A stretch of DNA of 64,000 nucleotides from IMG/VR virus record IMGVR_UViG_3300045131_001195, positions 1 through 64,000 of that record. One strand, given 5' to 3'. Positions 1-64,000 of the stretch are shown here, piece after piece; within the stretch, counting starts at the first letter, position 1, and each line of letters opens with the position of its first letter. The translations under genes and the position numbers were made by a program. Origin of the DNA: an uncultured virus (IMG/VR IMGVR_UViG_3300045131_001195) (Duplodnaviria > Heunggongvirae > Uroviricota > Caudoviricetes). The notes below the pieces were generated by a model, which searched no databases, was not told the origin of the DNA, and saw only the letters and a list, made by a program, of their open reading frames with translations.

Positions 1-181
1 TAACATACAGTCCTTCTGGCAATGATTCTACGTCTGAATATTCCATATTTATATCACCATTAACAATTAAATCATCTTGTTCAATAGGCTCATTATTCAC
101 TATCTTCCAGACAATTGGTGTCTTTCTATTCTCCTCATTTTCAAGGAATTTGAATATGTTTCTTATTGTTTCTTTTATCAT
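1..181 (-). CDS. LRR-like repeat protein (partial, runs off window edge), tandem paralog of 178..648
   Basis: Not in ORF track. Manual translation from ATG 181 (ATGA overlap with stop of 178..648): MIKETIRNIFKFLENEENRKTPIVWKIVNNEPIEQDDLIVNGDINMEYSDVESLPEGLYV... Confidence 0.85.
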   Translation of the reverse strand, partial: MIKETIRNIFKFLENEENRKTPIVWKIVNNEPIEQDDLIVNGDINMEYSDVESLPEGLYV

Positions 182-648
182 GTTCTATATATTCCTCCCC
201 CTATAAATCCAGGTTTAATCATATCTCTTATTTCATCATTTGATAAGTTTCTAAAATTAGTTCTGAAAATATATAAATCACCACCAACATGTAATCCTTT
301 TGGTAATGAGGTTATAAGCCAACACCCAATTAACCATAAACTACCCCCAACTTCCAAACCTTCTGGTAATGTTCTTATATCTGAATATGATAAATCCAAA
401 GTAGCCCCAACTTCCAAACCTTCTGGTAAGGAGGTTATTATTGTTCCTAATAAATTCAAATTATCTCCAACTTTCAAACCTTTTGGTAATTGTGTTATTT
501 TTGAATCAGTCAAATTCAAATTGCCTTCAATATTTAATTCATCATCTGTTAATGGTTCATTATTAATTAATTTCCAGACAATTGGTGTGCTTCTATTATC
601 CTCATTTTCAAGGAATTTGAATATGCTTCTTATTGTGTCTTTTTCCAT
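178..648 (-). CDS. Short LRR-like repeat protein (LPxGLxVGGxLxL repeats)
   Basis: Four ~20-aa repeats LPKGLKVGDNLNL/LPEGLEVGATLDL/LPEGLEVGGSLWL/LPKGLHVGGDLYI. Confidence 0.85.
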   Translation of the reverse strand: MEKDTIRSIFKFLENEDNRSTPIVWKLINNEPLTDDELNIEGNLNLTDSKITQLPKGLKVGDNLNLLGTIITSLPEGLEVGATLDLSYSDIRTLPEGLEVGGSLWLIGCWLITSLPKGLHVGGDLYIFRTNFRNLSNDEIRDMIKPGFIGGGIYRT

Positions 649-1580
649 TATTTACCCTTTGTTTTCTCACTCTCAATTCTTATTTTTATTTTGGGCGAAT
701 AATCATCTGGCAACTTATTATCTATGCCAACAAATTCCCCCATCTCATTATCCATTCTTATTAAAATTTCTTTTTTGTCCAAATTCATCATTATTTGTCC
801 AACAGTTTGCATGTTATACATATTCTTCATTCGATAAGGATTTAAGAATTTGTTTTTCTTATATTGCTCCTTCATCTTATCAATAACATCAATATCTTCT
901 TCAGCATCTTGTAAATGCTTTTTTGCCAACTCTAACCTAGAGTGGGACGATTTCTTTTTAATTCCGTAAATGTATCCAGTTTTTTTGTGAGCAATACCAT
1001 GATTGGTTCTAACCTCAACTTTCTCATCTCCCATTTTTGTAATAACAGGAGTATCTTTGCTTGTTAATTCAACAATATATATATTCTTTGGACTACCAAC
1101 AATTGTCTGACCTTTAATTCCAACATTTTTTGGATCATCAGCATCATAGGAAATAACAGATTTAATAGCATCCTTTATGTTCTTACATTTTAAAGCATGC
1201 CTAATCTTTTTTCCATCATTTGAATTTTTTACTTTTTTGGATTTGAATACTTTGTTGCTCTCTTTCTCATCTTGTCTAACCAACAGACTTGAATTAACAA
1301 TTCCAATACCGTATTCGTTCATACCTTCAGACCAGTCTGTCTCAACATCCCTCCAATACACCATTTCAACCCCCTCCACAATCTCGTGAACAACCTCCAT
1401 TTTAGCAAGATAGCCTCTGTCTCTATTCTTGGCAATGACATTACCATTGTCTAGTCTAACAGCGGCTATCGTGCATTCTTGTATGGTATCATGTGCAGTA
1501 TCATGTGCAGTATCATGTGCAGTATTATCACTTTTTACTAATAGGCTTAATTGACTTTCTGTGATTAAAATTCGTTTCAC
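648..1580 (-). CDS. Ntn-hydrolase-like protein (Cys nucleophile; peptidase C45/NRDE-like) with N-terminal propeptide
   Basis: CTIAAV...AKNRDR and WSEGMNEYGIGIVNS, VRTNH motifs typical of Cys-type Ntn hydrolases; GTG start. Confidence 0.65.
   Translation of the reverse strand: MKRILITESQLSLLVKSDNTAHDTAHDTAHDTIQECTIAAVRLDNGNVIAKNRDRGYLAKMEVVHEIVEGVEMVYWRDVETDWSEGMNEYGIGIVNSSLLVRQDEKESNKVFKSKKVKNSNDGKKIRHALKCKNIKDAIKSVISYDADDPKNVGIKGQTIVGSPKNIYIVELTSKDTPVITKMGDEKVEVRTNHGIAHKKTGYIYGIKKKSSHSRLELAKKHLQDAEEDIDVIDKMKEQYKKNKFLNPYRMKNMYNMQTVGQIMMNLDKKEILIRMDNEMGEFVGIDNKLPDDYSPKIKIRIESEKTKGK
1486..1525. repeat. 12-bp tandem repeat GTATCATGTGCA x3 (encodes TAHD x3)
   Basis: Directly visible. Confidence 0.95.
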
Positions 1581-1602
1581 TTTTATTTTTTAGATAAATA
1601 TC

Positions 1603-2016
1603 TTAAACCAAACTTTTAATCATATTTTTTAGTTTGTCATCAATATTCAATCCATCTAATTCTTCTACTATGAAATACCCACATTCAGTATGTTCATCAC
1701 CATCAATAGCATTTACCAAATCTGGGACTAATCTGTCTGGACTTTCCAATAAATAAACCCAAAATTCACCATTCACCCTGCTGCCATCTCTTGAATATCT
1801 TTCAATAACATTCAGTAATCTTATTTTCTTATTAAGAATACTAACATTTGTTTCTTCATGAAATTCCCTTTTTGCTGCCTCATGGGTTGTTTCCCCAGCC
1901 TCCAATTTGCCAGCAGGTATTGACCACATTCCCGGAAGACTTTTAGTCTTAGGGCTTCTTTTACATAATAGGAATTCTTCTTTATGCTTTACTAAAACGC
2001 CAACATACTTTCTCAT
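1603..2016 (-). CDS. NUDIX hydrolase
   Basis: Nudix box GKLEAGETTHEAAKREFHEETNV. Confidence 0.9.
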   Translation of the reverse strand: MRKYVGVLVKHKEEFLLCKRSPKTKSLPGMWSIPAGKLEAGETTHEAAKREFHEETNVSILNKKIRLLNVIERYSRDGSRVNGEFWVYLLESPDRLVPDLVNAIDGDEHTECGYFIVEELDGLNIDDKLKNMIKSLV

Positions 2017-2034
2017 ATCTTTTTTTTTATTTAG

Positions 2035-2736
2035 TTACTTAATTAAATGATAAGCATTTTCATTACCTGTGTCAATAAAGGTTAAGGTAATATCATCATA
2101 ATTTTTGATTGTTTTTTCAGCCAAATGCGTATGACCAATAACTTGGTTATATCCGACCAAATAATCCTCACATAATTCTTTCATACCAGCCCAGAAAATC
2201 CCAGAGAAAGGATCCAAACCACCCCTCTCATCACCAATATAGAAAAGGTATTTACTGCTAATGTTAAACAAGAAATTAAACTTATCAGCAATAGTATTAT
2301 GCTCATTCCCATCACCCCAACCCAAATCAAGCGCATCTTTATAATCAGACTCAACAGATTGGTATAATCTATTTGTAATTCCAGCATGGGAAACAATTGT
2401 ATTATTATACATAAAGGCAACTTGGAATAAATGTTTTTTATTCTTGAAGATTGTATTGAACTCAAACATCATATCAAAGTTGAACCCACTACCCCTATAT
2501 GAACTATTTAGAAAATAATAATGAATATCATGATTTCCTAACAATAATTTTACCTTATCTGGGTATTTCTCTTTGAACTTAATAATATCCAATAAGTTCT
2601 TTAACATTTTAGTATTACTCATAGCATTATGTGTATCAACATAATCCCCAACAAAGACAATATAATCTTCATCAAGATGTTGATTTACAATATTTTTCCA
2701 GAATTTACTTCCATGTATATCTCCAATCACTAGCAT
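2035..2736 (-). CDS. Calcineurin-like metallophosphoesterase
   Basis: GDIHG, GDYVD, GNHD, SHAG, GHTH motifs. Confidence 0.9.
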   Translation of the reverse strand: MLVIGDIHGSKFWKNIVNQHLDEDYIVFVGDYVDTHNAMSNTKMLKNLLDIIKFKEKYPDKVKLLLGNHDIHYYFLNSSYRGSGFNFDMMFEFNTIFKNKKHLFQVAFMYNNTIVSHAGITNRLYQSVESDYKDALDLGWGDGNEHNTIADKFNFLFNISSKYLFYIGDERGGLDPFSGIFWAGMKELCEDYLVGYNQVIGHTHLAEKTIKNYDDITLTFIDTGNENAYHLIK

Positions 2737-2809
2737 AGTTTCCTTTTTTGTTTCTGTAAATATACAAAAAAAATAATTAAAACCTATTTATTATTAAATA
2801 AATAATTCT

Positions 2810-3157
2810 ATGAAAATTAATATAAATGATTTAACATTAAATGCTAAATTAGCAATATCCAGAGAAGAGAAAGAAAAGGGGATGATGAATAAAAGATTTG
2901 ATGACACATTTGATGCAATGCTATTCATAATGGACACACCCAGGTCATGTTTCTGGATGAAAAATTGCATTATCTCACTTGATATTATAATGATTCAAGA
3001 TAATGTTATAACAAAAATTCACCACAATTGCCCCCCTTGCTCAACAGAAAAATGTAAAAGATATTGTGGTGATGGTAATTTGGTTCTGGAGGTAGTTGGG
3101 GGCACTTGTGATAAACATAATATTAACGAAGGTGATGTTATAAATCTTAATAACTAG
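2810..3157 (+). CDS. DUF192-family protein
   Basis: KGMM...MLF...FWMKNCIISLDII...VLEV motif pattern. Confidence 0.8.
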   Translation: MKININDLTLNAKLAISREEKEKGMMNKRFDDTFDAMLFIMDTPRSCFWMKNCIISLDIIMIQDNVITKIHHNCPPCSTEKCKRYCGDGNLVLEVVGGTCDKHNINEGDVINLNN

Positions 3158-4625
3158 AAATCTCCTTCTCTAATTTGGTTTTTATTTTACTTGCAATATC
3201 TTTCATTAATGTCAGATATTGAGTTTCAGTTCTTGGCTCTGATTTGTAGGTGCTTGTTTTTGGTGCATATGTTCTTGGTTCAGTTGATTTTGGTGCATAC
3301 GTTCTTGGTTCTTTTGATGGTGGTCTGCTACCCCTACCAATAAAGTTAAGTCCAGAAATATTTGTAATACTTGGATGACCCCCACTATTTGCTTGAATTA
3401 AATCCCAAGCATTTAGTGCAATACTATCTAATTTCTTTTTCTCCTCTTCAGTTAATTCACCAAACAACTTATCCATAATTCCCTTTAATTCCTCATTTGT
3501 TTTTGGAGCACCTTCTTTTGTATAATATTTATCACCATAAGTGGCATAAAAATCATTAAAGGTAAAACCAACACTTTCTTCTGTTGCTTTTGATTCACTA
3601 ACCCATTTAATTGTTGATAATAAAATTAATTTATCTTCTAACATAGGTTTAAATTGCCCCATAACTTTTTGTGCCAATTCACCTAAATGTAATTTGCTAT
3701 ACTTGGGGTTTGGTTTAAATGGATTTTTTGAAACTTGAATTAATCCTAGTGGCCAGTATATAATTAAGAAATCAGCATCAGGTTGGTTTTTAAATGATGT
3801 ATATCTATCGTATGAACCTGTTCCCTTTAAAGAACCCATACCATATTGGTAAATAATACCATCTTTAAATTCAACATTCTTATGACCCTTCATACTTTCA
3901 ATATACTTTTCAGCATTTGCTTGTAAATCTTCTGGGAGTTCAGTAGTATTTTCTTTCATCCATTTCTTTATATTATTCAATATTGATAAAATGGAAGGTT
4001 TTGAATTCATAACCAAATTTTCAAGAAATCCTTTCTTGTTTTTAAAAGCCAATAGTAATTTATTTGCAACTAAACCCATTAATAATTTATTCTCTCTAAC
4101 ACTTTTTGATTTGTCAAATTTGAATAAATAATTAATAACATCATCTGTAGTTAAACCTTGTCTAACAAAGTCAGCAGAGTCAACTGTATTTATAATTAAA
4201 ATATCAGTATCACTAAACAAATCATTTTTTGAAATAACTTGTGAAATTGTTTCTGCATTCGATCTGGCTTTTTTAAATTGCCCAGATGTTTTCTTGGTAT
4301 CAACCCCAATCTGACTATCATGGTGGTCTGTGTGTATTTTAAACATAGGTTTTCCATGAGCAAAATCCACTAGAACAGGCATAGTGTCTCCTAAGGCATC
4401 ATTCTTCTTTACAGCAAATTCTGTATCTCCGTATTGGATAATATGTGCATCAACAACTTTGATGCCATTATCTTCCAAGTATTTCTTCATGGCCAAAGCC
4501 GAGGCAACTCCATCAAGCCCTTAGAGGTCCTGGTGAAAGTAGATCTCCGCTTTATTATAACGGTTCGCAAGAGCATCAATATCTCTAATTCCACTTTCTA
4601 CCAGGACCTGATTGTTTTTTCTCAT
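3147..4625 (-). CDS. DHH-superfamily phosphoesterase with an in-frame TAA (4521-4523) inside motif I; candidate recoded gene
   Basis: Frame from ATG 4625 reads MRKNNQVLVESGIRDIDALANRYNKAEIYFHQDL*GLDGVASALAMKKYL... in frame with ORF 3147..4496. Motif II VLVDFAH, DHH motif HTDHHDS and C-terminal SGGH are intact. Confidence 0.75.
4525..4609 (-). other. GC-rich mRNA stem (19 bp, 1 bulge) ending at the codon before the internal stop
   Basis: AGGUCCUGGU-A-GAAAGUGGA (4609-4590) pairs with UCUACUUUC-ACCAGGACCU (4543-4525). Confidence 0.8.
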
Positions 4626-4643
4626 AGTCGTTTATTTTTTATT

Positions 4644-4650
4644 ATAAATA
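4644..4650 (-). promoter_or_regulatory. TATTTAT putative late-promoter motif (representative copy, upstream of the DHH gene)
   Basis: Same heptamer 13-22 nt upstream of starts at 1580, 4625, 14721, 34601, 41257, 44870, 48849, 51498, 59634 (minus) and 2810, 7681 (plus). Confidence 0.6.
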
Positions 4651-4652
4651 GA

Positions 4653-5567
4653 TTAGTTATGCGTTTTTAACACATTTATATACTTTGTTTTTTCAATTAA
4701 TTCATCTAAAGTAATTGAACATTTATCTTGTTTTGATAAATTGTTATGTTGTGTTAGTATTTGTAAGTTTTCCTTGGCACTCAAAATTTCAGGTGGTAAA
4801 TTATTTCTAAACCCTTCTGCTACACTAAATTTATGGTCAATATGATAAGTATTGAAACTTATTTTAAGATTATTAGGATTAATTATATTTTTATATTGTT
4901 TATAGGTTTTTTTAGTCATAGACCTAACTATCCTATAATAATTTTTAATAATTAACATATCTTCCTTTGATAAATTAAGTGCAATTGAATTATAAAAACA
5001 TTTACTGCATATAAATTTTTTATGTTTAGCAACAAAATTAACATATCTTTTATTAGAAATATGCCCATTTTTACACTCAACAACTAATTTACTATTTTTA
5101 CCATCTAATTCTACTAATGATAACAATTTAAAGCCATTTTTATTTACTATTTTTTTTAAAAAAACTTCATTTATTATACTTTGATTCTTTTTTATTTTGA
5201 CATCATCAATTAAAGAGGGGTTTTTAATACCTTTCCATTTTTCAGAATAGATTAATTTTAATTCTTTAACTCTTTCTTCACTATGAAAATCACTCCATTT
5301 TCTATTATCACCAAATCTACCATTACCTTCACCAGAACACTGGCAAGGTCTGCATATTTGTATATTAAAATTATTTTTTACTTTAGTTAAATGATGAGCA
5401 CTTATTGAATGAATTTTACTTGGGGTTTTACATTTTGGATTATCGCAAACCCAGATTACTTTATAAGCAGTAGTCCCTTTTTTATTTGTTAAGTCTTCAA
5501 CTTCAACCATATCATAATAAATTATTTTAGATTTAAAATAAACTGGCTTCCAAATAGATTTAATCAT
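4653..5567 (-). CDS. Free-standing HNH homing-type endonuclease with Zn-ribbon/NUMOD-like modules
   Basis: C-terminal YHIDHKFS...ENLQILTQHNNLSK HNH core; VIWVCDNPKC, CRPC-SGEGNGRFG, ECKNGH, CSKC modules. Confidence 0.8.
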   Translation of the reverse strand: MIKSIWKPVYFKSKIIYYDMVEVEDLTNKKGTTAYKVIWVCDNPKCKTPSKIHSISAHHLTKVKNNFNIQICRPCQCSGEGNGRFGDNRKWSDFHSEERVKELKLIYSEKWKGIKNPSLIDDVKIKKNQSIINEVFLKKIVNKNGFKLLSLVELDGKNSKLVVECKNGHISNKRYVNFVAKHKKFICSKCFYNSIALNLSKEDMLIIKNYYRIVRSMTKKTYKQYKNIINPNNLKISFNTYHIDHKFSVAEGFRNNLPPEILSAKENLQILTQHNNLSKQDKCSITLDELIEKTKYINVLKTHN

Positions 5568-5604
5568 TTTTCAATAGCCCCTCATTAATTAAATTTCTTC
5601 TCAT
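5560..5604 (-). pseudogene. Vestigial 14-aa ORF MRRNLINEGLLKND, possible original 5' end of the DHH gene
   Basis: Starts by TAATG overlap with the upstream stop; ATGAGAAGAAAT resembles the DHH start ATGAGAAAAAAC; its stop lies just inside the HNH start. Confidence 0.4.
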
Positions 5605-5972
5605 TATTCTAATGTTAATAAATATTTCATTTTATTTACTTCTGCCAAAATCTCATCTCTGATATTTAACAAATCAGTATCTTCTCCTTGTGTTAATTTT
5701 TCTGACAAACCCATTAAGAACTCTGTGAAATCATCCAGATATTCTTGCATTGAGAAACCCTTTATATCTTCAAACTCCATTGTAAAACCCCCATCATATT
5801 CAGGACGTCCATGTTTACCCATACAAACCTCAACATACTTATCAATCAAATCATCTAAATTATCATAAAATTTACCATATGCTTTATGTTTTGCATATGA
5901 TTTTGTTTGCCAATGCAAGAATCTAAATTGTACTTGTGTATTGACTAACTCTAATATAATCTCATCATTCAT
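5604..5972 (-). CDS. Dps/ferritin-like protein (DUF5856-like)
   Basis: HWQTKSYAKHKAYGKFYDNLDDLIDKYVE ferroxidase-type helix motif. Confidence 0.8.
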   Translation of the reverse strand: MNDEIILELVNTQVQFRFLHWQTKSYAKHKAYGKFYDNLDDLIDKYVEVCMGKHGRPEYDGGFTMEFEDIKGFSMQEYLDDFTEFLMGLSEKLTQGEDTDLLNIRDEILAEVNKMKYLLTLE

Positions 5973-5990
5973 ATTATTATTTTTTTTGCA

Positions 5991-6593
5991 TTAAAGTAGT
6001 TTTATCAACCGTTTTTTTCCACGACCGTTTCTTTCTCTATAATTATCATTAAATGTTTTACTATCCAATTCATATAGAAAACTTTCTTCCATATTAAATA
6101 AAAACTTTTGGTCTCTATGACTGCCACGTGCTAATTTAGAGAAAAATTCCTCTGTTGTATCACTATCTATTTGCATATTTTTATCCCAGCCACTTTTTTT
6201 GAAATTGTTTAAAACTTCACCCATATCTGACATATCATTTGTGCCAATTTCAATAAACTCGTTTTTACTTTTATAGATGACAGAATACTGGTCATAATAT
6301 TCTCCCAAAAAAATTAAATCTTCTTTTCTTATGTTTGGAATAAAAAGTGATTTTTCATTTACCCAATCACCCTCTTCTTTGAAGCCACCATCCATTTCAA
6401 TGTAGCCAATTTTAAGTTTATCTTTGATGAAAGATTTTAACTCTTTATACCTTTCCAAATTTTCATCCATAGATAAATATTTTCTAAATGGCGAAATAAC
6501 TCCAAAAGACGATGAGTCATTCTCAATGTGTTTCCATATTCTTGATAATCTAGTTTCATAGATTATTGCATTTTTTTCTATAATTTCTATCAT
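5991..6593 (-). CDS. Putative S-adenosylmethionine lyase (T3 SAMase-like)
   Basis: VISPFR...ENLER...GGFKE...EKS...YDQYSVIYKS follows the T3 SAMase pattern LVSAFR...NMSR...GCYRE...EKT...WEQDCVLVYKS (recalled sequence, aligned by eye). Confidence 0.6.
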   Translation of the reverse strand: MIEIIEKNAIIYETRLSRIWKHIENDSSSFGVISPFRKYLSMDENLERYKELKSFIKDKLKIGYIEMDGGFKEEGDWVNEKSLFIPNIRKEDLIFLGEYYDQYSVIYKSKNEFIEIGTNDMSDMGEVLNNFKKSGWDKNMQIDSDTTEEFFSKLARGSHRDQKFLFNMEESFLYELDSKTFNDNYRERNGRGKKRLIKLL

Positions 6594-6612
6594 AATAATT
6601 ATATTTTTAATA

Positions 6613-6858
6613 TTAAATATCTAATGAACTCAATTTATTTATCTTAAATTCAAGATACTCTATTGCTTTTTTTAAGTCTTCAATCTCTTTTTCTGGATTT
6701 TTTCTGCCAGACCTTGCAACATATTTAACAACATTAAATAAATATGCATCTTTGTCTAAACCCCAAGCCTCACATACTTTATAAACTTCATAAGTGTTAT
6801 CACTTCCAAATTGATAGTGATCTGGGTGAGAAACCATTTCTTTTTGCTCGTTTTTCAT
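6613..6858 (-). CDS. DUF3310 family protein (T7 gp1.7-like)
   Basis: VSHPDHY...FNVVKYVARSGRK...EDLKKAIEYL. Confidence 0.85.
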   Translation of the reverse strand: MKNEQKEMVSHPDHYQFGSDNTYEVYKVCEAWGLDKDAYLFNVVKYVARSGRKNPEKEIEDLKKAIEYLEFKINKLSSLDI

Positions 6859-7598
6859 AAGTTTTTTGTTTGAATATTTTTTAAAATTAATTTACGTTTT
6901 GCCATAGGTAATAGTGTTTCCCTTACTGGAAAATATTGTTTTGTTGTTATCTCAAATATAGGTTTATTAATATCACAATTATTTTCTTTTAATTTATCCA
7001 TTATTGTACTAATTGAAACCTTCCCCCCATAATCACCAATATAAATTTCTTTAAATGAACTGCTTGATTCATATTTCTCATTTTTCAAAATAATATCAAA
7101 CGAATAAATATACACAATATTATCAACTTTGTCAAAATAATAAAAGTATCCACTATTGGTTGGGGCTTTGGCATTTTTTTTAAGTTTAACATCAATATTC
7201 TCAAAAGCTAATGTCCATATTGATTTTGCAAAATTAAATAAATCAAGAAGTTTTGGATATGTGAAATTAATTGTTTTATTAACCTCAATCTTATCCTTGC
7301 TAATCAATTCAGGTATTTCATTGTAATTGAAATCACCAATCTCAATATCATCGTCAAATTCATTTAATATTCTACTCAAAGATATGGTCTTACTCTCCTT
7401 ACCAATTGATGCTATATTAATTAAATTAATTGTAATTTCATGCAAATCTGGGTATATCTTCAAATCATTTAATCTGTTTTCAGAATTTTTTATATAATTT
7501 AAAGCAATGTATTTATTATATTCAAAATCAATAGGGGATCTAAATAACCAATCCGAATTAAGTTTTTCCTTCATCATCATCTTCTTTTTTTTATTCAA
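6855..7598 (-). CDS. Hypothetical protein
   Basis: Long ORF in operon context; exact start uncertain (TTG 7598 or a downstream ATG). Confidence 0.7.
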   Translation of the reverse strand: MNKKKKMMMKEKLNSDWLFRSPIDFEYNKYIALNYIKNSENRLNDLKIYPDLHEITINLINIASIGKESKTISLSRILNEFDDDIEIGDFNYNEIPELISKDKIEVNKTINFTYPKLLDLFNFAKSIWTLAFENIDVKLKKNAKAPTNSGYFYYFDKVDNIVYIYSFDIILKNEKYESSSSFKEIYIGDYGGKVSISTIMDKLKENNCDINKPIFEITTKQYFPVRETLLPMAKRKLILKNIQTKNL

Positions 7599-7680
7599 TA
7601 TAATTTTAAAAAATCAAAAATCAAAATAAGATTTATTTTTTTTATAAATATCAATATATTTATATATAAATAATAAAACT

Positions 7681-7818
7681 ATGGGATGTGGATGTAAATC
7701 TAATTCAAACCAAAATGTTCAATCTGCCGAATCTACTTCAAAAATACAAGAAAACTTGAAGGACAAAATTAAAAAAACTGTTGAAAAATACTACACCACG
7801 CAGAAAACAAAAGGTTAA
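7681..7818 (+). CDS. 45-aa MGCGCK microprotein
   Basis: Not in ORF track. MGCGCKSNSNQNVQSAESTSKIQENLKDKIKKTVEKYYTTQKTG-like translation ending TQKTKG; own TATTTAT motif (7657-7663) and terminator. Confidence 0.7.
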   Translation: MGCGCKSNSNQNVQSAESTSKIQENLKDKIKKTVEKYYTTQKTKG

Positions 7819-7824
7819 GAAATC

Positions 7825-7853
7825 AAAGGGGTTTAATTTAAACCCCTTTTTTT
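7825..7853 (+). terminator. Intrinsic terminator
   Basis: AAAGGGGTTTAA-T-TTAAACCCCTTT followed by T run. Confidence 0.85.
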
Positions 7854-7898
7854 ATTTATAATGTAAAATAATATTTATATGTTTAACAAAAAAATAAT

Positions 7899-8582
7899 AT
7901 GAACATTAATAAGAAAACTATAATCTGTAATCTCTTCTCTGATTTTATCTTATCAAAAATTGGTCTGGATTCAAATACCAAAATACAAGTAACAGATTGC
8001 AATAACTTTTATGTAATCAATGGAGAAACAAATTCAAGCATAATCTTAAATATGAATGATTTGATTGATGAATTTAATATCCAATTTGCTAATGTTGTTG
8101 GGGATGATAGAATTTTAAGAACAATTGATTTAATTAATTACTCCACAAAATTAATCCCAGTATCTAAATTAAAATATAAATTATACAATTCAGAGAATTG
8201 TTTGTACCCAAAAGAAGATATTGAACCCCCAATAGAATCTTATATTTACACCTCCACGTTCCCCCACGGACACTCTTTTACTATGGGTAGGAGTTTGATA
8301 TATAAAATGAAAAACATTGCTTATAATGTCTTTAATCTGGGGTATATCAAATGGATTGAAATGGAGATAAATTTGAATACTTCAGAAGATGATATGGTTA
8401 GCATAAAACATAATTTATCTCCAATAAAATATGATTTTATTCAATCAGCAATATTGGATGTGTTTGATGTTAAAAACAATAATGTGTATATCAATAAGTA
8501 TGACATATTTAAGGAATCAATAAGATACCAGAAAGAAAGGCCAAAAATATATAAAATAGATAAAGATTTTATTGTAATATAA
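7899..8582 (+). CDS. Degenerate, shortened SAM synthetase (MetK)-like protein
   Basis: ICNLFSDFILSKI...VINGETNS and HG...RSLIYKMKNIAYNVFNLG match MetK N- and C-terminal segments; GHPD, GAGDQG and GKD motifs absent. Confidence 0.55.
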   Translation: MNINKKTIICNLFSDFILSKIGLDSNTKIQVTDCNNFYVINGETNSSIILNMNDLIDEFNIQFANVVGDDRILRTIDLINYSTKLIPVSKLKYKLYNSENCLYPKEDIEPPIESYIYTSTFPHGHSFTMGRSLIYKMKNIAYNVFNLGYIKWIEMEINLNTSEDDMVSIKHNLSPIKYDFIQSAILDVFDVKNNNVYINKYDIFKESIRYQKERPKIYKIDKDFIVI

Positions 8583-8584
8583 TT

Positions 8585-8615
8585 AAAATGGGGGACTAAT
8601 TTAGTCCCCCATTTT
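8585..8615. terminator. Bidirectional intrinsic terminator between convergent genes
   Basis: Perfect inverted repeat AAAATGGGGGACTAA-T-TTAGTCCCCCATTTT. Confidence 0.9.
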
Positions 8616-8899
8616 TATAGAACAATACCCTTAATTAGCTCACACGCTTCTTCTACTGTATTATATTCTTTGGTGGGGGATAAGAATACTGTTTCCTCAT
8701 TTGCATCGCCAGGATTCTTTATAAGCATAACAGAAGGGACAAACTCTGTTTTGGTTATCTTTGTATACATATCAAATTCTTTTTCAAATTCATAGATGTC
8801 TCTATCATGAAAAGGAATATTGGCTTCTTCCAATAATTTTTTAAAGTCTGTACAATACCCACAAGAGTCCATTGTATAAACAACTAATTCATATTTCAT
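8615..8899 (-). CDS. Glutaredoxin/NrdH-like redoxin
   Basis: YTMDSCGYC CxxC motif and FVP cis-Pro. Confidence 0.9.
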   Translation of the reverse strand: MKYELVVYTMDSCGYCTDFKKLLEEANIPFHDRDIYEFEKEFDMYTKITKTEFVPSVMLIKNPGDANEETVFLSPTKEYNTVEEACELIKGIVL

Positions 8900-9183
8900 A
8901 TTTTTCTTTTATTTAAATTATTTATGTAGAACTTAATCTCATCTAAATTAACTGGGTTAAAATAAATTGTAACAATATACCCATCAATAACTGACGGACC
9001 TTCTTTTAAATGGATAAAAAACCCTGCTTTTGATAAATATACTATTTCTCTTATTTTATCATTATCATACATATCAATATAAACTATTTCTCCTGTAAAT
9101 AAATCCAATTTAAATCTATGGAAAAGAGTTATTTTACTTAAATCATAACTTAATTTATTTTTTATTTTTGTTAAAAATTCCAT
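8896..9183 (-). CDS. Hypothetical protein
   Basis: ORF with ATGA overlap to glutaredoxin. Confidence 0.65.
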   Translation of the reverse strand: MEFLTKIKNKLSYDLSKITLFHRFKLDLFTGEIVYIDMYDNDKIREIVYLSKAGFFIHLKEGPSVIDGYIVTIYFNPVNLDEIKFYINNLNKRKI

Positions 9184-9201
9184 ATGTATTTTTTTTTAAT
9201 T

Positions 9202-9232
9202 AAAAATACCCCCACCTTATCCAGATGGGGGT
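9202..9232 (-). terminator. Probable intrinsic terminator after the DUF932 gene
   Basis: ACCCCCA...TGGGGGT stem followed by a T run on the minus strand. Confidence 0.6.
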
Positions 9233-9238
9233 TTATAG

Positions 9239-9991
9239 TTATACCACTAAATACTCTTCAGCAATCTCCCAAAGTTGGGTGTTTAACTTGTTGTCATTAA
9301 TGAAATTGACAATTGGTTTTGACCTTCTATTTGTGTTCTTGAATTTAACCCCGCCTTTGATGACCTTCTCTTGCACAAGATTAAATACTGTCCAGAGGTC
9401 ATTTGATTGATCCTCCTCTCTGTAAGGTCTTAGAACTTGCTCAAAATCCACATTTTTGGCTGACTTGTCAAAACGAATGTCAATTGCTCTCTGTGCAAAC
9501 TCCTCAATTTCTCTTTGCCCCAACATTCTTTCTTGCATTTCTCCCATTCTATTGAATATTGTTGGGATTTTTGAAAAGAAGTCATTTGTCATCACTTCTG
9601 TAAAGTCTGTGCTTAAATCCACATGTTTAACAGAAATGCTATTAGCAACTGATGCTGGAACTACCAACCCATTCGAACACACCAATCTATAAATTCCCAT
9701 TGAGATGTCCATTTTTGATGTCCCATTGTGGGAATTATTGAACATAATCTGTGGAAGAACATCACCAACATTATGAAAATCATTATGTCTTAAAATAACT
9801 TGGTGAGCAGAATAATCTGAATCTCCAACTTGTTTTGCAGAATTTATCTGCCAGCCGCTATCTACCAATTTTTCCAAGATTACTCTTGAGTTGGCAAAAT
9901 TATATCTGTTAGACATTCTTGGGTCTGGTCTTTCAGCAAAGATTGCAGGAACTGATGTCTTTAGTACTTCAAGGTTTAGTGATGTGTTCAT
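9239..9991 (-). CDS. DUF932/DUF945 family protein
   Basis: NSHNGTS...GIYRLVCSNGLV...DLWTVFNLVQE; start moved to ATG 9991 because the promoter lies at 10028-10059. Confidence 0.85.
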   Translation of the reverse strand: MNTSLNLEVLKTSVPAIFAERPDPRMSNRYNFANSRVILEKLVDSGWQINSAKQVGDSDYSAHQVILRHNDFHNVGDVLPQIMFNNSHNGTSKMDISMGIYRLVCSNGLVVPASVANSISVKHVDLSTDFTEVMTNDFFSKIPTIFNRMGEMQERMLGQREIEEFAQRAIDIRFDKSAKNVDFEQVLRPYREEDQSNDLWTVFNLVQEKVIKGGVKFKNTNRRSKPIVNFINDNKLNTQLWEIAEEYLVV

Positions 9992-10027
9992 ATTTTTGTT
10001 TTTTTGTTTTTGATTAATTTGATGTTG

Positions 10028-10059
10028 CAAAGATATATTATCCAAATCAATTTTCCAAA
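10028..10059 (-). promoter_or_regulatory. Bacteroidota-type sigma70 promoter (-33 TTTG / -7 TATCTTTG)
   Basis: TTTG-N20-TATCTTTG on the minus strand. Confidence 0.75.
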
Positions 10060-10060
10060 T

Positions 10061-10336
10061 CTAATTCAAATTTATTTTTCCAAAAGGTCCATCAAAATAT
10101 CTTACATTACTATAAGGGTCTTTACCCCTATTTACCAGAACACATATATCCACAATTTGTTGTTTTGTTAATACAAAATCTTCCCCCAGACCAAAATTAA
10201 AATAACTTGCTTTGCGTATTCTTTCAAAGAATAAAGATTTTTGTTCAAGTTTAACCAATTTTATTAATTCATTGGTATTCTTTTCAAAGAAAGAAAAGAA
10301 TTCAGTTAAATAAATTTCAACATTAACATTACTCAT
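10061..10336 (-). CDS. Hypothetical protein
   Basis: ORF with an upstream TAACTTTG -7-like element (10355-10362). Confidence 0.7.
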   Translation of the reverse strand: MSNVNVEIYLTEFFSFFEKNTNELIKLVKLEQKSLFFERIRKASYFNFGLGEDFVLTKQQIVDICVLVNRGKDPYSNVRYFDGPFGKINLN

Positions 10337-10395
10337 ATAATAATTTTTAATTCACAAAGTTATAATAATACATATTTTTATATAAAAAATATATT

Positions 10396-10539
10396 ATGAT
10401 AGATTTAAAAAAATGTGACAATTGTAAATCAAAAAAATTTGGATATGAATTGCCAATAACATTGGTTAGTATATATCTATTGATATCTGGAATATATGTT
10501 GGTGTTAAATTAATAAAATACATCATTAACCTCTTGTAA
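10396..10539 (+). CDS. 47-aa CxxC plus transmembrane microprotein
   Basis: Not in ORF track. MIDLKKCDNCKSKKFGYELPITLVSIYLLISGIYVGVKLIKYIINLL. Confidence 0.55.
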   Translation: MIDLKKCDNCKSKKFGYELPITLVSIYLLISGIYVGVKLIKYIINLL

Positions 10540-11437
10540 ATTTAACTTCTCTCTTTATATAAAAATCACCCCCATTATACCCCTTGCCTGGAACTCTTAA
10601 AGGCACACTAGTATCAAAAACATTTGGTGCAGTTATTGATAATGATCCTGATGGATGGGGTATAATATATTTTCCCAAATCAACCTCATTAAAATCCAAA
10701 AATAATGTGTAAATTAAATCATTACCCATTTTACTAAACCCATCAGTATTAATAACTTCAATCTTTATGACCAAATCACCAAAATCAACTTTATCATAAT
10801 CACCCAATTTACTTAATTTCAAGAATTGGCCATTATCAATATTATTTGGCAACTCTATGGTAACTGTTTTTACCTCACCTTTAATCCCACTTCCAGAACA
10901 TTTAAAACATTTTTGTTCAATAATTTCACCAAGACCACTACAAGATGGACAATTTGTTACCATCTGTTGCACAAAAAAACCAGAACCAAACCTTCTAACC
11001 ACTTGCCCACTACCATTACACTCACCACAACGCCTCTTACTACCTCTAGTACCATTACATTCATCACAAGGGATGTTTCGGTTATATACAATTTCTTTAA
11101 CCTTTCCCAAATATATTTCAATTGGGGTTAATTTTAATGTTATTATCTTCTCTAATGGAACATGAACATTTCTTCTTTGCCCTTGATTAAAAAATTGGGA
11201 AAATAAATCATCTTGACCAGAAAATCTCCCACCCCCCTTTCTTTCAAAATCATATGATTGCCTCTTCTGTGGATCAGATAATACATCATATGCCTCACTA
11301 ATTTCTTTAAATTTATCAGCGCCAGATGGGTTAATATCTGGATGATATTTCTTGGAAAGGTCTCTATATTTTTTTTTTAATAAATCTTCTGTGAAATTCT
11401 CTTCAATTTCTAAAATTTTATAATAATCTTTTATCAT
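10526..11437 (-). CDS. dnaJ: DnaJ (class A) co-chaperone
   Basis: J domain with HPD, four CxxCxGxG zinc-finger repeats, C-terminal domain. Confidence 0.95.
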   Translation of the reverse strand: MIKDYYKILEIEENFTEDLLKKKYRDLSKKYHPDINPSGADKFKEISEAYDVLSDPQKRQSYDFERKGGGRFSGQDDLFSQFFNQGQRRNVHVPLEKIITLKLTPIEIYLGKVKEIVYNRNIPCDECNGTRGSKRRCGECNGSGQVVRRFGSGFFVQQMVTNCPSCSGLGEIIEQKCFKCSGSGIKGEVKTVTIELPNNIDNGQFLKLSKLGDYDKVDFGDLVIKIEVINTDGFSKMGNDLIYTLFLDFNEVDLGKYIIPHPSGSLSITAPNVFDTSVPLRVPGKGYNGGDFYIKREVKFTRG

Positions 11438-11438
11438 T

Positions 11439-12068
11439 ATGAATTATTTTATTGTTTTATTTAAGGATAAGAAGAAAAAGAGAATTATCAACAAATTCAT
11501 CACCAAGAAAAAAGCAGTAATTGCTTATAATAAATTGATGAAACAGTCTGATGAAGTTTTCTTTGAAAAGAGAATTCAAAATACAGAAGAATGTACTTTT
11601 GAACTGGGGCTAATTTCCAGCATAAGAGAATTAGATAGCCCAACCTATCTAAAAGATGAATTAGGTAGAAACCAAAGAGTTTATATTGATAATGAAACAA
11701 ATATGTTTTTTGTTGATATAAAACCTTACCGGGTTGAAGAAAAATTATTTGATATTGCAAAAAACAAAAAAATAACTATAAAGGAATTTGATAAGAAATA
11801 TTTGTCAGTAACTGGATTAAAAATAATATGCATTCTAAATCATAAAATTGTTCTCCAAAATGATACTAAATTTTATTTGTTTTCCCTAAAAGATGAAGAT
11901 GAAGCATTACGATTTTTAGATAGTTTGACAATTTATTTGAATAATACAAACAATTCATCTTGTATGATATTGAAGAGTAGAAGCAATACCCAAAAAAAAT
12001 ATCTATATGATTTGTTAATTAAAAATGGGTTTGAAGCATCTGTACTATATAGACAAGTTACAGGTTAG
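11439..12068 (+). CDS. Hypothetical protein
   Basis: 209-aa ORF divergent from dnaJ. Confidence 0.75.
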   Translation: MNYFIVLFKDKKKKRIINKFITKKKAVIAYNKLMKQSDEVFFEKRIQNTEECTFELGLISSIRELDSPTYLKDELGRNQRVYIDNETNMFFVDIKPYRVEEKLFDIAKNKKITIKEFDKKYLSVTGLKIICILNHKIVLQNDTKFYLFSLKDEDEALRFLDSLTIYLNNTNNSSCMILKSRSNTQKKYLYDLLIKNGFEASVLYRQVTG

Positions 12069-12270
12069 CCTCATCAGAAACAAAATAAAAAGTAATATCT
12101 GATATATCTATTTTGAATTTCTTATCATCAACCCCACCCTTTGTATTTAATTTCTTATTAATAGAATCAAAAACTTCTTTATTAAATTCAAAGATAATTG
12201 TTGCCTTTGCTTGTGGTAAAACTTGTTGCAACGCATCAGAAATCATAGCCAACTTTTCTAATTCCCCCAT
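12058..12270 (-). CDS. Hypothetical protein
   Basis: ORF in tight overlapping operon. Confidence 0.65.
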   Translation of the reverse strand: MGELEKLAMISDALQQVLPQAKATIIFEFNKEVFDSINKKLNTKGGVDDKKFKIDISDITFYFVSDEANL

Positions 12271-12443
12271 AATAATATCTTTAATTTTTTCAAGAAACTT
12301 AATTTATTGTTTTTAGGCTTAACAATATCCTCTTTTTTATATTTTTTTAATTCATTAATTAATTTAATCTTTTCCCTTTCTAAATCAGCTTTATCCTTAT
12401 TTCTTTCTGCTTCTAGGGTTTTCCACATTTTCTGTTTGTCCAT
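12258..12443 (-). CDS. Hypothetical basic protein
   Basis: ORF in tight operon. Confidence 0.6.
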   Translation of the reverse strand: MDKQKMWKTLEAERNKDKADLEREKIKLINELKKYKKEDIVKPKNNKLSFLKKLKILLWGN

Positions 12444-12825
12444 CTTTTAATTCATTTTTAGGGATAATAAATTCTAATTTACTTAAATCATCAAGTTTAT
12501 TCTTATTAAATAATGCTTTTAATATATCAATATTCTTATTTAATAAAAGACTTTTTTGTTCAATCTCTTGGTTATCCTTAATTATCTTAAATATCTTTTC
12601 CAGACTAGCATTAAATTTTTCCTCAATATTCTCAATAACAAAAGTTATCCCAGTCTTCCCTGCATCACTCATAATACCAAATGTTACAACAAATTTATCT
12701 ACCATATATGATTGGGGGATTAACCAGGTTTTGGGTAAAACTAAATCAATAAATATAAAATTATCCGCCACTCTTATAGATGATAGATAACCTTCAAAAT
12801 CTTTTAAATTACTATATAAATTCAT
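12397..12825 (-). CDS. Hypothetical protein
   Basis: ORF in tight operon. Confidence 0.7.
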   Translation of the reverse strand: MNLYSNLKDFEGYLSSIRVADNFIFIDLVLPKTWLIPQSYMVDKFVVTFGIMSDAGKTGITFVIENIEEKFNASLEKIFKIIKDNQEIEQKSLLLNKNIDILKALFNKNKLDDLSKLEFIIPKNELKDGQTENVENPRSRKK

Positions 12826-12827
12826 TC

Positions 12828-13022
12828 TTATGAAAATTTAATAAATGTTATTATAAAACTAAATGCCAACCCAAAATATAATTTATCTTGTTTTGTTATT
12901 TTATTTCTTTCAATATAATCTGAGTCACCAAAAAGAGAAAATACTATTCTAGTAGTAATATTACTCACCACCAGAATAGAAAATATAAACAAAAAGTAAA
13001 ATATTGGCAAGTAATTATTCAC
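12828..13022 (-). CDS. Small two-TM membrane protein
   Basis: Two hydrophobic segments. Confidence 0.65.
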   Translation of the reverse strand: MNNYLPIFYFLFIFSILVVSNITTRIVFSLFGDSDYIERNKITKQDKLYFGLAFSFIITFIKFS

Positions 13023-13203
13023 CTTCAGTTGTTGTTTTTCTTTGTTTAACTATATCAAGTCTGCTTTCTTGTAAAAGCGCCTTTATTTCTTGTGCTGTCT
13101 TTCTCGCCCTTGTCCCCGCACTTTTATTCCCCTTGCGATAGAATCTATCTGCATCAGAATAAAATAATTCTAATAGTTGTTTGATTTGTTGAATCGTTTC
13201 CAT
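13015..13203 (-). CDS. Histone H1-like protein (Hc1 family, Bacteroidota type)
   Basis: DADRFYRKGNKSAGTRARKTAQEIK motif. Confidence 0.8.
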   Translation of the reverse strand: METIQQIKQLLELFYSDADRFYRKGNKSAGTRARKTAQEIKALLQESRLDIVKQRKTTTEGE

Positions 13204-13215
13204 TTTATTTAAATT

Positions 13216-13683
13216 TTATTTTTTTACTAAATTTTTATCAAGTAATTTATATATTTCAGTTAATATTTGCAAATCAGCTTTACTATATAACCCCTCAATA
13301 TTGAATAATTCCTCTATGAATATTTTTATTGCATTTTGATTAACACCATCAATCTTATTATAAAAAATATCAAAATAGAAAATCTTCAAATACTTGTAAT
13401 GATCACCATCTTTACTTAAAATGATATTTTCTTTTTTGAAAGAATCAATAGTTTTTACCCAACACCAATTAAAATGTTTTTCTTTATCATCATCAGTATA
13501 GTCAACAGAAATTATCTGGTCATTAGTATCACCAAGATAAGTTTTACTTATTGTATTATTTAATGACATTAAAATATCAAAAAACAAATCAACCTTTTCC
13601 CTATTAATATTATTCATATTAAAATAAGTTTCAAGTTCATCTTTTGGTATTGGCACAGATAGCCACTTAAAAAAATTCTCCAT
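13216..13683 (-). CDS. Hypothetical protein
   Basis: 155-aa ORF. Confidence 0.75.
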   Translation of the reverse strand: MENFFKWLSVPIPKDELETYFNMNNINREKVDLFFDILMSLNNTISKTYLGDTNDQIISVDYTDDDKEKHFNWCWVKTIDSFKKENIILSKDGDHYKYLKIFYFDIFYNKIDGVNQNAIKIFIEELFNIEGLYSKADLQILTEIYKLLDKNLVKK

Positions 13684-13707
13684 AGTGCATTGTCTATGGA
13701 GAATTTT
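13672..13707 (-). promoter_or_regulatory. 14-bp hairpin that buries the ATG of 13216..13683 and is followed by Us (terminator/translational operator)
   Basis: AAAATTCTCCATAG-N8-CTATGGAGAATTTT. Confidence 0.7.
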
Positions 13708-13746
13708 AATATAAAAAAAATATAATTGTAGATATTATGTTATAAA

Positions 13747-14721
13747 TTATTGAGTTATTTTATTATAATTTATTAATTTCTTCATTTTAGTGAATTCTTC
13801 ACTTAAAAATTCATTGTTCTCTACTGATTCGCCTTGCATTTTTTTAATAAAATCTGGTCTCCCATTATTGTCTTTAACTACATGGACATCTAATGATTTT
13901 TCATAAGCTCTTTTTTTCTCTGCACCATAGTAATTATTCTTTCTTCTTTTATTAACTTTAGCATTAACATCAGTTTCAACCGAATTTGCCCATTTTGGGT
14001 TATTCCCAGTTTTTGAACTACCTTCAATATATTCTTTCATTTTATCCTCATCTGGATCTATTTCATCATAAACCAAATTTTCCATACCTGGTCCCCTGCC
14101 CAATTCTTCAATGTATTCTTCTTCATTACTATCCATGCGATATCCCATAATATCTGACTTCTTTAATTGGCCATTTGTCTTTGGAAAAGAATCTGGATTC
14201 TCAATATACTTTCCATTCGATCCATATTTAAGATATTCTTTCATTTTTTTACCAACATTAGCCAAATTTGATTCATTTTCTTTTTTTGACTTTTTTAACA
14301 ATGCTTCAACATTATTTAATGTCTTTGGTTTTTTATAATCAAAATCATTATCTGCCTCAGATATAATACTTTCAATAAATGAAATCAAACCTTCTTCGGT
14401 CATTTTAACACTCTTCTTACCTTTCTTTAATAACTTAAAATCTTCAGAGTCAATTTTACCATTCTTGTTCTTATCAATTTTAGATTGTTTTCCAACTAAT
14501 TTCTCTTTAACTTCTTCTTTACCTTTTTTACCCTTATTTAATAGCTTGAAATCTTCAGCATCAATTTTGCCGTTCTTATTCTTGTCAATTTTGGATTGTT
14601 TTCCAACTAATTTTTCATCAACATTCTTCTTAACTTTCTTCTCAAACAATAAATTAGACCTCTTGTTAAATTCTTCATTTAACACACTATTAATTATTGA
14701 GTCAATATCATTTCTTTTCAT
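13747..14721 (-). CDS. Probable head/core protein with two EF-hand-like repeats
   Basis: EKLVGKQSKIDKNKNGKIDxEDFKLL x2; several (I/L)xE sites; upstream TATTTAT. Confidence 0.6.
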   Translation of the reverse strand: MKRNDIDSIINSVLNEEFNKRSNLLFEKKVKKNVDEKLVGKQSKIDKNKNGKIDAEDFKLLNKGKKGKEEVKEKLVGKQSKIDKNKNGKIDSEDFKLLKKGKKSVKMTEEGLISFIESIISEADNDFDYKKPKTLNNVEALLKKSKKENESNLANVGKKMKEYLKYGSNGKYIENPDSFPKTNGQLKKSDIMGYRMDSNEEEYIEELGRGPGMENLVYDEIDPDEDKMKEYIEGSSKTGNNPKWANSVETDVNAKVNKRRKNNYYGAEKKRAYEKSLDVHVVKDNNGRPDFIKKMQGESVENNEFLSEEFTKMKKLINYNKITQ

Positions 14722-14775
14722 AACATTTTTTATTTATATATAAATATATTTAATTATTACTTTATTCAAAGTTAA

Positions 14776-16128
14776 TTATTTTTTATTTGATATTATTTCC
14801 CTAACTTTATTTTCGCTGATATTCCACTTGTTAGCAACTTTTTTAATAATCATATGATATCTTGGAGTGTTTATTAAAGCCTCACTAATCCCCCCAATAT
14901 CAATTGTTTCAAAATCTTGCAAACTTTTAAATGCTGGATTCTGCTCTATGGGGTCTTTCTTGGCTTGTTTCATCACACTCCAAGTTGATGGCTTCATCTT
15001 CATATGATTGACAACCAAATATTCAATAACATCAATATTTGTTCCCTCAAATGATAAAATCCAATCAGCATATTGCTTTACATAATCACCAGATTTTGCA
15101 TCATGTCCATATGCAGTTGGTTCACCTGTTTTTGGGTTAATAGCATAAGTATCCATTTTACCTAAATCGTGGAATAATGCTGCCATAATCATATTAGGAT
15201 CATCCCCATATTTGTTATATGCCCTCCTTAATACCAAAATGATATGCTTTAATGAATTACCCTCTGGATGCCATTTGGTTGATTGTTTTGCACCCCATTG
15301 GTCAAAAAATAATTTCTTTAAATCAGTAGGCATCAACCTAATTAATTCTTGGGCTGTGTTTGGAATTTCTCTCTTGTTCATATTTTGTTCTGTTAATTTT
15401 AATGCCTTTATATCGCCTTGGTTACAGTAAGGGAATTTTAAACATTTCTTTCTTACTTGCACAAATTTACCCCCAGGTATTTGCGTTTTTGATTTACCTC
15501 TCCAATCTTTCTTTTTTGTAGATTTAGCCCATGCTCCAGGAACCTCATATGACCCTGTAGATGCAGTTGATGTTGCTTCCTTGGCTTCCACCTTGCTTTC
15601 ATTAAATATAGGCTTAAAATTAACTTCTGTCCATATACTCTCCTTTATTGGAACGCAATTTGGAACCATCTTTCCATTTTTCATTTTACCCCCTACTCTC
15701 CTATATCCTTTCCAGCAAGCCTCACTCATACTCTCAAGATTGGGAAACAATGGCTCAACATACCCACCAGCAGATCCTGAACCAGTGGCCTCTTTTGTTT
15801 CCATCTTTTTTAATTTATTGTAATAGTGGGGATCTTCCCATAGGTGGTCTTTGGCTATTTTTCTTGCCATTTTGACACTATCTGTATGTTCTTTCTCAAC
15901 AGCAGCGCCTTTACGCAATTCTTTTTTCAAGAAATTAATATATTCTGTAGAGTCTTTTGTTTTATTGTGTTTACGTTCAATATCTACTAAGTTTATAATT
16001 GTTCTATCCTTTGAACTATTCTCATTATTTACCATCCTAATATAATCATATTGTGATGAATAAGCGCTAGGATTCTTTGCAAACTCACTAGCAATTGCAC
16101 TTGAAAATACTTTATTTGGTTCTTCCAT
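14776..16128 (-). CDS. Modular protein: DUF5661-like + CWKGY module + HD phosphohydrolase (CCA-adding-enzyme type)
   Basis: KGAAVEKEHT...IAKDHLWEDPHYY; CWKGY...VPNCVP; WHPEGNSLKH...AALFHDLGK...GHD; start taken at ATG 16128. Confidence 0.7.
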   Translation of the reverse strand: MEEPNKVFSSAIASEFAKNPSAYSSQYDYIRMVNNENSSKDRTIINLVDIERKHNKTKDSTEYINFLKKELRKGAAVEKEHTDSVKMARKIAKDHLWEDPHYYNKLKKMETKEATGSGSAGGYVEPLFPNLESMSEACWKGYRRVGGKMKNGKMVPNCVPIKESIWTEVNFKPIFNESKVEAKEATSTASTGSYEVPGAWAKSTKKKDWRGKSKTQIPGGKFVQVRKKCLKFPYCNQGDIKALKLTEQNMNKREIPNTAQELIRLMPTDLKKLFFDQWGAKQSTKWHPEGNSLKHIILVLRRAYNKYGDDPNMIMAALFHDLGKMDTYAINPKTGEPTAYGHDAKSGDYVKQYADWILSFEGTNIDVIEYLVVNHMKMKPSTWSVMKQAKKDPIEQNPAFKSLQDFETIDIGGISEALINTPRYHMIIKKVANKWNISENKVREIISNKK

Positions 16129-16129
16129 A

Positions 16130-16375
16130 TTATGCATTTTTTAATTTAGGCTCCCAATAACTTCTGTTCATCCACATAAATTGGTAAAACTCTCTAAACA
16201 TTTTTACAGTAATGTCTTTAACTTCACCTTCAAATTTGCCCCTTCTGAATTCTTTTTGTAATTTATCAATTAACTTATTTTCATATTGGGATAAAGTGCT
16301 ACTTTCAAAGAAATCTTTAATCTCTTTTCTAACAACAACTTCAATTTCTTTTTTTTCAGATTGTGTTAATGCCAT
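16130..16375 (-). CDS. Hypothetical protein
   Basis: ORF in operon. Confidence 0.7.
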   Translation of the reverse strand: MALTQSEKKEIEVVVRKEIKDFFESSTLSQYENKLIDKLQKEFRRGKFEGEVKDITVKMFREFYQFMWMNRSYWEPKLKNA

Positions 16376-16788
16376 TATTTAAAAATTATAGAATATGTGA
16401 ATCCAAATATGGATAAACCTATTAGGATTTGATTTATTGTGTTTTTCATTTTTTCTTTCTTTAATAAATTTTGATTACTCACAAAATTACTTTCAAGTAC
16501 TTGATACTTTTCATTATTTATTTTTATAATATCTTTATACTTTTGTTCTTTTTCAATATATGAGAATAATAAAGAATCTTTTAAATATATTTTCTTTTCT
16601 GTTTCCAGAATTAGGTTGTTAACATGTAATAATTCATTCTTAACTGAATCATATCTAATCAAATCTTTTGCTATTTCCTTAACAATTGTTATTGGGAATG
16701 ATTTAGTTTGAATAGAAACTGTATCTGTTTGTGAAAAAACTATCCAAGGCAACCATATTGAAAGTGTCAATAGATATAACTTTCTCAT
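16375..16788 (-). CDS. Signal-peptide coiled-coil protein, putative spanin-like subunit
   Basis: N-terminal signal peptide, coiled coil, C-terminal hydrophobic tail; overlaps the upstream TM coiled-coil gene. Confidence 0.5.
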   Translation of the reverse strand: MRKLYLLTLSIWLPWIVFSQTDTVSIQTKSFPITIVKEIAKDLIRYDSVKNELLHVNNLILETEKKIYLKDSLLFSYIEKEQKYKDIIKINNEKYQVLESNFVSNQNLLKKEKMKNTINQILIGLSIFGFTYSIIFK

Positions 16789-17113
16789 AATAAAATCTTC
16801 TAACTATTTCTTTTTTATTGTTTATGTCTTTGATATTTCTATCAATTTCATTTATCTCTAAAATGTACTTGTCAATCTTTTCTTCCAGAATTTTTTGATT
16901 ATTCTCAATTCTTTTATTTGATTGATCCAATTCAACAATTTTTTGATTTGTTTTATCGTCTAACTTAACTTTGGGTTCTGTCTTCCTATACATCCAAATA
17001 CCAAAAAATATCAAACCTAATATTAAAATTAATTTCAATACCCCATCCAGAATACTATTGAAATTACCTGTTAATTGGGTGTTTTCTTCCTTATTGCTAA
17101 CATTTTTGACCAT
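16703..17113 (-). CDS. Single-TM coiled-coil protein, putative i-spanin-like
   Basis: One TM segment then coiled coil; near the amidase. Confidence 0.5.
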   Translation of the reverse strand: MVKNVSNKEENTQLTGNFNSILDGVLKLILILGLIFFGIWMYRKTEPKVKLDDKTNQKIVELDQSNKRIENNQKILEEKIDKYILEINEIDRNIKDINNKKEIVRRFYYEKVISIDTFNMVALDSFFTNRYSFYSN

Positions 17114-17667
17114 TTTGATTTAAATTTTTGATAATACTGCTCTAATTTTGTTATGATACTTAAAAAATCCTCATCTATTTTTACAATATCTGCGCTTATA
17201 TAAACACCACCATTCTCACCAATTGTATATAGGAAAGTAATATTATCATCTATCAATTTACCACCCCACTCTACACTATTTTTATACAAATGCAATTCAT
17301 CAAAATCAACCAAATCAGAAACCTCTTCAACAAACTCATCCATTGTTTCTTGGAATGATGATTTGTCATCAGTTGTTATATTATCAACCTCTGCTTTTGA
17401 ATCTCCATGTAAAACAAATATACCCCCAGATATTTTATATTTTTGTTGACGATCTGAACTCTTTTGAGTTTCTTCTTCACCATTATTCATACCCCCCATA
17501 GTTCTATTATCTTGATTCCCATCATCAGAACTCATAGCCACACTACTACGTATTTTATTTGATATACTATCTGCTGTATTAAGTCTTCCGGAATCTGAGA
17601 ATTGCTCAAACAACATTTTAGATTTCTTTAAAAGAGATTTCATCTCATCATAACTATTTTCTACCAT
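17071..17667 (-). CDS. Hypothetical protein (possible virion component)
   Basis: 198-aa acidic ORF. Confidence 0.7.
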   Translation of the reverse strand: MVENSYDEMKSLLKKSKMLFEQFSDSGRLNTADSISNKIRSSVAMSSDDGNQDNRTMGGMNNGEEETQKSSDRQQKYKISGGIFVLHGDSKAEVDNITTDDKSSFQETMDEFVEEVSDLVDFDELHLYKNSVEWGGKLIDDNITFLYTIGENGGVYISADIVKIDEDFLSIITKLEQYYQKFKSKWSKMLAIRKKTPN

Positions 17668-18256
17668 TTTCTAAAATTTTTTCAAAAAGTTTTATATCAA
17701 AAGATGGTGATATATCTGTATAAGTTTTATATATATTACTCCTACTCAATATTCCATTAAATTTTACCCCAATTTCAGTTTTAGTGTTGTGACCTATAAA
17801 TTTTTTATTAATCCCCATTTTATCACAAAGTTCAGAACACAACATAGCCAAACTATTAATTTGAGCATTTGTATAATTATCCCAAAAATCATAATCCCTC
17901 CACTTTTTATAATAGGGTTGACCATTATAAATATCACCAATCCAATTATTATTTAATCCTGTGGTTTGATTTTTTTCCAACCAACCCAAATTCTCAATAG
18001 CAATAACAACTGAATTAAAATTAATTAACTTATCATCAAATAAATTAGAATACCCCCCATCATCCATTAATTTAATAACCTCACCTTTTTTAGATATAAT
18101 ATAATTAGGAATTTTATCATACTCACCATTATGCCTATATTTTAGGGACACCAAGTAGTTCTTGGCATCCCTAAATGTATTAATTAATATTATCTTATTT
18201 TTATTCTTTTGCTTACCTATTGGTTTAAATTCACCATATTTAATTATCTCCAGCAT
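17654..18256 (-). CDS. Amidase_2 (N-acetylmuramoyl-L-alanine amidase)-like protein with degenerate Zn ligands
   Basis: NYIISKKGEVIKL, SVVIAIENLG, YTNAQINSL, GHN, DISPSFD pattern. Confidence 0.65.
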   Translation of the reverse strand: MLEIIKYGEFKPIGKQKNKNKIILINTFRDAKNYLVSLKYRHNGEYDKIPNYIISKKGEVIKLMDDGGYSNLFDDKLINFNSVVIAIENLGWLEKNQTTGLNNNWIGDIYNGQPYYKKWRDYDFWDNYTNAQINSLAMLCSELCDKMGINKKFIGHNTKTEIGVKFNGILSRSNIYKTYTDISPSFDIKLFEKILENGRK

Positions 18257-19073
18257 TTCTTTTTCTATATGTTAATCTACTTATATCTTCAGAATTATTA
18301 TTTAATTCTAATTTCTTCTTTCTACTTGTATCAGGTTTAGGCACTTCTATTTCAGAATCATCACTCAATAATGTATCTTCCAATAAAGTTGGGGTGACCC
18401 CCGGCTTATTGCCTTTCTTTCTTGGTTTGGGTTGTATTGGGTCTGACTTATCCTTTGTTAGATTATCCAGATATACTTCTAGCAAACCTAATTCTTCCTT
18501 GGTTGGGGTATATTTTTCTTCAACCTCTTTTGCCTCTATTTTACCTGCCTCTCTACTTAACGCTTCTAACTCAATATCATTTAATATTGGTGTAGTAGCT
18601 TCATCTTGAAGTTTTTCCTTATCTCTTAACTTAACCAACATATGTAAGAAAGAAAGGGATATAACTGGTAATAGTCCACCAGAGAAAATAGCAAGAAGTC
18701 TTTTATGCCCAACAATATCATTTTCATCAATAATATATTGAAAGAAAACAGTTGACAACTCAACCCAATCTTTAAATTCTTCTGATGACTCATCAATGTA
18801 TTGGTAGGAATAAAATACGTTTCCAACCAATTGAATTAATGTAACTATACCAAAAGGTATATATACAGTCTTTCCCATATGAACAGAGATTGCTGCCAAG
18901 GCTGACAAAGCAGCAATCTCCACACCAACAGATAAATAAATTGCCCAAGTAGAATTATTAGTTAAACCATACCAACTAGTAACGTGTGATATTGAAACAA
19001 CCGCTACAGTTATAATCGGCACTAGAAATGCAAAATATACTATTTTTTCTAAATTCTTACTAACAATATTCAT
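18240..19073 (-). CDS. Multi-TM membrane protein (possible holin-like)
   Basis: Four hydrophobic segments plus charged tail; overlaps the amidase. Confidence 0.55.
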   Translation of the reverse strand: MNIVSKNLEKIVYFAFLVPIITVAVVSISHVTSWYGLTNNSTWAIYLSVGVEIAALSALAAISVHMGKTVYIPFGIVTLIQLVGNVFYSYQYIDESSEEFKDWVELSTVFFQYIIDENDIVGHKRLLAIFSGGLLPVISLSFLHMLVKLRDKEKLQDEATTPILNDIELEALSREAGKIEAKEVEEKYTPTKEELGLLEVYLDNLTKDKSDPIQPKPRKKGNKPGVTPTLLEDTLLSDDSEIEVPKPDTSRKKKLELNNNSEDISRLTYRKRNAGDN

Positions 19074-19358
19074 TTATTTAAGTTTTTCTAATTCTAAATC
19101 TATTTGTGCTTGCCTGTTTACATCAAGTATTTTTCTATCAGTAGATTGAATAAACCTTTTTTCAGTTTCAAGACTCATGATTTTTAATTGTTTATCCAAT
19201 TCCATTTTGGTGTAAGTTGAATCTTTAATTGCTTTAATTTCATCGTTAATTTTACCAATTTCTTTTGTGTCACCACATCCTTTAAACCAGCCAATAACCA
19301 AAAAAATAAATACAATTAATGTAAAATTCTTTGCTAAAAATTTTCTAAAATTTTCCAT
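19074..19358 (-). CDS. Membrane-anchored/lipoprotein-like coiled-coil protein
   Basis: Hydrophobic stretch ending in KGC, then coiled coil. Confidence 0.6.
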   Translation of the reverse strand: MENFRKFLAKNFTLIVFIFLVIGWFKGCGDTKEIGKINDEIKAIKDSTYTKMELDKQLKIMSLETEKRFIQSTDRKILDVNRQAQIDLELEKLK

Positions 19359-19378
19359 GTTGTTGTTTTTTATTATTA

Positions 19379-20176
19379 TTAAATATATTCAAATAACACT
19401 TTTGACTCATTTCTGAGTTTTTTTAGTGCTTTTTCTTTTATTTGGCGAACTCTTTCTTTTGTTAGGTTAAACTCGCCACCAATTTCTTCTAATGTCCTAA
19501 CTGAGCCATTTAATCCAAAGTAATCCTCAATGATAACCTTTTCTCTACAATCGAGCAAGCATAAAATATTCAAAAGTTTTTCCCTTAAAATTTGCTTGGT
19601 GCTAAATACATCCTCTGGGTTGTCAGCATTCTCATTCTTAATCACATTAAGTAATGTATCCCCATCTTCATTTAAAGTTGAATCTAAGTCAATTGTGTGT
19701 GCCAGATTTGTCAATTTACTTGGTGTACTATTATCAAATTCATTTAAGAACTTTTTAATCTTATGATATTCTTGAACAATATTAACAGGCAGTCTTATTG
19801 TTCTAGCATTATCATTTAAGGATTCAATAATAGCTTGCTTAATCCACCACACACCATAAGAAATAAATCTTAAATTCTTGGTCCAATCAAACTTATCAAT
19901 TGCTTTCAATAACCCATAATTACCTTCTGCAATCAAATCAGACAAATCCAACCCCTGGTTTTGATACTGCTTACACACACTAATAACAAACCTTAAATTG
20001 CCTTCAACTAATTCCTTCTTAACTAATGACTTCTGTGCATCAGTTGTGTTGGGATTTAACATAATTTTAGCCAATTCACGCTCTCTTTCAGCGTTCATAA
20101 CTTTGTGTTTTCTAACATCTTTTAAGTAAGATGATATTTCAGACTGGTTAATCATTAGAAACTTTTTTTCTTTCAT
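19379..20176 (-). CDS. rpoD: RpoD/SigA-family sigma factor (no region 1.1)
   Basis: LVEGNLRFVISV, DLIAEGNYGL, RFISYGVWWIKQAI, ARTIRLP, TLEEIG...LTKERVRQIKEKAL. Confidence 0.9.
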   Translation of the reverse strand: MKEKKFLMINQSEISSYLKDVRKHKVMNAERERELAKIMLNPNTTDAQKSLVKKELVEGNLRFVISVCKQYQNQGLDLSDLIAEGNYGLLKAIDKFDWTKNLRFISYGVWWIKQAIIESLNDNARTIRLPVNIVQEYHKIKKFLNEFDNSTPSKLTNLAHTIDLDSTLNEDGDTLLNVIKNENADNPEDVFSTKQILREKLLNILCLLDCREKVIIEDYFGLNGSVRTLEEIGGEFNLTKERVRQIKEKALKKLRNESKVLFEYI

Positions 20177-20179
20177 TTT

Positions 20180-20665
20180 TTAATTTTGTTTAGAGAAATT
20201 CTGTAATAATTCTTTTTCAATTGATGTCAATGAACTAATACCCTTGCTGGAAATCTTTTCAAGGATTAAATCCAAATCTGTTTCTGATTCACCTTCATTA
20301 ATAACTGAGTAGACTTTGGTTAAATTATCACTTTTTAAAATACCAAGGAATGGTTTATTCCCTTTGCTAAATTCATTTGGTGCATCATTTAGTCCCAGAC
20401 TTACAAAGTTTTCCATTGGAAAGAATGCAGCATAATCATTCACTATCTCAACTAATGTATAACCATAACAAGTATCAAATAAAATACTTGATAGTACTGT
20501 GGCTAAATCAACCAAGTCAACATCTGAACCAAAAATCATAATGATAGAATCACCAACCTCTGTCATTAATGGTTCTGTGTCAGATATATTAGAAAACTCA
20601 TCAATAAAAGAATCTAATACAAAATTTTTCTTTGGTTTGTAAATTGTCAAGTTGTAATTCTTCAT
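20180..20665 (-). CDS. Hypothetical protein with C-terminal DUF6576-like helix pair
   Basis: LDLILEKISSKGISSLTSIEKELL; start at ATG 20665, downstream of the promoter. Confidence 0.65.
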   Translation of the reverse strand: MKNYNLTIYKPKKNFVLDSFIDEFSNISDTEPLMTEVGDSIIMIFGSDVDLVDLATVLSSILFDTCYGYTLVEIVNDYAAFFPMENFVSLGLNDAPNEFSKGNKPFLGILKSDNLTKVYSVINEGESETDLDLILEKISSKGISSLTSIEKELLQNFSKQN

Positions 20666-20677
20666 TTTATTTTTTTG

Positions 20678-20707
20678 CAAAGTTAACAATTATTTTTCTA
20701 AATCAAA
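20678..20707 (-). promoter_or_regulatory. Bacteroidota-type promoter
   Basis: TTTG-N18-TAACTTTG. Confidence 0.55.
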
Positions 20708-23019
20708 ACTTTTGAAACATTATTTTTCTTTTCAACAACTATTTTTGATTCCCCCCAGTTGCTGATTAAAGGGTTATGCGAAATTAACAATATTTTTTCA
20801 AAATAACTCTTTAATCGAATAAAAAATTCACCCATCATATCTAAATTTTCATTTGACACCTTACCAAATACTTCATCTGCAACCCAGATATTTGGTTTTG
20901 GTAATGAACAAACTTTGCTTAATACTGCTCTTAATGCCAATGATGCTATTGTTTTCTCATATCCAGATCCTGTTGTCATTAATTTCTCAACACCAGTGTT
21001 ATTATCAATCATAACAAATTCAACCTCATTCTTGTCATTAACTTTGACATCTAATGTGAAATAACAAACATCTAATAATAATCTTTGCAATTCTGAATTA
21101 ATAACTGGCAACATAGTTTTCATTATCATTTTAGAAATTCCATTCTTGCCAAACAAATCCAAATAAATCTTATATTGTTTTTCCTCTTCTTGTTCTTTGT
21201 ATATTTTTTCAATAATTGTTAAATTCTTTTCAGTCTTTTCTTTATAATTTGATATTTTTATCTCAATACCACTAATATCTTTTGTTATTTTATTTTTTTC
21301 AAAAGTTAATTCATCTATCTTACTATTTGCTTTAATTATTAATGTATCTATTTGATTATTCTTTTTAATCTTCTCTTGAACTTCCAAATATCTTTTAATG
21401 GTTCTCTCTAAATTTTCTATTTTGATAACATTTGCCTCCAAAGATAAGTTATGTTTTTTAATTATTAACTTATTTTTTTCATAAGCATCAAAATCTTTTT
21501 TTAATTTATTGAGTTGTTCATGTTTTGCTTCCAATTCAATAACCAAATTTGAAATAACTTCATATTCATTCTTGTGAATATCCAAGGAATCCACTTTTGC
21601 CTTTGTAAATTCTGCATCAATAAGATTTAATCCGCAATGTTCACATTGAATACCATTACCATAAGTTTTAATTAATTTTGTTATTTCATCAATCTTTGCT
21701 TTCAATAATTGTTTATTCAATTTGGTGTCCATAATATTTTCCTTCAAGATATCATGTTCATCTTCATCATAGAAATTTTCTGGCTTATCAGAATTAATTG
21801 CTTTAATCATATCATTTATTCTGAAATTATTTGCATTGATTGTTGCTATTTCAGTTTCCAATGATTGCACATTTACAATTAATAATTCCTTATCAATATC
21901 AGAATACTTTGAAGTATATAATTCATTTTTATACTGATTACCTTTTTCCAGTCTTTCTTCATAATCTTTTAAATCTTTACTTAATTTTTCCAAATTTATT
22001 TCCAACTCCTTAACTTCTTCAACCAAATCCAGATTCTCTGTCTTTAATTTCTCCACATTGTAAACGTTTGAGAACATTCGTTTTGAAAATTCTTGATAAA
22101 CTTCTTTGCCAAAATCCTCCTTTTTCTTTAAATGTTCCAACCCCAAAAATCTCCCCAACAATTGACCCCTGGCTGTGGGTTTTGATTCCAATAAATCTTC
22201 AAGATTGTTCCCAGTTGTTAATATGGTGGCCAAGAAATCATCCATATTGCCAATTGTGTTCTTAATAAATAATTCGGTTTCCCTTCTTTGCTCCCCCTTC
22301 AAATTCTGAATTTCACCATTTTTTAATTTCTTATCAAATGATAATTCACTTTTTACTTTCCATTCTTCTGTCTTATTCTTTTTCCTATCCATTCTTCTGG
22401 ATATCATATATTCCTCACCATCAATAACAATATCCCCAACAACCTGAACTGTATCTTTGTTTGTGAATTTATTAAAAATATCTTCTGCCTTGCTGCTCTT
22501 TGTTGTGGTATTAAAAAATAAAAATAATAATAAGTCAATGGTCAAAGTGGTTTTACCACCTGTGTTCTGGGGGGTTGATTCAACAATGGTTATCCCATTT
22601 AATTTATCAAAATCAAGTTCTTGGTTTTCACCAAAAGATAAGAAATTGCTAAATCTAATTCTCTTAATATACCATTTATTGAATTGTGTTGGCTCTTGAT
22701 TTTCCAGCACCAATTTGTTTTCAACAATATTATTGATTTCCATAATTTTATCATAATAATCCAAATTGCTATTTGTTTCAAGCAAATTCCTAATCAAATT
22801 ATTTTGATAATTAATATCCAAGATATTTGATGATACATCAATTGATTGCAACACCTTATCTTCATATTTTACTTTGGTAATAACATTAACATTTGTTGTC
22901 CCATATTTTCTTGCAAAATATTGCCTAACATCTTTAATCTTATCTTGGGTAATATTCTCTGGATGATCCTCCCAGATAACCCTAATATTGGGGTTAACCC
23001 ATGTTTTGTTTTCTTCCAT
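20698..23019 (-). CDS. sbcC: Rad50/SbcC (T4 gp46-like) recombination ATPase with N-terminal extension
   Basis: IRFSNFLSFG, Walker A NTGGKTT, CEHC hook, SGYEK signature, ADEVFG Walker B, ISH. Confidence 0.9.
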   Translation of the reverse strand: MEENKTWVNPNIRVIWEDHPENITQDKIKDVRQYFARKYGTTNVNVITKVKYEDKVLQSIDVSSNILDINYQNNLIRNLLETNSNLDYYDKIMEINNIVENKLVLENQEPTQFNKWYIKRIRFSNFLSFGENQELDFDKLNGITIVESTPQNTGGKTTLTIDLLLFLFFNTTTKSSKAEDIFNKFTNKDTVQVVGDIVIDGEEYMISRRMDRKKNKTEEWKVKSELSFDKKLKNGEIQNLKGEQRRETELFIKNTIGNMDDFLATILTTGNNLEDLLESKPTARGQLLGRFLGLEHLKKKEDFGKEVYQEFSKRMFSNVYNVEKLKTENLDLVEEVKELEINLEKLSKDLKDYEERLEKGNQYKNELYTSKYSDIDKELLIVNVQSLETEIATINANNFRINDMIKAINSDKPENFYDEDEHDILKENIMDTKLNKQLLKAKIDEITKLIKTYGNGIQCEHCGLNLIDAEFTKAKVDSLDIHKNEYEVISNLVIELEAKHEQLNKLKKDFDAYEKNKLIIKKHNLSLEANVIKIENLERTIKRYLEVQEKIKKNNQIDTLIIKANSKIDELTFEKNKITKDISGIEIKISNYKEKTEKNLTIIEKIYKEQEEEKQYKIYLDLFGKNGISKMIMKTMLPVINSELQRLLLDVCYFTLDVKVNDKNEVEFVMIDNNTGVEKLMTTGSGYEKTIASLALRAVLSKVCSLPKPNIWVADEVFGKVSNENLDMMGEFFIRLKSYFEKILLISHNPLISNWGESKIVVEKKNNVSKVLI

Positions 23020-23020
23020 A

Positions 23021-23359
23021 TTAGTTTGATTTATTTTCATACCATTCAATAATTGAATTTAATGCCCAAACAACTCCTGATGAAAATATCCCATCAAAAA
23101 ACCAAGACATCTCATAACAACTTCCAAGATATTGCATTGTTGGGGAATAAATGAATGCCCCCAAGAAAAATCCACCCCAAGTGCTGAAACACATTGGACA
23201 AGATATAATCCCATAAATAAATCTAAAAATGGGGGATATAATTAAAATATCCCTCTTTCCTGTATTGTTAAAAAAATCTCTTAACCCTGAAAATATTGAT
23301 CCATAAACCATTATGTTCATAAGACCGTAGCTTGTGAAAACCCAAATTAAAATGTCCAT
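23021..23359 (-). CDS. DUF1360-like membrane protein
   Basis: IISCPMCFSTWGG with flanking TM segments. Confidence 0.7.
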   Translation of the reverse strand: MDILIWVFTSYGLMNIMVYGSIFSGLRDFFNNTGKRDILIISPIFRFIYGIISCPMCFSTWGGFFLGAFIYSPTMQYLGSCYEMSWFFDGIFSSGVVWALNSIIEWYENKSN

Positions 23360-23360
23360 A

Positions 23361-23951
23361 TTATCTAATTTTTATGTTTGATGATTTATGATATCTTGCT
23401 GACTGATTTGTCATATCAGAAAATAATCTTCTATAATCTTCTATAATTCTATTCTTATTTATTAATTCTTCAGTCATTGAATTAACTTTCATCTTGAAAT
23501 CACTTAATTCATTTTCACATTCTGTATTCTCCATCTGAACCTCCTTGATAACAAAAACTTCTTGGATAACTGGAACTTCCTTAATTACCTCAATCTCTTT
23601 GATTTCAACCCTAACACCCCCAGTCTGCACTTCCTTAATTATTTCTTTATATATGGGGACTTCTTTTGTTATCTCAACAATCCTATCAACTGGGACTTCA
23701 ACAATCCTATCAACCTCCACAATCTTTTCAACAATTCTATCAACTGTGACTTCAACAATCTTTTCAACCTCTCTGATAATTTCTTTGGGTTGGCTTTCAA
23801 CATTATGACCTAATACCCCATACTTCTCAATATAAAATCCTGACTTCAAACATTGTGATACGAAATCATCAATATCTGGAATATTATTTACCTCACAATA
23901 TCTGATGATATCAATAAAGAAAGCATCATTTGTTATAATCTGTGTTTTCAT
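23361..23951 (-). CDS. Protein with alveolin/articulin-like (E/D)(K/R)IVEVPV repeats
   Basis: EKIVEVTVDRIVEKIVEVDRIVEVPVDRIVE...KEVPVIQEV. Confidence 0.75.
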   Translation of the reverse strand: MKTQIITNDAFFIDIIRYCEVNNIPDIDDFVSQCLKSGFYIEKYGVLGHNVESQPKEIIREVEKIVEVTVDRIVEKIVEVDRIVEVPVDRIVEITKEVPIYKEIIKEVQTGGVRVEIKEIEVIKEVPVIQEVFVIKEVQMENTECENELSDFKMKVNSMTEELINKNRIIEDYRRLFSDMTNQSARYHKSSNIKIR

Positions 23952-23952
23952 A

Positions 23953-24732
23953 TTATTTGTTTGTTAAAATTTCATTATTATTTTTTATATCATCATATGA
24001 AGTTATCTTAAAACTTAAATATGGCTGGGGGTTATCCAAATCAACAAATTCATATTTATCATCATCAATTGTATATATTCCATATCCATGATTTGATATG
24101 GTTTCCCCCATATTATGTTGAATTGTGCTACCAACCATTATTGCTTTTTTACCCCCAGGAATATCAAATATTGCACGTTTGTGAATATCACCACAAAAAA
24201 CAATATCACAACCCTTAAATATATCAGTTTCATAACCATCTTCAATACTAAAACCTAAATCAGTTTTCAATCCATTAACTGGACCATGAAATAAGCCAAT
24301 ATTAAATGATTCGGAACTTGGGATGTCTGGGGGGATATTATGTTGCATTAACGAATATACACACCAGTTAATGTTCTCATCAACATAAACCCCCCGATCT
24401 TTAAGATAACTAATTTTTGGATTTTTTATTGAATCTACAATTGGAGTAATAGCATCTAATCTATCCATATTTGTTTCTAGGAAATCATGATTGCCAATTA
24501 TGATAATGGTCTTACTAATCTTTGCACACTCCTCAAGAACCCAGACAATAAACTCTACAAGTTCAGGAGTCATCTGGTTCTTGCTATGTACCAAATCTCC
24601 TGTAAAAACAATTCTGTCTGGTTTTAGTTCTACCCATTGGCTAAATGCTTCAGATAATATTTCCCTAAACAAATTATGATCCTTATATAACCTAATATGT
24701 AGGTCAGAAAAATGAATGATTTTATTTATCAT
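23953..24732 (-). CDS. sbcD: Mre11/SbcD (T4 gp47-like) nuclease
   Basis: SDLH, TGDLVH, GNHD, FHG, GDIH motifs; near Rad50. Confidence 0.9.
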   Translation of the reverse strand: MINKIIHFSDLHIRLYKDHNLFREILSEAFSQWVELKPDRIVFTGDLVHSKNQMTPELVEFIVWVLEECAKISKTIIIIGNHDFLETNMDRLDAITPIVDSIKNPKISYLKDRGVYVDENINWCVYSLMQHNIPPDIPSSESFNIGLFHGPVNGLKTDLGFSIEDGYETDIFKGCDIVFCGDIHKRAIFDIPGGKKAIMVGSTIQHNMGETISNHGYGIYTIDDDKYEFVDLDNPQPYLSFKITSYDDIKNNNEILTNK

Positions 24733-24788
24733 ATTGTTTTTTTGTAAACATAGATAAATAAAATCATTCTATCAATATATTGCCAATA

Positions 24789-25019
24789 TTATTTTTCCAC
24801 TAATTGGAAACCTTCATTTATAAGTAATTTTTTTACTTTATTTTCAGAAATTGTATTAATTGCAGGTCTTTTTGCTATTTCTCCTGGTTTTGCAAAAATT
24901 ACTTGAATTTTTTTTGTATTTTTTACATAAAAAGTGCTAACTGTACAATATTCACCTATTGCATTTGCAAACAAACCAAATGATTTTGATTTTAAAAGCA
25001 CGCCTAATGTAAAGTCCAT
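24789..25019 (-). CDS. Hypothetical protein
   Basis: Short ORF. Confidence 0.55.
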   Translation of the reverse strand: MDFTLGVLLKSKSFGLFANAIGEYCTVSTFYVKNTKKIQVIFAKPGEIAKRPAINTISENKVKKLLINEGFQLVEK

Positions 25020-25077
25020 ATTATTTTATATTTTAATTTGTTAATGAAATGTATATAATAAATAATAAGGGGTGAAT

Positions 25078-25872
25078 CTACCAAACTTTAATTCTGCTGA
25101 AATAACCAAATAATGGGTCATTATCTGATTTTTTGAATGTTGCAGTAGCAGTAATTTCCTCACCAAGCCCAATAAGGCTACCTACATTACCATAGGCCTT
25201 CCATTTACCTTCAATATTCTCAATCAACAACTTGTATTTAACTGAACCAGTGTAGGAGTCAACAATACCTTTGCAGGAAATAACTCTGAATAAACTTTTA
25301 TACCTTCCCACAACAACCTCATTTGCAACTAATTCCAACTGCCTTCTTCTCTCTGCTAAAACTTTAATAAATTCTATTTGTTTCTCTGAAATCTTGCCTG
25401 AACTGAAGAACTTGCTTGCAATCTCTCTAATTTTAACATCATTAACAGATAATGTTTCCTCCAAACCTTCATTAGATGTTAATATCTTGGCTATTTCAAT
25501 CTGCTTCAACCTTCTCTTGCGTTGAGCCATAGTTTGCTTGGTAATACCTTCAACATCAAAGGTATATTTCATAATGTTGTTGGTACAATCAAACCCAACA
25601 TAAATTAAATCAGAGGTTTCTTGATTCAAGAAGAATGACCCCCTCTTTATGGCATGGTTGCAACAAGAACATTTGTTGCCCTTTGGGTCAAAATTACCCA
25701 TCCAACCTTTTGGGTCATCCACGCCAATCTTATCAAAATCAACCTCAAACTCGGTCTCGGTGTCATACCCATCCTCACCATTTGGTACTGTAAATGAGGT
25801 GTAATAGCCAACATATATAAAGTTTTCTGGCTTAATTCCTTGTCCCACATACTTGAATTGGTTGGTTGTCAT
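25078..25872 (-). CDS. Hypothetical early protein with Zn finger
   Basis: CSCCNHAI...VGFDC; consensus host-type promoter upstream. Confidence 0.75.
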   Translation of the reverse strand: MTTNQFKYVGQGIKPENFIYVGYYTSFTVPNGEDGYDTETEFEVDFDKIGVDDPKGWMGNFDPKGNKCSCCNHAIKRGSFFLNQETSDLIYVGFDCTNNIMKYTFDVEGITKQTMAQRKRRLKQIEIAKILTSNEGLEETLSVNDVKIREIASKFFSSGKISEKQIEFIKVLAERRRQLELVANEVVVGRYKSLFRVISCKGIVDSYTGSVKYKLLIENIEGKWKAYGNVGSLIGLGEEITATATFKKSDNDPLFGYFSRIKVW

Positions 25873-25895
25873 GTTGTTTTGTTTTGATTAGGTTG

Positions 25896-25927
25896 CAAAG
25901 ATAAGAACAATATTCAAACAAACCAAA
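25896..25927 (-). promoter_or_regulatory. Bacteroidota-type sigma70 promoter
   Basis: TTTG-N20-TATCTTTG. Confidence 0.75.
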
Positions 25928-25948
25928 CTTCTGTGAAAATATTTCTAA

Positions 25949-26773
25949 CTATATTTTTAGATTAAAAACAATCTCATTCACCTCTTTTGGAACTTTATAT
26001 TCTGCATAACCCCCCTCTGATTTTAGATGACAAATAACTGAACCATAAAAGTTAATTCCCTCATATTTTGATTGTGAGAGCATTTTAAGTAGCAGCCTAC
26101 CATAGAGTGGTAATTGTATATAATAATGCGCTAGGGCTGTGCTGGAATACTTCTCAAAGGGTTTAAACATATTCTCTGTGAAGGTGGAAACCTGGAAACT
26201 TTTCTCCTTGTTTGTCTTCCAGTCTGTAATAACAATTCCATAATCTGTCTTTTCCTTATTTGGGATTAACCATACCTTATCTGGCTGGCCAACATACCCA
26301 AGGTCGGGATCCCCCAATACCATTTCTGTGTCAATAAGAACAGCACCTCTATCATGCATAAGATTAAGATAAGCAAAACCAGCTGATATCATTCTATCAG
26401 ACATAATCTCTTGTGTTAAATCACACTCAAAAACAGGTTGCCTAATTTTCTTATAATCACCATACATATGAATTAGTCTTTGCTCCAAAAAGAAATGGAC
26501 ACTAGAACCAAGGTTTGCTGCATAGTTTGCACTTTCTGCCCATTCAGTCAAATACTTTTGTGCTTTAACCTCATCCCCCTTTGCTTTTCTGTGAGCAATT
26601 TCTTCTCCTGGAAATTCCTTGTAATATTTTTTAATTATTTTTGATACAGAAGGATAATCACTTTTACCATTCATATGATATATGTGATCCTCCTCAATAA
26701 ATGTCAAATTTAATTCTTCTTGTCTTTTAGCAATAATATCTCTAATATCTTTTGCAACCTCATGTAAATTCAT
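25949..26773 (-). CDS. PD-(D/E)XK exonuclease (Cas4/RecB-like)
   Basis: PSVSKII, GSSVH, GQPD, ITDWKT, QLPLY motifs. Confidence 0.85.
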   Translation of the reverse strand: MNLHEVAKDIRDIIAKRQEELNLTFIEEDHIYHMNGKSDYPSVSKIIKKYYKEFPGEEIAHRKAKGDEVKAQKYLTEWAESANYAANLGSSVHFFLEQRLIHMYGDYKKIRQPVFECDLTQEIMSDRMISAGFAYLNLMHDRGAVLIDTEMVLGDPDLGYVGQPDKVWLIPNKEKTDYGIVITDWKTNKEKSFQVSTFTENMFKPFEKYSSTALAHYYIQLPLYGRLLLKMLSQSKYEGINFYGSVICHLKSEGGYAEYKVPKEVNEIVFNLKI

Positions 26774-26774
26774 T

Positions 26775-27683
26775 TTACTTAATTTTAATATAATATTTAT
26801 CAATATCCCCCCTTAACTCACAAACATCTTTGTCATAAGGTAATTTAACCATCTTTATTCTATCATATAAATTTCCCCCATTTAACTCATTATATAATCT
26901 TAATGAATCCTTATAAGCATCCCCATCCAGACAAAGAATAATATCCTTCTCTGCCTTTTCATACAATAAAGTAAATAACTTATTACTAAGATGCTTGCCC
27001 AATAATGGAATTGGATTGGGTAGAAATATACTATCAAAAACCCCTTCAGTCAAATATATATCTTCTGACCAATTAATTAAATGTTCATTAAATATAATCT
27101 CATCTTTTGGGGCATTGGCATTCTTATATTTAATCTTTCTCTTAACCCATGATCTCCCCAAGAAATAATTTAATACCCCACCCTTATCATACGATGGAAT
27201 TATTATTCTATAAGCAAAATCCCCTTTTACAGTATAACCAATGTTATATTTTTTTATCATATCATCTGTTATTCCCCTATCAAGCAAATAATTGTATGCT
27301 TCTTTCCTAGGGATATGCAATGGATGAGAATCTTCAAAGGTAACAAACCCCTCTGGTAATCTTAATTTTGGATAAAAAATATCATTAACCTTTAAGTTCT
27401 CAGGTTTAACCAAATCATATAATCTCTTTTGCTTCTTTGTGCCAAATACATCAAATAACTTGCCAAGTGGACCATGTGTCTTTTCAGAATCATCACCACA
27501 GCTCCAACAATGATATAAATGTTTTAATAGTGATACTTCAAGATTGCCTTTATTCTCCCCTTCATCGCAAAGGGGGCAATTATATGTGTATTGGTGTTTT
27601 GTGGTAAATGATTTGACTGGTTCACCAATCACATCACTTATCAAACCCAATATAACTTCTATTTCTTTATCTTGATTCTCCAT
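26775..27683 (-). CDS. dnaG: DNA primase (Zn finger + TOPRIM)
   Basis: CPLC...HCWSC, YLLDRGI, RIIIP, TEGVFD, LDGDA, KDVCE. Confidence 0.9.
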   Translation of the reverse strand: MENQDKEIEVILGLISDVIGEPVKSFTTKHQYTYNCPLCDEGENKGNLEVSLLKHLYHCWSCGDDSEKTHGPLGKLFDVFGTKKQKRLYDLVKPENLKVNDIFYPKLRLPEGFVTFEDSHPLHIPRKEAYNYLLDRGITDDMIKKYNIGYTVKGDFAYRIIIPSYDKGGVLNYFLGRSWVKRKIKYKNANAPKDEIIFNEHLINWSEDIYLTEGVFDSIFLPNPIPLLGKHLSNKLFTLLYEKAEKDIILCLDGDAYKDSLRLYNELNGGNLYDRIKMVKLPYDKDVCELRGDIDKYYIKIK

Positions 27684-27719
27684 TTCGCAAATATATGTAA
27701 GAATTTGCGAATTACCAAA
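27684..27719 (-). promoter_or_regulatory. Bacteroidota-type promoter abutting the primase ATG, overlapped by a 9-bp inverted repeat
   Basis: TTTG-N20-TATATTTG-CGAA-ATG; TTCGCAAAT-N10-ATTTGCGAA. Confidence 0.65.
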
Positions 27720-28314
27720 TGTTTTTCATCTTCATATATCCAAGGACTGCTGTATAAGCATCAGTTTGGTCAAAATTTTCTTTTTTCAAATTTCCCTTCT
27801 TGTCGTAATGCCAAGTGATTTGGGGTTCTTTCACTGCAACCAAATCCAATATTAATTTTTTCTTATCCATTGATTTGTCCAACCCCCCAAACAAAACTTC
27901 TTTACCGTTTTTATTCTTTTGAGTTAATTCTGGATAAGCAAACTTTCTTGCATTGTATGTTGAAATAAATTCTGGCATAATATTCAATACATCAAAAACT
28001 TCTTTACAAACTAATGTATTAAACCTCATTAATATACCAACAGTATTTACATTGTTTGAAGTTAATAATGGTTCTTCTATAATTACTTTTGTTATTCCAA
28101 GATTTTTATAATCTTCCAATTTTAATTTGAATAAAGTTGACTTAACAATAAGTTCTTCTATCTTTGAATTCATTTCTGATTTTGGAATTGGCGACAAATG
28201 TGTTAATTCCAATAATTTTTCAGAATTAGTATCAAACAAAGCAATTCCAATTGTCTTTGTTGACACATCAAGTCCCAATACTTTGGGCGAATTAATATCT
28301 ATTTTATTTACCAT
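27712..28314 (-). CDS. ruvC: RuvC-like Holliday junction resolvase
   Basis: VLGLDVSTKTIG, VIIEEP, DQTDA. Confidence 0.85.
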   Translation of the reverse strand: MVNKIDINSPKVLGLDVSTKTIGIALFDTNSEKLLELTHLSPIPKSEMNSKIEELIVKSTLFKLKLEDYKNLGITKVIIEEPLLTSNNVNTVGILMRFNTLVCKEVFDVLNIMPEFISTYNARKFAYPELTQKNKNGKEVLFGGLDKSMDKKKLILDLVAVKEPQITWHYDKKGNLKKENFDQTDAYTAVLGYMKMKNIW

Positions 28315-30503
28315 TAAAAATCTAAACTTATGTTAAATTGTTGATCCCCCAAAACTCTCTCAATAGGTGAACTTAATTTTGATATAACCATAAGTTCTTT
28401 GTTGGAATTGTAAAGTCCAATTTCAGTAATATACTTATTCTTACCAGTTACATAAGTTGGATTTGTTGTTGTTGAAAATTGTGTTATAACAAGATTAACA
28501 GCATATTTCATTTCATATATTGTTGCCACAATTCCAGTTTGAATGTTTCCATAAAAATAATATTCATCCCCAAAATTTAACTTTGTTGGTTGACTATTTA
28601 AAGGAACATCAATGAATTTTGCCAAATCATATATTGTTGCAGCTGTGTAATTTGATTCTGTAATAACAAATGTTGTTTTAGTTAAACCTGATTCTGGGAT
28701 ATATCCATTTATTTTTGTTGAAGCAATCTGGCTTGTAAAATCAATTATTCTCCATTGGTTTGGTTCTGGCAAACTATTTGTATTTGTTCTTTGTGCCAAA
28801 ATTTTAATTTCATTTGCTGAAAAACCTGACAAACTATTATTTGTATATAAAAATGGAAATTCTTCCCCAAATTTAACCGCAACATTCTGAGCTGTTATTG
28901 TACAACCAGTATCAGGACCAACAATATTTTGATAATAATTGCAATGTAATGAATTTGTAAACCCTGTTGAATCCAAACGATATGTAACCCATAAAGTTTT
29001 TCCATCCCCAGTCAAAACACCAATATCATTTGATGTATCTGTATCAAATAAATTTGGTGTTATTAAACTAACTTCTGGTGCAGGTAATGTCCAATTCCTA
29101 TTTGATTTATATGACAATGCCGCAACCAATTCATCATCATCAATAACCACAATTTTACTATCAGGAAAAACCCTTCCTACTCTATTTAACTCATTTTTTG
29201 AATTTTCATTTGTATCCCATAAATTAAAGAAACGAATGCCCGGCTGATTCATATCAGAATTCTTTGTTGATTTGATATAATATGGAATAGATTTACCTGG
29301 TTCATTTGGGGGATCAATATAAAAACTTTGCCCAATACTTGAACCATCAGACTTATGCCACATCAATGTTGGAATTGTTAATTTAAATTTTCTTGCCAAA
29401 TCATTAGTATCCTTTGGGTCAGCAACATCAAATGGCATTGTTGCAAATTTTTCCCCATAAACATTATCAATAGATTGATTTGTATAATGAATTACTGCAA
29501 CTGCTTTTTGATTTTTTGATTCAACAATAATTTTATTCAATCTTGAATCATAATAATAAACTGCACCATTATCACTTGATAATGTTTGCCCAGAATTTGA
29601 ATACAAATATTCTTTTGTTCCCAAATATGATTGTGATCCATATTTTGTATAATCCTCATAAGTATCCCCTGTTATTCCTGCCACAGTTTGCGACCAAGGA
29701 ATATTCATATTCCAAACTCTTGTATCTACTGTTGCTGATGTATCACAAATCGTTTCATAATTAAAAACATCATTTGACCAATTTGGCATTGGTGTAACAC
29801 TATCATATAACGCAGTCATCCCTGATGGATAAATTAAACATCTTGCTATCTCACCTCCACTTGTCTTTGCTGAATATATTGGTAGGTTTCTATCCAATCC
29901 AACAATATAATTACTACCACTTATTGTTGATGCACTAATCTTATAAGTCAATATTGGAAAAGAATTTCTTATGCTACCACAATCCCCAACACCATCTAAA
30001 ATAATGGTAAGAAAATCACCAACTTTTGGAACACCAGTTGTTGCTGAACATGTATTTGCTGATAACAATAAACTTGTTTGACCAGTTATTGTTGGCATAC
30101 TTGCAATATAATTTGATGAAACCGTATATGCTGATGTTGTCTGGGCTGAATATGTTGTAACTCCACTAACAAAAAATCCCTTATCTGTTGCCAAATTATA
30201 AAATTCCTTTATTGTTGACTCATTAAATGGAATTCCATATGTTGTACCAATTGCACCATTTAGAAAGTAGGGATATTTTACATTTTGTTTGTTAACATTA
30301 TACCCACCAGCATTATCATTATGCTCGCAAAAAGCTGGCATTAATACATTATTATTTGTAATATTATCTCCAATATAATCAATCTCACTATCTCCAACTT
30401 GGAAATAAGAAATATTGAACAACCCCTTTGATATTGCCTTCCTACCAACATCAGTTATTCTTGTAATTATTTTTCCAGATGTATTTTTTAAAATATAACT
30501 CAT
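28314..30503 (-). CDS. Virion structural protein (tail/baseplate-type)
   Basis: ITDVGRKAI...GDSEIDY N-terminus; ITEIGLYN...LMVISKLSSPI C-terminus typical of tail-fibre collar/baseplate proteins. Confidence 0.65.
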   Translation of the reverse strand: MSYILKNTSGKIITRITDVGRKAISKGLFNISYFQVGDSEIDYIGDNITNNNVLMPAFCEHNDNAGGYNVNKQNVKYPYFLNGAIGTTYGIPFNESTIKEFYNLATDKGFFVSGVTTYSAQTTSAYTVSSNYIASMPTITGQTSLLLSANTCSATTGVPKVGDFLTIILDGVGDCGSIRNSFPILTYKISASTISGSNYIVGLDRNLPIYSAKTSGGEIARCLIYPSGMTALYDSVTPMPNWSNDVFNYETICDTSATVDTRVWNMNIPWSQTVAGITGDTYEDYTKYGSQSYLGTKEYLYSNSGQTLSSDNGAVYYYDSRLNKIIVESKNQKAVAVIHYTNQSIDNVYGEKFATMPFDVADPKDTNDLARKFKLTIPTLMWHKSDGSSIGQSFYIDPPNEPGKSIPYYIKSTKNSDMNQPGIRFFNLWDTNENSKNELNRVGRVFPDSKIVVIDDDELVAALSYKSNRNWTLPAPEVSLITPNLFDTDTSNDIGVLTGDGKTLWVTYRLDSTGFTNSLHCNYYQNIVGPDTGCTITAQNVAVKFGEEFPFLYTNNSLSGFSANEIKILAQRTNTNSLPEPNQWRIIDFTSQIASTKINGYIPESGLTKTTFVITESNYTAATIYDLAKFIDVPLNSQPTKLNFGDEYYFYGNIQTGIVATIYEMKYAVNLVITQFSTTTNPTYVTGKNKYITEIGLYNSNKELMVISKLSSPIERVLGDQQFNISLDF

Positions 30504-30519
30504 TATCTTTTATATATAA

Positions 30520-31575
30520 TTATTTAATATGTGAATTTATTCCAACATAATTTTGAGAATTAAATATTATCTCACAACATCTGCAAGTATTTATCTTGGC
30601 TGAATCAATTCTTATTGTATTTTTTTGTTCCACCTTTGTTGAGCAACCATTTGAATCCACTTGATAACCATTATTATTTATAATGGATGTTGTTGTCCCT
30701 GTTAATGTATCTCCACTAATTATTGTTGTTGAATAAGTTAATGCTGAATATGTGGTATTAATCAAATTTGGCGAACAATATGGTCTGTTTGTTGCCAATG
30801 AATTTGATATTATGTTTGGAGTTAACAAAGAATTATTTTTATAAACTGAAATAATATTGTTTGTACTTGCTGAACCTGGTTGGTATAATGAAGTTTCAAG
30901 ATTTGCATTCATTGTTAATGTTAATACATGTCCAGCCTTTAACTCTGGATTAATATTTAATTTCCATGTTGTTTGAATTGTATCATCTGATATAAATTGC
31001 TCTGAAATATTTGATAAATTAATTTCATATCTTGATAATTCATTTTCTGAAGAAACATTTGAAACAATTGAAGCTACACCACCTGTTTGACCTGAAACAT
31101 ATAAATTATATTGGCCTTCACAAATACCCTTAAAAATTGGTGAACTTGAATATGTTTGACCATTATTTATTGAATATACATAAGGCTTAATGCCCCCTAA
31201 AGATGATGCCACAATAACACCATCACAATTTCCAACACAACTATTGTTTGTTATTTTTGACCTTAATAAAATGGGTGAATATCCATCACATTCACCATAT
31301 GTAACCAAAACATCATTCTTTGGTGCAACACCCCTTATTTTCCAATCACTTGTTGGTATATCACTTGAATTTACACTTCTTAATGCTGTATTTGTAACTC
31401 CTGTCCAATTTAAAACTTCCCAATATTTATTACTTAAATTCCAAATTATTGTCATTGAACTTCCTGTTGAATGCCAATAATTTTTGCCATTTGTTATTCC
31501 ACTATATTGAAAATTATATGGACCTATAATATCATTCTCAAAATAAACATTCAAACACAAATCATTAATTGCCAT
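30520..31575 (-). CDS. Structural protein with SprB-like repeat
   Basis: SCVGNCDGVIVASSLGGIKPYVYSIN. Confidence 0.6.
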   Translation of the reverse strand: MAINDLCLNVYFENDIIGPYNFQYSGITNGKNYWHSTGSSMTIIWNLSNKYWEVLNWTGVTNTALRSVNSSDIPTSDWKIRGVAPKNDVLVTYGECDGYSPILLRSKITNNSCVGNCDGVIVASSLGGIKPYVYSINNGQTYSSSPIFKGICEGQYNLYVSGQTGGVASIVSNVSSENELSRYEINLSNISEQFISDDTIQTTWKLNINPELKAGHVLTLTMNANLETSLYQPGSASTNNIISVYKNNSLLTPNIISNSLATNRPYCSPNLINTTYSALTYSTTIISGDTLTGTTTSIINNNGYQVDSNGCSTKVEQKNTIRIDSAKINTCRCCEIIFNSQNYVGINSHIK

Positions 31576-31578
31576 ATA

Positions 31579-32709
31579 TTAATCTTTTTTTAATCTAACA
31601 GAATAAAATGAATTCAACCCAACATTTTCAATATAACTCATTGATAATTCATTATATGAAAACAATCCAATATAATTTTTATTTGCAAAACCAGTATTGG
31701 TAGTTGTCCAATAATATCCATTAATTTTATTATTTATGAAATTATTATTTATCAAACCACCACCACCAACCAATGAGAAATTATATAAGTCTTCTGCACC
31801 CAAATTTGGTTCAAACCATAAATTGCGTTCTTTTAATTTACCACCACCACTCACACCATTAATTTCTGATGCCAAAAATATATTATCCCACTCAGTTTTT
31901 GTTGGTATATGGTATCCATTTGGTGCCAAATTTCTTGCATCTGTAATAGCAGCATAATTATATAGATAACCATAAATATCCCCAAGCCCTGAATTGAAAT
32001 TATAATAGGTATATGCTGGTCCTGAAATATTATTTAAGTCTGTTGTTGATGCAACAAATGGTATATCTGTCCCATCTCTAAATGTTGTTACTTTCAAATT
32101 TTCTATTGCCCAAGTACCACCAGATGCTGTAACAATATCTAAACATTTTGTTCTCCCTGTAACAACACCTAAATCACTAATTGAATGGCAAAAATTATTA
32201 TATTTTAATTTCCTATAACTTGTATCCCCTGATGGCCAAATATTAATTCCAGCCTCACATTTTGATTTTGAATCTGCACTACTTGACCCCCTATATAATG
32301 TACTATTTAATTCACCAAATGTATTACCTCTTGCATATACAAAAAAGGTAAGACTTAATGTGCTTGATGAACATATATAATCACAAGTTGTGTTACCAGT
32401 ATCATTTAAAAAATTACGAAACGGGAAAAATCTTGTACAATAAGTTGGTTCAACTGGATCCTCAATAATTTTTGTTAAACTAATGCTCTGACCAGAATCT
32501 GGATTATTAACCAATATAATATAATCTCCAGATGCCAGACCTGTTAATATATTTCCTGTATTTAATTTACCATTAACATTTATAATATACCCACCTAACC
32601 CACCTGATACTAATATTTCAAGCGACCCATCCTTTCTACCAATACCAGATGTTTTTTTAACATTCACATCAACGCTTAATGGGTATATTGTAATAATATC
32701 TTCTGCCAT
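31579..32709 (-). CDS. SprB-like + FISUMP (Fib_succ_major) domain protein
   Basis: WAIENLKVTTFRDG, YGYLYNY, APNGYHIPT, GYYWT, YSVRL. Confidence 0.8.
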   Translation of the reverse strand: MAEDIITIYPLSVDVNVKKTSGIGRKDGSLEILVSGGLGGYIINVNGKLNTGNILTGLASGDYIILVNNPDSGQSISLTKIIEDPVEPTYCTRFFPFRNFLNDTGNTTCDYICSSSTLSLTFFVYARGNTFGELNSTLYRGSSSADSKSKCEAGINIWPSGDTSYRKLKYNNFCHSISDLGVVTGRTKCLDIVTASGGTWAIENLKVTTFRDGTDIPFVASTTDLNNISGPAYTYYNFNSGLGDIYGYLYNYAAITDARNLAPNGYHIPTKTEWDNIFLASEINGVSGGGKLKERNLWFEPNLGAEDLYNFSLVGGGGLINNNFINNKINGYYWTTTNTGFANKNYIGLFSYNELSMSYIENVGLNSFYSVRLKKD

Positions 32710-32720
32710 ATATAATATAT

Positions 32721-34367
32721 TTAACTCAAATTATTTAAACAATTCACACAATCAATGAATGTTCCCCCATTTGTATCAAAATAATTTCCCGTATATGTGA
32801 AATAATTTATATTACCAACTGGAGTATATGATTTATCAAATGCACCCAAATATGTCCAACAATTATTATCAGAATCCTTAATAACAAAACCAATAGGAAT
32901 ACCAATTCCAATATTCTGAATTAATTGTGAATTAATTGTATTTCCATCCAAAGGAATGCAACTCTCAAATACATGTAAAAGATTTGATGTTGGAGATGGT
33001 GTTAATGTAATACTTGGTGTAATTGTTACGCTTGGGGTCATTGTCATAGTTGGTGTTGGTGTTGGTGTTATTGCACAACTTGAACACGTTGTTCCAGTAT
33101 AAACATTCAATATTGTTTGAATGCTAATATTTGAACTACCAGTAGATTCATTCCTATCATATGTGAAGCACCTCTGGACACCATTGTTTGATGTTCTGAT
33201 AATGTCCCCCACTTTAATTGGAACCCCACTTAAAATCAAATCTTGTGTTGTATACACTTCCTCATTTGTATTACAATCAACCAATACCCTAACACCTTTA
33301 AAACTAAACACTCTACTCATCATCTCATAATTCAAACTTCCACCAATCAATCTATCATTTGTTGCTGTTACAGAAGGGGTCATTGATGGGGTAGAACTTG
33401 GATATGCATAAGTATATGCTGACATCCCCACATTAACTGCCAATCCCCCAGTTGAAGATGGTGTTATTGTCATTGTTGGGGTTATAGTTGGAGTTGGGGT
33501 AATAGTTGGGGTTGGAGTTGTTGAAGCAGATAACTCACAATTAAAATATGCAGAAAAATCAACAATATCACAAGATGCTGGGCTTGGGGTTGGTGTTGGA
33601 CAATTTCCACTAAACACAATACCCTCATATAAATCAGGATTAAGTTCCCCATAACAAGGTGATTTACCAGTTAATAAACAAGAACCACCCAAAGAACCAC
33701 TTAAACACCATTGTTCCAAATCTGTATTAAAATAAATGACACCACTTGTTTCACCAGTATAATAAACATAATCATCATATAAAACATCAGCAACAGAAAA
33801 ATTACCAACATTTGTACCCAAAATAGAATAAGTTGGCGATACACAAAAATCTTGTATGGCATCACCTGGGGATACACCGGGGTTAAAAGGCACTTGGAAT
33901 ACCTCAACCACTTCTGGCTCAACAACCTCTTCAACTTCCTCAATTATTTCATGCACAAAAACCTCTTGAATTTCCTCAATTACTTCAGGTTCAACAATCT
34001 CTTCAACTTCCTCAATTATTTTATACACAAAAATCTCTTGAACTTCCTCAATCACTTCTGGCTCAACAACCTCTTGAACTTCCTCAACCACTTCTGGTTC
34101 AATAATCTCTTCAACCTCCTCAATTATTTTATGCACAAAAACCTCTTGAATTTCCTCAATCACTTCTGGACACTGCCTCTGTTGAACAAATAATGTACCA
34201 TCTGAATCAAACAAATCACCAATTTCAGCATATTCAATAACACTTGCAAATCCACTAAAATAAATGCCATCTATACTAAAAACATCCCCTACATTTGGAT
34301 TTACAGCCTTCAAATTAAATCTAAACTTATAATCCCCCGCACAATCTTTGAATAAAGTTACCCCCAT
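32721..34367 (-). CDS. Structural protein with acidic EEV repeats and Pro-Thr linkers
   Basis: PEVIEEIQEV... repeats; PTPTP tracts; Cys-rich modules. Confidence 0.7.
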   Translation of the reverse strand: MGVTLFKDCAGDYKFRFNLKAVNPNVGDVFSIDGIYFSGFASVIEYAEIGDLFDSDGTLFVQQRQCPEVIEEIQEVFVHKIIEEVEEIIEPEVVEEVQEVVEPEVIEEVQEIFVYKIIEEVEEIVEPEVIEEIQEVFVHEIIEEVEEVVEPEVVEVFQVPFNPGVSPGDAIQDFCVSPTYSILGTNVGNFSVADVLYDDYVYYTGETSGVIYFNTDLEQWCLSGSLGGSCLLTGKSPCYGELNPDLYEGIVFSGNCPTPTPSPASCDIVDFSAYFNCELSASTTPTPTITPTPTITPTMTITPSSTGGLAVNVGMSAYTYAYPSSTPSMTPSVTATNDRLIGGSLNYEMMSRVFSFKGVRVLVDCNTNEEVYTTQDLILSGVPIKVGDIIRTSNNGVQRCFTYDRNESTGSSNISIQTILNVYTGTTCSSCAITPTPTPTMTMTPSVTITPSITLTPSPTSNLLHVFESCIPLDGNTINSQLIQNIGIGIPIGFVIKDSDNNCWTYLGAFDKSYTPVGNINYFTYTGNYFDTNGGTFIDCVNCLNNLS

Positions 34368-34373
34368 ATTAAA

Positions 34374-34601
34374 TTAGTTGTTTGAAACATTTACCACACT
34401 TGTTATTAATCTATTATTATTATCAATAATCTTAACAAGGTATTGGATATTATTATCTATTGGTTTTGGTAAATCAAAAGAATATGTGGTTCCAGAAATG
34501 GTATTTATATAAATACAATCATTTATAGATGGTTGACAAATATAAATATCATAAGGGCTTTGCCCAGTTATACCAAAAATGTTAACACTTATATTTGTCA
34601 T
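34374..34601 (-). CDS. Small beta-rich protein homologous to the duplicated module of 53038..53589
   Basis: ITGQSPYDIYI...DLP...VKIIDNN versus ISGATPLNIYV...ELP...IIIEDSEGC. Confidence 0.6.
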   Translation of the reverse strand: MTNISVNIFGITGQSPYDIYICQPSINDCIYINTISGTTYSFDLPKPIDNNIQYLVKIIDNNNRLITSVVNVSNN

Positions 34602-34740
34602 GTAAAATAGTATTTAAGATATAAATATTAAGTAATGTATAATATCCATATAAAAATATAAATTAAAATTAATAATTTTACATATTAAAATATTGATTTG
34701 TATGAAAATTATATTATTTTAAAAATAAAAAAATAAAAAA

Positions 34741-37464
34741 ATGAAAGAAAAATTATTATTTGTAACACCGCATTTATCAACTGGGGGTTTACCGCAATAT
34801 CTTCTCAAACAAATTGAAGAATTTCTTCCTGTATATAATATTTATGTCATTGAAATAGCAAATGTAAGCGGTGATTATGTTGTACAAAAGAATAAGATTA
34901 AAGAACTTGTAAATGTTATTACACTTGGGGATGATAAATCTGAAATATTAACACACATAAATAACATTAGTCCTGACATTATTCATTTTCAAGAAGTACC
35001 TGAATTCAATTTGTCAGATGATATCCTTTTCAAGATATTTCAACGTGACCAAGGTTATAAGATATTTGTCACCACACATGGATCATGGACAAATCCAAAT
35101 GATATAAAATTTCATCCAGATAAATATATCTTAGTATCAGAATGGAGCAAGAAGCAATTTGTAAAAACAGGAGTTCCATTAACCATATGGGAATACCACA
35201 TTCCAAAGAAAATACCAAAGAAAAAGCAAAAACAAGAACTCCTTGGATTTGACCCCTCTTATAAACATGTCCTACATGTTGGATTATTTACACAAGGTAA
35301 AAACCAAAAGGAAATAATTGAAGTCGCTAGATTGTGCCAAGATGAGAAAATAATATTTCATTTTGTTGGAAATATGGCTGGAAACTTCTATGAATATTGG
35401 AAACCAATATTGGATGATTTACCAAAGAATTGCGTTATACACGGGGAACAAGAAAACCCATTGAATTATTATGAAGCGTCTGATTTATTCTATTTCCCAT
35501 CAATATATGAATTGAATCCCTTATCATTAAAAGAAGCATCATCCTTTGGTCTTAAAATTATAACAAAAAACTTACATACATATGAAAATTATTATGATAA
35601 TAAGGCAGTATATTCCACAGATAACCCAGAAGAGAATAAGAAATTATTAATCAATCTATTGAATGAAGATAAAAAAAGAAATGAAGATGAAGTAACCATT
35701 GTATTGGCTCACACAAATAACTTATTTAGAAAAAATATGCTAAAAAGATGTTTGTCAACCATCAATACAGAAATCATATTATCATGCAATAAACCAGTTG
35801 ATGAAGAAACCCAATCATTATGTGATTATGTATTATATTCAAAAGATAATCAATTATTGGATAAAGATGAATATGAAGAACATAATGTTATATTTGAATA
35901 TTGGAAGATAAATGCAAAAGGGGAAAAAACAAGTACTTCAATGCCTTTTGAACATAGTTTTGGAGTTTATAACTTAATAAAGCAGGGTGTCAACTTTGCA
36001 GATAAATTAAACAAAAAGAAAATACATATTGTAAATTATGATACATTAATATATTCTGACACATTAAATGATAATTATAAACAGCTTAATTCAAAGGATT
36101 TAATTTTATATTACAATAATAACATAGATAAAAATGATGGATATAAAACCAATTTCTTTTCTGGCAACATAACCCCATTATTGGAGTTATTTAACTATTA
36201 CAAAACAAAATTAATATTTTATATCAACTTCAAGAAGTTTGAGGAAAAAATGTATGATTTAATCAAAGATTATAAGTTTAATGTTGTTGAAAAATGCTTA
36301 ACTGATAAAGTAACAACAGACTTGGAAGGTGTTCATAACCAATTTTCAAGTTTTGACATATATGAATTAAAAACAACTGATATTGAACCAAATATTAATA
36401 TTAATTTTATTGATGGTCCATTTGTTGAAATAACTGGTGGTCCAAACATAAGATATGATATTACATTCAAAAATAAAAAAACAAACAAAATTGAATACAA
36501 ATCAAATATTGGGAGAAACAATTGGACAAAATCATCCATAAAATATTTTGTTGATTGGGAAATCACTGTTAGCAACCAAAAAGGGAAACATGTCTTTAAT
36601 ATGGATTTAACCAATAAAAGGGTTTATATTGCCATTGATTCAAAATCTCTTGGTGATTCCGTTGCATGGATGCCTTACATTGATGAATTCTCAAAAAAAC
36701 ATAATTGCAAGGTTGTTGCATCAACCTTCTGGAATAACTTCTTTGAAAAAACATATCCAAACATTGAGTTCATTATACCTGGTCAAGTTGCCCAAAATAT
36801 ACATGCAAAATATACCCTTGGTTGGTTCTATAATAATCAAATGGAACCAATATTACCAAATATAATACCATTACAAATGACAGCAACAAATATCCTTGGC
36901 CTAGATTATACCGAAATAAAACCAACCATTGATTTCATACCAAAGAAAAGACCCATAAAAGAAAAATACATAACAATTGCAACCCACTCCACATCAGCCT
37001 TAAAATTCTGGCTATACCCAAATGGATGGGATGAACTAACAGAATTTTTAAATAGCAAAGGATATACCGTTATAAACATTTCAAAAGAAGGAAATAATAT
37101 CAAAAATGCCATAACTCCAAACAATTATGACATAAATAACATTATGAATTATATTCACCATTCTGAAATATTCATTGGTCTGGGAAGTGGCTTGAGTTGG
37201 TTAAGTTGGGCAATTAATAAACATGTGGTTATGATTAACAATTTCACTGATTTAAATCATGAATTCACAACAAATACAACAAGAATATATAATCATAATG
37301 TATGCAACTCTTGTTGGACAAACCCAAACTTCAAATTTGATAAAGGAGATTGGAACTGGTGCCCAATACATAAAGGAACATCCAGACAACACGAATGCCA
37401 AAAAAGTATAACACCCGAAGATGTTATACTTAATTTGAAACAGCATACAAATTTAAATATTTGA
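34741..37464 (+). CDS. Multidomain glycosyltransferase: GT4-like N-terminus + AAH/TibC-type protein O-heptosyltransferase C-terminus
   Basis: PHLSTGGLPQY, KNQ, FPSIYELNPLSLKEA (GT4); SKSLGDSVAW, FIGLGSGLSWLSW, VCNSCW...WCP...HEC (BAHT Fe-binding Cys). Confidence 0.8.
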   Translation: MKEKLLFVTPHLSTGGLPQYLLKQIEEFLPVYNIYVIEIANVSGDYVVQKNKIKELVNVITLGDDKSEILTHINNISPDIIHFQEVPEFNLSDDILFKIFQRDQGYKIFVTTHGSWTNPNDIKFHPDKYILVSEWSKKQFVKTGVPLTIWEYHIPKKIPKKKQKQELLGFDPSYKHVLHVGLFTQGKNQKEIIEVARLCQDEKIIFHFVGNMAGNFYEYWKPILDDLPKNCVIHGEQENPLNYYEASDLFYFPSIYELNPLSLKEASSFGLKIITKNLHTYENYYDNKAVYSTDNPEENKKLLINLLNEDKKRNEDEVTIVLAHTNNLFRKNMLKRCLSTINTEIILSCNKPVDEETQSLCDYVLYSKDNQLLDKDEYEEHNVIFEYWKINAKGEKTSTSMPFEHSFGVYNLIKQGVNFADKLNKKKIHIVNYDTLIYSDTLNDNYKQLNSKDLILYYNNNIDKNDGYKTNFFSGNITPLLELFNYYKTKLIFYINFKKFEEKMYDLIKDYKFNVVEKCLTDKVTTDLEGVHNQFSSFDIYELKTTDIEPNININFIDGPFVEITGGPNIRYDITFKNKKTNKIEYKSNIGRNNWTKSSIKYFVDWEITVSNQKGKHVFNMDLTNKRVYIAIDSKSLGDSVAWMPYIDEFSKKHNCKVVASTFWNNFFEKTYPNIEFIIPGQVAQNIHAKYTLGWFYNNQMEPILPNIIPLQMTATNILGLDYTEIKPTIDFIPKKRPIKEKYITIATHSTSALKFWLYPNGWDELTEFLNSKGYTVINISKEGNNIKNAITPNNYDINNIMNYIHHSEIFIGLGSGLSWLSWAINKHVVMINNFTDLNHEFTTNTTRIYNHNVCNSCWTNPNFKFDKGDWNWCPIHKGTSRQHECQKSITPEDVILNLKQHTNLNI

Positions 37465-38340
37465 TATAACAAAATCCATATCAAACATTTCATCCAATGT
37501 GCTATACGGACACTCATGTACATTAAAATCAAACTGATAGTCAAACAAGTATGAACCAATTAATTGGTTCTTGTTTTTGGGCTGATTTGCAACAATATTA
37601 TTGTGCAAGTCATACCCAAAAACCTTGGGTGATGTTCCAATCCAAAACACAGTTGACCGCAAATTAATAGCAACTGCCGCATGTTGCAAAGAAGAATCTA
37701 TTAAAAATCTCTTGGACGAAACTGTCAATATACTAAACAACTCCATATTAGATAACTTAACATCAAGCCTCTCTGTATCATTCAAAACATAACCACCTTT
37801 CCTTGTTATATGGAATATATGGTGGCTGTCCTTGTACTTGTCAACAATCAATTGTGCAATATCTTGTGGCATATCCCTACACCAAGAATATATATTCTTT
37901 GATTCTAAATCACCACCAGATGTTTGTAATACCACCACTGGTTTATCCCTAAACCATTTCTTTGCATTAACCTTCTCTGCGTAATTTGGGAAAAGTTGGG
38001 GTATCTGATTGCTATACTCTATATTAAGCAAATCACACCAGTTACTTACCAGATGCTTCTCCTTATGTATATGACCCGTTTGATGATACGGCTCATGTCT
38101 AAAAACAAGAGTATCCTTGTTCTCTACAAAATCCTGGTAAAAGTAGGGGCAATTACCTAATGGATACACCCTATCAACATAAGGATTATTTAGAAAAACT
38201 TCAGGATATGATACAACCATTATAAGTTGTCTATCTGGATAAATTTCTTTTATTGTCTTTGGTAATGATGTAGCTGCAACATTCTTTCCTAATCCACCTT
38301 GAATGTGCCATACTAAAATTTTTTCTGTTGTTAAATCCAT
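37453..38340 (-). CDS. GT9-like (ADP-heptose transferase fold) glycosyltransferase
   Basis: GGLGKNVA, VFLNNPYVD, IDSSLQHAAVA, GTSPKVFGY; start taken at ATG 38340. Confidence 0.75.
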   Translation of the reverse strand: MDLTTEKILVWHIQGGLGKNVAATSLPKTIKEIYPDRQLIMVVSYPEVFLNNPYVDRVYPLGNCPYFYQDFVENKDTLVFRHEPYHQTGHIHKEKHLVSNWCDLLNIEYSNQIPQLFPNYAEKVNAKKWFRDKPVVVLQTSGGDLESKNIYSWCRDMPQDIAQLIVDKYKDSHHIFHITRKGGYVLNDTERLDVKLSNMELFSILTVSSKRFLIDSSLQHAAVAINLRSTVFWIGTSPKVFGYDLHNNIVANQPKNKNQLIGSYLFDYQFDFNVHECPYSTLDEMFDMDFVISNI

Positions 38341-38411
38341 TAATTTTTTATTTATAGGTTTTATAATTATAAGACGCAATCTACTATTGTGTATGATGAT
38401 TTTTAAAACAT

Positions 38412-39356
38412 TTATAAAATAATGTCTCTTATTATTAAAATATCTCCATCATATTCTTCTGTACAAGATCCTGATGGAGTTCCTCCAAAAGCAAGCCCTA
38501 CGCTTTGTGTTCCTGCTCCTGCTAAAGAACACCTTGCTATTAATAATGCTCCGCGTGATGACCAAGATGTGCCATTATATTCTTCTGTACAAGATTTTGG
38601 AGAATAACTAGCAGCACCACCAAAAGCAAGTCCTGCATTCTGTGAGCCTGCTCCTGCTAAAGAACCCCTTCCTTCTATCAATGCACCTCCTGTTGTCCAA
38701 GTTGTGCCATTGTATTCTTCTGTATAAGATGTTGGTCCATAACCACCACCTCCTAATGCAAGTCCTGCATTTTGTGTTCCTACTCCTGCTAAAGAACTCC
38801 TTGCTTCTATCAATGCACCGCCTGATGACCACGATATACCATCATATTCTTCTGTACAAGATATTGGAGAATAACCACCGCCCCCCATAGCAAGTCCTGC
38901 ATTCTGTGTTCCTACTCCTGCTAAAGAACTCCTTGCTTCTATCAATGCACCCCCTGCTGACCAAGCCGTACCATTATATTCTTCGGTACATGAACCTGAA
39001 TAACTACCACCAAAAGCAAGTCCTGCGTTTTCTGTTCCTGCTCCTGCTAAAAAATGTCTTGCTGTTATTAATGCACCCCCTGCTGACCAACTTGTGCCAT
39101 TATATTCTTCTGTACATGATAAACCTTCATTACAATATCCTCCAAAAGCAAGTCCTTCATTCTGTGTTCCTGCTCCTGCTAAACCAAGTCTTGCTGTTAT
39201 CAATGCACCTCCTGCAGACCAGGATCCTAAAAAAGTGCAATATGATGCCATTGATTTCAAATTTGTTGTATCAAACCATAAACATACAGTATCAGTGCAT
39301 ATTACTGCTGGTCTATTTGCAACTCCTATTATTTCTGTACTTTGTAATTTTGCCAT
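38412..39356 (-). CDS. Six-bladed Kelch-like beta-propeller, paralog 3
   Basis: Six LAGAGTQNAGLAFGG..CTEEYNGTSW repeats; MAKLQSTEIIGVANRPA leader. Confidence 0.85.
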   Translation of the reverse strand: MAKLQSTEIIGVANRPAVICTDTVCLWFDTTNLKSMASYCTFLGSWSAGGALITARLGLAGAGTQNEGLAFGGYCNEGLSCTEEYNGTSWSAGGALITARHFLAGAGTENAGLAFGGSYSGSCTEEYNGTAWSAGGALIEARSSLAGVGTQNAGLAMGGGGYSPISCTEEYDGISWSSGGALIEARSSLAGVGTQNAGLALGGGGYGPTSYTEEYNGTTWTTGGALIEGRGSLAGAGSQNAGLAFGGAASYSPKSCTEEYNGTSWSSRGALLIARCSLAGAGTQSVGLAFGGTPSGSCTEEYDGDILIIRDIIL

Positions 39357-39357
39357 A

Positions 39358-40305
39358 TTATCGTATTGAATCTACTATTGTTATTGTTTTAGTGTACTCT
39401 TCTGTACAAGAAACTCCATTATTCATATACCCACCTATAGCAAGTCCTGCGCTTTGTGTTCCTGCACCTGCTAGTGTGTGCCTTGCTACTATCATTGCCC
39501 CACCTACTGACCAAGATGCGCCATCATATTCTTCTGTACAAGAAACACCAGTATTTGTTACTATGCCTCCTATAAAAAGTCCTTCATTCTGTGTTCCTGT
39601 CCCTGTACCTTCTCTTCCTATTATCAATGCACCACCTGTTAACCAAGTTGTGCCGTTGTATTCTTCAGTGCAATCACCATTTGGAAATGTTCCCCCAAAA
39701 GCAAGTCCTGCATTCTGTGTTCCTGCTCCTGCTAAATTATGTCTTGAACTAATCAATGCGCCACCTGTTGACCAAGATGTACCATTGTACTCTTCAGTGC
39801 AGGTACTACTATTATTTACAAAACCTCCAAATGCAAGTCCTGCGTCCTGTGTACCTGCACTTGCTGGTCCAAACCTCGCTATTATCAATGCTCCGCCTGC
39901 TAACCAAGATGTCCCATCGTATTCTTCTGTACAAGAAAGAGCGCCCGGATTACGGCCTCCAAACACAAGTCCTACACTCTGTGTCCCTGCTCCTCCTAAC
40001 CGATATCTTGCTATTGATAATGCTCCGCCTGCTGACCATGATGTACCATCGTATTCTTCCGTGCAAGAAAGAATACTACCATTATACCCGCCTATAGCAA
40101 GTCCTGCATTCTGCGTCCCTGCTCCTGCTAAATAACCTCTTGCTGTTATCAATGCATTCCCTGCCGACCAGGATCCTGAAAAACCGGAATATGAGAAAAC
40201 TAACTGTTTAATTGTTGTATTAAACCATAAACATACAGTATCAGCGCATATTACTGCTGGTCTATTTGCAACTCCTATTATTTCTGTACTTTGTAATTTT
40301 GCCAT
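39358..40305 (-). CDS. Six-bladed Kelch-like beta-propeller, paralog 2
   Basis: Same leader, six repeats. Confidence 0.85.
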   Translation of the reverse strand: MAKLQSTEIIGVANRPAVICADTVCLWFNTTIKQLVFSYSGFSGSWSAGNALITARGYLAGAGTQNAGLAIGGYNGSILSCTEEYDGTSWSAGGALSIARYRLGGAGTQSVGLVFGGRNPGALSCTEEYDGTSWLAGGALIIARFGPASAGTQDAGLAFGGFVNNSSTCTEEYNGTSWSTGGALISSRHNLAGAGTQNAGLAFGGTFPNGDCTEEYNGTTWLTGGALIIGREGTGTGTQNEGLFIGGIVTNTGVSCTEEYDGASWSVGGAMIVARHTLAGAGTQSAGLAIGGYMNNGVSCTEEYTKTITIVDSIR

Positions 40306-40306
40306 A

Positions 40307-41257
40307 TTATCGTATTGAATCTATTATTGCGATTGTTTTAATGTATTCTTCTGTACAAGAAACACATGAACCATTATACCCACCCATAGCAAGTCCTGCA
40401 CTTTGCGTCCCTGCTCCTGCTAAAGAACATCTCACTGATAATAATTTGCCGCCTGCCACCCAAGAACTGCCGTTATATTCTTGTGTATCAGGCACAGCAA
40501 AAGAGTTACCACCAAAAGCAAGTCCTGCATTCTGTGTTCCTGCTCCTGCTAAGCCACATTTTGCTGTTATCAACGCACCTCCTGCTGACCAAGATGTACC
40601 ATTGTATTCTTCTGTGCAAGATCCTGATGGAGTTCCTCCAAAAGCAAGTCCTGCATTCTGTGTTCCTGCTCCTGCTAAAGAACTCCTTGCTTCTATCAAT
40701 GCACCTCCTGTTGCCCAAGTTGTACCATCATATTCTTCTGTGCAAGATGATGGAGAATAACTAGCATAACCTCCTAATGCAAGTCCTGCATTTTGTGTTC
40801 CTACTCCTGCTAAAGAACTCCTTGCTTCTATCAATGCACCGCCTGATGACCACGATGTGCCATTATATTCTTCTGTACAAGATATTGGAGAATAACTAGC
40901 GCCTCCCCCAAAAGCAAGTCCTTCATTCTGTGTTCCTGCTCCTGCTAAACCAAGTCTTGCTATTGATAATGCACCACCTGCTGACCAAGATGCACCATCG
41001 TATTCTTCTGTACAAGATTTTGGAGAAAAACTAGCAAAGCCTCCAAACACAAGACCTGCATCTTGCGTTCCTGCTCCTGCTAAACCACATCTTGCTGTTA
41101 TCATTGCGCCACCTACTGACCAAGGAGGACTATATCCACAATATGAAATGACTGGTTTTAAATTAACTGTATCAAACCAAATGCACATCGTATTTGAACA
41201 TATTGTTGCAGGTCTATTTGCAACTCCTATTATTTCTGTACTTTGTAATTTTGCCAT
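40307..41257 (-). CDS. Six-bladed Kelch-like beta-propeller, paralog 1
   Basis: Same leader, six repeats; TATTTAT upstream. Confidence 0.85.
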   Translation of the reverse strand: MAKLQSTEIIGVANRPATICSNTMCIWFDTVNLKPVISYCGYSPPWSVGGAMITARCGLAGAGTQDAGLVFGGFASFSPKSCTEEYDGASWSAGGALSIARLGLAGAGTQNEGLAFGGGASYSPISCTEEYNGTSWSSGGALIEARSSLAGVGTQNAGLALGGYASYSPSSCTEEYDGTTWATGGALIEARSSLAGAGTQNAGLAFGGTPSGSCTEEYNGTSWSAGGALITAKCGLAGAGTQNAGLAFGGNSFAVPDTQEYNGSSWVAGGKLLSVRCSLAGAGTQSAGLAMGGYNGSCVSCTEEYIKTIAIIDSIR

Positions 41258-41291
41258 ATTCTTTTTTTATTATAAATATCATCTCCTAACT

Positions 41292-42110
41292 TTATTTATA
41301 CCCAAAGAAATCATTGTACCACTTATAGGATGTCTTTATGGAATCAACTGTATATTGACCTAGCACATTTTTTGAATCATTTGGTAACATATTCAAACTA
41401 TTCCTTATAATATGATCACCATATATCCCATGTATTGCATCATTTTCTACTGTGACTTGACTTATATGTTGAAAATTATGTTTGAAATCATCTACTTCTA
41501 AATATTTATAAATGTTTCTCATCACCATTTCTGGATTACTGCATAGGTCTTCATATTTAATGAATAGAAAGTTCTTTGCTGTACCATCCAATAATGTTTG
41601 TTGTAATTTTTCCAATGAATAACCTACAGGAACTGTTTGCGCCCATAGTTCAACTCTCTTATGTGTTGTTGTCCCTTTCATTTTGATATTATCCATTGTG
41701 CCATCATCTTTATCAGGATTCATTCTAAACTTCTTCTCCATTGATGCAAATATGGATGGTAAATCCCTAACCATATATATTACTTTTGGATTTTCTACCA
41801 CATTTGATAATAGGTTATAATAAAACGCCCATACCCTATTCTTATCCAAATAATATGGTTTTGATGTTTGTGATGAAACATATGCTTTTATACCTTCTTT
41901 ACAGAAATTATAGAAACCCTCTTTCCACATTTCTGTATCACCAGCCTTTGATTCATGGTTTTGATTGTATCCTATTCTTGCTCCTAACATCAAATCAATT
42001 AGACCTGATGTTGGTGTTACATGAAATTCAGGATTTTGTCCCATTATGTTTTGTAATAAAGTGCTACCACTCCTTGGTAACGTTGAATTAAAAAATATCT
42101 TTTGTTTCAT
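41292..42110 (-). CDS. PAPS-dependent sulfotransferase
   Basis: 5'PSB LPRSGSTLL, 3'PB VRDLPSIFAS, IKYEDL. Confidence 0.9.
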   Translation of the reverse strand: MKQKIFFNSTLPRSGSTLLQNIMGQNPEFHVTPTSGLIDLMLGARIGYNQNHESKAGDTEMWKEGFYNFCKEGIKAYVSSQTSKPYYLDKNRVWAFYYNLLSNVVENPKVIYMVRDLPSIFASMEKKFRMNPDKDDGTMDNIKMKGTTTHKRVELWAQTVPVGYSLEKLQQTLLDGTAKNFLFIKYEDLCSNPEMVMRNIYKYLEVDDFKHNFQHISQVTVENDAIHGIYGDHIIRNSLNMLPNDSKNVLGQYTVDSIKTSYKWYNDFFGYK

Positions 42111-42745
42111 TTGTATCTTCCAAATATAATTTCTGAAATGGTTTCTTTATCACCTAATGTGCCTTTTGTTAAAGCATTGACACCTAATGCTTTTCTCACC
42201 CTATTTGTATTGTTTGGTGGAACACCATGTGTTAACCAAGAGGGGAATATTAAAAAATCATTTTTCTTTGGTTTATAATATATCTCCTCTTGTGAGAATG
42301 AATGATTTTGATAATCATCTAGTAATGATGGCTCAAAGTATGATCTATTAAATGATTTAACATCTTTTGAAAAACAAATGGCAGCATCATCCTCTTGTGC
42401 ATCATAATAAAAAACACCAGCCAATAAGGTGTTTGGATGGGTATGTGCTTTATGGAATTGTTTTGGTGCTTTATATGTCAACCAGGATTGTGCAAATTGC
42501 AAATCCTCATATCTATATCTCATTACATTTGTTGCAAAATCTTTAAAGGATTCCATAAAAAACTTATTCACCTCATCACATATTGGATTATCCAATATAT
42601 AACTATTGTTTGAAATCATACCATACCCTGCTTTGGTGTCTTGCATTTCATTCCTATCAAAATATTCAATAACCTCTTTTAAATCACCCTCATAATTTGC
42701 CACATATAAAGGTGTTGGGAATATTGCAAATACTTGTGCTTTCAT
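42107..42745 (-). CDS. 2OG-Fe(II) oxygenase (TIGR02466-like)
   Basis: IFPTP, HTHPNTLLAGVFY, IFPSWLTHGV, R. Confidence 0.85.
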   Translation of the reverse strand: MKAQVFAIFPTPLYVANYEGDLKEVIEYFDRNEMQDTKAGYGMISNNSYILDNPICDEVNKFFMESFKDFATNVMRYRYEDLQFAQSWLTYKAPKQFHKAHTHPNTLLAGVFYYDAQEDDAAICFSKDVKSFNRSYFEPSLLDDYQNHSFSQEEIYYKPKKNDFLIFPSWLTHGVPPNNTNRVRKALGVNALTKGTLGDKETISEIIFGRYK

Positions 42746-43344
42746 ATTTTCTTCTTGTCTTGTATAAAATTAAATGCAATTGATATTCTCTCACCATCTG
42801 AATAGTTTGATTCAACATGATGTCTAACCCAACTAGGAAAAATGTAAAATAAAGATTCAATGGGCTTCTTTACTGCAACAAAAGAATTTGTCTTTGTGCT
42901 AACCCTCTCAACATCTGACTTCAAAAAATATTCTGCTGTATCACCTCTATGTAATACCAAGTCTCCCATATTATCATATGGAACAGAAACATAATATACA
43001 CCAGATAATATACTATTTTGATGGTCATGCAAAAGATTGTATGACCCATTGGTGTTTATGTTAACCCAAAAATTACCCAATTTTAAGTTTCCCACACCTA
43101 GATGTTTGTAGCATTGTTCATTAGCAAATAATTCAAGATTATTAAATAATGACATTAATTCATTTGGTAATGGTAAAACAATCTCACTACTATGCCAACC
43201 ACCTCTATTTGAGATGAATGCACCTTTTGTGTTATCCCTTAACCACAAACAATAATCCTTTATTTCATTATTATCAATGTTCTTAACTTCTGCCTCCCAT
43301 ATAGGTGTGGAAAACCATGTCTCCTCATGTATAGAAAAATCCAT
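42742..43344 (-). CDS. 2OG-Fe(II) oxygenase (TIGR02466-like)
   Basis: SNRGGWHS, HDHQNSILSGVYY, FPSWVRHHV, RISIAFN. Confidence 0.9.
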   Translation of the reverse strand: MDFSIHEETWFSTPIWEAEVKNIDNNEIKDYCLWLRDNTKGAFISNRGGWHSSEIVLPLPNELMSLFNNLELFANEQCYKHLGVGNLKLGNFWVNINTNGSYNLLHDHQNSILSGVYYVSVPYDNMGDLVLHRGDTAEYFLKSDVERVSTKTNSFVAVKKPIESLFYIFPSWVRHHVESNYSDGERISIAFNFIQDKKKI

Positions 43345-43347
43345 AAA

Positions 43348-43932
43348 TTAATTCTTTATATGTGTGAACCACCCAGTTAGGATGTATTTAGTTTCAGTAG
43401 GTGATGGAACACCTCTATGCAAATGAGACCAATCTGATGGCCAAATGACAAGTTTCCCTCTCTCTGGTCTTTCAAAGTGTTGCTGATAAAAAAATTCAGT
43501 TTCACCTCTATCTGTCAAAGTATTTAAATAAACCATCCAAACCAATAATCTGTCAGAATGCTTTATACCAGCTCTCTCACAATGCCAACCAAAAAACCCT
43601 TCATTTGGTTCATATTTTTGCATATTAAAATATGTATATAAATCAATAGGATCCATTTTTGACATTGCAGTTGAATGCCTATTTAAATAATCTAACACAC
43701 CAGTTTTAACTGAAACAATAACATCCTCCAATAATAAAGACCAAGGTTCTTTATTCATAAAAGAGGGATCAAATGTGATGTCGGTTGATTTCTTATCACT
43801 ATCAGATGAAATACCCTCTGGGCCATAAAGAACACCTGGTTGTTTTAAATCAGATTCTTCAAAAGCCTTTATTAAATTAAGGCAAACATTTCCTGATAGT
43901 GCATTGTTTTTTGTGTAAATAAAATTAGTCAT
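43348..43932 (-). CDS. 2OG-Fe(II) oxygenase (prolyl-hydroxylase-like)
   Basis: WHCE, WMVYLN, GETEF, HLHRG, KYILTGW. Confidence 0.9.
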   Translation of the reverse strand: MTNFIYTKNNALSGNVCLNLIKAFEESDLKQPGVLYGPEGISSDSDKKSTDITFDPSFMNKEPWSLLLEDVIVSVKTGVLDYLNRHSTAMSKMDPIDLYTYFNMQKYEPNEGFFGWHCERAGIKHSDRLLVWMVYLNTLTDRGETEFFYQQHFERPERGKLVIWPSDWSHLHRGVPSPTETKYILTGWFTHIKN

Positions 43933-43935
43933 AAA

Positions 43936-44616
43936 TTAATTTAATTTCTTCTTGTCTTCTGGAACTTCTCCTAAAAAATTTAATAATGTACCTTCCTCAT
44001 TCTTCATTCTATTGAATGATAAATATGGACCCATAGCATTCATTATTTCTCCTGGAGCTGATGCATCATTTAATGATTTAACCCTATTCTCAAAATACCT
44101 GTGAAGCGATTCTGCTTGATGAGTATTAACATTTTTAGTGTCAAAAGTTTCGTTGTCTAATTCAGATTTAATCTTACTCCACGTACTTAACTCTCTAACT
44201 CTATCCTTGGAAACTTGCAACATACAATTTCTATCATAGATGTTGCGGTCCAAATCAATGTTTGCTTCCATAATATCAAATCTATTAAGTTCTTCATCCT
44301 CTAACAAATCTTGAACCTTCTTATCAAGTCTTAATTTATCAACTGTGTTTTTTCTTAAATCAAAACTTAAATTCATTAAGGCATCAAAATGTGCTGACAT
44401 TTCCCTAACTGATTGCCAATACTTTGAAGCATTTGTTGGATGTTTGGCATCATTTAGAACCGAAACTCTCATTTCGGTTTCAGTTCTAAATATTTGTTTT
44501 TTTTGCCAATTATCCATTAATTCATCTTTTAATGATAAAATGGTTTGTGCGTCCTCATCATTTAAAACACTAATAATTTCTCTTAAATCTTCTGTGATTT
44601 GCAATTCTTTATTCAT
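43936..44616 (-). CDS. Conserved hypothetical coiled-coil protein (FRTETEMR motif)
   Basis: KKQIFRTETEMRVSVLND...ASKYWQSVRE. Confidence 0.75.
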   Translation of the reverse strand: MNKELQITEDLREIISVLNDEDAQTILSLKDELMDNWQKKQIFRTETEMRVSVLNDAKHPTNASKYWQSVREMSAHFDALMNLSFDLRKNTVDKLRLDKKVQDLLEDEELNRFDIMEANIDLDRNIYDRNCMLQVSKDRVRELSTWSKIKSELDNETFDTKNVNTHQAESLHRYFENRVKSLNDASAPGEIMNAMGPYLSFNRMKNEEGTLLNFLGEVPEDKKKLN

Positions 44617-44627
44617 GTACTTTTTTT

Positions 44628-44870
44628 TTAAGGTAAAATTATTGGTGGTGGAGTTGTGCTATTAGGTGGTGTATATGAAGATGCAACAGCAGCATCAACA
44701 ATTACTTGAGCCTGCTCTTTTGTCTTTTCAACAGCACTCACTCTTTGTGCCCATGTTGTGTTTTCTGTAACCCAAATGTTGCCAGGATAACCAGCAATAT
44801 GTGCAGTTTCATTTTCTTGGTGGGTAATAAACCCATGTCCATAATTTTCTACTTGATAATACTTTTTCAT
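44628..44870 (-). CDS. Small hypothetical protein, first gene of the modification operon
   Basis: 80-aa ORF with upstream TATTTAT (44887-44893). Confidence 0.7.
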   Translation of the reverse strand: MKKYYQVENYGHGFITHQENETAHIAGYPGNIWVTENTTWAQRVSAVEKTKEQAQVIVDAAVASSYTPPNSTTPPPIILP

Positions 44871-44898
44871 GTTTTTTTGATTTAATATAAATATAGTA

Positions 44899-47800
44899 TT
44901 ATTTTTCTAATACTTCAATCCTTTTTGTTAAATTTTCAATTTGTTTATTCTGTATTTTTATTGCTTCAATTAATATTGCTGTTATTCTTGAATATGAGAC
45001 AGATGCTGGTTTACCTTCATAATCTTTTATTACCACTTGTGGTAGCACTTTATCTACTTCCTCTGCAATTAAACCAATTTCTTTTATAGAATTACCTATT
45101 TTGTTATATTCTACTCCTCTTAATTTTTTCACAATCTCTAAAGGATTACTAATTTCTTCTATATTTTCTTTTACTTTTTCTGTTGATGTTTCTGTTATAG
45201 TTCCTGTAACAGTTAAAACACTACCATCAAAAGTTAAGTTGGCTTCAGCATTTATTGACGTTGATGATACTGAGGTTAATACCCTATTATCAACTGGGTT
45301 TGTATATGATGTTATTCCAGCATTAGAACCACTTGTTCCAGACGAACCACTTGTTCCAGATGCACCTGATGTGCCACTACTTCCTGCTGCACCACTTGTT
45401 CCTGAACTTCCACTTGCACCTGGTGTTCCTGTACCTGAACTATCAATCAAAACTATTGGTGCTGAGTATTCTTCGGTGCAAGTTAATGATCCATAACCAC
45501 CTCCTGCTGCAAGCGCTGCATTCTGTATTCCTGCTCCAGCCAAATTTTGTCTTCCTGTTATCAGTGCACCTCCTGCTGACCATAATGTGCCATTGTATTC
45601 TTCTGTGCAAGATCCTGATGGAGTTCCTCCAAATGCAAGTCCTGCGTTTTGTGTTCCTGCTCCTGCTAATAATCTTCTTGCAACTATTAATACACCACCT
45701 GCTGACCAAGATGTACCATTATATTCTTCTGTGCAAGATAAAGGACCATTACCTCCAAATGCAAGTCCTGCATTCTGTGATCCTGCTCCTGCTAAACCAC
45801 ATCTTGCTGTTGCTAATGCACCTCCTTCTGACCAAGATGTACCATTGTATTCTTCTGTGCAAGACGTTATTGGATAAGTACCTCCTGCTGCAAGCGCTGC
45901 ATTCTGTGTTCCTGCTCCTGCTAAAAATCGTCTTGCTGTTGCTAATGCACCTCCTGCTGACCAAGATGTACCATTATATTCTTCTGTGCAAGAACCATAT
46001 GAACTATGTCCACCAAAAGCAAGTCCTACATTTTGTGTTCCTGCTCCTGCTAAACCACATCTTGCTGTTGCTAATGCACCACCTGTTGACCAAGATGTGC
46101 CATTATATTCTTCAGTGCAAGATACAGGACCAGTACCTCCAAATACAAGTCCTTCATTCTGTGTTCCTGCTCCTGCAAATTGCTGGTTTCCTGTTATCAA
46201 TGCACCCCCTGCTGACCATGAAGCTGCTCCACTATACCCACAATAAGAAACCATTGGCTCTAAATTTACTGTGTCAAACCAAAAACACATTGAATTTGCA
46301 TCTATTGGTGATGGTGTTGATGCTGATGAGGTAATAAAGGCTGATGTTCCACTTGTTCCATTGATACCAAAAAGAATACCACCGCCAAATAATTTTAATA
46401 TGTATGTTGATGTTGGTGCTGGGTTTTCTGAGTCAATTGTTAATTGATTTCCAGCAATGGTATAATCATCACCATATTGTTGTAATTGACCATTAACAAA
46501 GAATAAACTAGCCTCTTGGTCAATTTCTTGAGAAATGGTAAATGTTCTATTTGACCCATTTGTTGCACCTGAAATAGATAATTCTACTATTGATGGACTT
46601 GTTCCACTTGTTCCTGCTGTTCCACTTGTACCTGAACTTCCGCTTGTTCCAGATGAACCACTTGTTCCTGAACTTCCACTTGTTCCTGAACTTCCGCTTG
46701 TTCCAGATGAGCCACTTGTTCCTGAACTTCCACTTGTTCCAGATGAGCCACTTGTTCCATCAGTACCACTTGTTCCAGATGAACCACTTGTTCCTGAACT
46801 TCCGCTTGTTCCAGATGAACCACTTGTACCTGATGAACCGCTTGTTCCAGATGAGCCACTTGTTCCAGATGAGCCACTTGTTCCTGAACTTCCACTTGTT
46901 CCAGATGAGCCACTTGTTCCATCAGTACCACTTGTTCCAGATGAACCACTTGTTCCTGAACTTCCGCTTGTACCTGATGAACCGCTTGTTCCAGATGAGC
47001 CACTTGTTCCAGATGAGCCACTTGTTCCAGATGAGCCACTTGTTCCATCAGTACCACTTGTTCCAGATGAACCACTTGTTCCTGAACTTCCGCTTGTTCC
47101 AGATGAACCACTTGTTCCTGAACTTCCGCTTGTTCCAGATGAACCACTTGTTCCTGAACTTCCGCTTGTTCCAGATGAACCACTTGTACCTGATGAACCG
47201 CTTGTTCCAGATGAGCCACTTGTTCCAGATGAGCCACTTGTTCCTGAACTTCCACTTGTACCTGAACTTCCGCTTGTTCCTGAACTTCCGCTTGTTCCAG
47301 ATGAGCCACTTGTTCCTGATGAGCCACTTGTTCCTGAACTTCCGCTTGTACCTGATGAACCGCTTGTACCTGATGAGCCACTTGTTCCTGAACTTCCACT
47401 TGTTCCTGAACTTCCACTTGTACCTGAACTTCCGCTTGTTCCAGATGAGCCACTTGTACCTGATGAGCCACTTGTTCCTGAACTTCCACTTGTTCCTGAA
47501 CTTCCACTTGTTCCTGAACTTCCACTTGTTCCTGAACTTCCGCTTGTTCCAGATGAGCCACTTGTACCTGATGAGCCACTTGTACCTGATGAGCCACTTG
47601 TTCCTGAACTTCCACTTGTTCCTGAACTTCCACTTGTTCCTGAACTTCCACTTGTTCCTGAACTTCCACTTGTTCCTGAACTTCCGCTTGTTCCAGATGA
47701 ACCACTTGTACCTGATGAACCGCTTGTTCCAGATGAGCCACTTGTACCTGATGAACCACTTGTTCCTGAACTTCCACTTGTTCCAGAACTTCCACTTGTA

Positions 47801-48849
47801 CCTGAACTTCCGCTTGTTCCAGATGAACCGCTTGTTCCAGATGAACCACTTGTTCCTGAACTTCCGCTTGTACCTGAACTTCCACTTGTTCCAGAACTTC
47901 CACTTGTACCTGAACTTCCGCTTGTTCCAGATGAACCGCTTGTTCCAGATGAACCACTTGTTCCTGAACTTCCGCTTGTACCTGATGAACCACTTGTTCC
48001 TGAACTTCCACTTGTTCCAGATGAACCACTTGTTCCTGAACTTCCACTTGTTCCTGAACTTCCACTTGTTCCTGAACTTCCACTTGTTCCTGATGAACCA
48101 CTTGTTCCTGAACTTCCGCTTGTACCTGAACTTCCACTTGTTCCTGAACTTCCACTTGTTCCTGAACTTCCACTTGTTCCTGATGAGCCACTTGTTCCTG
48201 AACTTCCGCTTGTACCTGATGAACCACTTGTACCTGAACTTCCACTTGTTCCTGAACTTCCACTTGTTCCTGATGAGCCACTTGTTCCAGATGAACCACT
48301 TGTTCCTGAACTTCCACTTGTTCCTGAACTTCCACTTGTTCCTGATGAGCCACTTGTTCCTGAACTTCCACTTGTTCCAGATGAGCCACTTGTTCCTGAA
48401 CTTCCGCTTGTTCCAGATGAGCCACTTGTTCCTGATGAACCACTTGTTCCTGAACTTCCGCTTGTTCCATTTTGACCAGCAAGAATATCAAATGTTAATA
48501 AACTACTTCCAATTGTTATCTCATCTGTTGTTGTTAAATAAAATGTTTTACCAGAATATGTTAATCCTGATAATACCAAAACCTCAACACCAGTATAAAC
48601 ATCGTCACTGATATTAAAATCATAATCACGGCTTAATAATTCTGATGTTTCTAATTTGTATATTCCATTATTTTGTGGCGAATTTTGTTGCCACACCAGT
48701 ATTCTATCATTAACATCAATATTAATCCCATCAATTGATGTTGGTGTTGTTGCTCCAGATAGTACTATATGACCTGTTGTTGCAACAATACACGGCCTTT
48801 TCTTCGTTGTTGAAATGGCCTGACCATAAATATTTAATCTAGTTGGCAT
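44899..48849 (-). CDS. Giant fibre protein: N-terminal attachment domain, ~625-aa (GSSGTS)n collagen-like shaft, Kelch propeller, C-terminal peptidase S74 chaperone
   Basis: DRILVWQQ...NGIY N-domain; uninterrupted Gly-X-Ser triplets; six Kelch blades; STEKVKENI...IGLIAEEV...ILIEAIK S74 pattern. Confidence 0.85.
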   Translation of the reverse strand: MPTRLNIYGQAISTTKKRPCIVATTGHIVLSGATTPTSIDGINIDVNDRILVWQQNSPQNNGIYKLETSELLSRDYDFNISDDVYTGVEVLVLSGLTYSGKTFYLTTTDEITIGSSLLTFDILAGQNGTSGSSGTSGSSGTSGSSGTSGSSGTSGSSGTSGSSGTSGSSGTSGSSGTSGSSGTSGSSGTSGSSGTSGSSGTSGSSGTSGSSGTSGSSGTSGSSGTSGSSGTSGSSGTSGSSGTSGSSGTSGSSGTSGSSGTSGSSGTSGSSGTSGSSGTSGSSGTSGSSGTSGSSGTSGSSGTSGSSGTSGSSGTSGSSGTSGSSGTSGSSGTSGSSGTSGSSGTSGSSGTSGSSGTSGSSGTSGSSGTSGSSGTSGSSGTSGSSGTSGSSGTSGSSGTSGSSGTSGSSGTSGSSGTSGSSGTSGSSGTSGSSGTSGSSGTSGSSGTSGSSGTSGSSGTSGSSGTSGSSGTSGSSGTSGSSGTSGSSGTSGSSGTSGSSGTSGSSGTSGSSGTSGSSGTSGSSGTSGSSGTSGSSGTSGSSGTSGSSGTSGSSGTSGSSGTSGSSGTSGSSGTSGSSGTSGSSGTSGSSGTSGSSGTSGTDGTSGSSGTSGSSGTSGSSGTSGSSGTSGSSGTSGSSGTSGTDGTSGSSGTSGSSGTSGSSGTSGSSGTSGSSGTSGSSGTSGSSGTSGSSGTSGTDGTSGSSGTSGSSGTSGSSGTSGSSGTSGSSGTSGSSGTSGSSGTSGTAGTSGTSPSIVELSISGATNGSNRTFTISQEIDQEASLFFVNGQLQQYGDDYTIAGNQLTIDSENPAPTSTYILKLFGGGILFGINGTSGTSAFITSSASTPSPIDANSMCFWFDTVNLEPMVSYCGYSGAASWSAGGALITGNQQFAGAGTQNEGLVFGGTGPVSCTEEYNGTSWSTGGALATARCGLAGAGTQNVGLAFGGHSSYGSCTEEYNGTSWSAGGALATARRFLAGAGTQNAALAAGGTYPITSCTEEYNGTSWSEGGALATARCGLAGAGSQNAGLAFGGNGPLSCTEEYNGTSWSAGGVLIVARRLLAGAGTQNAGLAFGGTPSGSCTEEYNGTLWSAGGALITGRQNLAGAGIQNAALAAGGGYGSLTCTEEYSAPIVLIDSSGTGTPGASGSSGTSGAAGSSGTSGASGTSGSSGTSGSNAGITSYTNPVDNRVLTSVSSTSINAEANLTFDGSVLTVTGTITETSTEKVKENIEEISNPLEIVKKLRGVEYNKIGNSIKEIGLIAEEVDKVLPQVVIKDYEGKPASVSYSRITAILIEAIKIQNKQIENLTKRIEVLEK
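46597..48470. repeat. ~18-bp (9-bp sub-unit) tandem array, roughly 100 GSSGTS units
   Basis: CCACTTGTTCCTGAACTT / CCACTTGTTCCAGATGAG variants; copy number may be assembly-sensitive. Confidence 0.95.
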
Positions 48850-48990
48850 ATTATTATTTTTTTACTTATACATAAATACTTTAAGGTTTTAAAAAAAACC
48901 TAAAATATAAAATTATTATATACTTTATAAAAAAAACATATATACTAAAACACTTACTTTATAAAAAATAGTATTCTATATCTTTAAATA

Positions 48991-51498
48991 TTATTCTCCT
49001 AACCATATTGCTTGAAACCAAGACCTAGTTACTTCTTGTGTTCTTGCATTTGCATTAGAACCATTATTAATAATATTTACATAGTCAGTTGAGCCATTTA
49101 GATATAAAATTTTTCTTACTTGTTGTATTATTGAAGATATTGAACCCGCTATTCCTATAGTACTGCCATTTTTTTGTATTCCCATATTAGCTTCTCCATT
49201 TCTATAGACATCATAACTAGCCGCAATTTCCCAATAACCTGCTTTTAGTGGTGTAAAGGTATAAGTTGAAGTATTAAACCATGCACTTGATACATTTACA
49301 CTATTATTCACAATACTATATCTACAAGTATCATTAGTAAAACTACCTGGTAAAGTATAAACAACGTCTGCATATGCTTCAAGTAAATAAAGTGCTACAC
49401 TTGTTCCAGATGAACCACTTGTTCCAGATGTACCGCTACTCCCAGATGAACCACTTGTCCCTGATGAGCCACTAGAACCTGAAATACCACTTGTTCCTCC
49501 TATTGCACCAGTAGATGTTAAAACAAATGAATAATTACTATTCCCTTCTGTATAATATGTAACATTTTTTGATGAACCTTGTTGATTATTAAGATATATT
49601 CTAACAATCATCCTATTAGTTGGATTGATTGTTGTTGTTGGTAAAGTTATATCAACATTTGCCTCAACTGGTGTTGACCCATCTAACCAATTTATAAGAC
49701 TAACATTTGATGTTATTATTGGTCCAATTGTTTGTCCACTAAAATTAGCCAATTGTATCTCAACATAAACATCCATCAAATCATTTTGATTTGTTTTTAA
49801 GAAATGTAAATGAAATTTTTGTGTCCCACCTGGTATTACAGAAAAACCTAATTCAGGCGTTATATAATCTGAAACTAATGTCCCTGTTGAATTACCTGGA
49901 ACTAATATAACAACACTTTGTTGTGGTGTGTCAAGTGGAGTAATTGATAGGGCTTTATACCCATTAACATCTGAATTTTGGCTTTCATTGAAATAATAAA
50001 CTTGACCTGCACTTATACCTTGTAACCCACTACTACCTGACGTACCACTTGTTCCTGACGTGCCTGATGTTCCATCTATACCTGATGTTCCGCTGCTTCC
50101 AGATGAACCACTTGTCCCATCTATACCTGATGTTCCGCTGCTTCCAGATGAACCACTTGTTCCCTCTGTGCCTGATGTTCCTGAACTGCCAGATGAACCA
50201 CTTGTTCCAGATGTTCCATTACTCCCACTTGTACCTGATGTACCATTAACACCAATAACAACACCACCATATATCTTTAATATACAATTTGGTGTTGGTG
50301 GTGGATTAGCATTATTGATTACTAAAGTTGTACCTGACAATATGGTATAATCTACATCATATTGTTGCAATTGCCCATTATAAAAAAATAAATGATTACC
50401 TATATCAACAGATTCAGATATTGTAAATGTTCTATTAGAATTATTCTGAACTCCTGTTATTTCTAATTCAGTTAATGGATTACCAGATGAACCACTTGTT
50501 CCAGATGAACCACTTGAACCACTTGTTCCAGATGTTCCAGATGTTCCATTAAAACCAATAACAACACTACCATATATCTTTAATATACAATTTGGTGTTG
50601 GTGGCGGATTAGCATTATCAATTACTAAAGTTGTGCCTGATAATATGGTATAATCTACACCATATTGTTGCAATTGCCCATTATAAAAAAATAAATGATT
50701 ACTTATATCAACAGATTCAGATATTGTAAATGTTCTATTAGAATTATTCTGAACTCCTGTTATTTCTAATTCAGTTAATGGATCACCAGATGAGCCACTT
50801 GTTCCAGATGTTCCTGCTAAACCACCAGATGTACCACTTGTTCCAGATGTCCCCGTTGTTCCCCCACTAATACTAATGCTAAACCCTGATATTGGTATTG
50901 TATTCCCTGAACTATCATATAAATATAATGTGGTATCTCCTGAACTATATGTTCCACCTGTGATATAAATCTCTGGATTGAACTCAACCCATCTTGCATC
51001 CCCTCTTGTTACTCCACTTATGCCTTCAATGGTTGACCCTGTCCAAGCATTTAACAATAATTTACCTTCATCTGTATTATCATATATCTGATAACCAAAA
51101 TCAATATTTACAACAGAACCAACATTTATAGCATTATTAAATAATGTTTCATAGTTTGGTATTTGGTATTGATATGTCTTATTATTCTCATAAACATAAG
51201 CAATCATACCAAGTTTTCTCCTTCCAGAAGAAATCCCATCTGAATATAAATTGACTACATTTGGAAAATTGTTTGGTGCATTATAACTAAAATCAATGGG
51301 AATGGTATTTCCTGAATATAATATTGTCCCTGTTGCACCACTTGGTATGTTAAAATTTAAATCACTTAATTTAAAAACCTCGTAAAAACCACCAACTTGG
51401 AATGAACTAAAATTGCTTCCGGTATTTGAATCTGTCCTAACTGAATTTGGCCCAGATAGTACAACTGATGATTTAGGATTTTTATAATTAAAACTCAT
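48991..51498 (-). CDS. Collagen-like (GTS) fibre protein with duplicated internal domain and C-terminal C1q/TNF-like head
   Basis: Short GTSGSS tracts; FNTSTYTFTPLKAGYWEI...LYLNGSTDYV C1q-like pattern. Confidence 0.7.
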   Translation of the reverse strand: MSFNYKNPKSSVVLSGPNSVRTDSNTGSNFSSFQVGGFYEVFKLSDLNFNIPSGATGTILYSGNTIPIDFSYNAPNNFPNVVNLYSDGISSGRRKLGMIAYVYENNKTYQYQIPNYETLFNNAINVGSVVNIDFGYQIYDNTDEGKLLLNAWTGSTIEGISGVTRGDARWVEFNPEIYITGGTYSSGDTTLYLYDSSGNTIPISGFSISISGGTTGTSGTSGTSGGLAGTSGTSGSSGDPLTELEITGVQNNSNRTFTISESVDISNHLFFYNGQLQQYGVDYTILSGTTLVIDNANPPPTPNCILKIYGSVVIGFNGTSGTSGTSGSSGSSGTSGSSGNPLTELEITGVQNNSNRTFTISESVDIGNHLFFYNGQLQQYDVDYTILSGTTLVINNANPPPTPNCILKIYGGVVIGVNGTSGTSGSNGTSGTSGSSGSSGTSGTEGTSGSSGSSGTSGIDGTSGSSGSSGTSGIDGTSGTSGTSGTSGSSGLQGISAGQVYYFNESQNSDVNGYKALSITPLDTPQQSVVILVPGNSTGTLVSDYITPELGFSVIPGGTQKFHLHFLKTNQNDLMDVYVEIQLANFSGQTIGPIITSNVSLINWLDGSTPVEANVDITLPTTTINPTNRMIVRIYLNNQQGSSKNVTYYTEGNSNYSFVLTSTGAIGGTSGISGSSGSSGTSGSSGSSGTSGTSGSSGTSVALYLLEAYADVVYTLPGSFTNDTCRYSIVNNSVNVSSAWFNTSTYTFTPLKAGYWEIAASYDVYRNGEANMGIQKNGSTIGIAGSISSIIQQVRKILYLNGSTDYVNIINNGSNANARTQEVTRSWFQAIWLGE
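50243..50793. repeat. Near-identical ~250-bp direct repeat (50243-50490 and 50546-50793)
   Basis: PLTELEITGVQNNSNRTFTISESVDI...LKIYG duplicated at a 303-bp offset. Confidence 0.9.
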
Positions 51499-51591
51499 TA
51501 ACTAATTTATTATTTTTTATAAATATATAAAATTACATTTTAACCATAACTTAAATGGTTGTAAATGTTATTCTATTTGTTGGTGTTGAAA

Positions 51592-53037
51592 TTAAATTGG
51601 TGTAGGAGTTGGTGTTGGAGTTAATGTGTTTGTTGGTGTAGGAGTTGCTGTATTTGTTGGCGTCTTTGTGTTAGTAGGAGTAATTGTCCTTGTTGGGGTA
51701 GGGGTTTTAGTTTGAGTCATAGTTATAGTTGGTGTTGGTGTTAATGTATTTGTTGGTGTTGGAGTTGGTGATGGGCATATTGTTGAACCAGTAATAACCC
51801 CAACTGAATCAGTTGAATAGCAATATCCGTTTATGCTAAAATTCTTTGCCCCATTCCAACTGCTATCGTCATTGTTTATACATGATTGAAAATCAATATA
51901 ATATTTCTGACCATTTGCACCATTAAATGTTGTTGTTTTTCCACATATTCTGGTATTTGCAACCTCCCTACAAACATCATAACAAGATAATACTGATGGG
52001 GTTGACGGATCCAAATAAACATCAAAACAATTGCAACCATTTAAATCTGGTATTAAGGAATTTCCCTTAAAATATATTTTGTTATCATTATTTAATCTGA
52101 AATTTGTATTGCTAAATGTTGTATATATATGATAATAATTTTGTGGAATTGTGAAGCCACTATATATTACCGTTAATTCTGCATATAATAAATTTGTATT
52201 AACCGGGACTAATGATGTTGAATCCCCATATTCATTAACCCCAATGTTGCTAACAAGATTTCTATTTGTGTCCATATTTGGTATAACCCAAGTATACCAA
52301 GAATAACCTGTTGTCAAATATGCTGGAACTTCATGCGTCTTGAATAAATAAGCTTGAATTAAATTACCATATTCATCAAATCCACCACTATTTTGGCGTA
52401 TCTTTGTTGTTCTTACTTGTGGTGCATTTGCTCCCCAACCTGAAAAGGATATATACCTATTAATCTGGTCATTAAATGTTGCTGCACTTATTGATGGAGC
52501 AATACCATTTGAAAATCCCCTAAATAAACTACCACCAGATGACATCCAAGAATTGAACTCCACATTCATACTAACTGGCTCAATAAATAAATAAGCCTCA
52601 TACTCTTCCGGTGTTGTTGGGGTAACTGTTGGAGTTATGGTTGGTGTTGGAGTATTTGTCTTTGTTGGGGTATTTGTTGGTGTTGGAGTGTTTGTTGATG
52701 TTACAGATGGTGTTGGCGTCTGTGTTGGCGTCTTTGTTGGCGTCTGTGTTATAGATGGTGTTATACTTGGGGTTGGTGTTATAGATGGTGTTGGAGTTGG
52801 GGTTGTGCATAAAATCTCAAGAGTTATTCCAGCCAAAAATTGCTCTCTTGTTATATTGCTATATATTGGCTCACTATCAATTGTATCAATATAAAAATTA
52901 AATGGACCTTTTGAGTGAGATGAGGGATTTAATTGTAAGAAATACCTTGAACAAGCAGTAACCCCTGTTATCTCATTCTCTATGCTATTCTCACATATTG
53001 GATCAATATTTACTACAATTAATTTATATGTTGCCAT
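51592..53037 (-). CDS. Structural protein with two long Pro-Thr tracts
   Basis: [10 protein letters not shown]... tracts, Cys-rich modules. Confidence 0.75.
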   Translation of the reverse strand: MATYKLIVVNIDPICENSIENEITGVTACSRYFLQLNPSSHSKGPFNFYIDTIDSEPIYSNITREQFLAGITLEILCTTPTPTPSITPTPSITPSITQTPTKTPTQTPTPSVTSTNTPTPTNTPTKTNTPTPTITPTVTPTTPEEYEAYLFIEPVSMNVEFNSWMSSGGSLFRGFSNGIAPSISAATFNDQINRYISFSGWGANAPQVRTTKIRQNSGGFDEYGNLIQAYLFKTHEVPAYLTTGYSWYTWVIPNMDTNRNLVSNIGVNEYGDSTSLVPVNTNLLYAELTVIYSGFTIPQNYYHIYTTFSNTNFRLNNDNKIYFKGNSLIPDLNGCNCFDVYLDPSTPSVLSCYDVCREVANTRICGKTTTFNGANGQKYYIDFQSCINNDDSSWNGAKNFSINGYCYSTDSVGVITGSTICPSPTPTPTNTLTPTPTITMTQTKTPTPTRTITPTNTKTPTNTATPTPTNTLTPTPTPTPI

Positions 53038-53589
53038 TTAACAATCTATTATTTTAAAATAACTACAAGAATTTATATCTTTTATGGTAACAATAACTTG
53101 ATTTGACCCAGAAAATCTATTGGGGACATCAATGGTAAGTGGTAATATTCCAGTATTTGTTATTGTTGTAATATAAGTTTCATAATTCCTATTTATGTCT
53201 GATATATAAATACCAAATGGTGGAGTTCCTATTATAGATGTTAATGTTATTTTATTATTTGATGAGGCAATTGGAATATACCCTGGAGTTGAAGATGGGG
53301 TTGGAGTTGGAGTTGGAGTAATTGATGTAATATCAGTTATACTATAAACAATATCACAATTAATATAACAATTTAATTTCTTTGTTGTTCTGCATCCTTC
53401 ACTATCCTCAATAATAATGGTAACTTGGGGAGCTGAATTAAATATAATAGGTAATTCATATGTTATATCAACCACCAAAGGTAATGTTGTTACTTGACCC
53501 AGATAGTTTTCATTCCCCCCAAATGCATCAGATACATATATATTTAAAGGAGTTGCCCCACTTATACTTGAAATAATAATGTTTGTCAT
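53038..53589 (-). CDS. Two-module beta protein with PT linker
   Basis: Internal duplication separated by TPTPTPTP. Confidence 0.7.
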   Translation of the reverse strand: MTNIIISSISGATPLNIYVSDAFGGNENYLGQVTTLPLVVDITYELPIIFNSAPQVTIIIEDSEGCRTTKKLNCYINCDIVYSITDITSITPTPTPTPSSTPGYIPIASSNNKITLTSIIGTPPFGIYISDINRNYETYITTITNTGILPLTIDVPNRFSGSNQVIVTIKDINSCSYFKIIDC

Positions 53590-55775
53590 AATTTACAAGA
53601 TATATCATAATCTATTTTCAATTTTATGGTTAATACTTGTGAGGTTATACTATCTCCTGGTTCTGCTATGATGTTTATTGTATTTGTTATTAAGTCATAA
53701 GACACACTCTGTATTCCTGGGATTCCAAGTAATCCTTTTAGGGTATTACCAGCCAACAAATCAACTATGGATTCTGCATAAACCGAATCTGTTGGAACAT
53801 CTGTTCTTGTATATCCTGTGTAGAATGTATTTCCACTTGTGATACCACTTGGTTCTAACGTATATTCTGTTGTGAAGATTGCTGAGTTTAAATTACATTT
53901 TGGATCGATTATAGTGGTTGATCCACTAAACTCCATATTCACCAAATCACTAAAGCCCTCATTCAAGAAATCTAATAATCCAAATTTATTTATTGAATTT
54001 ATCCCAAATACTTTTGAATCAACAATGTATGTTTGATACGACTTTACTGTACTAAAACAACTTATACTTACATCTCTGGTTAATGAACAACCATTATTAT
54101 CCACAATTGTTAATGAATAATCACCACTAGTTAACCCAGTTGCTGATATTGATTGTGGATTACCAGATACATTACTTGACCAAGTGTATGTAAAAGGTGG
54201 CAACCCATCAGTTATCAAAGCTGTTATTGTACCATCATTACCATTCACACATGATGTTGGATATAATGAAAAATCCAAATAATTACTTGTGGGTATTGTT
54301 AATACTTTTATCTGCTCACAACCAGTTGAATCAATAACTCTTAAAGTCTTATTCCCATCTCTTAAATTTGTAAAAGTATATCCTGTTAAATTTGTATCTA
54401 AAATGCTATTTACATCATCCAAATAAAAATCGTATGGGGGTGTGCCCCCTGTTGTAATATATGCAAAAAGAGTACCATTGTTTGAATTACAAGTTGTCCC
54501 AGTTAATGAATAATTTAATTCAAATTTATCTTCAGCAATAATTGTCACTTCTTCATCATAGTAACAACCTGAAGAATCTTGCATATAAACTGTATATGTA
54601 CCAGTTCCTAAATTGGTAAATAAATAATTTGTTGAAGTTGTGGTATTTGTTATTGTATCCCCACTTGGTTGAATTAACCCATAAGTATATGGTCCAGTTC
54701 CCCCCAATATATTAATTGATATAATCCCATTAGATGAGCCACATAATGAATTTGTTCCAATAAATTCAACGCTTGAAACAGAATTTTCACTAACTAAACT
54801 TGTTGTAATATCAAGTGAACATAATGCACCATCTATAACCCTTATGTCATAAGTACCAGATGTTAATCCAGTAATCACAATGTTATTACTATATGTTATA
54901 TCATAAAATCCTGTACTTGCTGAAAAATAATATGGCGCAGTACCTCCACTAATGGTAACGTCTAAAGAACCTGTTGCAGTAAAGCATGATGGTTGTGTGG
55001 GAATTATCTGTAATAATCCCATAGATTCTGCCTCTTCAACTATAATTATTTTGGTGTTAACACAGCCTTGACCATCTGTAACACTAACAGAATAAGAATC
55101 TGTGGGTAAATTTGTGATTGTATTCCCAGTTGCTCCATTGTTCCAAAAATAACTATAAGGCCCAGGATTTGTTTGACCTGTTATGTATATTGCACCTGTT
55201 GATCCAGTAAAGCAAGGTGAATTTTTAACAATAAAATAACCATAATCAAATGATGTGGAATTTTTTATTATAAAATTTTCTGTTTTTGCTGTACAACCCC
55301 CAATATCTTCAACATAAATATAATAAGTGTCTGCACTTAAATTTTCAAAAATAATTTCCTCCGAATTAAAAATATTGTTTGATATTAAGGTATTTCCACT
55401 AGTATATAAATAACAATCTGTTGTTGAAAATAGAGATGTTGTTGTTCCAGTTACTGAACCATTTGAATCCCCACATGTTGAATTGATTGTTGACAATATT
55501 GAGGTACAAACTCCACTAGATATTGGAATATTTAAATAAAATTCTAAATTATCTGGAGCAGTTGAATCATTCACTCTAACCCCATAAGTTGTTGCTGATA
55601 AACTTGTAATTAATACTGGTTCAGTTATTGTTATATAAGGGGTACTATCAATATATGGATTAATAAATTCAATACTATAAGGTGGCGTTCCTCCACTTAA
55701 TTCAAGAAGTATTGCACCAGAATTTGTATTAGTGCAGTCGCCTGTTAAACTCAAAAAATAATCAAATGCTGCCAT
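53586..55775 (-). CDS. SprB-repeat structural protein
   Basis: Repeated C..NG.I......GGT.PY......L..G.Y.V.V.D..GC units; start at ATG 55775. Confidence 0.8.
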   Translation of the reverse strand: MAAFDYFLSLTGDCTNTNSGAILLELSGGTPPYSIEFINPYIDSTPYITITEPVLITSLSATTYGVRVNDSTAPDNLEFYLNIPISSGVCTSILSTINSTCGDSNGSVTGTTTSLFSTTDCYLYTSGNTLISNNIFNSEEIIFENLSADTYYIYVEDIGGCTAKTENFIIKNSTSFDYGYFIVKNSPCFTGSTGAIYITGQTNPGPYSYFWNNGATGNTITNLPTDSYSVSVTDGQGCVNTKIIIVEEAESMGLLQIIPTQPSCFTATGSLDVTISGGTAPYYFSASTGFYDITYSNNIVITGLTSGTYDIRVIDGALCSLDITTSLVSENSVSSVEFIGTNSLCGSSNGIISINILGGTGPYTYGLIQPSGDTITNTTTSTNYLFTNLGTGTYTVYMQDSSGCYYDEEVTIIAEDKFELNYSLTGTTCNSNNGTLFAYITTGGTPPYDFYLDDVNSILDTNLTGYTFTNLRDGNKTLRVIDSTGCEQIKVLTIPTSNYLDFSLYPTSCVNGNDGTITALITDGLPPFTYTWSSNVSGNPQSISATGLTSGDYSLTIVDNNGCSLTRDVSISCFSTVKSYQTYIVDSKVFGINSINKFGLLDFLNEGFSDLVNMEFSGSTTIIDPKCNLNSAIFTTEYTLEPSGITSGNTFYTGYTRTDVPTDSVYAESIVDLLAGNTLKGLLGIPGIQSVSYDLITNTINIIAEPGDSITSQVLTIKLKIDYDISCKL

Positions 55776-58741
55776 TATTCGCAAATTAAAGTTATATCAA
55801 TACCAACGTTTATCACCAATGTACTATCATATGTATTTTCATTGTTGCAAGCAAAATCAACAAAAGTAACATTGTTATTGTTTGGTAAAGAATAATTTAT
55901 ATCATATTTGGTCACCCCTTCTAATCCTGTTAAAACTGCTGAATTCCAAGCAGAACTAGTAGGAACATCATCACTACCCAAACCATTATAAAACTCAACT
56001 TTGGATACTATTGTATTATTTAATATTATTTCAACATACCAAGTTGTCAATACATTATCACTAGAACATGTATCACTAAAATCAAGTTTTGCCTCTGAAA
56101 TACTATCACCCAAAATATCATTAAATGATTTTGATGGATAAACTAGAAGATTAATATTATTTTTATCGCATATATCTTTAAATATTGGTGAAGTGATATA
56201 CTCGTCTCCATCTGCAATTGATGTTAAACCAAATACCACAACACCATTGCCTGTTGTTATCACTTGTGGTGATGTTCCTCCAGTTATACTAAATCTTTTA
56301 TATGCATATTTTTGTCTATGAAATGGTGAATTCTCATATTTAACACCCCCCATCCATAATGTTGTTGCTGGAATCATTTGTTCAACAAGATTAATCCAAT
56401 TTGGGTTAATCCCATTCACATATTCAATTAATTTATCATAAGTATATTGATTGGTATCAATATTATTAGTTATCTTTGCTTCAATATATTTCCAAAATAT
56501 GGATTGTAATACTGGATATCCCCCGGTTTTACCATCTGTGATGTATAACCTATTCCTAACATTAATCATATCATTTGCAAAAGTTTGAGCAAATTCAAAA
56601 AATGATTTTGATTTTGGTTGTGGATTAATTATGGTTGAATCTGTTCCCCCAGTTGTAGGATAAGGATATGTTAATCCAGATTGCGGAATTGGGTAATCCT
56701 TTTCTCTTGATTGAACCCATATATCATAAAGCAATCCTTGTGCTGGATTTAAAAATAAACTAACATTTTTTACATTTAACAATAATCTCTCATCTGGTAA
56801 AGTATAATAAGCATTATAATCCCCATCAGATGAATTTCTTAATAATAAATTAGAACTATTCCAAGATTTTTTATTATCAATAACTTTCTCCAAACTAAAC
56901 CCCTCATCAATGTATGGAAATTTCCTTAACCTATCCAAATATTTTTCACCATACGTTAATTTCTCAAATTCAACCCCATAAGTTATTTCAGTCCCAACTT
57001 GCCTTCTGGTATTAACTTGTAAACTTCTATGTTCAGGAGTTAATTGATACCAACCTGCCCCCATCTGAAAGAAAAAATCATCTGTTTCTTTTATCTGTGG
57101 ATAACCTGTTGTCACATCAAGGGGGTAATTAACTTTAGTGGTATTTACAATTCTGGTATTTGCTGTAAATGCACTATATGTTCTACCTGAAAGTGGATAT
57201 GTTGTACTTAATACAATTGGATCATTATCAATATATGACCCAGTATTAATTTTAACTAATTCAGAATTAAATTTATCTAAATTTATTTTTTGGTCAGCCA
57301 AATAAATATGTTCATTAAATTCTATTAATGCATCTGGTATGCCAAATAATTTAAGAATAAACTCAATGGATTTTCTTGTCCCCTTGGATTTGAAAAGGTA
57401 AAATGAATTTATAACCAAATTTCTATAAAAAGAATAGTTTAATTCTAATGGAGTTTGTGAACGATTATATGCTGGAAATTTAAAATCACTATTATTTCCA
57501 AATAAAGATTCAACTAAAGTCTGATCCGTTATAAATTGGAAATTCTCTGCCCAACCTAATGTATTTGCCAAATTTGATAATAATTGTGATGGTATATCAT
57601 TTTTTGGGGTATAATTAACAGAATTCATAAAAGCAAGAGAATCAATAAACTTCTTAACTTCATCAAAACTTCTACCATATATCTGTAAAACACTTTCAAC
57701 CCTTCTGTCAAATGTATCAAATTCTTTCAAAGAGTCTGAAACCAAAAATCTTGAAATTAAATTTGTCCTAACACTATCAAAGTATTCTGCAATTTCTTGT
57801 AATTCATTTATATAATTGGTGAAACTTGAACTTGAAATGTCAATATTCCAAATACCATCTAATGGAAATGTAATATCCCTATTATATACCAAAAATTCCC
57901 CATTGATATTTTCTTCTGGGACTTGTAAAGTCATAGTATATTTTGGTATGGATATGGTATTTAGCATATATTGCTCAATCTCATCAAAATCAGTTTTTAA
58001 TACCAAATTATACAAATAATCATTTGGCTTGATGATATAAGAATCAACTGATTGAGAACCCCCAGAAAATGGATTACCTTCAACAATAATCTTTAACACC
58101 CCAGTATTAAGATTATTTGATTTATCCAAATTTAACAAGGGATAATTTACCCCATTTAATTGCAAATCATAATCCAAATAAAATTTTGATAAATTTCTAT
58201 ATTCTGAAATAGCAATTTCCCTAGATTTTATATTAGTTTCAGCATTTTTAGAAAAATCAATTCCAAATGGGTTATATATTTTTTCAATATTTATATCAAA
58301 TTCAGTTTCATTTAAAACTTGGTCATATAAAATATTTGTTGCTGTATATCCTGTACTAAAATTAATATCATATAAATTTATATCAATTGATGCTGGATAA
58401 TAATTTATTATTTTTGTTATAGATACTGAAAATCTTTTTGCCAATGATCCATATAAGGTAAACCCCATAACTTGGGTCAAATCATAGTTGGGGTAAACAT
58501 TTAATTCCTTTGAAACTAATTCCCTAAAACTACTATTATTATCAATACTTAAAGATTCAAGAGTTATTGGATTACTAAATGAATTAACATATAAAGTAAT
58601 AGGGGCATCATCTGTTATGGATGACCTAAACTCAAAAGTTCCAAGCGTTAACCCCCCTCCTTCAGTAACTTGAAGTCCAACAATATTATCAAAAACTCCA
58701 ACCCCACTACCAGGTGAATCTGTTATAATTATTTTTGGCAT
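55775..58741 (-). CDS. Large baseplate wedge-like structural protein
   Basis: LFKSKGTRKSIEFILKLFGIP motif typical of myovirus wedge proteins. Confidence 0.6.
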   Translation of the reverse strand: MPKIIITDSPGSGVGVFDNIVGLQVTEGGGLTLGTFEFRSSITDDAPITLYVNSFSNPITLESLSIDNNSSFRELVSKELNVYPNYDLTQVMGFTLYGSLAKRFSVSITKIINYYPASIDINLYDINFSTGYTATNILYDQVLNETEFDINIEKIYNPFGIDFSKNAETNIKSREIAISEYRNLSKFYLDYDLQLNGVNYPLLNLDKSNNLNTGVLKIIVEGNPFSGGSQSVDSYIIKPNDYLYNLVLKTDFDEIEQYMLNTISIPKYTMTLQVPEENINGEFLVYNRDITFPLDGIWNIDISSSSFTNYINELQEIAEYFDSVRTNLISRFLVSDSLKEFDTFDRRVESVLQIYGRSFDEVKKFIDSLAFMNSVNYTPKNDIPSQLLSNLANTLGWAENFQFITDQTLVESLFGNNSDFKFPAYNRSQTPLELNYSFYRNLVINSFYLFKSKGTRKSIEFILKLFGIPDALIEFNEHIYLADQKINLDKFNSELVKINTGSYIDNDPIVLSTTYPLSGRTYSAFTANTRIVNTTKVNYPLDVTTGYPQIKETDDFFFQMGAGWYQLTPEHRSLQVNTRRQVGTEITYGVEFEKLTYGEKYLDRLRKFPYIDEGFSLEKVIDNKKSWNSSNLLLRNSSDGDYNAYYTLPDERLLLNVKNVSLFLNPAQGLLYDIWVQSREKDYPIPQSGLTYPYPTTGGTDSTIINPQPKSKSFFEFAQTFANDMINVRNRLYITDGKTGGYPVLQSIFWKYIEAKITNNIDTNQYTYDKLIEYVNGINPNWINLVEQMIPATTLWMGGVKYENSPFHRQKYAYKRFSITGGTSPQVITTGNGVVVFGLTSIADGDEYITSPIFKDICDKNNINLLVYPSKSFNDILGDSISEAKLDFSDTCSSDNVLTTWYVEIILNNTIVSKVEFYNGLGSDDVPTSSAWNSAVLTGLEGVTKYDINYSLPNNNNVTFVDFACNNENTYDSTLVINVGIDITLICE

Positions 58742-59634
58742 TATTCTAGTATATTATCTAAATTTTTACTTATGTCAACATCATCCCCCCTATCTTGTCT
58801 AACTTCATATAATAAATTAGTAAATTGGTTTCTAACTTCAAATAAATTATATTGTTTGTAAATATTATTTGCTGTATCATATAAAGTATAGATACCATCT
58901 TCAACTGATTTAGTTTGGTTGCCAAATAAACCAATTGCCAATGTGGATATATCATGTTCAACCATTTCAATTTCAAGCGTTGTGGGGTTGAAATAACTAT
59001 TTGTTATAATAATTTCTTGATTTGGCTGCCCAATAAATGGAACTGCATTGGTTTTGTTTGAAGGTGAACTACTTGGTGATAATGTTAAAAACACCAAATT
59101 AGTGTCATTATCAACATATCTATATCTAATTGATTTTACACTAGTATTTACTTCATTTGTCACTATGGGTTCACAAAAAAAAGATGATGTAACTATTCTA
59201 AAGAAATTTGGAACTTTTTGTTTATTATTTAAATATTCAACACGATACCCAACCAACTCTTGGGGTGATGCAAATTTATTTCTAAAGTCTGCTGGAACAT
59301 TATCCAAATTGATAACAATCCCCTTAACATTAGGAAGAGCACTTAACACCCCACAATCAGTAATTTTTGTTCTAATTTGTGCTGGTCTTAAATAAACAGT
59401 ATAATAACCCAATGCATTAAATTCTGTTGCTGGTAATGTTAACTTATATAAACCCCCCAATAATTCAACATTATTTGCATCCTCAAAATAAGGGGTCAAA
59501 ATATCAGTTGCTGATAATTTTTTTTGCACAATTGTTTCACTCTGATCCCTGGTTGGGGAGTAAACCATTATAATCTCAACATCTTCAGGATTTACATCAC
59601 TAGGTCTAACCGTGCCATATGTACCAATTGCCAT
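58741..59634 (-). CDS. Virion structural protein (hypothetical)
   Basis: 297-aa ORF, TATTTAT upstream, structural cluster. Confidence 0.7.
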   Translation of the reverse strand: MAIGTYGTVRPSDVNPEDVEIIMVYSPTRDQSETIVQKKLSATDILTPYFEDANNVELLGGLYKLTLPATEFNALGYYTVYLRPAQIRTKITDCGVLSALPNVKGIVINLDNVPADFRNKFASPQELVGYRVEYLNNKQKVPNFFRIVTSSFFCEPIVTNEVNTSVKSIRYRYVDNDTNLVFLTLSPSSSPSNKTNAVPFIGQPNQEIIITNSYFNPTTLEIEMVEHDISTLAIGLFGNQTKSVEDGIYTLYDTANNIYKQYNLFEVRNQFTNLLYEVRQDRGDDVDISKNLDNILE

Positions 59635-59669
59635 AATTTTTTTTTATATTAATATAAATAGTTTATTCT

Positions 59670-60701
59670 TTATTTATTTGTTAAATTAAAATATCCATAT
59701 CCATATTTTTCCATATCTAACAAAGTTCTCACCTCACCAAGTCTTTGAACTCTTTCATATCCAGAATTTTTCCCCCTCTCAATAAAAACATTTGAAAAAA
59801 TTTGAACATCAGAAACGCTCTTCATTAATAAATCATTTTTAACAATTGGACTTGGGTATATTGGCTCTTTTTTAATATTTGTTTTAAATATTGTTATTCC
59901 ATTTTGATAATCAATATAATCAATATTGCTAATGGTATATGCTGTGAAAATGGTTTCTTTAATTTCTGTTAATTTTCCCTCAAAACCATTTTTATTTACC
60001 AACTTACCAACTTTAAATTCATCTTTACCATAAATAGCCAAATCATTTAATCTTGATTTTGTATAACCAGACACATCAACTGAACTAACATCATTGTATG
60101 AATATTTTTTTAATCCAGTATCCCCTGTGAAGATATAATCATAATTTATATTAGTATTCTTCCAAGGACCAGCATTTGGTATATATGATGTTGTGCCAAA
60201 TGGATTTGATATGGTAGCTAATTTAAATGGTTTTTTTATTGTCTTACTGACAATGTTTGAACCAAAATTATTTCTTTGTGTTAATGTTAAAGTAAATTCC
60301 CCATCTGATTTGGTATAAGTATGGCACAATTTAGGAGATATCATTTGTTCAATTTGCCCATCACCCCAATCTATCAAATAAGTAGAATCCAATGTTGATG
60401 TCTTAACTATTGAGGTATTTGAAACACAAATTCTACTATCATTTTCCCCAGAAAATACAAAGTTTGTTGCAACATCTTTTTGTGTTATTGCACCATCAAA
60501 TTCTGAATAATACCCCATATCAACAATATCTTGCGTTAACAAAATAGGAATTGTTAATCCTGTTAATGTTGATGCCCCATTTGTCCCACCTGATAAAATA
60601 TTTGTCATACCAGTATAAACGCCAATTGTCTTACCACTATAATCAAAGTATTTAATTAATGATGATACCGACTCAGGGGATATTTTAATTTTATATATCA
60701 T
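59670..60701 (-). CDS. Structural protein with PKD-like motif
   Basis: YLIDWGDG...HTY...FTLTLT. Confidence 0.65.
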   Translation of the reverse strand: MIYKIKISPESVSSLIKYFDYSGKTIGVYTGMTNILSGGTNGASTLTGLTIPILLTQDIVDMGYYSEFDGAITQKDVATNFVFSGENDSRICVSNTSIVKTSTLDSTYLIDWGDGQIEQMISPKLCHTYTKSDGEFTLTLTQRNNFGSNIVSKTIKKPFKLATISNPFGTTSYIPNAGPWKNTNINYDYIFTGDTGLKKYSYNDVSSVDVSGYTKSRLNDLAIYGKDEFKVGKLVNKNGFEGKLTEIKETIFTAYTISNIDYIDYQNGITIFKTNIKKEPIYPSPIVKNDLLMKSVSDVQIFSNVFIERGKNSGYERVQRLGEVRTLLDMEKYGYGYFNLTNK

Positions 60702-61288
60702 TTTCTGCTTATATATTCATACCATAAAATTGGTGATCCAGAAATACCAATCCTATTATCTTTTTTAATATCAAAATATTCATATGTCTTATTATCATAA
60801 TCCAATTTTAATTTATAATGAAAATCAAAAACTTCATTTAAATTATATCTATCACTCAAATTTGAATCCCCTTGGCAAATATTTGACATTCTTTTAACCA
60901 TTCCAGTTTTACCATTGAAAAATGTTGCACTAACATAAAAAGTATCAAGATTAAATATTGTCTTATCCCTTAACCAATAAATATAAAAACCCTCTGTATT
61001 AATGTCGTGATCCAAATAATACTCTGGAATTATTAAATTATTTGATTGAATTCCATTGCTGGCTTGTAATATAGTTGTAAAATATAATTTTTGCGATTTA
61101 CTAAAAGGGGTGTCATAATAATCTAATTTGAAAAATGAATTATTAAAACTATTTGTATTAAATCTTACATCATTTTCAATATATCCATTATTTGGGGTCA
61201 AATACGTTGTCTTCCAATTTATATTATTGGTAATATCAATTCCTTGTAAAAAATTAAATTTTATATTTAAACTATAATCTGTTGCCAT
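60698..61288 (-). CDS. Hypothetical structural protein
   Basis: ORF in structural operon. Confidence 0.7.
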   Translation of the reverse strand: MATDYSLNIKFNFLQGIDITNNINWKTTYLTPNNGYIENDVRFNTNSFNNSFFKLDYYDTPFSKSQKLYFTTILQASNGIQSNNLIIPEYYLDHDINTEGFYIYWLRDKTIFNLDTFYVSATFFNGKTGMVKRMSNICQGDSNLSDRYNLNEVFDFHYKLKLDYDNKTYEYFDIKKDNRIGISGSPILWYEYISRK

Positions 61289-61292
61289 TATA

Positions 61293-62198
61293 TTAATTTT
61301 TTATACATCTAACCGAATACCCATTGTTTTTATCATCACATTGGAAATCCAAATTATTATTATTATATTTTAATTGAATTATTTTGGCAAAATTAACAAT
61401 ACATCCAGTTGTTGTATTAGTCCAAAAAGTACCCGTTTCCCCAAAGAAATTAAAATTACCATTATACACTCTTCTACCTGCTGGATAACCACTAAATCCA
61501 CTAGTATTTGTTGCCCCATCATTTGGGCTATCCCACCATACAACTCCTTCTGTTTTCATCTTCCCACCTGAAATACTATTACCCCCCAGATATGTGGATA
61601 AAGTTGCATAGTCAGCCAATGTGGGAACTCTATACTCGGTTGGACATAGATTAGTTGTTGCATAAAAATTATACAAATACCCAAAACAATTATCAATATT
61701 ATTATTATTATATGCACAATAAGCACCAATTGTTAAATTACTCCAAGTTGTACTATTAGTTACATTTGGAATATCAGCACCATTATTATACCTTGTTGTT
61801 CTTAAATTTTCTGTAAACCAAGTTTGTGTTCCAATGGTAGCTGTACCATAATAATTCCCATCCAAATCTGTAACATAAGTTGTACCAGAACAAGTATTGA
61901 CACTTATCAAAACACCACTTGAATTAATATTGAATACCGTACCCTTTGTACTGCTAACATACCAACCTTCAGGTAATATCTCATAACCAGTATCTGTCCC
62001 AATGTAAATAATATCATTAATCTCTATTCTCTGTGGAGTTCTTTGGTTTGTCACATATAACTTATCACAATCCCCCACACAAGTTGTTGGTATTGTTGTG
62101 CAAAATATTGAATTACAAGCATCACCACTAGTTGCATGATTAAACCAACTTGAACATCCACTACCAGGTGTTGGCGCATATACGTTAAATTCACTCAT
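61293..62198 (-). CDS. FISUMP (Fib_succ_major) domain protein
   Basis: VTDLDGNYYGTATIGTQTWFTENL, GYLYNF, CPTEYRVPT, GFSGYPAG, GYSVRCIK. Confidence 0.9.
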   Translation of the reverse strand: MSEFNVYAPTPGSGCSSWFNHATSGDACNSIFCTTIPTTCVGDCDKLYVTNQRTPQRIEINDIIYIGTDTGYEILPEGWYVSSTKGTVFNINSSGVLISVNTCSGTTYVTDLDGNYYGTATIGTQTWFTENLRTTRYNNGADIPNVTNSTTWSNLTIGAYCAYNNNNIDNCFGYLYNFYATTNLCPTEYRVPTLADYATLSTYLGGNSISGGKMKTEGVVWWDSPNDGATNTSGFSGYPAGRRVYNGNFNFFGETGTFWTNTTTGCIVNFAKIIQLKYNNNNLDFQCDDKNNGYSVRCIKN

Positions 62199-62199
62199 A

Positions 62200-62760
62200 T
62201 TAATTTGAATTACAATTTTGATTGAATACTATTAGATTATTTGATGAATAATATCTTAATTCCGTTGCTGATGGTGTTGGCGTCATTGTTGGAGTTGTTG
62301 TATTTGTTGGTGTTATTGAAGTTGTTGGTGTTATGGTTGGTGTTATTGATGGTGTTATTGAAGTTGTTGGTGTTATAGTTGGTGTTATTGATGGGGTTGG
62401 TGTAAATGTTGGTGTAGCAGATGCTGATGGTTGTATAGTTGGTGTAACTGATGGTGTTGGTGTATATGTTGGTGTTGTCGTATTGGTTGGTGTTACAGTA
62501 GAGGTCATAGTTGGGGTTGGTGTTGGGGTTGGTGTTGGTGTTGGCGATGCTGACACTGGAATTGGAGGAAAATATCCCTTATGTTGAAATCTAACTATCT
62601 CGTAATCTATCTTATCATTTATTGCATTGCTAATTATTGTATCTTCATATTGTTCAATAACATCATCTTGACCTAAATTTTCCACATTAATACTAACAGG
62701 AATGCTTATGGTTAAATCATTAACATTTGGTAATCTTAATTTATATTTATTCACACTCAT
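62200..62760 (-). CDS. Structural protein with long Pro-Thr tract
   Basis: [13 protein letters not shown] then ~90-aa TP repeat. Confidence 0.7.
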
Positions 62761-64000
62761 CAATAATAGGTTTTACAACAACACCGCTCCCATCATTTAA
62801 TAATGAATTAAAATCATACCCAGAAGTATCTGGTATTAATTTGAATATTACATCTGAAAATGGATAAAATGTATCATTAACATATGGGTAATTAACCCCA
62901 TTTGAATTCTCATCAAAAAAACCAACACTATAAATATCTCTCCACCTAAATTGGGCATCAAATTTTGAATAGAATGCATAGCTTGGGATGTTATCTTTTG
63001 ATGTTAAACCAACTGATTCAACATAATTTGAAAATACCTTTAATGTCATTCTATTATGTGGCTTATAATAATATCCTGACTTATTATTATCATAACCAGC
63101 AACCCTAAAAACACTTTCATTATGTTTTATTTTATAATAAAAATCTGAAATAACAATCTCCTCTTGATTATATTCATTATATTCACAAAAATCACCATCA
63201 AATTCATTGGGGGGATTGTAATAATAAAAATTTGATTTTGCGTCATCTGAATATGATATTGCCATAATATTGCTATTGGATAATGTGTTGCTATCATCCC
63301 ACCAATCACTAACTGACTCACTTCTATTAAAATCCCAGCCTTGTTTCATTGGTTTATTTTTTGATGCAAAAAACCCAGAATACCCTTTAAATAAAATTGT
63401 TAAATATAATTCAGTTAAAGGTCTGTTTCTATTATCAACAATTCCTTCAATATCAATTTCATCCTGTATGGTAAAATTATATGATTTATTTGAACCTATT
63501 CTTTTTGTTGGGAATTTATTATTATTATCATCATAACTTAATGTTTCTATCCCATCATAAATACCAGATTGAAATCCTGCTTTTGTGGCAACAACTCTAT
63601 CACCCCCTTTTATAACTTTGTGTTTTCTAATATAATATTTTGAAATGGTTTCACCGCTATTGGCACTATTTGTAACACGCCTTAATGTTCCATATACATT
63701 TCCTTTTATTTTATCATTAATGTTAATGATGTTAATTATAGTCTTTTCAGAATTAAAAGAACCATCACCAAATGATAATATATTATGCAAAGATTCATTA
63801 TTACCAATTTTAATCATCACACTCTCCCCTAAATTCAAATTATGATTTAATCCACAAATAATTTTTGTCACATTAAAACCATTAATTGTTATATTTTCAG
63901 AAACAAATGGAATGCCATCACCAGCAACCCATTCAAAATCTTTTCCCTTAAAACCAATATTTAATATCTTTTTATTATCTTCAGAAGATGGATAAGTTAA
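62747..64000 (-). CDS. Structural protein (partial, 5' end beyond window)
   Basis: Frame of 62747..63871 stays open to position 64000 ([16 protein letters not shown]...). Confidence 0.75.

What the first reader, a model, noticed from the sequence alone, without database searches (positions are those of the whole stretch)
4488..4625. Candidate programmed ribosomal bypass: 9-nt coding gap with a stop inside the DHH catalytic motif
Seen: minus-strand mRNA reads CAC CAG GAC CUC UAA GGG CUU GAU GGA GUU (H Q D L * G L D G V). Removing exactly 9 nt restores HQDLDGV, the H-x-D-x-D-G motif I of DHH phosphoesterases. The stop is flanked by CUC and CUU, both read by tRNA-Leu(GAG), giving a take-off codon, stop and matched landing codon. 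The 34 upstream codons have their own ATG and TATTTAT motif, and the ~455 downstream codons are intact with all other motifs. Positions 4491-4610 are 57/120 G+C in an otherwise very AT-rich genome. Established: T4 gene 60 is decoded by a 50-nt hop from GGA-UAG to GGA. Inference: this is a much shorter, independent hop element. Alternatives are 9-nt RNA excision, a recent pseudogene or an assembly error. Simple readthrough would break the DxD spacing.
Basis: partly seen in the sequence, partly recalled or inferred. Interest (0 to 1): 0.92.

Follow-up and report, generated by a model that had tools for sequence, protein, structure and literature searches.

The report
Stop-hop cassette in phage phosphoesterase gene
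A lake phage enzyme gene is broken inside its catalytic motif by nine bases that carry a stop codon, and comparison with about fifty related phages suggests that ribosomes hop over this patch, a miniature natural counterpart of the phage T4 gene 60 bypass.

Summary
On the minus strand, TAA (4523-4521) sits in a 9-nt insert inside IYFHQDL*GLDGV, and 71 of 71 insert-less related loci read FH(Q/L)DLDGV. The exact stretch is held by 14 DNA runs, so it is not an assembly error.

The site is one member of a family. 52 loci (50 viral, 2 metagenome) carry inserts of 6, 8, 9 or 11 nt at this position. Each has a Leu CTN codon, a stop, 0-5 nt, then a second codon (CTN in 51, GTT in one), then GAY GGN. 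The 8- and 11-nt inserts shift the frame, yet the resumed ORF is intact in 42 of 52 loci (6 are cut by contig ends).

A 17-bp helix ends one base before the take-off codon. It shows compensatory changes, is present in 27 of 28 distinct insert-bearing sequences and is absent from all 42 insert-less ones.

An HNH-type endonuclease gene lies directly upstream in 19 of 52 insert-bearing loci and in 0 of 71 insert-less ones. A near-isogenic relative lacks both features.

Best reading (0.75): a homing-endonuclease cassette decoded by a short Leu-to-Leu ribosomal hop. Nothing has been shown at the protein level. Two 9-nt variants have GTT as the landing codon.

This scan has noted similar elements in other genes of other phages.

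The parts
4653..5567 (-). 304-aa ORF, candidate free-standing HNH homing endonuclease, ending 27 nt before the interrupted gene
   Evidence: ORF. phrog_5104, E 3e-11, function unknown; no Pfam hit. In 10 aligned copies H242, D244, H245, N267, N276 and Cys pairs are invariant. The top 2 of 48,161 chains by VIA-align are HNH endonucleases, Z 5.7 and 4.9, on residues 193-286. It is about 27% identical to an ORF between the tail sheath and tail tube genes of T4-like coliphages; 1 of the 15 listed records annotates that ORF as HNH endonuclease. It is absent from the near-isogenic locus L014.
4524..4625 (-). ORF1: ATG plus 34 codons (MRKNNQVLVESGIRDIDALANRYNKAEIYFHQDL) up to and including the take-off codon
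   Evidence: It is nearly invariant at the nucleotide level among the four 9-nt loci: 2 variable sites in 102 nt, dS 0-0.05, against 0.08-0.59 just downstream.
4590..4607 (-). 5' arm of the conserved long-range helix (GUCCUGGUAGAAAGUGGA; 4599 unpaired). In this window it extends by 2 bp to 4609.
4527..4543 (-). 3' arm of the helix (UCUACUUUCACCAGGAC), ending 1 nt before the take-off codon. In this window it extends into 4526-4525.
   Evidence: RNAalifold predicts 17 pairs. GC-to-AU compensatory changes occur at 2 pairs, in 13 and 3 sequences. 98.8% of cells are paired, against 33-48% when the partner is slid.
4524..4526 (-). Proposed take-off codon CUC (Leu), the rarest Leu codon of these genomes
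   Evidence: CTC occurs at 1.4 and 0.9 per 1000 codons. The codon before the stop is CTN in 52 of 52 loci.
4521..4523 (-). In-frame stop UAA in the A site at take-off
   Evidence: A stop is kept in all 52 loci and in all 5 variants of the 9-nt insert.
4518..4520 (-). Spacer GGG (AGG in L097)
4515..4517 (-). Proposed landing codon CUU (GUU in L096 and in contigs from RNA libraries)
3147..4514 (-). ORF2: resumes at GAU and encodes DGVASALAMK... for 455 codons plus stop. It is the body of a DHH/DHHA1-like phosphoesterase.
   Evidence: The motifs DxD, DHH (HTDHHD) and GGH were read by eye. Foldseek's top rows are all DHH-family enzymes, E 5e-5 to 1e-2, with low TM scores. dN/dS is 0.07-0.16.
4320..4625 (-). 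Segment that came in with the cassette (co-conversion tract)
   Evidence: Identity to the near-isogenic, HNH-less, insert-less locus L014 falls to 67-80% only here. It is mostly 90-100% in the rest of the gene and in the flanking genes.

Best explanation
The 9 nt belong to a mobile cassette: an HNH-type homing-endonuclease gene, the first roughly 300 nt of the neighbouring DHH-like phosphoesterase gene, and a short stop-containing insert placed in the most conserved stretch of that gene (FHQDLDGV).

Inferred purpose: the insert breaks up the nuclease's target, so carriers are immune, as shown at the bench for T4 MobA and the gene 60 gap.

Inferred decoding: the ribosome reaches CUC with peptidyl-tRNA-Leu in the P site and UAA in the A site. 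Termination is slow. The tRNA unpairs, the mRNA slides 9 nt, the tRNA re-pairs at CUU, and decoding resumes at GAU. This gives the normal HQDLDGV, so 12 nt specify one Leu.

The 17-19-bp helix has its 3' arm directly 5' of the take-off codon. Inferred role: it re-forms as that arm leaves the ribosome and pulls the mRNA forward.

Shown here: the anatomy, its recurrence in 6-, 8-, 9- and 11-nt forms, the covarying helix, the link to the HNH gene, and intact constrained ORFs on both sides.

Not shown: the protein product, the hop efficiency and the nuclease's cleavage site.
For: 1. Recurrence without presupposition. A scan allowing any 4-34 nt between FHQD and DGV found 32 family loci. All read Leu CTN, stop, 0-5 nt, Leu CTN.

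2. A targeted scan gave 50 family loci out of 51 stretches. Two more came from metagenomes. By insert length: 6 nt in 38 loci, 8 nt in 2, 9 nt in 6, 11 nt in 6.

3. The 8- and 11-nt inserts shift the frame, yet the resumed ORFs run 435-764 aa. Overall 42 of 52 are complete, 6 are cut by contig ends and 4 carry one further TAA.

4. The 11-nt and 8-nt classes are each one clade on the downstream-protein tree (SH-aLRT 98 and 100). They have diverged to dS above 1 with dN/dS 0.07-0.22.

5. Both flanking codons lie in the CUN box in 51 of 52 loci: 28 identical, 23 differing at the third base. Insert-less loci use TTA or TTG in 51 of 71.

6. The helix has 17 pairs, 2 with compensatory changes. Duplex energy is -25 to -31 kcal/mol in 27 of 28 distinct insert-bearing sequences, against -3.8 to -13.5 in 42 of 42 insert-less ones. 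The one lineage without the helix (L245 group) is the one with a second nonsense codon.

7. An HNH gene lies directly upstream in 19 of 52 insert-bearing loci and 0 of 71 insert-less ones. L014 is mostly 90-100% identical in the flanks but lacks both the HNH gene and the insert.

8. There is no suppressor tRNA in the 90%-complete 270-kb relative, and all three stop codons are in normal use.

9. One contig from an RNA library bridges the site with the 9 nt retained.

10. Literature. Synthetic stop-hops and the MobA/gene 60 cassette are established (10.1101/2022.08.31.505936, introduction read). Pairing of exiting mRNA as a driver of bypassing has been proposed (10.1101/2024.12.09.627546, abstract and passages read).
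Against: There are no protein, ribosome-profiling or reporter data.

The landing codon is GUU, not a Leu codon, in 2 of the 5 variants of the 9-nt insert: L096, and contigs of 3 RNA-library runs.

The gap leaves no room for a gene 60-type take-off stem-loop, and none was seen.

The first 34 codons are far more uniform than the rest of the gene. The cassette therefore moves between lineages, and part of the downstream purifying selection may predate its arrival.

In the 8- and 11-nt classes the resumed frame holds an in-frame UUG overlapping CUU-UGA. There, termination-reinitiation or a +2 shift is possible.

The loci are related, so the counts are not independent.

The nuclease and DHH assignments rest on weak fold matches, with no Pfam hit. 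The nuclease's target is unknown.
Confidence: 0.75

Rival explanations
1. There is no hop. The stop is read through in the 6- and 9-nt forms, or the ribosome shifts +2 from CUU onto the overlapping UUG in the 8- and 11-nt forms. The resulting enzymes carry 2-3 extra residues between the two Asp of the DxD motif.
For: The 6- and 9-nt inserts are in frame. In the 8- and 11-nt forms the +2 frame is open from UUG. The two sense codons of the 9-nt insert vary only by amino-acid-changing substitutions (GGG/AGG, CTT/GTT), as in an unconstrained linker.
Against: This needs two different mechanisms for sister elements that share one helix and one layout. A sense mutation of the stop would then be favoured, yet 52 of 52 loci keep a stop. 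No suppressor tRNA was found in G001. It does not explain why the codon before the stop is always CTN. By inference from DHH-family structures, the extra residues would change the DxD spacing that is invariant in 71 of 71 insert-less loci.
Confidence: 0.08
2. The gene is split. A 34-38-aa N-terminal peptide is released at the stop, a separate C-terminal protein starts nearby, and the two assemble, as in genes split by homing endonucleases.
For: In the 8- and 11-nt classes an in-frame UUG overlaps the stop (UUGA), a typical coupling layout. Per the introduction of 10.1101/2022.08.31.505936, the T4 MobA element also split the topoisomerase gene.
Against: In the window, and in the 38 loci with 6-nt inserts, the first in-frame start after the stop is 9-11 codons on (TTG 4496 or the following ATG), or a CTG in some. 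The second catalytic Asp and the Gly would therefore be lost. It gives no reason for the duplicated Leu codon or for a helix ending at the take-off codon.
Confidence: 0.06
3. The cassette is purely selfish and has killed the gene. The downstream ORF looks intact only because the cassette arrived recently in each lineage.
For: The cassette is mobile. The 5' segment is nearly identical across lineages whose downstream parts differ. The insert state needs at least 7 changes on the downstream tree. The L245 lineage carries a second nonsense codon.
Against: 42 of 46 loci that can be judged have complete ORFs, and there are no frameshifts. The 11-nt and 8-nt classes are clades that share their frame-breaking insert and have diverged to dS above 1 at dN/dS 0.07-0.22. 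33 of 52 loci keep the insert without the HNH gene, in varied gene neighbourhoods. A covarying helix is maintained.
Confidence: 0.06
4. The extra bases are removed from the RNA, or skipped by RNA polymerase, before translation.
For: This would also restore the frame in all four length classes. The helix could serve such a process.
Against: A 386-nt contig of RNA-library run X15 bridges the site with 0 gaps. A second, from X17, also keeps the 9 nt but has only 29 letters on one side. Caveats: RNA libraries can hold DNA, and contigs drop rare forms. No intron or editing system that removes 6-11 nt is known in phages (my own knowledge). There is no Rfam match.
Confidence: 0.04
5. Sequencing or assembly error.
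For: None found.
Against: 14 DNA runs from at least 11 studies hold every sampled word of the stretch. Five sequence variants and four independent contigs carry the 9-nt insert.
Confidence: 0.01

Closest known systems
Phage T4 gene 60 50-nt translational bypass with the MobA HNH homing-endonuclease cassette (Bonocora et al. 2011, recalled; Manning & Atkins 2022 preprint 10.1101/2022.08.31.505936, introduction and two sections read)
   Same: An endonuclease gene lies just upstream. The insert sits early in the gene (codon 34-38 here, 46 in T4) in conserved sequence. A stop follows the take-off codon directly. The codon before the resume site matches the take-off codon. A donor-derived 5' segment travels with the insert. 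Some genomes keep the insert after losing the nuclease gene.
   Different: The gene is different (DHH-like, not topoisomerase), and the target gene is not split by the nuclease gene. The gap is 3-8 nt rather than 47 (20 in the shortest reported clade). The codons are Leu, not Gly. There is no room for a take-off stem-loop. The 5' helix is strictly conserved and covaries here, whereas that preprint reports the T4 5' stem-loop is not conserved between clades (section 19). The HNH protein is only distantly similar to ORFs of T4-like phages (27%).
Synthetic 'stop-hops' in E. coli (Weiss et al. 1987, as cited in PMC5009743 and the preprints; passages read)
   Same: [quoted passage not shown] The 6-nt class (CUU UGA CUU) has exactly this layout, and the window's element is the same with 3 more bases.
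   Different: Those were engineered and of low efficiency, and carried no stimulators. These are natural, conserved, and carry a helix. The 2016 review states that no natural in-frame stop hopping was known (PMC5009743, passage seen).
Mitochondrial 'byps' of Magnusiomyces capitatus (as described in the introduction of 10.1101/2022.08.31.505936 and in PMC5009743)
   Same: Short inserts in essential genes are made harmless by translational bypassing. Take-off and landing codons are imperfectly matched in some cases, like the GUU variants here.
   Different: Those are 27-55 nt, spread like GC clusters, have an unused sense codon in the A site, and depend on mitochondrial ribosomes.
prfB (RF2) programmed +1 frameshift at CUU UGA C (my own knowledge; prfB autoregulation is named in the abstract listed)
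   Same: The same CUU-UGA-C string occurs in the 6-nt class, and slow termination at UGA releases P-site tRNA-Leu pairing.
   Different: prfB shifts +1 onto UUU with an upstream Shine-Dalgarno stimulator. A +1 shift here would not restore the frame in any class.

Membership tests
Programmed translational bypassing (gene 60 type) | Two ORFs encode one protein, and continuity is restored only by skipping bases | tested here: met
   Removing 6, 8, 9 or 11 nt restores HQDLDGV in 52 of 52 loci. The 8- and 11-nt forms are out of frame yet have intact 435-764-aa resumed ORFs.
Programmed translational bypassing (gene 60 type) | A slow-to-decode codon (stop) lies directly 3' of the take-off codon | tested here: met
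   52 of 52 loci: TGA 45, TAG 4, TAA 3. The window has TAA.
Programmed translational bypassing (gene 60 type) | [quoted passage not shown] | tested here: inconclusive
   Codons are identical in 28 loci and share the CUN box in 23 more. One locus (L096) has GTT, as do contigs from RNA libraries. The window has CUC/CUU.
Programmed translational bypassing (gene 60 type) | Take-off stem-loop that can form in the A site | tested here: not met
   The gaps are only 3-8 nt. The consensus fold shows only the upstream helix.
Programmed translational bypassing (gene 60 type) | [quoted passage not shown] | tested here: met
   A 17-bp covarying helix ends 1 nt before the take-off codon.
Programmed translational bypassing (gene 60 type) | Nascent-peptide signal | not testable with these tools
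   Insert-bearing copies share an extended N-terminus ending (V/I)L(V/I)ESG. Whether this acts as a peptide, or only encodes the helix arm, cannot be told.
Programmed translational bypassing (gene 60 type) | A single polypeptide lacking gap-encoded residues is demonstrated | not testable with these tools
   This needs a reporter, mass spectrometry or metaproteomics.
Free-standing HNH homing endonuclease cassette | HNH (beta-beta-alpha-metal) nuclease domain | tested here: inconclusive
   No Pfam or NCBIfam hit and no Foldseek match. The invariant H-x-D-H...N...N pattern was read by eye. The top 2 VIA-align rows are HNH endonucleases, Z 5.7 and 4.9.
Free-standing HNH homing endonuclease cassette | Presence/absence polymorphism between otherwise near-identical genomes, with a co-converted flank | tested here: met
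   L013 against L014.
Free-standing HNH homing endonuclease cassette | Cleaves the insert-less allele near the insert site, and the insert protects | not testable with these tools
   Inferred only from position and from the T4 precedent.
DHH/DHHA1 phosphoesterase superfamily | Match to the family profiles (Pfam DHH, DHHA1) | tested here: not met
   No Pfam hit at E up to 0.1. NCBIfam gives RecJ_archaeal at E 0.11 over 38 residues only. There is no PDB sequence hit to a DHH protein.
DHH/DHHA1 phosphoesterase superfamily | Two-domain DHH fold with the DxD, DHH and GGH motifs | tested here: inconclusive
   All named Foldseek rows from rank 3 down are DHH-family enzymes (PAP phosphatase, PggH, DhhP, GdpP, TM1595, RecJ, family II PPase); ranks 1-2 are an uncharacterized protein. 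E values are 5e-5 to 2e-2, TM is only 0.14-0.30, and model pLDDT is 66. The motifs were read by eye and are invariant in alignment A3.

The most novel reading that the evidence does not exclude
These are natural programmed 'stop-hops': a family of 6-11-nt translational bypass elements. A conserved helix on the mRNA-exit side of the ribosome, rather than a take-off stem-loop, would supply the push. They would have been created and spread by a homing endonuclease as its own immunity patch. Earlier notes of this scan suggest the same trick recurs in several other genes of lake phages.
Probability: 0.65. Interest if true: 0.92.

Novelty: new variant of a known kind. Interest (0 to 1): 0.88.

Why it matters
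Programmed translational bypassing has one bench-proven bacterial example, T4 gene 60 and its homologues, all in topoisomerase genes. The 2016 review PMC5009743 says shorter counterparts with matched codons were long presumed to exist, and that no natural in-frame stop hop was known (passages). Four searches of the held library found no later report.

This family offers about 13 natural sequence variants in four lengths. They share a minimal layout and a single covarying helix. That makes a small system for testing what drives ribosome sliding, and whether mRNA pairing at the exit is enough.

It is also a second, independent case of a homing endonuclease paired with a bypassed immunity insert.

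There is a practical consequence. Gene callers truncate these genes (4 of 19 database proteins fetched start after the break), so such enzymes are mis-annotated in phage metagenomes.

Tried and rejected
- Pfam, NCBIfam and PHROGs gave no name for the enzyme. PHROGs gave only an unnamed family for the nuclease.
- PDB sequence profiles: none for the nuclease; only chance-level rows for the enzyme.
- Foldseek on the nuclease model: nothing at E up to 0.001.
- Rfam on 4350-4750: no match.
- GenBank phages: the enzyme occurs only in 2 uncultured phages of 635-642 kb. DNA search gave one weak match. No cultured carrier was found.
- Cellular genomes: 0 of 11 pattern matches belong to the family.
- tRNAs: none in the window or its record. 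An alternative genetic code was rejected: all three stops end long ORFs, and TAA, TGA and TAG all occur at the site.
- RNA libraries: only contigs were available. One run bridges the site by the tool's 31-letter rule, one falls 2 letters short, and one ends inside the insert. Uncovered parts and depth say nothing about expression.
- A Shine-Dalgarno-like reading of the G-rich spacers was considered and dropped. They abut the landing codon, too close to pair with the anti-SD at landing (inference).
- dN/dS between the 9-nt loci alone was rejected as a test of post-insertion constraint, because the cassette moves between lineages. The clade-wise argument from the 8- and 11-nt classes was used instead.
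- The careful tree search did not finish, so the quick tree is reported. Rows left out were proteins under 380 aa, including the L245 group and contig-cut copies, and exact duplicates.
- Supplements of the preprints are closed and were not seen.
Full report
**1. The observation.** The minus strand of the window reads ATG (4625), 34 codons ending CAC CAG GAC CTC, then TAA (4523-4521), GGG, CTT, GAT GGA GTT. A further 455 codons are open in the same frame, down to TAA 3149-3147. G+C of 4491-4610 is 57/120, against 0.31 for the window.

The window is part of a 75.5-kb IMG/VR virus record that CheckV rates 24% complete. It uses all three stop codons normally: TAA 53, TGA 9, TAG 7 at the ends of ORFs of 120 aa or more.

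**2. Uninterrupted is the norm.** A protein search with the break read as X found 3834 relatives among 8000 scored candidates. Of 19 fetched, 15 read IYFHQDLDGV. Four (P0002, P0003, P0016, P0020) begin at the Met just after the break, as a gene caller would call an interrupted copy. Among the 80 best related viral loci, 71 read FH(Q/L)DLDGV without interruption, 4 carry the 9-nt insert and 5 gave no usable motif.

**3. Not an artefact.** The same insert occurs in four other viral contigs of 77-270 kb. One carries TAA and three (identical to each other over 7.4 kb) carry TGA. Two metagenome contigs carry further variants: CTC TGA GGG GTT GAC and CTC TAA AGG CTT. Fourteen DNA runs from at least 11 lake or freshwater studies hold every sampled word of the 451-nt stretch; some may be the source sample. 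A 1541-nt DNA contig is identical.

**4. The wider family (the decisive result).** A scan of viral contigs allowed any 4-34 nt between TTTCAYCARGAY and GAYGGNGT. All 32 read Leu codon, stop, 0-5 nt, Leu codon.

A targeted scan with 3.5-kb flanks returned 51 stretches, 50 in the family. With the two metagenome loci this makes 52 loci and 13 sequence forms:

| Insert | Loci | Forms |
|---|---|---|
| 6 nt | 38 | CTT TGA CTT 17; CTT TGA CTG 9; CTG TGA CTT 7; CTT TAG CTT 4; CTT TAA CTT 1 |
| 8 nt | 2 | CTT TGA CG CTA; CTT TGA CG CTG |
| 9 nt | 6 | four forms |
| 11 nt | 6 | CTT TGA GGGAA CTT; CTT TGA CGGGT CTT |

- The stop is TGA in 45 loci, TAG in 4 and TAA in 3.
- The two flanking codons are identical in 28 loci, share the CUN box in 23, and differ otherwise in 1.
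- Insert-less loci use TTA or TTG for this Leu in 51 of 71.
- The resumed reading frame is complete (435-764 aa) in 42 loci and cut by a contig end in 6. It is interrupted by one further in-frame TAA in 4 loci of one lineage.

The 8- and 11-nt inserts put the two halves in different frames, so simple readthrough cannot serve them.

**5. Selection.** Nei-Gojobori dN/dS of the downstream ORF is 0.07-0.16 among the 9-nt loci and 0.04-0.39 across insert-bearing pairs, with dS mostly above 1. The cassette moves between lineages: the first 34 codons have dS 0-0.05 among the 9-nt loci, against 0.08-0.59 for the next 67 codons. Such pairs alone therefore do not date the constraint.

On a quick ML tree of the downstream protein (31 insert-bearing and 39 insert-less rows), the 11-nt class (SH-aLRT 98) and the 8-nt class (100) are each one clade. 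These clades share their frame-breaking insert and have diverged to dS 1.15-1.56 at dN/dS 0.07-0.22. The careful search did not finish. Proteins under 380 aa and duplicates were left out. This is hard to square with a dead gene. The insert state needs at least 7 changes on the tree, 5 of them forced by well-supported branches, which fits a mobile cassette.

**6. The helix.** The window's 211 nt around the site fold to -60 kcal/mol, z = -4.63. In an alignment of 30 distinct insert-bearing 5' regions, RNAalifold predicts a single structure. It has 17 pairs between GUCCUGGU.GAAAGUGGA (window 4607-4590) and UCUACUUUCACCAGGAC (4543-4527). The 3' arm ends one base before the take-off codon; in the window two more pairs reach into CUC.

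Two pairs change on both sides, GC to AU, in 13 and in 3 sequences. These correspond to Val-to-Ile changes in the 5' arm and synonymous His/Asp changes in the 3' arm. 98.8% of cells are paired, against 33-48% when the partner is slid by 1-3 columns.

The duplex energy between the 23 nt before the Leu codon and the upstream 87 nt is -25 to -31 kcal/mol in 27 of 28 distinct insert-bearing sequences. It is -3.8 to -13.5 in 42 of 42 insert-less ones. The single exception, the L245 lineage, is also the only one with a second nonsense codon. Many insert-less copies have a different local hairpin. There is no Rfam match.

**7. The endonuclease link.** Directly upstream (4653-5567) lies a 304-aa ORF. 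Relatives at 52-73% identity, all open, sit in the same place in 19 of 52 insert-bearing loci: 13 of 38, 2 of 2, 4 of 6 and 0 of 6 by class. They occur in 0 of 71 insert-less loci; four of those have a 31% relative.

Locus L014 is mostly 90-100% identical to the window type in the flanking genes and in most of the enzyme gene. It lacks both the ORF and the insert. Identity falls to 67-80% only over the first roughly 300 nt of the gene, the footprint expected of homing with co-conversion.

The nuclease assignment is weak:
- No Pfam or NCBIfam hit, and PHROG 5104 is unnamed.
- The AF2 model has pLDDT 64 and no Foldseek match.
- The H-x-D-H...N...N pattern and Cys pairs are invariant in 10 copies.
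- The two best of 48,161 chains by VIA-align are HNH endonucleases, Z 5.7 and 4.9, low values.
- Its C-terminal half is about 27% identical to an ORF between the tail sheath and tail tube genes of T4-like phages. One of the 15 listed records annotates that ORF as HNH endonuclease.

In the other 33 loci the insert persists without this gene, next to varied neighbours.

**8. What the enzyme is.** Sequence profiles do not name it. An AF2 model of the uninterrupted homologue P0001 (pLDDT 66) has Foldseek matches whose named rows are all DHH/DHHA1 enzymes, with E 5e-5 to 2e-2 and low TM. The DxD, DHH and GGH motifs are invariant in the alignment. I file it as DHH-like, with membership not proven.

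**9. Decoding.** The hop is the only single mechanism that serves all four lengths and explains the duplicated CUN codon, the obligatory stop and the helix.
- There is no suppressor tRNA in the 90%-complete 270-kb relative. It encodes 12 tRNAs, including tRNA-Leu(AAG).
- One RNA-library contig (X15, 4285-4640, no gaps) bridges the site with the 9 nt present. X17 has 29 letters on one side. X19 ends inside the insert. RNA libraries may contain DNA.
- These three runs carry a fifth variant, CTC TAA GGG GTT GAC. The landing codon is therefore GUU in 2 of 5 variants, the main point against strict codon matching. Imperfect matches are reported for mitochondrial byps (PMC5009743, passage).
- In the 8- and 11-nt classes, an in-frame UUG overlapping CUU-UGA leaves reinitiation or a +2 shift open for those classes only.

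**10. Literature.**
- The Manning & Atkins preprint (10.1101/2022.08.31.505936; abstract, introduction, section 19 and passages read) places all known gene 60 homologues in topoisomerase genes with MobA. Its shortest gap is 20 nt, and it finds the 5' stem-loop not conserved between clades.
- The Wills, Parsawar & Atkins preprint (10.1101/2024.12.09.627546; abstract and passages read) proposes pairing of exiting mRNA as the forward driver.
- The review PMC5009743 (passages read) says that no natural in-frame stop hopping was known.
- Four searches of the held library listed no report of this family. Subscription journals and preprint supplements were not seen.
- Earlier AI notes of this scan describe similar nuclease-linked stop-containing inserts in a radical-SAM gene, dnaE, a family B polymerase and a methylase of other phages. 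I did not test them.

**11. Verdict.** No protein-level proof exists.

Noticed in passing
L245, L257, L271, L282 (and the cut L281): 84 codons after the hop site: One lineage with a 6-nt insert has a second in-frame TAA at the conserved Ser of the ARSNxET stretch. The remaining ~480 codons are open. Its 5' helix arm is degenerate (duplex energy -9.7 kcal/mol). It may be a decaying copy or a further recoding site.
   Followed up: partly
G001 (270-kb relative, contig of L003) 120765-121186 and 159921-212715: ARAGORN calls a tmRNA-like gene (tag GNTLETLATLGLVREDAVVAA) and 12 tRNAs, including tRNA-Leu(AAG) and tRNA-Arg(ACG). None is a suppressor. A phage tRNA-Leu that could read both CUU and CUC may bear on the hop.
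   Followed up: no
L235 1641-3347 (minus strand), upstream of an 11-nt-insert gene: A 568-aa ORF with DUF7487 (E 4e-22) and weak restriction-endonuclease-like and Mom matches. It may be a different mobile nuclease linked to the 11-nt class, which lacks the HNH gene.
   Followed up: partly
L024-L027, about 2150-2920: A distant (31%) relative of the HNH ORF sits upstream of uninterrupted copies of the enzyme gene. It may be a nuclease with another target, or one whose immunity rests on synonymous changes.
   Followed up: no
window 3230-3330 (minus strand): The C-terminal region of the enzyme holds tandem PKSTEPRTYAPK-like repeats. Their number differs between close relatives (P0001, P0002, P0003).
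   Followed up: no
window 2810-3157 (+) against 3147-4514 (-): A conserved 115-aa ORF converges on the enzyme gene and overlaps its last 11 nt. It is kept in most related loci at 43-89% identity.
   Followed up: no
5' regions of insert-less loci such as L082, L083, L076, L022: Many insert-less copies have a strong local hairpin of about 12 bp within codons ~16-28 (z about -3 to -5). It is unrelated to the long-range helix of the insert-bearing copies.
   Followed up: no
P0034-P0117 (about 700-750 aa) and L246, L259, L274 (584-764-aa resumed ORFs): Some family members carry a C-terminal extension of about 250 aa, with PF25218 in the database proteins.
   Followed up: no
window 4515-4523 compared with 4524-4625: Among the four 9-nt loci, 3 of the 9 insert positions vary but only 2 of the 102 upstream positions do (Fisher p 0.003). 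The two upstream sites occur in all four combinations, which points to recombination within about 60 nt.
   Followed up: partly

Follow-up and report, generated by a model that had tools for sequence, protein, structure and literature searches.

The window, i.e., the whole stretch of 64,000 nucleotides analysed here from an uncultured virus of the Caudoviricetes, a lake jumbo phage (IMG/VR IMGVR_UViG_3300045131_001195), carries on its minus strand a Dps-like gene, a relic mini-ORF, a free-standing HNH-like endonuclease gene and a DHH-like gene interrupted by a coding gap. An ORF and sequence check of the window recovered on this strand, each in its place, all the features named in the original prediction. 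The Dps-like gene (5604..5972) matches Pfam DUF5856 (E 9e-21) and PHROG 858 ('starvation-inducible'), and forms both the left flank of the cassette and the left homology arm shared with the HNH-free relative L004. Its stop codon is overlapped (TAATG) by the ATG of a mini-ORF of 14 codons, MRRNLINEGLLKND (5560..5604), of which the first 27 nt (5604-5578) are the former DHH start. The stop of the mini-ORF in turn overlaps the start codon of the HNH-like (H-N-N) gene (4653..5567; 304 aa), which encodes N-terminal Cys-pair modules as well as the HNH motif residues. As predicted, this gene (5567..4653, minus strand) has the same orientation as the gap and ends 130 nt before it, and 27 nt before the DHH ATG at 4625.

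From this ATG, DHH ORF1 (4524..4625) runs for 34 codons to a Leu codon, CTC (4526-4524), which would serve as take-off codon. The coding gap (4515..4523) consists of a TAA stop (4523-4521), the filler GGG (4520-4518) and a second Leu codon, CTT (4517-4515), the presumed landing site, from which the remainder of the DHH-like gene (3147..4517) is open for 455 codons up to its stop. A hairpin has its 5' arm in the codons V-L-V-E-S-G (4591..4607) and its 3' arm in the codons I-Y-F-H-Q-D (4527..4542), with the last base abutting the take-off codon. The window reads, from ATG 4625, ...EIYFHQDL, TAA, GGG, CTT, DGVASAL..., in the same frame to 3147. Since FH.DLDGV is uninterrupted in two huge-phage relatives and in 30 unique gap-free alleles, the window holds nine extra bases including a stop. 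The stretch was found nearly whole in 17 public lake or freshwater runs, with an identical gap in several independent contigs, and is thus considered real DNA. One contig from an RNA library spans the gap without an indel, which is no proof of transcription, and the RNA-library contigs, covering the locus in part, are uninformative on expression, ends or strand. No tRNA genes were found in the window, so that no phage suppressor or Leu tRNA is encoded there.

The product of the interrupted gene is best described, from its motifs and relatives, as a distant DHH-like protein. All 17 intact relatives matched the DHH family PF01368 below the gathering threshold (L004, 18.5 vs 28.1 bits; best E 4.9e-5); the interrupted gene of the window had no Pfam match, and a profile search of the PDB returned no relevant match. 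The family motifs DxD, D, DHH and (DHHA1) GGGH are present in the intact relatives, among which H29, D31, D33, G34, D82, D95, H96, H97, G410, G411 and H412 are invariant. The gap lies between the Leu and the second Asp codons of the metal-binding motif H-x-D-L-D-G, and the part 3' of it contains the invariant Asp of VDFAHG, the DHH motif and the GGH motif.

The neighbouring protein probably belongs to the HNH endonucleases, an assignment drawn from motif residues and weak fold matches. Residues H242, D244, H245, N267 and N276 are invariant in 24 homologues, with the motif Y-H-[IL]-D-H-K ... N-L ... N-x-x-K and the order H..N..H/N of the beta-beta-alpha-metal superfamily. A loss of the last catalytic residue in L006 was considered and dismissed, as the 24-sequence alignment gives Asn as the conserved residue, and L006 keeps it. 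For residues 189-283, the top fold match (VIA-align) was the nicking endonuclease 4h9d, a weak one (Z 4.6, rmsd 4.8, 72 aligned), and the next for the C-terminal domain was the HNH nicking endonuclease 5h0o, also weak (Z 3.9). A NUMOD3 motif occurs in two of the 24 family members. No Pfam HNH family was matched by the window protein at E up to 10 or by the 24 members at E up to 0.1, a PDB sequence search with the HNH profile gave no relevant match, Foldseek of the model against the PDB gave none at E 0.001 or better, and in PHROGs the protein hit nothing but families of unknown function. Over its C-terminal 140-150 residues, it resembles products annotated as hypothetical or HNH in 125 phage records, most of them T4-like (e.g., the product of the gene adjoining the T6 tail sheath gene). 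Identity to the T-even free-standing HNH enzymes is only about 26-28% over half the protein, and the Cys-rich N-terminal part is specific to the DHH-linked HNH family, unlike T-even HNH proteins.

Insertion into an L004-like genome

The relative L004 (94% identical) lacks both the HNH gene and the gap. In L004 and L005, the DHH gene is intact and gap-free, 94% identical to that of the window and directly preceded by the Dps-like gene, an arrangement that had been predicted for HNH-free relatives. In L004 it starts with MRRNLINEG at the Dps-like stop, matching the relic, and the proposal that the 14-codon remnant coupled to this stop resembles the DHH start holds to the nucleotide, the same 27 nt opening the intact genes of L004 and L005. 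The relic is not a chance resemblance, because it forms the end of a 406-nt block (window 5983-5578) with 93.8% nucleotide identity to L004, whose same 27 nt begin the L004 DHH gene. In a blastn comparison of L003 with L004, homology stops at window position 5578 and resumes at about 4592, and positions 4913 and 4914 of L004 are adjacent. Relative to L004, the window shows a clean insertion of 985 nt (4593..5577, minus strand) followed by about 260 nt of donor-like DHH 5' sequence. The inserted segment contains the HNH gene, the spacer, the new DHH start codon and approximately the first 11 codons, of which the hairpin's 5' arm forms part.

By sliding identity, the window is 98% L006-like up to the gap, 87-93% for about 190 nt past it, and then 95-100% L004-like. 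The tract 3' of the gap (4330..4514) is nearer to L006, which carries both the HNH gene and the gap, than to L004, with an approximate crossover near 4330. As in the intronless homing of T-even phages, such a mosaic flank fits a co-conversion tract. From these comparisons, we regard it as shown that the DHH gene of an L004-like genome was invaded by a cassette at codon 9/10, that its former start survives as the 14-codon relic, and that donor sequence replaced about 260-300 nt of its 5' part. The claim that the HNH gene had invaded the 5' end of the DHH gene has thus been borne out by the HNH-free L004 and L005, whose DHH start is the relic.

Exchange at this site has occurred in other genomes as well. 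L055 and L085 are 95% identical in the left flank and 90% in the gene 3' of the motif, and the exchanged module is exactly HNH, ORF1 and gap. The ORF1 region of the window differs from that of L006 at three positions in about 135 nt, yet the adjoining HNH proteins are only 73% identical, and L050/L147 plus three more pairs differ by indels of the HNH gene alone beside a shared gap. The right edge of the exchanged DNA lies 15-190 nt beyond the gap. A 61-row tree of the DHH body requires at least 11 switches between the gapped and the gap-free state, and a single clade of gapped alleles was rejected (AU test, p 0.0005). In 28 of the best 80 HNH loci, a full-length HNH relative is immediately followed by a DHH gene; the slot 5' of DHH is elsewhere also occupied by DNA methyltransferases and Dps-like genes. 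The ORFs of about 288 aa upstream of HNH-free alleles, considered as other endonucleases, proved to be DNA methyltransferases in five of the seven tested, and the two others (L140 and L148) had no significant Pfam family.

Gapped alleles and the decoding of the gap

Gapped DHH alleles are common in contigs of related phages. Among 67 unique alleles, 36 are gapped, with gaps of 6 nt (27 alleles), 8 nt (2), 9 nt (2) and 11 nt (5); a metagenome scan contributed further alleles, with gaps of 11 nt (14), 8 nt (4), 9 nt (1) and 16 nt (1). Across the five gap lengths the order is the same, a Leu codon, a stop, 0-10 bases and a Leu codon, and all 36 unique gapped alleles follow it. Loci found by DNA patterns have the form CTN-TRR-...-CTN by construction; the 11 gapped alleles recovered by protein searches, with no pattern imposed, are likewise all Leu-stop-...-Leu. 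The pattern also permitted TGG at the stop position, and none of the 43 hits had it. Hits of the variable-gap DNA pattern were unrelated sequences in 21 of 33 viral and 35 of 55 metagenome cases, two of these 35 resembling the DHH motif at a contig end. As a separate observation, gapped alleles have 3-5 additional, mostly basic N-terminal residues.

The stop is TGA in 28 alleles, TAG in 5 and TAA in 3. The window has TAA where L006 has TGA, and L069, which decodes TGA as Trp, has TAA in its gap. The gaps of 8, 11 and 16 nt shift the frame, and the downstream ORF is open for at least 430 codons in nearly all gapped alleles. Stop reassignment or readthrough was rejected: all three stops occur at the site, the neighbouring genes of the window end in TAA, and the existence of frame-changing forms rules out plain readthrough.

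Across 15 chosen pairs, dN/dS after the gap was 0.02-0.25 at dS 0.5-2.7, also within the 11-nt and the 8-nt clades and including the first 60 codons after landing; for the rest of the gene, from the landing codon to its stop, the ratio among gapped alleles was 0.04-0.25. Based on these ratios, the DHH gene 3' of the gap is under purifying selection in gapped alleles. This bears on the possibility that the gap simply inactivates the gene, with the DHH-like protein as a dead or dispensable passenger of a selfish element and its intact appearance a product of recent transfer. The DHH body of the window is indeed recent L004-like sequence, and some alleles are decaying, by a nonsense codon (L131 type), a frameshift (L076) or a deletion of the motif (L056). 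Nevertheless, gapped alleles saturated at synonymous sites, including the clades composed entirely of 11-nt or of 8-nt forms, keep open frames and low dN/dS, a stop persists at the site through changes of the triplet, and a hairpin with compensatory changes (described below) is lost only in the decaying L131 type, so we judge inactivation to be very unlikely.

A second possibility is that the gene has been split into a 34-aa ORF1 peptide and a re-initiated remainder that assemble in the manner of gp39 and gp60 of the T4 topoisomerase, the gene of which, according to the T4 annotation, is divided into two subunits by an HNH insertion. Many gapped alleles do have a GGAG-like run after the landing codon. 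No start codon lies at the landing site or close to it, though, and the first downstream Met, ten codons past landing, is replaced by Ile or Val in L051-54, L177 and L188. Besides, the nine codons between landing and this Met are conserved as protein, in line with the low dN/dS of the first 60 codons, and a split would place the two Asp of a single metal site on different polypeptides. We find a split gene quite unlikely.

Removing the gap, on the other hand, restores the conserved protein sequence, and both the take-off and the landing codon, with the stop directly after the former, encode Leu. Take-off is CTC in the window and CTT in most alleles, and it differs from the landing codon at the third base in 12 of the 36 gapped alleles, the window included. 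In 20 of the 36, CTT-TGA-C stands exactly at take-off (CTC-TAA-G in the window), the same context as the shifty stop of the RF2 gene (prfB), whose programmed +1 frameshift site is CUU-UGA-C. Termination is weak where C follows TGA, and as in RF2, a Leu tRNA prone to unpair stands beside a weak stop. These features would also suit a mixture of recoding events without any hop, in which the 6- and 9-nt forms are read through and the others passed by a -1/+2 or a +1 shift, with 2-5 extra residues in the motif; the 16-nt form of L207 is readable by a +1 shift. Unlike in RF2, a +1 shift would leave the gaps of 6, 8, 9 and 11 nt out of frame, and a Shine-Dalgarno stimulator was not seen upstream. Frames 0, +2 and +1 would all be needed, no one shift suiting every form, and the extra residues would fall between the two Asp of H-x-D-x-D-G, which are invariant in 17 intact relatives. 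The filler bases vary freely at fixed length (the 11-nt forms have 10 different 8-nt stretches between take-off and landing codons, all beginning TGA), but a Leu codon always directly precedes the Asp codon, as a landing site demands. Mixed recoding is in our opinion unlikely, and a ribosomal stop-hop is most likely the best reading of the gap, judged from sequence comparison. The gapped gene would still work because ribosomes hop. No report of a DHH-linked bypass was found in the literature covered, which included few subscription journals.

The gapped alleles also share a conserved mRNA structure 5' of take-off, which is absent from gap-free alleles. This hairpin was recovered unguided by RNAalifold and comprises 16 pairs. 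In 33 distinct gapped alleles, 95.5% of the cells are paired vs 35-52% with slid partners; there is compensatory change at four pairs, and none of 500 shuffles reached this pairing. The window hairpin folds at -35 kcal/mol (z -4.1). At equal positions, the paired share of cells is 94.8% in gapped and 47.5% in gap-free alleles, with mean MFEs of -32.1 and -9.7 kcal/mol, respectively. In the L131-type allele, which carries the nonsense codon, the hairpin has been lost. G-U pairs, one of them invariant, point to a structure of the sense-strand RNA, and synonymous change in ORF1 is several-fold below the downstream level. The role of the hairpin is a conjecture, since its 3' arm would sit inside the ribosome at take-off.

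A candidate endonuclease-borne bypass cassette

Co-inheritance of the HNH gene and the gap, as proposed in the original prediction, holds in part. All 14 unique alleles with a clade-A HNH gene (at least 52% identical to that of the window) have a gap. Against the strict form, no HNH gene is present in 19 of the 36 unique gapped alleles, and 10 of 30 gap-free alleles have one of other clades. On independent pairs, clade-A HNH and gap changed in the same direction 3:0 (p about 0.25, underpowered), and any HNH gene and the gap were not associated. This absence of association, the HNH-free gapped alleles and the presence of DNA methyltransferases and Dps-like genes in the same slot would suit a gap and hairpin that regulate DHH dosage independently of the endonuclease, the HNH genes merely sharing an insertion hotspot. 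Against it stand the clade-A alleles, all of them gapped, and the exchanged modules, which carry HNH, ORF1 and gap together; the indels of HNH alone beside the same gap fit a later loss of the HNH gene. A dosage regulator of this type seems to us highly improbable.

We consider it likely that the locus holds a mobile cassette made of an HNH-type homing endonuclease gene, a replacement 5' end of the DHH gene and a coding gap that is bypassed by a hop. When the Leu codon occupies the P site and the stop the A site, the peptidyl-tRNA-Leu would detach. The mRNA would then advance by 9 nt (by 6-16 nt in relatives) before the tRNA pairs with the next Leu codon. Re-pairing would restore HQDLDG exactly, with the predicted junction peptide ...IYFHQDLDGVASALAMK / ...AEIYFHQDLDGVASALAMK. 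We conjecture that the 16-bp hairpin, re-forming behind the ribosome, may help to pull the mRNA forward; its outer 8 bp correspond to the size of the hop. By analogy with MobA of T4, the endonuclease would cut or nick gap-free alleles near the motif, upon which repair would copy the cassette in, and the gap, perhaps together with altered flanks, would shield the carriers. After fixation, the HNH gene would often be lost, and the gap and the hairpin would remain.

The T4 mobA/gene 60 cassette (Bonocora et al. 2011, as cited by Manning & Atkins, 10.1101/2022.08.31.505936) is the closest parallel. In T4, the insert is described as protecting against MobA nicking, and a 5' stem-loop forming on the exiting mRNA as driving bypassing (10.1101/2022.08.31.505936; 10.1101/2024.12.09.627546). 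As far as these accounts describe the T4 system, both cases have a free-standing HNH gene immediately upstream of a short ORF1, which runs into a gap within a conserved enzyme gene; a stop right after take-off, a synonymous landing codon after the gap and a stem-loop 5' of take-off; and a cassette that some close relatives carry and others lack, with traces of HNH loss ('hit and run'). The two differ in the target (a DHH-like phosphoesterase here vs topoisomerase II in T4), in the gap (6-16 vs 50 nt), in the codons (Leu CTN vs Gly GGA) and in the hairpin, of which the 3' arm abuts the take-off codon here and which encloses most of ORF1, the T4 stem-loop ending 9 nt before take-off. The take-off (A-site) stem-loop and the nascent-peptide signal of T4 are not among the signals identified in the DHH cassette. 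The HNH profile gave an hhalign probability of 0.1% against T4 gp60.1, and hmmsearch against the six frames of T4 2901-3800 (the mobA/60.1 region) gave E above 0.25 and negative scores. The proposed parallel with mobA/gene 60 stands for layout and recoding signals and falls for the enzyme, which has no detectable sequence relation to MobA and so looks like an independent analogue. The DHH cassette looks like the T4 cassette in its working, rather than a member of it by descent.

In the low-level 'stop-hopping' of E. coli (Weiss et al. 1987; O'Connor et al. 1989, as cited in 10.1101/2022.08.31.505936 and 10.1101/2024.12.09.627546), as in the hop proposed here, a peptidyl-tRNA detaches from a codon whose neighbour is slow or a stop and pairs again a few bases further on, with 9 nt decoded as one amino acid. 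Those events, as characterised there, are unprogrammed, inefficient, and synthetic or accidental; the DHH site is conserved, lies in a natural, essential-looking motif and has a dedicated hairpin. Cluster O mycobacteriophages have an HNH gene 5' of the tape measure gene and an apparent non-coding gap for which the authors consider ribosome bypass (PMC4351075). The available part of that report describes no defined take-off/landing pair, stop or hairpin, and gives non-canonical initiation as an alternative (PMC4351075).

On balance, we favour the view that these alleles represent a second, independently evolved family of endonuclease-borne bypass, a Leu stop-hop of 6-16 nt that would be driven by a hairpin and be widespread in freshwater jumbo phages. 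For efficient programmed bypassing, T4 gene 60, together with its homologues in topoisomerase genes, has long been the sole natural example. The short gaps bridge the classic low-level stop-hops and the 50-nt bypass, and the natural series of 6, 8, 9, 11 and 16 nt with covarying stems tests the idea that folding of the exiting mRNA drives ribosome movement, dozens of natural variants in gap length, filler and stem sequence being a ready-made mutational series. They are also a warning for annotation, because such genes get called as two ORFs or as pseudogenes. If the reading is true, a homing endonuclease would be able to abolish the site that it targets within an invariant active-site motif and still leave the gene alive, and a second unrelated cassette would make the combination of an endonuclease and a bypass gap a recurring evolutionary solution.

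Layout of the locus and origin of the interruption

Every gene in this region is encoded on the minus strand. First in reading order comes a Dps-like gene (5972..5604; Pfam DUF5856, E 9e-21; PHROG 858). Its stop overlaps the ATG of a 14-codon mini-ORF, MRRNLINEGLLKND (5604..5560); the mini-ORF's own stop in turn overlaps the start of an HNH-like ORF of 304 aa (5567..4653). The DHH-like gene starts at 4625, 27 nt after this ORF, extends down to 3147, and reads MRKNNQVLVESGIRDIDALANRYNKAEIYFHQDL, TAA, GGG, CTT and then, in the same frame, DGVASALAMKK.... It carries DHH motifs, and its intact relatives match PF01368 in 17/17 cases, all under the Pfam threshold. Its C-terminus (3147-3330, minus) holds an EPRTYAPK-like tandem peptide repeat in two to three copies, within a low-complexity tail that varies among relatives. 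On the other side of the Dps-like gene, a possible anti-restriction SAM lyase of 200 aa (5991-6593, minus) weakly matches DUF3293 (E 1e-6) and the S-adenosylmethionine lyase family (E 3e-5); the related locus L004 has no such gene at the equivalent place. The source virus record measures 75.5 kb at an estimated completeness of 24%, which makes this a jumbo phage, and the window DNA is present nearly whole in 17 public freshwater or lake runs.

The 304-aa protein had no match in Pfam, PDB sequence or Foldseek searches. Its motif H-x-D-H ... N ... N is invariant in 24 homologues, and the best matches to the C-terminal domain of its AlphaFold model (pLDDT 81) are HNH nicking endonucleases, with weak scores (4h9d, Z 4.6; 5h0o, Z 3.9). 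The C-terminal half resembles free-standing T4-like phage genes, and a NUMOD3 motif occurs in 2 of the 24 family members.

The coding gap originally predicted beside the HNH gene is real and represents an insertion: uninterrupted relatives have 9 fewer bases. Gap-free alleles, such as that of L020, read ...CACCAGGACCTTGATGG..., the window having 9 bases more at the same spot, and FHKDLDGV is uninterrupted in two huge-phage relatives. In a set of 37 viral-contig DHH loci, the interruption was confined to the contig of the window and to L006-8, which are three identical contigs. The proposed invasion of the DHH 5' end by the HNH gene was borne out as well. In L004 and L005, which have neither HNH nor gap, an intact DHH gene (protein 94% identical to the window's) directly follows the Dps-like gene, its start overlapping the Dps-like stop and reading MRRNLINEGGIRDIN.... 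The mini-ORF, taken in the original prediction for a remnant of the DHH start, has its first 27 nt in common with the L004 DHH start; they close a 406-nt stretch over which window and L004 are 93.8% identical. Homology to L004 ends at window position 5578 and resumes near 4592, and the corresponding L004 positions are adjacent, which places a clean insertion of 985 nt in the window at codon 9/10 of the former DHH gene. Over its first ~100 nt the window's DHH gene resembles L006 at 95-98% and L004 at 57-63% identity; the following ~190 nt match L006 at 87-93%, and from about 4330 on the gene matches L004 at 95-100%. Such a mosaic is the signature of a cassette copied in with a co-converted flank. 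Window and L006 show 3 differences in ~135 nt of the ORF1 region (DHH start to take-off codon), though the HNH proteins of the two share just 73% identity.

Gapped alleles and a predicted ribosome hop

A profile search of viral contigs with the HNH protein gave 199 relatives; among the best 80 of these, 28 have a DHH gene immediately downstream and the other 52 have the C-terminal domain alone in common. Pattern scans for interrupted motifs hit DHH genes in 43/43 matches for the 6-nt form and, for variable forms, in 12/33 matches on viral contigs and 20/55 on metagenome contigs. The pooled viral set (123 loci) comprised 67 unique alleles. Of these, 30 have no gap, 27 have 6 extra nt, 2 have 8, 2 have 9 and 5 have 11; one has a deletion of the motif. 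Metagenome loci added 14 with 11 nt, 4 with 8, and 1 each with 9 and 16. All gapped alleles consist of a Leu codon (CTN), a stop, 0-10 bases, a Leu codon (CTN) and Asp-Gly, a form imposed by the scan patterns on pattern-found alleles. The same form recurs in the 11 unique gapped alleles that came from protein searches only, and TGG at the stop position, which the pattern permitted, had zero occurrences. Gap stops are TGA in 28, TAG in 5 and TAA in 3 of 36 unique gapped alleles (TAA in the window versus TGA in L006). The longest gap, in metagenome contig L207, has 13 bases between the Leu codons (16-nt displacement), and just 10/16 hairpin pairs hold there in the standard register. In L056 (8-1543), an HNH of the window's clade precedes a DHH gene from which the ~21 codons that contain motif I are missing (...SGIRDIN|STAIAMK...); here a deletion, not a gap, has affected the target region.

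A putative ribosome hop over the gap is the best explanation for these alleles. Were peptidyl-tRNA-Leu to leave the first Leu codon and re-pair with the second, H-x-D-L-D-G would be restored in every gap form. Plain readthrough is ruled out for the 8-, 11- and 16-nt forms, which shift frame, and one common frameshift was rejected because none fits all forms. Restart is unlikely, since gapped alleles show no conservation of the first Met downstream of the landing codon. The downstream frame is open for at least 430 codons in nearly all of them; among 15 gapped-allele pairs, dN/dS is 0.02-0.25 over the 60 codons next to the landing site (computable for 12 pairs) and 0.04-0.20 in the remainder, at a dS after the gap of 0.5-2.7, the 11-nt and 8-nt clades included. 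One RNA-library contig spans 4373-4523 without indel, which is weak evidence. Viral contigs L069 and L074 have an in-frame TGA at an invariant Trp 265 codons past the landing site, so TGA is apparently translated as Trp in these phages; the L069 gap stop is TAA.

In gapped alleles, V-L-V-E-S-G codons near the start pair with I-Y-F-H-Q-D codons just before the take-off codon, a stem predicted by RNAalifold unguided. Across 16 pairs in 33 distinct gapped sequences, 95.5% of cells are paired, versus 35-52% with slid partners and 47.5% at the same positions in gap-free alleles. Compensatory changes occur in four pairs (20 cells), and 0/500 shuffles reached the observed values. Mean fold energy is -32.1 kcal/mol in gapped versus -9.7 in gap-free alleles; the window's own stem has -35 kcal/mol (z -4.1). 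The stem includes G-U pairs, one invariant, which points to a structure in sense-strand RNA. Synonymous divergence is several-fold lower in ORF1 than downstream. One allele type (L131/L164, also L139, L151 and L165) keeps the 6-nt gap, has lost the hairpin (12/16 pairs, -8.4 kcal/mol) and carries, 83 codons downstream, a TAA instead of a conserved Ser codon; it looks like a decaying copy.

Mobility and linkage of HNH and gap

A quick IQ-TREE tree of the DHH body (61 rows, excluding L076; residues 70-400 counted from landing) implies 11 or more changes of gap state, and an AU test rejected gapped alleles as one clade (p 0.0005). Locus L055, with a clade-A HNH (close to the window's) and a 6-nt gap, and L085, with an HNH of another clade and no gap, share 95% identity as far as the start of the HNH gene and 90% again from 15 nt past the Asp codon, which identifies the exchanged unit as HNH, ORF1 and gap. 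The predicted co-occurrence of HNH and gap stood in part: a gap is present in 14/14 unique alleles with a close HNH (at least 52% identical), but 19/36 gapped alleles lack an HNH and 10/30 gap-free alleles carry HNHs of other clades. In independent pairs, clade-A HNH goes with the gap 3:0 (p about 0.25), and any HNH versus gap gave no association. Four pairs differ in the HNH only and have a common gap (L050/L147, L129/L138, L054/L124, L125/L149), and in L247 a Dps-like gene is directly followed by a 9-nt-gap DHH gene without HNH. The pattern agrees with, but does not prove, an invasion after which the HNH was often lost, the course described for the T4 element in a preprint (Manning & Atkins, 10.1101/2022.08.31.505936).

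The HNH-only indel between L050 (2962-3899) and L147 (2361-2395) has flanks 98% identical and a ~35-nt stretch aligned at both junctions, possibly a direct repeat through which the HNH was lost or gained. The slot directly 5' of DHH is a variable hotspot in many loci (e.g. L018:857-1720, L020:2806-3660, L130:1527-2345, L132:1495-2355), occupied by genes for DNA methyltransferases (N6/N4 or C5), by Dps-like genes or by HNH genes from three or more clades. In L076 (2035-2657) the HNH is split into two ORFs and the downstream DHH is frameshifted; in this one lineage the entire locus is decaying.

Relation to the T4 cassette

Literature searches found no report of DHH-linked bypass; the Manning & Atkins preprint treats no genes but those of topoisomerase, and the words 'DHH' and 'phosphoesterase' are absent from its text (0 times each). 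A 5' stem-loop forming on T4 gene 60 mRNA leaving the ribosome is the proposed driver of forward movement (10.1101/2024.12.09.627546), and by analogy the DHH hairpin may act likewise. The T4 parallel of the original prediction concerns mechanism and not descent: T4 mobA/60.1 and the 304-aa protein share no similarity. There is good support for the cassette reading, and gap-based self-immunity against the HNH is a plausible analogy. Unrelated by sequence, the window's cassette is predicted, bypass included, to work like that of T4 mobA/gene 60.
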